DNA of 28,001 nt from Kiritimatiellia bacterium (GCA_045657505.1 JAZOTG010000143.1:1-28001); one strand, 5' to 3'. Shown: positions 1-28,001, counted from the first letter of the stretch. The notes: generated by a model from the letters alone, not told the origin. Made by a program: numbers and translations.

Positions 1-515
1 TCGCCCTGATAACGCGGCAGATACTCGTACATGTAGCCAACGTCTACCCCGAGCTTTCCGATCGTTTCGCCTAAGTCAAACTCGTGAGCGAGACCAACAA
101 ACGCATCAATAGTAGTGTACTTAAACCCGCGCTTACCGTAACCGCCGCGCTTGCCGTTGCCGTCGGTTACGTCAAAGATCGACTCTACCCCGATATACGC
201 CCAATCGAAAAACGTCGCAGTCGCGCCAGGTGTGAAAATAGGATCCTTACCGTCGATTACACCGTATGTCATATAGCGTGAATCTAACGAAAGCGAAACC
301 TCCGCGCTTACAATCGGCGTTTCATCAAATGACACCCCTTCCCCAGGCGCATAACTCCAACCAGAGCTTTCACCACACCCCGCGCATTTACATAATTCAC
401 TCGTGCAAGAACAACTACCTGCGCATTTGCAATTTGTATTCTGAGCGTAAAGAGCACCTGTTAAAGCGATGATTGCTACTGCCCCGATGGTTTTCATTGA
501 CCTCATTTTATTCAT
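1..515 (-). CDS. Partial (runs off left edge) secreted protein, likely TorF/Gcw_chp-like outer-membrane beta-barrel with a Cys-rich N-terminal segment
   Basis: Translated by hand; not in the ORF track because it has no stop in the window. Open frame from ATG 515 (alternatives 506, 497): MNKMRSMKTIGAVAIIALTGALYAQ-NTNCKCAGSCSCTSELCKCAGCG-...-SAEVSLSLDSRYMTYGVIDGKDPIFTPGATATFFDWAYIGVESIFD...YTTIDAFVGLAHEFDLGETIGKLGVDVGYMYEYLPRYQG. Has a signal peptide, alternating beta-strand pattern, and the 'S-x-Y-xx-x-G...P...D.G..Y.Y.P' layout typical of TorF-like porins. Confidence 0.75.
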   Translation of the reverse strand, partial: MNKMRSMKTIGAVAIIALTGALYAQNTNCKCAGSCSCTSELCKCAGCGESSGWSYAPGEGVSFDETPIVSAEVSLSLDSRYMTYGVIDGKDPIFTPGATATFFDWAYIGVESIFDVTDGNGKRGGYGKRGFKYTTIDAFVGLAHEFDLGETIGKLGVDVGYMYEYLPRYQG

Positions 516-521
516 TTTCTT

Positions 522-536
522 TGATAATAATTACCG
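522..536. promoter_or_regulatory. Putative Fur-family (Fur/Zur-like) 7-1-7 operator
   Basis: TGATAAT-A-ATTACCG matches 12 of 14 positions of the Fur 7-1-7 consensus TGATAAT-N-ATTATCA and lies 6 nt from the first ATG (515) of the porin-like gene. Confidence 0.45.
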
Positions 537-872
537 CTACTAAACCTTGCCTCGACTAACTTTAACGATACTTTTCAGATTTTTAATTTTGTCTCGCTTG
601 GATACTCGAAGCCTATTTAATGTATGAGATGTTTGATTGTTCAGTTACAGTGATTTGAGCTCCTAATCACTAACGACTAAATCAATCAAGCATCATCTAA
701 CAAGCCATTTGTTAGACAAGGCTAAGTTTACCATATCTAACTTTTGCTTGTCTATAGCGTGTTTTGACATTAAAATCCAAATTACTTCTTAAAAATCTAT
801 GTCATCTTGAGCTACATCTTTATCATGTCCGCTCTATTACGCACCATTCACAAGAATAAACATCTTTTCTAT

Positions 873-1833
873 TTAAGAAACCTGACAGGAAACAATCTCA
901 TTGCACAACTTTCCGCAAATGATCAACATACGCGGCAAAAGGAACGGCCTTTTGAAGAGATTGCCCTTCGCCGGCTGTGCCACAGTTCCGTCACGGTGGA
1001 GATAGCCGTACCATTCGGGATATTCCGTGTCCTTGAGATGCGCCCATGCCCATTCTGCGGAAAGTCTGAAGCGCTCAAACCATTTTTTATCGCCGGTAGC
1101 GCGATATGCCTTCAGATTGGCTATTATCGACTCGCACTGCGGCCACCAGAACTTCATATCCTGCTCGTAGCACTGCGGCGGAAAATTGCGGCAATCACGG
1201 AATGAGATTATGCCGCCGTCACCGCTTGCAGCATCCCATCCCCAGTCCCACGACCAATCGAGTATCTGAAGAGCCTGCTCCATAAGCCGGGCATCACCTC
1301 TCTCAGACGCGACATCCATCAAAAACCAGCTCGTCTCTATCGCATGGCCGGGGTTGATGGTGCGCCCTGCAATCGTATCGATAAACTCGCCGTTGGGGCC
1401 TACCGTCTCAAGCACGCATTTAAATTCGGGACGCACAAAATAACGCATAAGCGTTTCGATGGAATCCGTAATCTGTTCGTCAAGAACCGGATCGTCGGAT
1501 ACGCGCTTGAGTACGCTCGCCACATTTATAAGAATCATAGTTAGCGAATGGCCTTGAGAAGTCATGGCCGGTTCATATTTCGCCGGCATCATCGCCGGAT
1601 CTCGCATGAACGAACGGATGCGGTGAAAAAGATCAAGCGCCCTTTCCGCGCAGCCGCGATCGCCCGAAGCGAGTGAATATTCCGCAAGAGCGATGGCGGC
1701 AAAACACTCCGAAAACACGTATCTGCGCATTCTGAGCGGCGTACCGTCGCCCGCAACTTCGAAATACATGCGCCCGCGGGAAAAGTTCCCTGTTGCACCT
1801 TTGGCCGAAACTTTTTATATAATCTTTATTCAT
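873..1833 (-). pseudogene. AGE-family epimerase (N-acylglucosamine 2-epimerase, Bacteroides NanE-like), disrupted
   Basis: C-terminal 298 aa (873-1769) carry GRMYFEV, RRYVFSE, INPGHAIETSWF, QDMKFWWPQ, WYGYLHRDG and PAKGNLFK. The N-terminal stub MNKDYIKSFGQRCNREL (ATG 1833; GTG 1842 overlaps the MFS stop) is in another frame, only about 21 codons upstream. The KGPFH motif reads KRPFL. Confidence 0.85.
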
Positions 1834-1838
1834 GAAAT

Positions 1839-3071
1839 TCACCGATTGTCAATTGATTTACCGCGCGTCTCGGGCATGATGAATATCGCCCAGAACATTT
1901 CAACAAGCATCATGGCCGCGAAAAAGGCAAAAGCGTATGTACCGGTCTTCGCCACCGCGACCGGGAAGAGCCAAGACACAAGCATGCACATGACCCAATG
2001 GACAATACCGCCAAAACTCTGCCCCTTGGCACGAACATCGGCCGGAAAGATTTCGGAAATGAACACCCAAATGACGGCGCTCGCCGAGAATGCGACAGCG
2101 GCTATGAAACCGTACACCCCGAACATCGCCAACATGGGCGTACATGCCGGCCCGAGGGAAATCTGCCATGCGACCAGCCCGTGCATCGCCGCCATAGCCG
2201 CGCAGCCCGATATTAGAAGCGGACGCCGGCCAAAACGGTCTATCAAGAAGAATGCGGCAACAGTAAAGACGAGATTGACAATCCCCACACCGATAGTTCC
2301 GGCGAGCGCGACCATGCCGCTTCCTTCACCGAAAATCATCTTGAATATGCGCGGCGCGTAATAGTTGACAGCATTCACACCCGAAAGCTGGCTGAAGAAC
2401 GCGACAACGAAACACATGATAATCGGACGCAGATTCCTGCGGACAAACAACGGGGCCGAGGCCTCGACGCTCTTCTGATGGGGGCTTTCCGGAACATGCG
2501 CCAACGCGCCGAGATACATCAACGCCGGCAGGCACTCCGCGCCAAGCATCGCTCTCCACACGACAGAAGGCGAAGCTGGGAGCCATCTTGCCACACAGTA
2601 GTTGGATATGTACGAAATCACAATACCGAGCACGATACAGAACTGATTTACAAGCACCAACCGTCCGCGGCTTTCAGGGGGAGCGATTTCAGCAATGTAC
2701 ATCGGCACGGCTACTGATACGCCGCCGATGGCGATGCCTCCGATGAAACGCATCCACCCCAGAACCTGCGGTCCCAGAATTTCGCCGCCGGGAGTGAACG
2801 CACACCCCGCCGCCGATACAAGAAAAAGCACACCCATCCAGACAAGAGTCGGTTTACGCCCGAGCCTGTCACACATCATACCCGCCGCCAATGCTCCAAA
2901 TACGGTGCCTATCAGCGCGCCGGCCACTACAAGACCGTGCCAGAACGGCGAGAGGGCAAACTCACTCTGAATAGCCTCCTCGCAGCCGGATATCACACCG
3001 GAATCAAAACCGAACAACAGTCCGCCGAGGGAGACTGCGCATGTTATGAAAAAAAGACGAAACCTTGTCAT
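1839..3071 (-). CDS. MFS sugar porter (XylE/GalP-like, SP family)
   Basis: 410 aa with GGLLFGFDSGVISG, DRLGRK, MYIAEIAP...RG, PESP, DRFGRRP, WVFISEIFP...RAKG and PETRGK motifs; about 12 hydrophobic segments. Confidence 0.95.
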   Translation of the reverse strand: MTRFRLFFITCAVSLGGLLFGFDSGVISGCEEAIQSEFALSPFWHGLVVAGALIGTVFGALAAGMMCDRLGRKPTLVWMGVLFLVSAAGCAFTPGGEILGPQVLGWMRFIGGIAIGGVSVAVPMYIAEIAPPESRGRLVLVNQFCIVLGIVISYISNYCVARWLPASPSVVWRAMLGAECLPALMYLGALAHVPESPHQKSVEASAPLFVRRNLRPIIMCFVVAFFSQLSGVNAVNYYAPRIFKMIFGEGSGMVALAGTIGVGIVNLVFTVAAFFLIDRFGRRPLLISGCAAMAAMHGLVAWQISLGPACTPMLAMFGVYGFIAAVAFSASAVIWVFISEIFPADVRAKGQSFGGIVHWVMCMLVSWLFPVAVAKTGTYAFAFFAAMMLVEMFWAIFIMPETRGKSIDNR

Positions 3072-3120
3072 GACAACCTCTCTTTCAGTAAAACAAAAAC
3101 ATACCTATGAAACAAATGTT

Positions 3121-5718
3121 TCAATGCGCTTGACGCACTTCGAATGACGCAGAATCGAACTTTCCCGAGAGTTTTACGACGAAACCCCGTTCAGCAAGCT
3201 CTTGACCGCTCACCGCCTTCTCAGGCAAATGCGCATGGCGCTGTTTCGCAACATTTATCTCCTTCACCATGTATTTCAGCTTGGGATCAAGGCCTCGCAA
3301 GCGTAGAGTCTTCTCTACTGCTACATCCTTGTCCAATCCGAGGGCAAACACCGCCGCGCTATTCTTCTTTTCATCGACATACATCATGGCCGACATTTCT
3401 CCGCCGTACGGAGAAACCAAACGGTACAGGTCGCCACGCTGAACTATCGGACGGATGCGCTTATAATCGGCTACTGCGGCCTTAGAGAATGCGACATCCG
3501 CCGCGCTGAGGTCTTTCGGATGCAACTCAAAGCCCATTCGCCCGGTCATAGCCACGTCGAAACGGTATTTGAGAGGATATCCCGATTTTGTCACGTGACA
3601 CGCCATGGCGCTTGCAGGGTAAAAATGTGTAGCCCCCCACTGTATGAATACACGCCTGAACGGATCAGTATTGTCACTGGCCCAGAATTCATCAGCATAG
3701 CGGAGGAAACCAAAATCCATATGACCGCCGCCCGATGCACAAGCTTGAACCATTATATGAGGACGCTTTGCTTGAAATTTTGCAAGCATTTCATACATGC
3801 CTACAGTGTAATCGTACCACAGATTTGCTTGATGATCAGGCTTCAAATATGTGGACCCGGGGTTTACAAGATTCTGATTGCTGTCCCATTTTATGTATGA
3901 AAGAGTAGGAATCTGTGAATAGACGGCATCCAATTGGTTGAAAATATTGTCTCTTACGGCTGGATTTGTCAAATCCAAAACAACCTGCGTGCCGCCGCGT
4001 CCGAGCAAAAGCGAACGGTTCTGTTCGCGAAGTATCCAATCTGGATGCTCTTCGGCAAACCAGCTCGTCACGTTGCACATCTCCGGCTCGACCCAGAGGC
4101 CGAATTCCAACCCGCGCCTATTTGCCTCTTTTGCTATCCAATTAAGCCCGTGAGGCAGCTTTACTGTGTTTACCACCCAATCACCAAGCCCGGCACGATC
4201 GCAGTTTTTTTCATCGCGGGCATACTTCCCTTTTCCGAACCATCCGTCATCGAGAACGAGCATTTCACCGCCCATCTCTTTTACGCCATCCATCATATCA
4301 ATAAGCGTCTGTTCGGTAAAGCTAAAGAACGACCCTTCCCAAGTGTTAAGGAGAACTGGATGCAATACATCACCATGTGGCATAAGATGACGACGCGCCC
4401 AACGATGATATTGACGAGAAACTTCGCCCTTGCCAGCCTCGGACCACACTAATATTGCCTTCGGCGTAACAAAAACTTTTCCTGGATCAAGCACATAAGG
4501 GCCCGTCGTCATATCAATACCAGCAAACACGTCTGTTTCCTGCCCGTTCCAACTGCGCCTAACGCGTTTTTCTGTTGTGCCCGTCCATTCCAAGGCTACA
4601 CCCAACACACGACCGCATTCTTCATCAACATCATCGCCAAAGCTGACCATCATCGCAGCATTCGATTCCCATGCATTTCGAACACCCGATAGCGAACGGA
4701 ATTGTGCAATCTGACCATTAGCTACAGTAGCTTCAGATACATTACCCTCCCGTGTCCATACGCCAGTAAGCGTAAGTACTTTTACTGTTTCAGCATAACA
4801 ATTGATATTTGCGGCAAAACTGTCGGCTCTAATTAACCTAACAGGCCCCGCTTCATTATGTTGTATCTCATACCATGTCTCCACAACATCGCAGTCATTC
4901 CATGTTTTTATATATCGCGTTATATAGATAGGATAGAATTCGTCTTTTTGTTTAATGGTGAACAAACGCCCACCTTTAATTTCTTGATCAAGGCGTTCAA
5001 TCTCTTTCAATCTAAGTGTAAGCGCTCCATCAGCATGGATAACTTGAAGCCCCGCATGCTTAACAATTTCTTTCTCCCAATTAGGTATAACCTGCCCAAA
5101 GGCAAGCAACCCTGACATTGCAACTTCCAACGTCGTTAACGGATTAGGCTTTAACTGCGCACCATTAGCTACCTTGAAACGAGCATCACACCAGTCAGCA
5201 TGATCAGAATGGTTGCCATCACCTGCGTCATCTACCAGCAGTTCAACAATTTTTGCACCTGTCAGATTAGCATGAAGATGGTACGGAGCTGTTCCGTAAC
5301 GCATAATAGGAGACTCGGCAACTCGCTTACCGTCGGCAATAATTGCGAATTTGACACTTGCTGGACTCTCGCCTACTTCGGCGTCAATTCCAACCATCGC
5401 ATCAAATGAATAAGCCTTGCCACCGCAGTTGATTTTATAAATGGAATTGGCGTGAACACCAATTCCACGTGCAAAATCCCTATCAGCGATTTTCAAAGAC
5501 TTTCCATCTACTGAAAGATTTTTCTTAGCTTCCCCCCAACCGCATTTAACTGACGCAATATCTAATTCGTCAAGCCATATCGTTTGAAGAGCACCCTCCT
5601 GGGATGTGAACGAATTAGTGTTGTCCAGCCCCTGGCCGCTCTCGCCCGTTGCGACAAGCACTGTCAAAACGAGCGAAGCAGCCGATATGAATTTTGTACG
5701 AAAAAACACAATACTCAC
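3121..5718 (-). CDS. Secreted GH36 alpha-galactosidase with N-terminal NPCBM/NEW2 module
   Basis: Signal peptide. NPCBM-like segment (WLDEL...CGWG...RGIGVHANS...DHADWCDARF). GH36 motifs LLNTWEG, VLDDGWFG, LGDW, FGLWVEPEM, YIKWD, CASGGG, WASDNTD. The GTG start overlaps the upstream TGA (GTGA). Confidence 0.93.
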   Translation of the reverse strand: MSIVFFRTKFISAASLVLTVLVATGESGQGLDNTNSFTSQEGALQTIWLDELDIASVKCGWGEAKKNLSVDGKSLKIADRDFARGIGVHANSIYKINCGGKAYSFDAMVGIDAEVGESPASVKFAIIADGKRVAESPIMRYGTAPYHLHANLTGAKIVELLVDDAGDGNHSDHADWCDARFKVANGAQLKPNPLTTLEVAMSGLLAFGQVIPNWEKEIVKHAGLQVIHADGALTLRLKEIERLDQEIKGGRLFTIKQKDEFYPIYITRYIKTWNDCDVVETWYEIQHNEAGPVRLIRADSFAANINCYAETVKVLTLTGVWTREGNVSEATVANGQIAQFRSLSGVRNAWESNAAMMVSFGDDVDEECGRVLGVALEWTGTTEKRVRRSWNGQETDVFAGIDMTTGPYVLDPGKVFVTPKAILVWSEAGKGEVSRQYHRWARRHLMPHGDVLHPVLLNTWEGSFFSFTEQTLIDMMDGVKEMGGEMLVLDDGWFGKGKYARDEKNCDRAGLGDWVVNTVKLPHGLNWIAKEANRRGLEFGLWVEPEMCNVTSWFAEEHPDWILREQNRSLLLGRGGTQVVLDLTNPAVRDNIFNQLDAVYSQIPTLSYIKWDSNQNLVNPGSTYLKPDHQANLWYDYTVGMYEMLAKFQAKRPHIMVQACASGGGHMDFGFLRYADEFWASDNTDPFRRVFIQWGATHFYPASAMACHVTKSGYPLKYRFDVAMTGRMGFELHPKDLSAADVAFSKAAVADYKRIRPIVQRGDLYRLVSPYGGEMSAMMYVDEKKNSAAVFALGLDKDVAVEKTLRLRGLDPKLKYMVKEINVAKQRHAHLPEKAVSGQELAERGFVVKLSGKFDSASFEVRQAH

Positions 5719-8700
5719 CTTACCCTTATTTTAAGTCCTTCTGTCGTTATCCAGGCATTTTTCCCGGTGGTTTTGACAACCAGACCGTTATATTTGCCCG
5801 TCATGGCGGGAGCCCCCGTTATACTGCCAGTCGCCGAGGCAAAGCAGAAACCGGCCTTTGAAGAATCTGACATGACAACATTCGCCTGAGAAAGATCGAG
5901 CGAGCCGTTGACGACAATCTTATCGCCTGCATCAAGGTAGATGGCGCCGGTGACGACGACATCGCCGTTTAATGTCAACTCGCCGGCGTCACCCTTGCCG
6001 CCCGGATTGATATCGCCAGCAATGATTGACGAACCGTTGGACACCGACCCTTTACCTGAAATAGAACTCATCAGCAACGTGTTGCCTCCGAGATCAAGCG
6101 TTGCCCCCGCTGATACATCGGCATCAAAAGCGCGTGCGCCGTCAACCCGCGTCAGAGAAGGCAGCTTGTCCGGGCCGAGCTGACGGTTAATCTCAAGCTG
6201 CTTTTCAGAGAGCGCGCAGTTCCAGATACGAAACTCGTTAAATGTCGCATTCGCATCCTTATCGTTCCACTGCGAAAGCCCAAGCCAGTTATAGTTGGCG
6301 TCGCCATTGTCATCATCGCTCTCGCCGCGCGCGAATACGCGACTGGGGAGCCAGTCTTCGATAATGCCGCCACGGATGAACATGCGCGCGCCGTTAGATG
6401 CGGATACGCCGTAAATCTGATATTCCGTATTGCCGGTCGATGCGTCCGGAATAAACGTAACAGCAACATGGCATTCCGTATCCTTGGTCAAAAAGCCCTG
6501 CCCGACATCGCCGTGAATACAGGCCTCAACATCCAGTTTCATGGCACCGTGGTCGAACGCCTGCACAACTGCGCGGTTGCCATTCCCTCTGAATGTGAAG
6601 AAGAAGCCGGAATAAAGGCTGTCCGCAACGGCCGGGTCCGGATTGTGAGTCGCCTTCCTTTTACGCTTTCCGAACGAGAACATACGCGACCACCTTGTAT
6701 CGAGGTTGTGACTGTAAACCCAAGCTTCGACCGTGAATGGCGAGTCATCGACCGGAATGCCGCCGTTTTCACCGAGATCGACCCACCCGGTATTGCGGCT
6801 GCCGCCGGGCAGGCGCAATCCTGTACCGGTCCTGGTGTAATCGACATCCCCCTTGACAACCGCATCCGAACCGCCGACCGAATCTTCAAGCGAGCGGTTG
6901 AACGTCCAGCGATGGAGCAGATAATCGCTCTGCTTTACGCTGTCCGCTGCCGCCGTGCCGAACACATTCGAATCATTGACGCGCACCGGAACGCTGGCAG
7001 CCGCATCCAGCTGTTCATCCGGACCGGCATTCACATGCTGCTTGATCTGATGTTCGGTAAGCGCGCCGTCCCAGATGCGAACCTCGTTAACTTCCATACC
7101 GAGCGCACCATTGCCGAAAACCGACCATCCGAGCCTGAAGTAGTCCTGCGGAATTTCCGAAACGAGCCAAGCGGGCAAATCATACTCCCATGTCTCATCA
7201 TTATTCTTCTCGCTGTTAAAGCGGCGGAAGCAAACGCGCGTTCCGCCCTTGCCGTTCGACTTGAGGGTCATTACATAATAGAACTCCTGACCGAAAACCA
7301 CATCACCGAAGCAAGATGAATTACCTCTAAAATCGTTCGGACCTCTGCAGGTGAAGGCCATATTACCCTGCCCGATTACGGCAAGAAATCTGTCCGTACT
7401 CTGCCCCCATGAAAACAACTTGCCCCAACCGTCGCATCCTTGGGTTACCGTCGCCCAGATTTCAAGCGTCATCTCGTTGCCCGGCCAAAGATTTGCACCG
7501 AGATCAAGTCCGCTTGCATTCTGCTTATTGCCGTCATTCGCTGCGGCTCCTGCAAGAATAAGCTTTCCATTTGCGTAGGTAACAGGATTCGCCACCGATC
7601 CGTTCGATATCGACGTTGCGGTGCACGTGCCGAGAACAGAGTCTGTGGCATCTTCCGTAAAGCTCCAGCGGTGCGCCAGTTTTGCGTCCCTGAACGCTGC
7701 CCCGCCGTTTTCGCCAGGCAGCGCATCCGGCCCCATCATAACGTGCTGCATAAGCTCTGAATCGGAAAAGACACCTTCCCATATGCGGACTTCATCATAC
7801 TTTGACGAGGGAATTGAATTGTTCCAAAAGTTCTTACCGAGATAAAAATGAGCCTGTGTCACATCAGAAAGCGTCCATCCCCTCGTATTGTAATCGCGGG
7901 AATTGACGAGCGCGCCAGTAGATGCGTTCCAGCGCGCCATCCTTATATGGTAGCCTCCGGTAAGATTCGGCACAAACGTCACGGTTATGCAGTAGGGAAC
8001 TGCGATTTCATGCCTTCCGGTCGCCCATGAATTGAACGTTCCGCCTTCGCCTCCCAATCCAAATACTGAAGAATTGCCGTCCCAGAAAGTGTATTGAAAA
8101 CAATCATCTTCGCCGCTGCCCCAGCAGAATGGCTTCGCCCACTGAAACTCCTCTTCCTGAACAACCCACATTTCCAGAGTCATCGCCTTGGCAGGCCAAA
8201 GATTCGAACCAAGATCAATACCGTATGAGCCGTCGTTATTCGGCACGCTCGCAAAAACAGCTTTGCCACCTTCAAATGTAACGCCGTTAAAAACAGTCGC
8301 AGTATTTTCACCGGTGACGGAATCCGCCGCATCCTGATTGAAACTCCAGCGATGCTTCAACACGCGCCGACCGTCTGTTGCAATTGCCAATGTGCCGGAC
8401 TCAACCTTAACCGCGCCTCCGGCAAACGGCGCATCCACGGTAAGCGTACCTTCGCCCCTCTTGGTGAGCGTCGCCCCATTAAGCTTTGTCGCATTTACAG
8501 TCTCGAGAAGTGTCGCATTATGCCCCGCCGTATCAAAGACAAGCCCCTTTGGACCGAAAATCGCCCCGTCAACAGGGAAAGACTGATTTTCGTTAGCCGC
8601 CATTATCGTTCCGCCGTCAAAATGGAACTGAGCCTCGCCCCAATGCTTGAATGCGCTATGGGTAGGCCCCTCTAAAAACGCCGTTTGCTTTACCTTGAAA

Positions 8701-9275
8701 ACACCGCCGTACAGACCGAGTATTCCGCGCCAGCCGTTCTCGCCGAATACGACACCGTTCTGTACAGTGAAATCACCCCCGTTCAATACGAGTTCGCCTT
8801 CATTACCGGGGTTCTGTCCCATCAAAACGGCATTTCCCACATCGGCTGTGCCGCGTTCGAGCGACAGTGCGCCGCGCCCTCCGTGAACGCCGAGACAGAG
8901 CAAACCGTCGATGTGCGGGCCACATTCGTCGGAATCACCGATCCATCTGACGAGACAGTCATTTGACAAGGCATGGATATTAACTTGAGAAATCCAATAC
9001 CAATCCCAGTCTGTCGTCTCCCAGGCTCTCATTTCGTCCGCGGTGGCCTGTTTGTGAATTCTTCCATCACGGTTGAACGTTATATCAAACGAGGTCGCGC
9101 CCGCGTCGGAAGTGATGTTGTAATCATCCCAATCATGCCGGTTCCAGTTAGCCGGATTGCTCCATTCGGTGGAAGCCCCTCCTCCGGTCCAGAACGGGCC
9201 GCCGAGCACGGAGCCGACCGATACCGACATAAGTGCAAACATGACCGTCCGACTTATCAGATTTAAATTTTCCAT
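5715..9275 (-). CDS. 1186-aa secreted beta-helix protein with autotransporter-associated beta-strand repeat and three LamG/concanavalin-A-like domains; no translocator barrel
   Basis: Strong SD AGGAGG and a signal peptide. N-terminal WTGGG...WSNPANW; GGTI...GAIFDTAGH-like segment and LTKRGEGTLT repeat; three HRW[ST]F...[ED]xRIW...GPD modules; ends GLKIRVR. Confidence 0.85.
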   Translation of the reverse strand: MENLNLISRTVMFALMSVSVGSVLGGPFWTGGGASTEWSNPANWNRHDWDDYNITSDAGATSFDITFNRDGRIHKQATADEMRAWETTDWDWYWISQVNIHALSNDCLVRWIGDSDECGPHIDGLLCLGVHGGRGALSLERGTADVGNAVLMGQNPGNEGELVLNGGDFTVQNGVVFGENGWRGILGLYGGVFKVKQTAFLEGPTHSAFKHWGEAQFHFDGGTIMAANENQSFPVDGAIFGPKGLVFDTAGHNATLLETVNATKLNGATLTKRGEGTLTVDAPFAGGAVKVESGTLAIATDGRRVLKHRWSFNQDAADSVTGENTATVFNGVTFEGGKAVFASVPNNDGSYGIDLGSNLWPAKAMTLEMWVVQEEEFQWAKPFCWGSGEDDCFQYTFWDGNSSVFGLGGEGGTFNSWATGRHEIAVPYCITVTFVPNLTGGYHIRMARWNASTGALVNSRDYNTRGWTLSDVTQAHFYLGKNFWNNSIPSSKYDEVRIWEGVFSDSELMQHVMMGPDALPGENGGAAFRDAKLAHRWSFTEDATDSVLGTCTATSISNGSVANPVTYANGKLILAGAAANDGNKQNASGLDLGANLWPGNEMTLEIWATVTQGCDGWGKLFSWGQSTDRFLAVIGQGNMAFTCRGPNDFRGNSSCFGDVVFGQEFYYVMTLKSNGKGGTRVCFRRFNSEKNNDETWEYDLPAWLVSEIPQDYFRLGWSVFGNGALGMEVNEVRIWDGALTEHQIKQHVNAGPDEQLDAAASVPVRVNDSNVFGTAAADSVKQSDYLLHRWTFNRSLEDSVGGSDAVVKGDVDYTRTGTGLRLPGGSRNTGWVDLGENGGIPVDDSPFTVEAWVYSHNLDTRWSRMFSFGKRKRKATHNPDPAVADSLYSGFFFTFRGNGNRAVVQAFDHGAMKLDVEACIHGDVGQGFLTKDTECHVAVTFIPDASTGNTEYQIYGVSASNGARMFIRGGIIEDWLPSRVFARGESDDDNGDANYNWLGLSQWNDKDANATFNEFRIWNCALSEKQLEINRQLGPDKLPSLTRVDGARAFDADVSAGATLDLGGNTLLMSSISGKGSVSNGSSIIAGDINPGGKGDAGELTLNGDVVVTGAIYLDAGDKIVVNGSLDLSQANVVMSDSSKAGFCFASATGSITGAPAMTGKYNGLVVKTTGKNAWITTEGLKIRVR
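6159..6923 (-). repeat. LamG-like domain copy 3 (more divergent, with insertions)
   Basis: YLLHRWTFNRSLEDSVGG...FTVEAW...FNEFRIWNCALS...GPDKLP. Confidence 0.75.
7008..7682 (-). repeat. LamG-like domain copy 2
   Basis: KLAHRWSFTEDATDSVLG...TLEIW...VNEVRIWDGALT...GPDEQL. Confidence 0.75.
7716..8363 (-). repeat. LamG-like domain copy 1
   Basis: VLKHRWSFNQDAADSVTG...TLEMW...YDEVRIWEGVFS...GPDALP. Confidence 0.75.
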
Positions 9276-9281
9276 GATTTT

Positions 9282-9287
9282 CCTCCT
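9282..9287 (-). promoter_or_regulatory. Shine-Dalgarno site of the 1186-aa gene
   Basis: AGGAGG, 6 nt upstream of ATG 9275. Confidence 0.85.
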
Positions 9288-9350
9288 GATTGAATTTAAA
9301 GTTTTTTTAGATCAGATCTGCGCACAATCCTTCAAAGCGGGAAACGACAA

Positions 9351-11336
9351 CTATTGCAAATCTACGCCCATTTCACGGAATTCTGCGGCTGCATTCAAAA
9401 AGTGAGCGGTCAGCCAGAATACCGTCCAATGTTCTTTATAACCGCCACGCTGTCCAAACGCATCAAGATGTCCGCCAAGGTTGTTCTCCGGCATATCATA
9501 ATAAGTATGCTGAATTCCCTCGCCCAGCGCGCCAGTTATGCTCGTGAGCTGGAAGCAGCTGCGATACATAATTGCGGCAAGTTTAGTGAGACGCTCATCT
9601 CCAAGATAAACGCCCATACGCCAAATGTCCGGTGTCGACAGAACGCCAAAGGCGTCAAGGTGCTGATTCTGCGGAGAGACGACCGTCCAGCCGGTTGACT
9701 TAAAACCATGGTCGTTCAACCTGCCCGGAGGCATGGCGATATCCCATACGACCGTATAGGTAAGCATATTGTTCATGGCATGCTGCGCAAGGCGTGCATA
9801 TTTCTTTTCGGCCTCGACGTCTTTCGTCTTTATTGCATTGCGCAGGAGAGCCGAGTAACCTTGAAACGCCGCAAACGCCCCTTCTTTATCCTCGCACTGC
9901 GCATCAAGCGTGCCGCCCCAATAAACCTTATCATAGCCAAAATAATCGCGCTCAAAAACTTTCGCCAGTTTTTTAGCTGCGGCCAGGCACTCTGGGCTTT
10001 CAAAAAGTTCCGCCGACGACACTAGCGGCGCAATCAAAAAACCGGACGCTGTGGAACGAGGCTCTTTCCAGTTGTCGGACAGAATCGTGCGCGCCATGGC
10101 GGTTGTCGACTTTTTCGCAAACGCACGCCATTTGGCGGGATTCAACTTGCCGCGTCCCGACTTCTCTGCAAACCTGATAGCTTTCACGATACTGTTGAGA
10201 GATTGACCGCAGGATACGGGGTCGCCTCCCCAGGTATTACCGTGCACAAGGCTTATCCCCACGCTGAAAAGGCCGTCTTGCTTGATTGTACCGATAAACA
10301 TGTCACTGATGGCGTCAAGCGAGCGTTGAGCCTTTTCCCAGTCGGTGCGGCCGAAGTCAAGCACAGGCAGCGCATACCCGCACGAGGCACCGGCTCCGCA
10401 CCAGCCAAGAACCACCTGCTTACTGCCAAAACGCGCATCCCACATATCAAACCCGCAACGGCCATTGACTTCGGTCCAGCGGGTTAACGCATAATCGCGC
10501 TTAACCTTTGCTATATGCGAGAGCGCGGCGAAACATTGCGACTCGTAGGGATGAAAAAGATCGAGCGAAACATCCATAGCCTGTTCAAAACCAAACTTGG
10601 CATCGCTCGCCTTGCCCGTTTGAATCCAAAACGTCTTGTCAACAACCTGACCGGGATAAAGAGTGATATATGTCTTATCCCGCGGAAGAGACCCCATCAT
10701 GCAGGCTTTTGAAATAGATCTGCGGCGATTATAGCCTACAGGGCCGGACATCAGAACAATATCGGAGCCTTCGCCGACTGCCTCAACGCCCGCACTCCAC
10801 CAAAGATCGTCGCATGCCGCGCCGCGCACTTGAGACGGAAGGATATGCAATGCGGCAAAATCGCGGGTTTTTGAATTTTCAAGAAGAGCAAAAGGCATAG
10901 ACAGTCGATGCTCTTCAAAAAACGCGAATTCACCCTGCTCTCCCGCGTAAACGGGCACCCGCCCGTCTTTGCGCCCCTTGTTTGACGGATTTCCGTAAAG
11001 AAGGATTCCTGGCAAAAACGGCTTCAACGCTGCAGTTTCGCCGCGGACACGGAAACGGACCGACAAGGTAACCTCATAAAGCGGCGTCCGGCCTTTCCAT
11101 TCCCAACGGCGCACCACTTTGACAAGACCGCCCGGCAATTCAGTTTTTATATCCGTTACAATCAAACCAGGCACTTCGCGCTTCCATTCTGCCACCCAGC
11201 CGTTGCACCAACCGATGCCTATTTCGGACGGTAAAAGCTCCATAGTCTTTCCATTTGCCGGAGAAGCGGCAAACAATGCGAATGAAAACCCAAGCCAGAC
11301 TAAACGAACTATTCTATTGAACATGTTATTCTTCAT
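9351..11336 (-). CDS. Secreted uncharacterised protein, probable (alpha/alpha)6 glycoside-hydrolase-like C-terminal domain
   Basis: 661-aa ORF with a signal peptide. Aromatic- and acid-rich motifs WGGTLDAQCEDKEG, YTVVWD, GWTVVSPQNQHLD and WTVFWLTAHFL in a helical C-half. Resembles hypothetical proteins I recall from Bacteroidota glycan loci; no named family recognised. Confidence 0.6.
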   Translation of the reverse strand: MKNNMFNRIVRLVWLGFSFALFAASPANGKTMELLPSEIGIGWCNGWVAEWKREVPGLIVTDIKTELPGGLVKVVRRWEWKGRTPLYEVTLSVRFRVRGETAALKPFLPGILLYGNPSNKGRKDGRVPVYAGEQGEFAFFEEHRLSMPFALLENSKTRDFAALHILPSQVRGAACDDLWWSAGVEAVGEGSDIVLMSGPVGYNRRRSISKACMMGSLPRDKTYITLYPGQVVDKTFWIQTGKASDAKFGFEQAMDVSLDLFHPYESQCFAALSHIAKVKRDYALTRWTEVNGRCGFDMWDARFGSKQVVLGWCGAGASCGYALPVLDFGRTDWEKAQRSLDAISDMFIGTIKQDGLFSVGISLVHGNTWGGDPVSCGQSLNSIVKAIRFAEKSGRGKLNPAKWRAFAKKSTTAMARTILSDNWKEPRSTASGFLIAPLVSSAELFESPECLAAAKKLAKVFERDYFGYDKVYWGGTLDAQCEDKEGAFAAFQGYSALLRNAIKTKDVEAEKKYARLAQHAMNNMLTYTVVWDIAMPPGRLNDHGFKSTGWTVVSPQNQHLDAFGVLSTPDIWRMGVYLGDERLTKLAAIMYRSCFQLTSITGALGEGIQHTYYDMPENNLGGHLDAFGQRGGYKEHWTVFWLTAHFLNAAAEFREMGVDLQ

Positions 11337-11345
11337 ATTAATTAC

Positions 11346-13274
11346 TTAATTGCAATGTACACCGGTTTTATCAACTGTTATTGAAATTTTGCGGCCGTAC
11401 ACATTTATATTCTTCAATGTCATGCGCTCAATACCTTTAGGCAGATGCGCCTTTACATCAAATTTACCAAAACCCGTCGACTGCAAACCGAACAACCCTT
11501 CAATGACTATACGGCAATAAAGAGCGCTTTCGGCGGACAAATGGCGCATATTACCCTCGGGCCAGGCTTCAACAGCGTAAGGCACATGCTCACCTAAAAG
11601 GCGCGTACGCGTATATTTGAGAAAGTTATCAAAAACCCGATCTGTCAAGGCGGCGGCGAACACGCCCCTGAAGGCATAAAGCACGCTGCGGTCCCATGTA
11701 ACGCCTTTCTTGTCGCCCTCGGCAGAGAGCATGCCCTCGCCATTCCAAAGCCATGACGAAAAGAGTGCGTCTGTAGTGCCTTCCGCTCGTGTGTAAATAC
11801 CCATGCACAGCGGAATTCCTATCCATGAGCGCAAAACGGGACACCCCTCGTAGTAACGGTATGTCTTGAAACCGTGCATCTCGCAGCCGAAATGCTTCTC
11901 GATAGACTGCAGCATATGCTCGGCGCGCCGGGTATAAAGCGAGGAGGCGTCGGCATTTCCGAATTCAGACTCTATTATTGCCGCATGACGCAGAGCGTCG
12001 TAATAGAGCGCCGATGTACAAAGATTTGCGCTGCCCGCCGGCAGACGCCCCTCAAGTTCATCGCTGTCGGAAGATACGACTCCGTCTTTTGTAAGTTTGC
12101 GACGGCAATATTCAAGCGACCAACGGATTGCGGGCAGCAGTTCCTTTGCCCAATCGCGGCGCCCAGAAGTTAAAACAAAACGCGAGGCTCCATACGCGTA
12201 CATTGCGGCGTCGCCGCGATCGCCGGCGCCATTCCAGTAGCCGAAGCCTTCGGCAATCACCGATGAGGGGATCGGTTCGTAGTTCGGCCCCATAAAAGGA
12301 ATGTAATGGCGATATGCATTCATCGAAGCCTCAAGTGCCGTTGCATCGCCCGTAAACGCAAAATACGGCCCGGCATATTCCACCTGGTCGTTACACCAGG
12401 TGGCCGCATAAAACGCGCCGCCGCCCGGAGAATGCATCAGACCTCCGCGCGTATAGAAAATGCTCTCGCCAGCGCGCAATTTTGCAAAGTGAAAAGCAGT
12501 ATCAAGCTCGTCGTTACCTGTTTCCAGCACACATGACGATGTCAACTCTGATATGCGCATGCGCCTTGCCGCGAGTTCCGCCGCTCCGTCGACAGGATAA
12601 TCAGGCTCATTAAGCATGCGCACAGAAAGACGGATCGTCCACACGCCCTTCTCGCCGGGGGCGAGCGTACTCGCCTCGGAAGGGAACACCTGCGCCCTGT
12701 ATTCATAGCGGCCCGTGCACCCGAGGGCATAGCCTGTACACCCCTTTGTAAAGGCGATCGGCATTGGAGTTGAACCGGCATTCTCAACTTCAAGCAACTC
12801 GAAGGCGGCCGCTTTATCTGCCGAAGGAAACACATGGCGCACGATACGAAGCGAGCCGTCTTCACTGTGCGACCTTGCACACCAAACACCGTCAAATGAA
12901 ATTTTATCTACTATTTCCCGGCAGATTTTACTGGCGGCAAAGAGCTTCGGCACCTCATTTTCTGTAAAATTGTGAGAGAACGTATCATGCGTTTTATTGG
13001 GCATTCTGCGATAGGCCGGCCAAAAAACACCGCGAGAAAGCGAAAGCGCACGATTGCTTTCAACATTGTACGAAAGAATGAGAGAAGCCTTGAGCCCGGA
13101 CATTTCAAGTGTATCCCGATGCGCAAGGCGCGAATCATTGGCAACATCCCACTCAATACGTTCACGCGGTTTAGCAATACGCCACCGTAGTGCGCTGCTG
13201 CTGGATTTGGCAAACGACGAAGCGGCCAAAAATGCTGCAGCGCAAACAACGGATACTTTTGCAACTAACTTCAT
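11346..13274 (-). CDS. Secreted six-hairpin glycosidase-like protein, family unassigned
   Basis: Likely start ATG 13274 (ORF track uses GTG 13280). Signal peptide MKLVAKV...AASSFA; motifs GGAFYAATWCNDQVEY, GAGDRGDAAM, SDSDELEGR and PYAVEAWPEG...HLSAES typical of (alpha/alpha)6 inverting-type hydrolases. Confidence 0.7.
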   Translation of the reverse strand: MKLVAKVSVVCAAAFLAASSFAKSSSSALRWRIAKPRERIEWDVANDSRLAHRDTLEMSGLKASLILSYNVESNRALSLSRGVFWPAYRRMPNKTHDTFSHNFTENEVPKLFAASKICREIVDKISFDGVWCARSHSEDGSLRIVRHVFPSADKAAAFELLEVENAGSTPMPIAFTKGCTGYALGCTGRYEYRAQVFPSEASTLAPGEKGVWTIRLSVRMLNEPDYPVDGAAELAARRMRISELTSSCVLETGNDELDTAFHFAKLRAGESIFYTRGGLMHSPGGGAFYAATWCNDQVEYAGPYFAFTGDATALEASMNAYRHYIPFMGPNYEPIPSSVIAEGFGYWNGAGDRGDAAMYAYGASRFVLTSGRRDWAKELLPAIRWSLEYCRRKLTKDGVVSSDSDELEGRLPAGSANLCTSALYYDALRHAAIIESEFGNADASSLYTRRAEHMLQSIEKHFGCEMHGFKTYRYYEGCPVLRSWIGIPLCMGIYTRAEGTTDALFSSWLWNGEGMLSAEGDKKGVTWDRSVLYAFRGVFAAALTDRVFDNFLKYTRTRLLGEHVPYAVEAWPEGNMRHLSAESALYCRIVIEGLFGLQSTGFGKFDVKAHLPKGIERMTLKNINVYGRKISITVDKTGVHCN

Positions 13275-13310
13275 AAACACCTTATCAACCTGTTTTTACT
13301 TCAACGGACA

Positions 13311-13339
13311 ATTATAACACAATAGATTTTTTGCATCAA
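13311..13339 (-). promoter_or_regulatory. sigma70-type promoter with extended -10
   Basis: Minus strand TTGATG (13339-13334), 17-nt spacer, TATAAT (13316-13311) preceded by TGT; lies in the intergenic gap upstream of the 13274 gene. Confidence 0.75.
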
Positions 13340-13356
13340 ACCATTCGCACATGCCG

Positions 13357-15696
13357 TCAGCGGCTTTTAACATCAAAATCGTGCTGCTGCGCCTCTACTT
13401 CACGTAAACGTGCTTCAGTTGCTTTGTCCATCGTATTGCTTTTAATTACCTTAACATCTGATGCACCAGGGGTAAAAATAATTTCACCGGCTTTAGGCGC
13501 ATACTTACCTTTACGGAGTGTTTCGGCACGAATTTTTATTGGGCCGGGGTTTGTAGACGCTCTTGGACGGATAAGGACAACTGCATCACCCCATCGCGTC
13601 ACCTGAGGATTTTCACCAACGATATCTGCCTCGCCCTCAACTGAAAAACGTATTGTCTCAGTATTATAGCGCTTTGGAGTACCTCTATTGTCTACGAGAG
13701 TAGCCGACACAGTTACAAGATCGGCACCATCAGCAACGGGGGAGAGACCTTCGGTGTCAAGAGAAAGATTAATTCCCACCAGCCTGTCGGACGGACGGCT
13801 GATGACAGTATCACCGCATGGAAGCGTAATTCTCAGATTGTGAAGATCGCTTGTGCCGTGTTTGTCGGCAAAACCGGCGCTTCTACGCTTCCTTTGACGC
13901 TTATTGTAGTCAAATTGCGTCTTCCCGGGCGTATACCGCTCACCGAAAAGCAGTGCCGAATATGTGCAGTTTGAATAGACAAAAATATCGCGCGGCGAAT
14001 ACGATGCAAGCTCGTGGGCCACAAAAACAAACGGCTCGTCAGTAAGCACCGATTTGAGAGCATGCCACGAATATTTCTTTTGCCTTGCATAAGTCATGAT
14101 GCCGCCGTAGAAATTGTCTGTATGGTAGCCGCGGGCGTGGTCGGTGCCGTGCCAAAGACAGCCGCCGAAATGATTTGCCGCCTGAGAATTGACATCATTG
14201 AAAAGACGAAGGTAATGGTTGGCCTGACGCACCATGGCCACCTCGCCCCATTCGCGCAAAACACGCGATGGAGAGCTTTGACTATTCCAGTCGTCAACAT
14301 AATCGCCCCACTCGCGCCTGTAACCGAGATTGCCCTCGACCGCCCTGTGGGAATACTTGATTTCACATATGCCGCTGCCGCCGCTTTGAATGTCGCAGGC
14401 GCTTATGTCGTTGGGCGCGCGGGAATTGCGCTTGACGACAGCTACAACATTGGTCGTGAAATAAGCAGGGAAATAAGTCTCATTAAGAATGGGCTCCCAG
14501 AAAAGATGTGACGGACGCGACCTGTCACGGCGCACCATCTTTTCTACATCGTCATACACGCGCTTTTCGAACCGGGAATCATTTTTATTCCAAAACTGCC
14601 AACCGGGAGTGGCACTGATGACAAACATGCCCATTTCGTCGCAGGCGTCCATAAACGCCGGATCCTGCGGATAATGCGCGCAGCGGAAAATCGACATTCC
14701 GCAATCTTTAAATTTTTTAACGTCACGCCAATGCAATGAATTCGGCAAGGCGTTGCCGATGAACAGATAATCCTGATGGCGGTTTGTGCCCATGAGTTTG
14801 CCGGGGTATTTTTTACCGTTTAGATAAAAGCCGTCCATCGTGAACTTGAAATCGCGGATTCCAAAACGCACATTCACGCGGTCGGTCAACACGCCGCCCT
14901 TCTTAACATCGACACGCAGAAAATGGAGATTCGGCTCTTTAGGAGTCCAAAGTGCCGGCGACTTAAGAACAAACGGCGAAACAACGCGCTTGCCGTCATA
15001 ATACAATTCTGCTGTCGCGCCGTCGGTATCTCCGCCGAGTGTCACATCGGCGCTGATTTTCCATGCACCGTCATCGCCCATATTGGTAGTGATCCATACT
15101 CCGCCCTTATCGGTGTCGGTTACGTACGCTTCTCCGGTTTCGATAAGATACACATCTCTGTATACGCCGCCAAAATACGTAAAATCAAGCGTGTCCTGAG
15201 GTTTGCCGGGCGGATACGACGGATCGTCAGAATTGTCGCACCATACTTCAAGGACGTTTTCACCCTCTTTAAGCACGCCTGTCACATCGATATGAACGGG
15301 CAGATACCCGCCGAAATGCTCGGCGACCATCTTGCCGTTCAGAGTAAAGCGGCTCTTGCCCATGACTGCTTCAAAATGAAGGAATTGACGCTTGCCCGAC
15401 GGTTTCCAATTGAAGGAACGGCGGTACCACGCCTGCTGCTGACGGTTAACTCCGCCTGAAGCTTCAAAACCTATTTCTCCCTCGTCAATCGAGTGGGGCA
15501 CAGAAACCTTTTTAGAGGTTTTAAAGTTATCCAACGAAAACTCCCATCCCGTTGCAAGCGTCTCTACGCGGCGCGGCGTTCCTTCTGCATGCCAATAACC
15601 GGCTTTGGAAAACTTCTGCGCTGGTTCAGCACCGAACAGAGCGGTTGATGCCGCACAAAACGCCGCTACGACCGACAATATCCTGATTTTAGCCAT
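13357..15696 (-). CDS. Secreted GH2 glycoside hydrolase (beta-galactosidase-like)
   Basis: Likely start ATG 15696 (GGAG upstream; signal peptide MAKIRILSVV...ALFG). GH2 motifs HFEAVMG, HFGGYLP, YFGGVYRDV, NRHQD, FRCAHYPQDPAFMDACDEMG and WEPILNET. Confidence 0.92.
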   Translation of the reverse strand: MAKIRILSVVAAFCAASTALFGAEPAQKFSKAGYWHAEGTPRRVETLATGWEFSLDNFKTSKKVSVPHSIDEGEIGFEASGGVNRQQQAWYRRSFNWKPSGKRQFLHFEAVMGKSRFTLNGKMVAEHFGGYLPVHIDVTGVLKEGENVLEVWCDNSDDPSYPPGKPQDTLDFTYFGGVYRDVYLIETGEAYVTDTDKGGVWITTNMGDDGAWKISADVTLGGDTDGATAELYYDGKRVVSPFVLKSPALWTPKEPNLHFLRVDVKKGGVLTDRVNVRFGIRDFKFTMDGFYLNGKKYPGKLMGTNRHQDYLFIGNALPNSLHWRDVKKFKDCGMSIFRCAHYPQDPAFMDACDEMGMFVISATPGWQFWNKNDSRFEKRVYDDVEKMVRRDRSRPSHLFWEPILNETYFPAYFTTNVVAVVKRNSRAPNDISACDIQSGGSGICEIKYSHRAVEGNLGYRREWGDYVDDWNSQSSPSRVLREWGEVAMVRQANHYLRLFNDVNSQAANHFGGCLWHGTDHARGYHTDNFYGGIMTYARQKKYSWHALKSVLTDEPFVFVAHELASYSPRDIFVYSNCTYSALLFGERYTPGKTQFDYNKRQRKRRSAGFADKHGTSDLHNLRITLPCGDTVISRPSDRLVGINLSLDTEGLSPVADGADLVTVSATLVDNRGTPKRYNTETIRFSVEGEADIVGENPQVTRWGDAVVLIRPRASTNPGPIKIRAETLRKGKYAPKAGEIIFTPGASDVKVIKSNTMDKATEARLREVEAQQHDFDVKSR

Positions 15697-15730
15697 ACTA
15701 CCACACTCCATCAACGATTATTGGATAAAT

Positions 15731-18055
15731 TTACTCAAACGAAAGTACAGCCTTCTCGCCAGGAGCAAACATGTGCTCTAAAGTCGCTTCTGCGCTGTTG
15801 CGCGTTTTGCCGCGATTCCACCCGGCAAAATTCTTTTTGCCGCCGAACGGATCGACGAGACGAAACACACCGCCCTTTTCAGATGTGATTTCAACACGGA
15901 CAACCTTTGCCCCTCTCATCTCGGCAGAAACGAGGAAACATCCTTTTGCGCGAAGGTTTTCAAACTTTGCATCTTTTGATGTCCAGTTAGGAAACACCTT
16001 CACTATACCATGGTCGCATTGAATAAACATTGAATTAACAAACTCCATTGAGCCAATTTTTTCAACGCCGTGAACTCCATCTCGTATATGAAAGTTTTTC
16101 TGCATACGCGAAAGTTGATGTTTTTTAAAGGCATCAATAACCGCTTGAGCTGGATAGCCCGTACGAATTGCCGTGGCAAAAAGTTTCGGTGTTTGATTTA
16201 TACCAGACCAAGCGCCATCTCCAGCCAATGCAATATTACCGTTTACAGCATTGGTTGCAAGTGTTTTGAATGAATCGGTGATATCAAATGAAAATGCTTC
16301 ACCAGGAATAACGCTTTCAAGATTGACAGCGTTTCCTCCAGATGGATTTGCCTTGCCGTCAGGTTTTTCTACGCCGGAAAGCATCGCAACATCTTTGCCG
16401 TTAATCGGATAAACACCTACTGGAAGCTCGGAAAGATGATCGTTCAACTCTTTCCAAGATGCAATTTTCTCCTTAGACACCTCAATACCGCACAGACGCA
16501 AATCGTCAACAACAGCAATAAGAGTTGAAAGAATATGTTTTAAGCAGGCAACTGCAGGCGCACTGTTCTTCTCAACGCCGCTACCCTCCCACTGCGAATC
16601 CCACACAACATAACGGTAAGTGCCATTGGGGAGAGACTCCTTCTCGCACCATTTAAGGAAAAAATTCGCCGTCTTATCAAGAACAGGCCAAACCTTTTTA
16701 AGATAGTCGCGATTGTGTGTATACTCCCAGTGTGTGCACATAAGCGCACATTGAAAAGCTCCATCAGAAATCTGACTCCAAAGCGTACCGTCACCTTCGG
16801 GGGCGGTACCCCACGGACCGAGAGAAACAGGATAGAGCGCGGCATCGTCAATACCGAACTTCAAATCATTGCGACGGTCTAAATAAGCGCGAGTGTTCTT
16901 AAAAAAGCAACCAAAACAACGATCTATCTTGTTAAGATTATCTTTGGCATTGCGCATAGCCTGAGGAAGATAATCAATAAGCGGATCGGGCATTGATTCG
17001 GCGACCTCGCACCTGTTAGCCGCAAAGCACCCGTACCAAGTAGCGATGTAATTGTAATTCAGATGAAAATCATTGTGCCACCCCGGCTTGTCGGTGGTAA
17101 CCCATATACCATAGAGTCCTGGAGGAAACTTGCCAGCTCTTACGCCTGCACCAAGCAAATAAACCTGGCCGAGATAAAAACGATCAAGATCGGTATCTCC
17201 CGTGGCGATACGGCTACAACCCCACCATTTAGTCCACCATGCGACATGAGACTGTTTATGCTTTTCAATATCGTTCCATGTGTATCGCTTATCGCATGAA
17301 GAAGAAACTATAAGCGCAAATGGCTTGCCTGCAAAAATTTTCAACGACGCCTTTGATTCTCCGCAATTGGGAGATGAAAGACCTTCCAGTTGAGCTCCAA
17401 GTACACTTACAGCCGCTGTTGCATTTGTAACCCAGCCGCGAGTGTCGCCTTGAGGCAGTAAATTCAATGTTGAGCGTCGCACCCAAAAGCCGTCATTAGA
17501 AACTCCGGCCTGACGAGGAAATTCTTTTATTCCATTATGGGCTACAAGCCTAAGAGTCCATGTATCATCTGAATCACATACACCCGTGATTATAAACAAA
17601 TCGTCATCGGAGGAAACGAATGATTCCATCTTCACATGAGACTTGCCAAATATCCCTTCTGTGCGTAGCGTTGCAATTGGAAGGTCAAGAATGTCAGTGG
17701 ACTTAACACTGTTTGGACCAGGAATAATCTCAAAATCAGCAAATGATATTGGAGTAATATCGTTGGAAGTGTTGCCAGAAGTCAATCTGCCGCAGCTCCA
17801 CAAATCGCCGCGCGTGAGAACAAACTTTTTACAGTTACCATCACCGCCGTTTACAACGCCAAGCGATCCATTGCCAAGAAGTGCTGCTGTAGGAATGGTT
17901 TTATCAATTGACGATCCAGGACAAGCACTTTCCCACACAGGATTGAACTGTGACGGATTTGAAAACTCAATTGCTTCTGAAAAAAGCGGGACTACCGACA
18001 TAAAAGGTATTGCCGCACAAACGGCAATACCTTTTATTGATTGCATTACTTTCAT
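15731..18055 (-). CDS. Secreted GH95-like (alpha/alpha)6 glycoside hydrolase
   Basis: True start likely ATG 18055 or 18046; the ORF-track start 18274 lies inside the upstream gene. Signal peptide; LLGNG N-terminal motif, PPGLYGIW...WHNDFHLNYN, and C-terminal VFPNW...F.NLRAKGCFLVSA, all matching the GH95/GH65-like layout. Confidence 0.75.
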   Translation of the reverse strand: MKVMQSIKGIAVCAAIPFMSVVPLFSEAIEFSNPSQFNPVWESACPGSSIDKTIPTAALLGNGSLGVVNGGDGNCKKFVLTRGDLWSCGRLTSGNTSNDITPISFADFEIIPGPNSVKSTDILDLPIATLRTEGIFGKSHVKMESFVSSDDDLFIITGVCDSDDTWTLRLVAHNGIKEFPRQAGVSNDGFWVRRSTLNLLPQGDTRGWVTNATAAVSVLGAQLEGLSSPNCGESKASLKIFAGKPFALIVSSSCDKRYTWNDIEKHKQSHVAWWTKWWGCSRIATGDTDLDRFYLGQVYLLGAGVRAGKFPPGLYGIWVTTDKPGWHNDFHLNYNYIATWYGCFAANRCEVAESMPDPLIDYLPQAMRNAKDNLNKIDRCFGCFFKNTRAYLDRRNDLKFGIDDAALYPVSLGPWGTAPEGDGTLWSQISDGAFQCALMCTHWEYTHNRDYLKKVWPVLDKTANFFLKWCEKESLPNGTYRYVVWDSQWEGSGVEKNSAPAVACLKHILSTLIAVVDDLRLCGIEVSKEKIASWKELNDHLSELPVGVYPINGKDVAMLSGVEKPDGKANPSGGNAVNLESVIPGEAFSFDITDSFKTLATNAVNGNIALAGDGAWSGINQTPKLFATAIRTGYPAQAVIDAFKKHQLSRMQKNFHIRDGVHGVEKIGSMEFVNSMFIQCDHGIVKVFPNWTSKDAKFENLRAKGCFLVSAEMRGAKVVRVEITSEKGGVFRLVDPFGGKKNFAGWNRGKTRNSAEATLEHMFAPGEKAVLSFE

Positions 18056-18071
18056 ACTAAGACTTTCTACG

Positions 18072-19853
18072 TTACTTTGAACGCTCAAGGAGGTCATGCG
18101 CGAGGACAAGAAATGCTGATGCTGTCCATGTATAGGCCGGGTCGCGAAGTGAGTCGCCGGTCTTGGCATTGAAATTCTCCGCAAAGCCCGACTTGTTGAT
18201 GAGGCGGCAGAATTTCTCTGAAATTTCATCGGCAAGAGCATCCTCACCGCAAGCACGCAGCCCCTTAACGGCAATCAAAGTTGACGGGCCCCAAATTGGA
18301 CCTCTCCAATAACCGTCCGGGTGATAATACTTACTGTTTGTCGACTCTGAAGCAAGACCCCACTCAGTAATAAAGCCCTTTTCCTTAATGTCGGCAATCA
18401 TTTTGGCACGGCACTTCTCGGGAAGACGCTTACCAAGAATTATAGGAAGACGAGTGACGAGTGAAAGTGAGTTTTCATCAAAGCCATTGTCACGCAAACG
18501 ACGCACGCGCGGCGAACCATCTTCGGTAAAGAGCACTTTGACCATAGCATCAAGGAGCTTCTTTGATTTGAGCGTCCACTCTTCAGACTCTGCTGTGCGG
18601 CCGAGTGTCTTGGCGATATCGGCAAGGCATTCCATCTGGAGAACTAAGAAAGCCTGAAGATCGGGAGTCTCAAGCGGAGGACGATTATGCTGAATTGCAG
18701 TTGAATTATCCCATCCGGAATCGCAGCCGTCGAGATACTCAAGCAAACCGTTACGGTCAAAATCGCGGCGTGTAAGCCACCATTTTGTCCAACGGCCAAT
18801 CATATCGTAAGCCAATTCAAGACGCTCACGCGAAAACTCTTTCATGTGACGAAGCTGCGAGAAAACCCACCCGTGCACCGGAGGCTTAACTGCAATCCAA
18901 TAAATCTGCTCATCAGAAACCATATCGGGCATCATACCCTCAGGCGAAAGGAAGTCAAACATGCAACGGAACTGCTCCCAGGCGGCATCCTGATCGTGAT
19001 AACCAAGACTGAGTGCATTAATAGCGTGATCCCAACTCCATGTCTTATTCATCCAGTTGTTGCTCATAAGCATCATTGGACGCTTAAACATTCCACGAGG
19101 ACCTGCAATAGTGGTCCAGAAAAGAACCGCCGCATCGTACCTTGACTTCTCGCACCCTGCAGGCACAGAAGGAAGAATACTAAGCCATTTCTCGAAACTT
19201 GCCTTCTGCTTGGCTACAGCCTCTTCAAACGTGCCTTTAATTTCGGAGCCATCCCAGTCGCCGGTGTGAATATCGTGAATTACAACTTCAATTCCCGTCT
19301 TGGAGGGTAACACCTTTACAGTATTGCCATTGTCGGGCTTGCGAACACCCTTGCGCGTATCCATAAGAATACGATCGGCATTATAATGTAAATAGTCAAT
19401 AGTCCTACCAAAAGTTGTAGGAAAATCATACTTCTGACGAGGGAACTGGTACTCAAAACGAACTTCCAATTCAGGAGATTTTGTACGGACAAGTATGGTA
19501 TCGGCATTAAGATACGCAAATTCTATCGAACCCTTCTCTGTAATAGCCTCAAGCCAACCATCGCGCATTACACACTCAGACACCTTAACATCTTGCCCAT
19601 TCACAGAAGGCACAAGACGACAAAAATTCTCGCGCCAAACTGTACTTATGTTACGAATCCAAAGGCCAGGATGCGTATTGAAGTGGTATTTACCACGCTC
19701 TAAACAACTGACCGTTAAAAACGAACCTGGGACACTGTAAGGAAAACCAGGGTTACCAACCTTTACAGGCTTGGCAAAGGCTGCGCATGTCGCGACCGCA
19801 GCGACAAGTGCCATAAACGCGTATGAACGCATTTCACAGTTTTTTCTTCTCAT
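18072..19853 (-). CDS. Secreted GH63/MGH1-like (trehalase/alpha-glucosidase-like) glycoside hydrolase
   Basis: Likely start ATG 19853 (AAGGA SD; alternative 19832). Motifs WSWDHA, KPPVHGW, DSGWDNS, YWRGPIW, FAENF and YTWTAS; the putative catalytic Asp and Glu are both present. Confidence 0.8.
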   Translation of the reverse strand: MRRKNCEMRSYAFMALVAAVATCAAFAKPVKVGNPGFPYSVPGSFLTVSCLERGKYHFNTHPGLWIRNISTVWRENFCRLVPSVNGQDVKVSECVMRDGWLEAITEKGSIEFAYLNADTILVRTKSPELEVRFEYQFPRQKYDFPTTFGRTIDYLHYNADRILMDTRKGVRKPDNGNTVKVLPSKTGIEVVIHDIHTGDWDGSEIKGTFEEAVAKQKASFEKWLSILPSVPAGCEKSRYDAAVLFWTTIAGPRGMFKRPMMLMSNNWMNKTWSWDHAINALSLGYHDQDAAWEQFRCMFDFLSPEGMMPDMVSDEQIYWIAVKPPVHGWVFSQLRHMKEFSRERLELAYDMIGRWTKWWLTRRDFDRNGLLEYLDGCDSGWDNSTAIQHNRPPLETPDLQAFLVLQMECLADIAKTLGRTAESEEWTLKSKKLLDAMVKVLFTEDGSPRVRRLRDNGFDENSLSLVTRLPIILGKRLPEKCRAKMIADIKEKGFITEWGLASESTNSKYYHPDGYWRGPIWGPSTLIAVKGLRACGEDALADEISEKFCRLINKSGFAENFNAKTGDSLRDPAYTWTASAFLVLAHDLLERSK

Positions 19854-19966
19854 TTTTCCTTCTCTTTTGTTTTTCTTCTTTTGGGTTGTTAAATACTTAA
19901 TTGAAGTTCTAGTCACAAGTTCGAGTTCGAAAGCGGTAGATAAAATTCCATTCTCCCACTCCATCA

Positions 19967-22549
19967 TCATTCGAACATGATCAGGGACACCGGACCGACA
20001 AGACCGCACTCACGGAATTGCGCGTTCGCACCGGGACCAGATTTCGTCCAAGTGGAACGCTCGGCTTCAGGGAGTTTGGCATCGGCCACAAGAGCGTTAT
20101 ACCATGTCGATACAACCTCAATGCGAACGGCCGCCTCCTTTCCGTCTTTCACAAACTCGGAGATATCGCACGAATACGGTTCACACCACAGGTCTGCAAC
20201 CTTTTTGCCGTTTATGTAGACCGTAGCCCAATCACGGACCCGTCCAAGGTGCAAAAACGCCTTCGTCCTTTCCCCGTGGATCTTTACGGCACCGGAGTAG
20301 ATGCGGTTCGTCTCTCGCGGCTGATAATCGCGTTCCGCCTTGAGGGTCAGCCGCAGAGTCTCAACCGCAGAACCGCTTGCCGCAGAAGCGGCAGACTTCA
20401 CCTCACCGGTGACAGGGTTGTACAGCGAGACCGACGAATCCTTCACCCAGTAGAATGAGGACACCCCGTCATTGCCTACGACGAAGAAGACATCGGTGTC
20501 ACCGTCATGTCGCTGATACCATCCCGCAACTTCCGACGCATTCATCCCAAGGGATGCTTCGAGAGGCGACGGCCAATCAGGGGTGAAATCGCCACGGACA
20601 ATGCGTGCGCCCTTCTTCTCCAACTCCCCGAATTTCGCCTCGGTCTCCGGCAAAAGGAACGTCCCCCGGGGAATCCAAAGAACACGGTAGCTCATGCCAT
20701 CCGGGAAAACGATGCGCCCGTCCTTGACGGAGACACGCGTCATGAGAGCATCCGAATTCAGATAGTCGTATTTGTACCGGTTGCCGAAAAGCAGTTCCCG
20801 TTCGGACGGCTTGTGGTTCACATCGTCGCCGAGATACATGAGAATGTCGACGGCGGGAAGGCCTCTCTCAAGCTCCCGTCCGCAGCGTTCGAGGTATTTG
20901 GTGAAATGCCGGAGATAGGGCCACCATGTCTGTCCGCGCAGAAAGGGCGATCCTATGTTGCGTCCAAAACTTGAAGACGGAGGCTTGCCTCCAACAACGG
21001 GGTTGTGGGTATAGGTATGGAAGACAATATGCGTCACGCCTCGCGCGAGATGCTTATCGACAATCCTTTTCCAATCCCTGAAATTTTCATTGAACGTCAG
21101 ATTGAAGCTCGTGAGAGACTCCGCACTGACCCGCTTCTTGCCGTAAATATGCGCCGACGATACGCACGGCAGGACAGGCTTGAAATCGTGGCTTCCGACG
21201 AACGATCTGTTGTTGTGCGGACTCCAGAATTCACACATTGGTTCATCCGCATATTTCCAGTAGCGAAGGATGTCACCGGGGATCACGTCACCAAATGCCG
21301 TCTCATACTGCACACTCATCCCGTGCTCTTTCGCAAGGCGCGAAATTTCCCCGTAATAATTCTCCTCTATGAGACGCGAACATACATTCCGCCAGTCGAG
21401 AAGGAATCTCTCGGTCTCCGCTTCGCTCTTCAGAACGTAGCCGAAAAGTGCGGGCAGCCATGATTTCAAGGCATATCCGGTGCGCCTCTCGAACTCCTCC
21501 TCCATTTTCCACGTCCATGTCTGACAGCCGCACTCCCAACTGTCGACAAGCATCCCATCGACCTTTACACCCGCTTTGAGAAGCCTCCCGACATATCCAT
21601 CGAAATTGGCGCGGAATCCGCGCGGATCCATTTTATCGCATTCCCATCCCGTAGCCTCTGCAGGCGCGGGATGGTTTCTCCTCTTCATATTGACATGTCC
21701 GAATACGAGCGTCTTGACACCTTTCGTCCTGACCGGAGACGCATTCGTCGACATCGCAAAGCTCCGGAGTCCCCAACCGGCCTTCGCCTCCCACATGTCA
21801 AGACGCGGCTCGGGGGAAACCGAAGCCTTGACCTTTTTGTTTCCGAAGTTGCGGCTCTCAATCACGAACTGCAGCTTTTCGGGGTTTTCGATTTTCCGCC
21901 TGACCCGTCTCGTCATCCCCACGACATCCTGCCACGCGCCTTGAGAGCACGCCAGCCGGAAAACCTCGTTTGAAGAAGCGTCATATGCGACGATATCGCC
22001 GCCGATATCGTAGGCCCATCCATGGTTTATATATGACGGATTCGGAAGAACAACCGTTGTGTCATCCGACACCTCCAAAGGAAACGCAACCTCCGCAATC
22101 TCACGGTAGTCGTCGTCGGATGTAAAATTCGGCTTTCGGCCGCGTTCAAAGCAGACAAGTTTCCGCATTGCACGGTCCGCCCCTATCCACGGCCCACCGG
22201 ACATGGACCAACCGGGACAGTTCTGCATCTTGAACGCAAGTCCGCGCCGATGGCACTCCCTTTCGGCAAACTTCACGAGATCCACCCAGTTTTCACTCAA
22301 GCACGGTATGGGATTCGTGACGCCCGGCCACGGTTTGTCACCGGCCCATCCGCCATGGAAGAACTGAATGCCGGAAACCCCGGCCTCCGCCAACGCCGCA
22401 ATATCGGCGGCAAGGCCTTCCTTTGAGGCGTTTCCGCCTATAACGTGAAACCACGTCTCCGGGGCGCACGATCCGCCCGGCGCAGCCGACAGGACGGGCA
22501 CATTGAGAAAAACGAACAAAGCAGCGAATGCGGAAATTGAATGTTTCAT
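19967..22549 (-). CDS. Secreted GH106 alpha-L-rhamnosidase-like enzyme
   Basis: Likely start ATG 22549. Motifs PETWFH..GGN.SKEG, CPGWSMSGGPWI, VDSWEC, PMCEFW, SSAHIYGK..VSAESLTS, FHTYTHNP and LHLGRV...ATV.INGK...LW..PY. Tandem TGA TGA stop. Confidence 0.88.
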   Translation of the reverse strand: MKHSISAFAALFVFLNVPVLSAAPGGSCAPETWFHVIGGNASKEGLAADIAALAEAGVSGIQFFHGGWAGDKPWPGVTNPIPCLSENWVDLVKFAERECHRRGLAFKMQNCPGWSMSGGPWIGADRAMRKLVCFERGRKPNFTSDDDYREIAEVAFPLEVSDDTTVVLPNPSYINHGWAYDIGGDIVAYDASSNEVFRLACSQGAWQDVVGMTRRVRRKIENPEKLQFVIESRNFGNKKVKASVSPEPRLDMWEAKAGWGLRSFAMSTNASPVRTKGVKTLVFGHVNMKRRNHPAPAEATGWECDKMDPRGFRANFDGYVGRLLKAGVKVDGMLVDSWECGCQTWTWKMEEEFERRTGYALKSWLPALFGYVLKSEAETERFLLDWRNVCSRLIEENYYGEISRLAKEHGMSVQYETAFGDVIPGDILRYWKYADEPMCEFWSPHNNRSFVGSHDFKPVLPCVSSAHIYGKKRVSAESLTSFNLTFNENFRDWKRIVDKHLARGVTHIVFHTYTHNPVVGGKPPSSSFGRNIGSPFLRGQTWWPYLRHFTKYLERCGRELERGLPAVDILMYLGDDVNHKPSERELLFGNRYKYDYLNSDALMTRVSVKDGRIVFPDGMSYRVLWIPRGTFLLPETEAKFGELEKKGARIVRGDFTPDWPSPLEASLGMNASEVAGWYQRHDGDTDVFFVVGNDGVSSFYWVKDSSVSLYNPVTGEVKSAASAASGSAVETLRLTLKAERDYQPRETNRIYSGAVKIHGERTKAFLHLGRVRDWATVYINGKKVADLWCEPYSCDISEFVKDGKEAAVRIEVVSTWYNALVADAKLPEAERSTWTKSGPGANAQFRECGLVGPVSLIMFE

Positions 22550-22614
22550 TCTATCATCCATAGACCTTGAACGGCGAAACCGCCGCCTCCCGGATTGCAG
22601 GAATTCCATTTGCC

Positions 22615-23970
22615 CTATTTGAACCTGAACGCCTTGAGCGAGAAAAGATCCCCGCCCTTGCGATCCCCGTCGGCGAAGACCAGTTTCACCGCCCTACGCC
22701 CGGAGGGGAAGGGCCTTGTGAGCGGCATCTCCACAACAGACTCGGTCTTTCCGTCTCCAGCCGGGATTTTCACGCTCCCGTACACGGAACCCTCCCCATC
22801 GCGCAATTCGACCCTGCCGCCATGCAGTGAGGCCACGCGCAGCCGAAGATGCGCCGCAGAAGTCCTGAAATTGAAATAGCGCCATGTGGCGGTGTCGCCC
22901 GCCCTGATCCCTGCAAGGTGCTCGAGTCCGTCCTTTTCCGTTACGATGCGGGCGTTCCCCGACATCAGACACGCAAGCCTGGCTGGGGTATCCGCGAACG
23001 GATCGAGGAGCGGTCCCGCGCCATTGGAAGTCTGCTCCACTTCGGCGATAAGTCCGTTTGCATCGAATTCTATCGGTTCGACGCACGGTTTGCGCAGACT
23101 CTTCGTGCCGTTCGTGGATCTGTGGTAGAACACAAACCACTTGCCGCCAAACTCGACGATTCCCCCGTGATTGTTCCAGGATCTGGGATCGCATCCGAAA
23201 TTGTCGATGATGACACCGCGCCGCGTATATGGTCCATACGGGGATTTGGCCGTGGAATAGCCGATCGCCGTAGGCCGCCCGCGCCGTGAAATGTCCGTGT
23301 ATACGAGATAATATGTGCCGCCGCGCTTCACCAGCTGGCTTCCTTCGTGAAAGCCGTGCTGCCTTTCGTTTATGACATTGCCGCGCAACGTGCCGGGGAC
23401 CATTCCGCTCAGATCCGGCTTAAGCTCCGCAATCTTCATGTCGAACTGCCCAAACGTATAGTATACCCTGCCGTCATCATCCATGAACACCGAAGGATCG
23501 ATCTGCCTGGCCCATGGATAGGAGTACAGCGACCTGTACGGTCCTTCCGGCTTGTCGGCAACGGCGACGCCTTCCGTGCACTGCCGGTCAGGGGTGCAGT
23601 AAAAGAGCGCCCACACCCCGTTTATGAAGATTCCGTCAGGAGCATAGAGCGGCGCGTCGGTTCCAGGCACGCCATCGGATTCGCCGCAGGAGGCCAGCAC
23701 TCCCTTGCGAACCGTCCAGGCGGAAAAATCGCGCGTTTCGTAGATGTCATTGAACTGCGAACAGTATTTTGAGCCGTTGCCCTCGTCGCGAGATCCAAAA
23801 AGACGCAGCACCCCGTCGGGTCCTACACGAGGAGCCGGGTCGGAAAGAAACTCCCCTTCGGGCGAAATGGGATTCGCCATCCGCAGAATCTGCGGATCAT
23901 CCGCCTTCGCAGCCGCAAAGATGCACGGCGAGATGGCCGCCGCCACGCCCAGCAGTAAACATTTCTTCAT
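22615..23970 (-). CDS. Secreted GH43 glycoside hydrolase with C-terminal CBM6-like module
   Basis: Signal peptide; GH43 catalytic triad motifs SDP, IDP and HEG; also YAPD and WNNHG. The C-terminal beta-sandwich (GDTATWRYFNF...VELR...GSV...VKLVF) resembles CBM6. Confidence 0.9.
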   Translation of the reverse strand: MKKCLLLGVAAAISPCIFAAAKADDPQILRMANPISPEGEFLSDPAPRVGPDGVLRLFGSRDEGNGSKYCSQFNDIYETRDFSAWTVRKGVLASCGESDGVPGTDAPLYAPDGIFINGVWALFYCTPDRQCTEGVAVADKPEGPYRSLYSYPWARQIDPSVFMDDDGRVYYTFGQFDMKIAELKPDLSGMVPGTLRGNVINERQHGFHEGSQLVKRGGTYYLVYTDISRRGRPTAIGYSTAKSPYGPYTRRGVIIDNFGCDPRSWNNHGGIVEFGGKWFVFYHRSTNGTKSLRKPCVEPIEFDANGLIAEVEQTSNGAGPLLDPFADTPARLACLMSGNARIVTEKDGLEHLAGIRAGDTATWRYFNFRTSAAHLRLRVASLHGGRVELRDGEGSVYGSVKIPAGDGKTESVVEMPLTRPFPSGRRAVKLVFADGDRKGGDLFSLKAFRFK

Positions 23971-23994
23971 AGAATCAAATCCTCTGACAGATTG

Positions 23995-24051
23995 CTATCT
24001 GACAACAATCGAAAAGAAGAAACGAGAATGAAGATTGAAGGTCGTTTTCAT
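23995..24051 (-). other. Small ORF, 18 aa (MKTTFNLHSRFFFSIVVR), possible leader peptide or gene stub
   Basis: AAGGAG SD 6 nt before ATG 24051; the TAG stop is 24 nt upstream of the GH43 ATG. Confidence 0.45.
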
Positions 24052-24072
24052 TCGTTTCTCCTTTTCGTTGTT
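24004..24072. repeat. Long intergenic inverted repeat (about 26-bp RNA stem)
   Basis: Minus strand: AACAA-CGAAAAGGAGAAACGA-ATGAA / 14-nt loop / TTCAT-(TC)-TCGTTTCTTCTTTTCG-(A)-TTGTT. 26 pairs including one G-U, with two small bulges. Confidence 0.85.
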
Positions 24073-24092
24073 AAACCGTTTCTGGTTAACTC

Positions 24093-26318
24093 TTAATTCC
24101 CACTTGCTTTTGCATTTGGCACAGGTTTGCGCACGAACACGTGGAGCCATCCGTTCGCCGGAATCTCCACCTCGACATACGCCCTGCACCCCGCATCAAG
24201 CTTCACCAAGCTGAATGCGGCTCCGTCGCCGACCGCGATTTCCGCGGCGCCGGAAAGACCTGTGTAGTACAGCGGCAACGAGACATTGCGCTTCACGACA
24301 TTCGCGAGCGGATTGAACAGGGACGCTATCGCGCGCACTCCGCCGCCCGGATCGGGATCGACCATCATCCATCCGTCCCAGTCGCGGCCGTCAGCACGCC
24401 TGAGGTGTATCATGTCGCCGTCGAGGATGCGCCTGTTTTCCTTATAGAAAGTCACCCACTTCTTCACCATTCCGAGCGTTTCCGGCGAATCGTACAGCCT
24501 CGGCCCGCGCCAGCAGGCCTGTGCGCCCGCTCCGAGCAGATTGGCGAAGCGCAGTTCGTAATGGGCCAGATTTTTAGAAAGCGGCTCCACCGTCGCCGCC
24601 GACCCGCCGCCGTGGTATTGCGCGAGCGGCACGAACATCCAGTGCATGGACGTGTTCCACGTCCAGCTGTTGTCGTAAACGTTCTGCCTCTCTATGATCG
24701 TCTGGTAATCACGCGGAAGCGACCAGTTCGTCTCGCGGTATCCGCCGGCGGTCTTGTTGCCACCCTCGAGGAAGTAGCCGTCGGGCTGGTTCACGTAGAT
24801 GCCATTCGCACGGCAGAAGCGGTAGAGGTCCGACTGCGCCCGCCACTGGTTCCATACAGAATCCTCCTTGCCGTCGTGGTAGGGGTGGTTTGTGGCCGTG
24901 CAGTAGTCGCCGGGGTATGGGCCATCATTCTCGAACACGCCGAAACCCGCCTCTTTCATGAACGAGGCAAGCGTATCGAGATACTCGCGTCCCCAGCGCG
25001 AACAGAGGCACGGCCCCACGCGGAAACGTGGATTGGGGTTCCGCACGTTGTCCGACCTGACGCCCGCGCCTCGCGAGGAAGTGAGCGAATATCCGCCGAG
25101 CGCGATGCCCTGCGACCTGGCTTCGTCCGCCAACGCCTTGTACTTCTCGCGGTACTTCGGGTCTTTCGATTCAAGGTTGAAGCCGGAGCCAAAGCTCATG
25201 ATGACAAGCTCGAAACCCGTATCGACGCATTGTTTTATCGCGGCGCGGACGTTCTCCGGACTCGCCGACGCCTTGCAGTGGAACATCAGCGGGTTTTCGC
25301 TCGTCCATGGCGCGATGACGCGGTACATCCGCCTTATGGAAAGCCCCCTGCGCTCGTGTTCGGTGGAGTCGAAGAGCAGTTCCCACACGCGGAACGTCTC
25401 GAACGTCTCGCCGGGCGCGAGTGTCTTCGCAGGCCCCATATCCGGATAGCACCGCAGGACGTTTATCCCGTCGTAGAGCCACGCCTCCTGGGTCTTGTAG
25501 CCGGGATCGGTCTCATAGTGGATGCTCTGCTGTTTTTCTCCCCGCCAGCCGTAATTGCCGGTCGCACCGTAGTTGCTCTCCACATGGAGGTTGAACGGCA
25601 CGGGCAGCCACTCGCGGTCGAACTGGCCGGAAGGCTCGGCAAGACGCAGTTCCTCTACGGTGAAGGTGTCGAGCTTCACCGCACGGCCCGTGCAGTTGGA
25701 GATCGTCATCCATTTCGACACGACCGGTATCCCATCGTATATCTCGTAGTGCACGGTCACGGACGGAAGCGAAGAGCCGTCCGCCACGGCGGGCGCCTTG
25801 TAGCGCATCGCAAGGTGGCGGCCCTTCGCGGGCCACGACGTCTTACGCGCCGTCCATTCCGGGCGCGGCTTCCACGGGAAACGCTCCTTGACGGCATCCG
25901 TTTCGCATCCGGCAAAGGAGTAGGCCGTGTCGTCGGGTTTCATCCCGGCGATCCACTCCTCGCGGATATAGTTTAGGATAGGCTGGCCGGAAAGTCCGCC
26001 TATGCTGTATTTCTTCCCGTCGAATCCGACGATTCCCTCGGGCGAAACGCCGCGCACGAACTCCTCGTTCGTGGAGAGGCGTTTGAACGAAACTGTCGCC
26101 GCACCCGGCTTCAGCGTCACCACGCGGCGGACAAGGCCGTTGTCCAGCACACAGGCGTCCGCCGTCGTTTCAATCCGCGCCGAATACGGCGATGGATCGA
26201 GAAGCCAGTCCTCTTTGCCCTCGGCGAGTCCGCCTGCCGTGAGGCCGTGTCCGTAAAGATTGACTGTCACGGATATCGCGGCCATTGCCGCAAGAATTGT
26301 CGTCGTCTTGTCTTTCAT
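24093..26318 (-). CDS. Secreted putative alpha-galactosidase (GH36-like, clan GH-D TIM barrel)
   Basis: 741 aa with a signal peptide; L.NGLVRR N-terminus, PWTSENP, MSFGSG, GGYSL.SSR, FENDG.YPGD and YRETNWSLPR. I recall this pattern from Bacteroidota proteins annotated as alpha-galactosidase. Confidence 0.65.
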   Translation of the reverse strand: MKDKTTTILAAMAAISVTVNLYGHGLTAGGLAEGKEDWLLDPSPYSARIETTADACVLDNGLVRRVVTLKPGAATVSFKRLSTNEEFVRGVSPEGIVGFDGKKYSIGGLSGQPILNYIREEWIAGMKPDDTAYSFAGCETDAVKERFPWKPRPEWTARKTSWPAKGRHLAMRYKAPAVADGSSLPSVTVHYEIYDGIPVVSKWMTISNCTGRAVKLDTFTVEELRLAEPSGQFDREWLPVPFNLHVESNYGATGNYGWRGEKQQSIHYETDPGYKTQEAWLYDGINVLRCYPDMGPAKTLAPGETFETFRVWELLFDSTEHERRGLSIRRMYRVIAPWTSENPLMFHCKASASPENVRAAIKQCVDTGFELVIMSFGSGFNLESKDPKYREKYKALADEARSQGIALGGYSLTSSRGAGVRSDNVRNPNPRFRVGPCLCSRWGREYLDTLASFMKEAGFGVFENDGPYPGDYCTATNHPYHDGKEDSVWNQWRAQSDLYRFCRANGIYVNQPDGYFLEGGNKTAGGYRETNWSLPRDYQTIIERQNVYDNSWTWNTSMHWMFVPLAQYHGGGSAATVEPLSKNLAHYELRFANLLGAGAQACWRGPRLYDSPETLGMVKKWVTFYKENRRILDGDMIHLRRADGRDWDGWMMVDPDPGGGVRAIASLFNPLANVVKRNVSLPLYYTGLSGAAEIAVGDGAAFSLVKLDAGCRAYVEVEIPANGWLHVFVRKPVPNAKASGN

Positions 26319-26370
26319 GGTTTCAGCTTTATTTTGTCTTGAAGAACATGGGTTTCCGCCGCGCCGTTGG

Positions 26371-28001
26371 CTACTTGACGATGATTGTAAGCCCTTGATG
26401 GTAAGATACCTTGAGTCCTGTCGAATCAGGCGTGATGCGATAGCCCTTCTCGTAAGACACAGCGTCGAGCGTGAACGTGGCCGACGGCTGCGAATCCCAC
26501 GTCACGATGTAGGGATTCGCGCTCTTCGTAATCGTCTGCAGGTCCGTCCGGCCCGAGAGGTCGACGGTGATCGCCGCGCCGGACGCGAACGAGACAAGAC
26601 CGGCGTTGTTGTTGTCCCTGCCCGCGTAAGTGCCATCTCCGTCCGCCGACCACACGCCATCGCAGTCTGACAGATCAAGCGTCGAACCGTCTTCCATCAC
26701 AATTGGTGGACGAAGCGTCGCTGCCAAATAACGACCATACACATTGACATTTGCGGAAGCATTCGCCCTGTTCCATTTGCAGGTCGGGCTCTTATAGGCG
26801 AAATTGCCAACAGAAAGACCGTCCGAGCCTAAGTATGCCCAACCGGTTCCCGAATATTCAACTGTTGCTGTCCTGAAGTCAATGTCAGGACGATGGCAGC
26901 CAAATCCACCGGAAATAAAGGCTATCGTGCCGTCGTCAAGGGTCTTCACGTAGCCAGCGTTTGCATTGTAGTTTAGATGCGTCACGCTCAAGGTATGTCC
27001 ATTGAGCGTGATGGTGCTATGGGCAGAGGAAATTCCTCCGAAAAACGCTACACCATCGGCGCTGAAGGTAGCGTCGCCGAATAACTCAATTGCACCGAAA
27101 TGCCTTGTCCAACGCGCATTGACATTGCCTGTCTGTATTGCACTTCCGCCGTAAAGCGCAAAGTTGTAGCAACAGGTGGTGTCGTTCTTGTTCGCGTTGA
27201 AGTTGAAAACGGCGTTGTCCTTGAGCGTAACCGTCTGCGTGGCGTTGCCGTCGCCGAACGGATGCGTGACAGTGCCGACCTTGAGCGTCGTGTTGTTTAA
27301 AGCCTCCGTGCCGCCGGTGTAGGACTGTCCCGCCTTGGACGCGATGAACGTGCCGCCGCCATCGACGACAAGCCTGAGGTTGCCCGTCAGCGTAACTGTC
27401 GAGTTCGCGACGCTGCCGCCCGCCGTTGCGACATGCAGTTCGCCGGGTTCGCCGTTGGACGTGTCCTTGATTGTGCCCGCACCGTTGAATGCGCTGATTG
27501 TCACGGACTTGCCCTTGAGGTCGATTACGCCGTCCTCCGTCAGGGCGTCAAAACACGTTGTCATGTCGAGGAACGCAACGCCTGCGGGAATCTCAATAGT
27601 GCCGCAGACGTCAAACCGAGCCGGCGAGACGCCCGCAGCCTTAACGGCAACGTATTCGTCATACGAATAAATACGCACTTCCATGTCCGACTGCACGCCG
27701 TCTGACCACTGCGACGTCATGTCGGTTCCGTCCGCCTTGAAGTACTTCCAACCCGTGCCGACGACGTACCGCGCGTACGAGGGCGTCGCCGTACTCTTCA
27801 CAAAAAGGCCGTTGTCGCGGAACACGACGTCAATCTCCTGCTCCGTCGGCGTCTGCGCCGCACCAGTTGCGGCGAGCGTGAACGACACCGTCGAGAGATC
27901 GGGGGCATACGACGAGGGGAAGGACACGAGCTGGCTGCCCTCCGTAACGGACCGCGTCCCGATGTCAACTGTGTAAGACGCACCGGACGAGAGGAAGTTC
28001 A
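26371..28001 (-). CDS. Partial (5' end beyond window) beta-helix protein with autotransporter-associated beta-strand repeat; no translocator barrel
   Basis: The frame stays open past GTG 27927 to the window edge (...NFLSSGASYTVDIGTRSVTEGSQLVSF). Contains IDLKG, LRLVVDGGGTF...SYTGGT (PATR-like), ITLNGHTL and GSTLDLS; ends GLTIIVK. Confidence 0.8.
   Translation of the reverse strand, partial: NFLSSGASYTVDIGTRSVTEGSQLVSFPSSYAPDLSTVSFTLAATGAAQTPTEQEIDVVFRDNGLFVKSTATPSYARYVVGTGWKYFKADGTDMTSQWSDGVQSDMEVRIYSYDEYVAVKAAGVSPARFDVCGTIEIPAGVAFLDMTTCFDALTEDGVIDLKGKSVTISAFNGAGTIKDTSNGEPGELHVATAGGSVANSTVTLTGNLRLVVDGGGTFIASKAGQSYTGGTEALNNTTLKVGTVTHPFGDGNATQTVTLKDNAVFNFNANKNDTTCCYNFALYGGSAIQTGNVNARWTRHFGAIELFGDATFSADGVAFFGGISSAHSTITLNGHTLSVTHLNYNANAGYVKTLDDGTIAFISGGFGCHRPDIDFRTATVEYSGTGWAYLGSDGLSVGNFAYKSPTCKWNRANASANVNVYGRYLAATLRPPIVMEDGSTLDLSDCDGVWSADGDGTYAGRDNNNAGLVSFASGAAITVDLSGRTDLQTITKSANPYIVTWDSQPSATFTLDAVSYEKGYRITPDSTGLKVSYHQGLTIIVK

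Follow-up and report, generated by a model that had tools for sequence, protein, structure and literature searches.

Several families of carbohydrate-active enzymes share the (alpha/alpha)6 barrel of the six-hairpin glycosidase-like superfamily, and the face of the barrel that carries the long loops is usually the catalytic face. GH76 enzymes use an adjacent catalytic Asp-Asp pair, and GH127/GH146 enzymes have a conserved Cys nucleophile or Cys-rich zinc site. Lyases (PL27), epimerases/isomerases, and terpene cyclases have this fold as well. PL27 (BACCELL_00875, PDB 5no8/5nok), an L-rhamnose-alpha-1,4-D-glucuronate lyase family, is taken here to correspond to DUF5695 of Pfam. In its two-domain build, a beta-sandwich at the N-terminus precedes an (alpha/alpha)6 barrel (PMC8377490). 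The enzymes of GH139 resemble GH95 and have a three-domain build that includes a C-terminal beta-sandwich; crystal structures are available for BT0984 and a homologue (PMC12282258).

The gene studied here lies in a window of 28,001 nucleotides, which is the whole stretch of DNA analysed, and encodes a protein of 661 residues (P0001). P0001 resembles PL27 in its predicted two-domain build, and both proteins appear to be exported and lie in glycan-degrading loci with rhamnose-active enzymes. However, only 8% of the structurally aligned residues are identical, the invariant residues of P0001 are carboxylates, and uronate-linked partners do not recur beside it. Membership in PL27 was rejected: PF18951 (DUF5695) did not match P0001 or the window's genome, yet it matched the B. 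thetaiotaomicron control, and hhalign of the superfamily alignment A3 against a DUF5695 protein returned a probability of 0.1. The features of the gene are as follows.

9351..11336, minus strand: complete coding sequence of P0001, 661 aa plus stop (stop codon 9351-9353), with full-length homologues
11256..11336, minus strand: probable Sec signal peptide, residues 1-27, from sequence features and the model
10611..11246, minus strand: predicted N-terminal beta-sandwich, residues 31-242, which carries the superfamily-invariant N116 and E141 and the near-invariant R144
10905-10919, minus strand: FEEHR motif of the beta-sandwich, which holds E141 and R144 (alignment)
9372..10592, minus strand: predicted (alpha/alpha)6 barrel, residues 249-655 (model and structure comparison)
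9879..9920, minus strand: WGGTLDAQCEDKEG, residues 473-486, loop between barrel helices 7 and 8, with candidate catalytic carboxylates; E482 and D483 are superfamily-invariant
9654..9677, minus strand: SPQNQHLD, residues 554-561, loop between barrel helices 9 and 10; S554 is invariant, and N557, H559 and D561 are conserved at 90% or more
9504..9533, minus strand: GALGEGIQHT, residues 602-611, start of the long loop between helices 11 and 12; G602, E606 and T611 are invariant

The 661-aa open reading frame of the initial annotation was confirmed at this position, on the minus strand, which had not been stated. It is a genuine gene and not a chance ORF: of the candidates that a word-indexed protein search scored, 512 were homologues at E<=1e-3, mostly full length and at 78% identity and below. 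A database copy (P0002, 657 aa) uses the alternative start M5.

The protein had been described as secreted, and its N-terminus agrees with this. The sequence MKNNMFNRIVRLVWLGFSFALFAASPA/N contains basic residues, a hydrophobic core, and a small-x-small site, and its shape is Sec-type, with K2, R8 and R11 followed by the hydrophobic stretch L12-A24 and then S25-P26-A27. The model shows a signal helix at 3-22 and then a disordered, low-confidence stretch at 24-28, and the cleavage site is putative. A lipobox Cys was not found on inspection of the N-terminal sequence. As modelled, P0001 is most likely an exported (periplasmic or surface) two-domain carbohydrate-active enzyme. The Trp-rich C-terminus that had been remarked on is not a special feature of this protein, which is Trp-rich as a whole: 22 of its 661 residues are W, and the last 162 contain 5 of these.

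P0001 belongs to a large and widespread family that is unnamed in Pfam-A, NCBIfam, and PDB sequences. P0001 matched nothing in Pfam-A (E<=0.01) or NCBIfam, and neither P0001 nor the close-family profile A1 (39 sequences) matched any PDB sequence. The earlier statement that it fits no named GH or PL family therefore stands for these three collections, which also hold no strong full-length match to a characterised family. No characterised family member was found in the literature, and all named homologues are called 'hypothetical protein', mostly in Kiritimatiellae MAGs of ruminant guts. An exhaustive profile search (E<=1e-3) gave 845 representatives at 50% identity, of which 113 were at E<=1e-30, and at least 588 loci that encode a member, at 40-65% identity, were counted in species genomes. 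The carriers are Kiritimatiellae, many Bacteroidota (Parabacteroides faecalis, Dysgonomonas, Alistipes, Prevotella, Flavobacterium, Parapedobacter and Aureibaculum), Planctomycetota and others, and the family was found in bacteria of gut, rumen, freshwater and soil. The spread is patchy, with a match in 4 of the 151 sampled genomes of the window's class.

Several relatives differ in length or copy number. Four Bacteroidota genomes each contain an orthologue of P0001 and a more distant paralogue, and this second subfamily is equally unannotated. The MAG of the window (65% complete) contains a second, partial family copy (G000:C38:19-927, locus L082), which covers the N-terminal ~310 residues and is ended by the contig edge. 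A Kiritimatiellae paralogue group (P0107; L014-L017 and L024) has proteins of ~910 aa, 47-48% identical, with an unannotated N-terminal extension of ~250 residues, and the relatives P0126, P0128 and P0135 have extensions of ~200 residues that match no Pfam model.

The AlphaFold2 model of P0001, built on the 39-sequence alignment, reached a pLDDT of 87.6 and a pTM of 0.89. The twelve predicted helices of the barrel are 272-284, 318-326, 330-350, 373-393, 401-419 and 429-445 (helices 1-6), and 448-465, 484-503, 507-525, 563-578, 581-593 and 641-655 (helices 7-12), and the modelled chain ends with the barrel. One face of the barrel carries the six short connections (e.g., 326-330 and 445-448), and the opposite face carries the six long ones (284-318, 350-373, 419-429, 465-484, 525-563 and 593-641). 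When the barrel was modelled alone, the pLDDT was 83.3 and loop 610-633 was less confident once the N-domain had been removed.

A Foldseek search, which the initial annotation had proposed as a check, returned fold-level six-hairpin matches; with the whole model, both Foldseek and VIA-align matched only generic six-hairpin proteins. The sole solved structure that matched both domains with a modest rmsd was that of PL27 BACCELL_00875 (5no8; Z 16.7, 448 aligned, rmsd 7.0). With the barrel alone, the Z values were 24.7 for GH76 (6u4z), 24.6 for YPO2471, 23.5 for cellobiose 2-epimerase, 22.9 for PL27, 22.6 for GH88 and 21.7 for the GH15-type 5z3a, all at 8-14% identity, with no family ahead and Foldseek TM values of 0.57 or less. 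The wide profile A3 gave partial, clan-level matches in the PDB: YteR/GH105 (3.6e-6), a PL2 lyase, GH76 (2e-3), LanC-like proteins, cellobiose epimerases, and GH127 (0.07). By its predicted fold, the P0001 barrel thus counts as a six-hairpin protein, and no solved family is close to it.

The nearest glycosidase families were compared in turn. GH76 alpha-1,6-mannanases (6u4z, BT2949 4v1r/4v1s, BT3792 4c1s, Aman6 4d4a) include the top barrel-only match (rmsd 3.8, 329 aligned), have the weak profile match given above, and recall the GH92 genes found upstream of the family gene in four loci. However, this Z value is tied with those of epimerases, PL27 and GH88, the identity is 8-9%, and GH76 has no N-terminal beta-sandwich. 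PF03663 did not match P0001, and distant relatives were matched only below threshold, so GH76 membership was rejected. In the profile alignment with Aman6, the residues opposite E482-D483 of P0001 are the H-N of LNSDHNTKN rather than an acidic pair.

GH105/GH88 (YteR 1nc5/2gh4; UGL 1vd5, 3wiw) gave the best PDB profile match and barrel Z values of 19-22.6. The likeness is at clan level, in the hairpin repeats, whereas the architecture and the conserved residues are different. PF07470 gave no match, and the YteR alignment covers 150-279, 36-63 and 86-122 but not the Asp143 region; GH88/GH105 membership was rejected.

The GH15-type inverting enzymes (isomaltose glucohydrolase 5z3a, bacterial glucoamylase 1lf6, glucodextranase 1ulv) also combine a sandwich and a barrel in their bacterial members. 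Their barrel Z values were 17.5-21.7, and the 13-14% identity with 5z3a was the highest listed. A mid-barrel carboxylate and a carboxylate in the helix 11-12 loop would lie at similar relative positions in both. However, there is no sequence-family match, and the orientation of the domains differs (full-length rmsd >20).

Three other memberships were rejected. For GH127/GH146 (DUF1680), PF07944 gave no match, the HypBA1 profile match was only at E 0.07, and A3 contains no conserved Cys. For GH139/GH95, there was no PDB sequence match and no GH95 Pfam match, and the P0001 model ends at the barrel. For GH9, PF00759 and the PDB sequences gave no match, Foldseek likeness was fold-level only (TM 0.37-0.52), and the label came from automatic cluster names. 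Such atlas names on some look-alike clusters ('Glycosyl hydrolase family 9', 'Glycoside hydrolase family protein', 'GH76 family', and GH127_cat) were not borne out, as regards GH9, GH76 and GH127, by the HMM tests.

Both motifs that the initial annotation had singled out, WGGTLDAQCEDKEG and SPQNQHLD, are present in P0001 and are the most conserved blocks of the family. Within these blocks, D478, C481, E482, D483, E485, S554, Q556, N557, Q558 and D561 are invariant in the 39 close sequences. In the superfamily alignment A3, which extends to ~20% identity, the invariant residues are N116, E141, P167, G183, S197, K279, G295, G314, E482, D483, A517, S554, G602, E606, T611, G631 and W641. Those conserved at 90% or more are R144, E153, R286, W312, D478, K484, E485, W531, W550, N557, H559, D561, R630 and W637; D478, K484 and E485 are in the WGGTLDAQCEDKEG loop, where the pLDDT is locally low at 474-480. 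Four carboxylates, E141, E482, D483 and E606, thus remain invariant to ~20% identity, and E606 is a candidate for the second catalytic carboxylate. A3 has no invariant His or Tyr. Conservation of C376 and C481 is limited to the close subfamily (A1), and no Cys is found among the A3 columns that are invariant or conserved at 90% or more.

Judging from the topology of the model, the conserved barrel residues would lie on or at the ends of the long loops, except for K279 and A517. Conserved residues on the long-loop face of an (alpha/alpha)6 barrel accord with the six-hairpin glycosidase-like superfamily at fold level. The initial annotation had named a predicted fold that lacks an acidic pocket as evidence against its proposal. 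The prediction, a sandwich plus a barrel, is a classic scaffold of glycosidases and lyases, with E482, D483 and E606, and E141 contributed by the N-domain, at the long loops of one barrel face, and it does not count against the proposal. The loss of confidence in loop 610-633 without the N-domain, together with the invariance of N116 and E141 in the sandwich, suggests that the N-domain helps to form the active site.

The gene had been said to sit among CAZymes, and the window indeed contains a same-strand run of GH36, GH2, GH95-like, GH63-like, GH106 and GH43 genes. Every large gene from 873 to 27999 is on the minus strand, as is P0001. The Pfam assignments of the neighbours are GH36+NPCBM, a LamG/PATR surface protein, GH2, GH95-like, MGH1/GH63-like, GH106, GH43+CBM6, an MFS sugar transporter, and an AGE-type epimerase. 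Among these, GH43 is a xylosidase/arabinofuranosidase-type enzyme rather than an exo-beta-1,3-galactanase; therefore, an arabinogalactan-protein locus is unsupported.

The P0001 gene starts 9 nt past the stop of the preceding gene on the same strand. This gene (11346-13280, minus) encodes a secreted protein of 644 aa, which has no Pfam, NCBIfam or PDB sequence match and no relation to P0001 by hhalign. One homologue, 41% identical, was found in a locus (L028) where a member of the P0001 family also occurs.

The gene order of the window was not kept in 80 related loci. Close Kiritimatiellae orthologues are surrounded by GH31, GH123, GH106, GH78, GH97, GH43, GH116, GH109 and GH5 genes. The recurrent neighbour clusters were a Gfo/Idh/MocA oxidoreductase (8 loci), GH92 and GH78 (7 each), GH127 (6), and GH2, GH29 and a SASA esterase (5 each). 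In Bacteroidota, the gene directly upstream of the family gene is GH127 in L041, L057, L061, L066 and L068, and a GH92 alpha-mannosidase gene in L043, L046, L048 and L049, with GH78 and a SASA esterase nearby. In Alistipes, an AsmA-family gene, the family gene and GH78 follow each other (L033, L039, L044). PL11 domains adjoin the family gene in three loci, and no recurring GH88/GH105 partner was found in the neighbourhoods examined. The fusion partners seen in relatives include aldose 1-epimerase (two clusters) and an IU-nucleoside-hydrolase-like domain, as well as GH43/BNR, GH13-like, and DUF5060/DUF5605 modules.

This pattern agrees with an accessory role in the degradation of heterogeneous glycans in which rhamnose, arabinofuranose, fucose or mannose abound, and does not name the linkage. 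The neighbourhood differs from species to species and so points to no single substrate; P0001 most likely trims one sugar linkage of a complex, plant-type glycan with rhamnose, arabinose or fucose in it.

The Gfo/Idh/MocA oxidoreductase (PF19051), the commonest neighbour cluster, is of the periplasmic type (L023, L053, L058, L062, L071, L072, L075, L080) and directly adjoins the family gene in three of these 8 loci.

Since P0001 has no known family match, a confident predicted fold, invariant carboxylates, relatives fused to glycosidase modules, and CAZyme neighbours, we consider it, on balance, to be probably an exported glycoside hydrolase of an unclassified six-hairpin family. The initial proposal of a candidate new glycoside hydrolase family is supported to this extent and keeps the rank of a candidate. 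A polysaccharide lyase of PL27-like architecture, acting by beta-elimination next to a uronic acid, appears unlikely. The structure of PL27 matches both domains of P0001 and also the barrel alone, rhamnosidases are near (GH106 in the window and GH78 elsewhere), and so are PL11-type RG-I lyase domains, but there is no sequence relation to PL27 and no invariant His or Tyr in A3. A lyase would be expected to have a GH88/GH105 partner, and none recurs, which argues against this activity. The mutarotase fusions fit the hydrolytic release of a neutral sugar, though PL27 too frees rhamnose. An unsaturated uronyl hydrolase of GH88/GH105 type, which hydrates the double bond left by a lyase, is very improbable. 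The best sequence-profile match in the PDB is to YteR (an aligned stretch of 130 residues), the GH88 and GH105 barrels match that of P0001, and PL11 domains are found beside the family gene in three loci; however, the YteR match is the sum of three weak hairpin-repeat alignments outside the region of the catalytic Asp143, P0001 has no Pfam GH88/GH105 match, these enzymes have no N-terminal beta-sandwich with invariant residues, and most neighbourhoods contain no lyases.

It is similarly hard to see P0001 as a protein that cleaves no glycosidic bond, such as a sugar epimerase/isomerase, a glycan-binding protein or another barrel protein. The barrels of AGE, cellobiose-2-epimerase and mannose isomerase match as well as those of glycosidases (Z 22-23.5), and terpene cyclases and LanC-like proteins are also among the structure and profile matches. 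However, the known AGE/CE enzymes are cytoplasmic, whereas P0001 has a signal peptide and a setting among exported glycosidases; moreover, the His residues of AGE/CE have no invariant counterpart in the P0001 family, and its relatives are fused to glycosidase modules. A separate matter, compatible with any functional reading, is that the family may already be numbered, or listed as 'non-classified', in CAZy while having no Pfam/NCBIfam model or solved structure. There is some chance of this, though a small one. The creation of CAZy families outpaces Pfam, and some look-alike clusters are automatically named GH9 or glycoside hydrolase, but the named homologues are all 'hypothetical protein', NCBIfam 2026 and PDB 2026 gave no match, the literature yielded no characterised member, and GH9 and GH139, both with structures, are excluded by sequence.

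If P0001 is a glycoside hydrolase, E482/D483 (loop 7-8) and E606 (loop 11-12) could serve as the general acid and base, to judge from their conservation and loop position. Their relative barrel positions (~0.55 for E482/D483 and ~0.86 for E606) resemble those of the catalytic pairs of GH15- and GH125-type enzymes, which suggested this assignment. Hydrolysis would probably be inverting, and the -1 subsite may be closed in part by N116/E141/R144 of the beta-sandwich. Given the mutarotase fusions of relatives, the product would probably be a free neutral aldose. In the close subfamily, C376-C481 may form a disulfide that stiffens the catalytic loop.

A bolder and tentative possibility is that P0001 and its relatives found a new GH family, whose site is built jointly by the sandwich (N116/E141/R144) and the barrel (E482/D483 and E606) and which cleaves a linkage in complex pectic or microbial glycans that has no enzyme yet known. 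If true, this would explain the patchy, horizontally spread distribution beside GH78, GH106, GH127, GH92 and GH29. Unnamed families of glycan-degrading loci are where new enzyme specificities still turn up. Assigning an activity to the P0001 family would improve the annotation of many metagenomes, and the enzyme could account for a step that is still missing from the degradation of complex plant or microbial glycans. The finding is a useful one but no surprise, since both the fold and the broad type of enzyme are well known.

Several other reading frames of the window showed minor peculiarities. A protein of 741 aa from the same cluster (24093-26318, minus) is unannotated, with no Pfam or PDB match, and is unrelated to P0001. 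Opposite to it, an ORF of 611 aa (24141-25976, plus) has the look of a shadow ORF. A stretch of ~200 nt is shared by the GH95-like ORF, which has a TTG start, and the end of the GH63/MGH1-like ORF (15731-18274 and 18072-20009, both minus); the N-terminal ~70 residues of the GH95-like ORF look non-native, and its true start is probably further downstream. The AGE-type epimerase ORF (873-1769, minus; 298 aa) matches its Pfam model from position 64 onwards only, so its N-terminus may be truncated or its start misplaced. In the MFS transporter beside it (410 aa), Sugar_tr was matched in two pieces.
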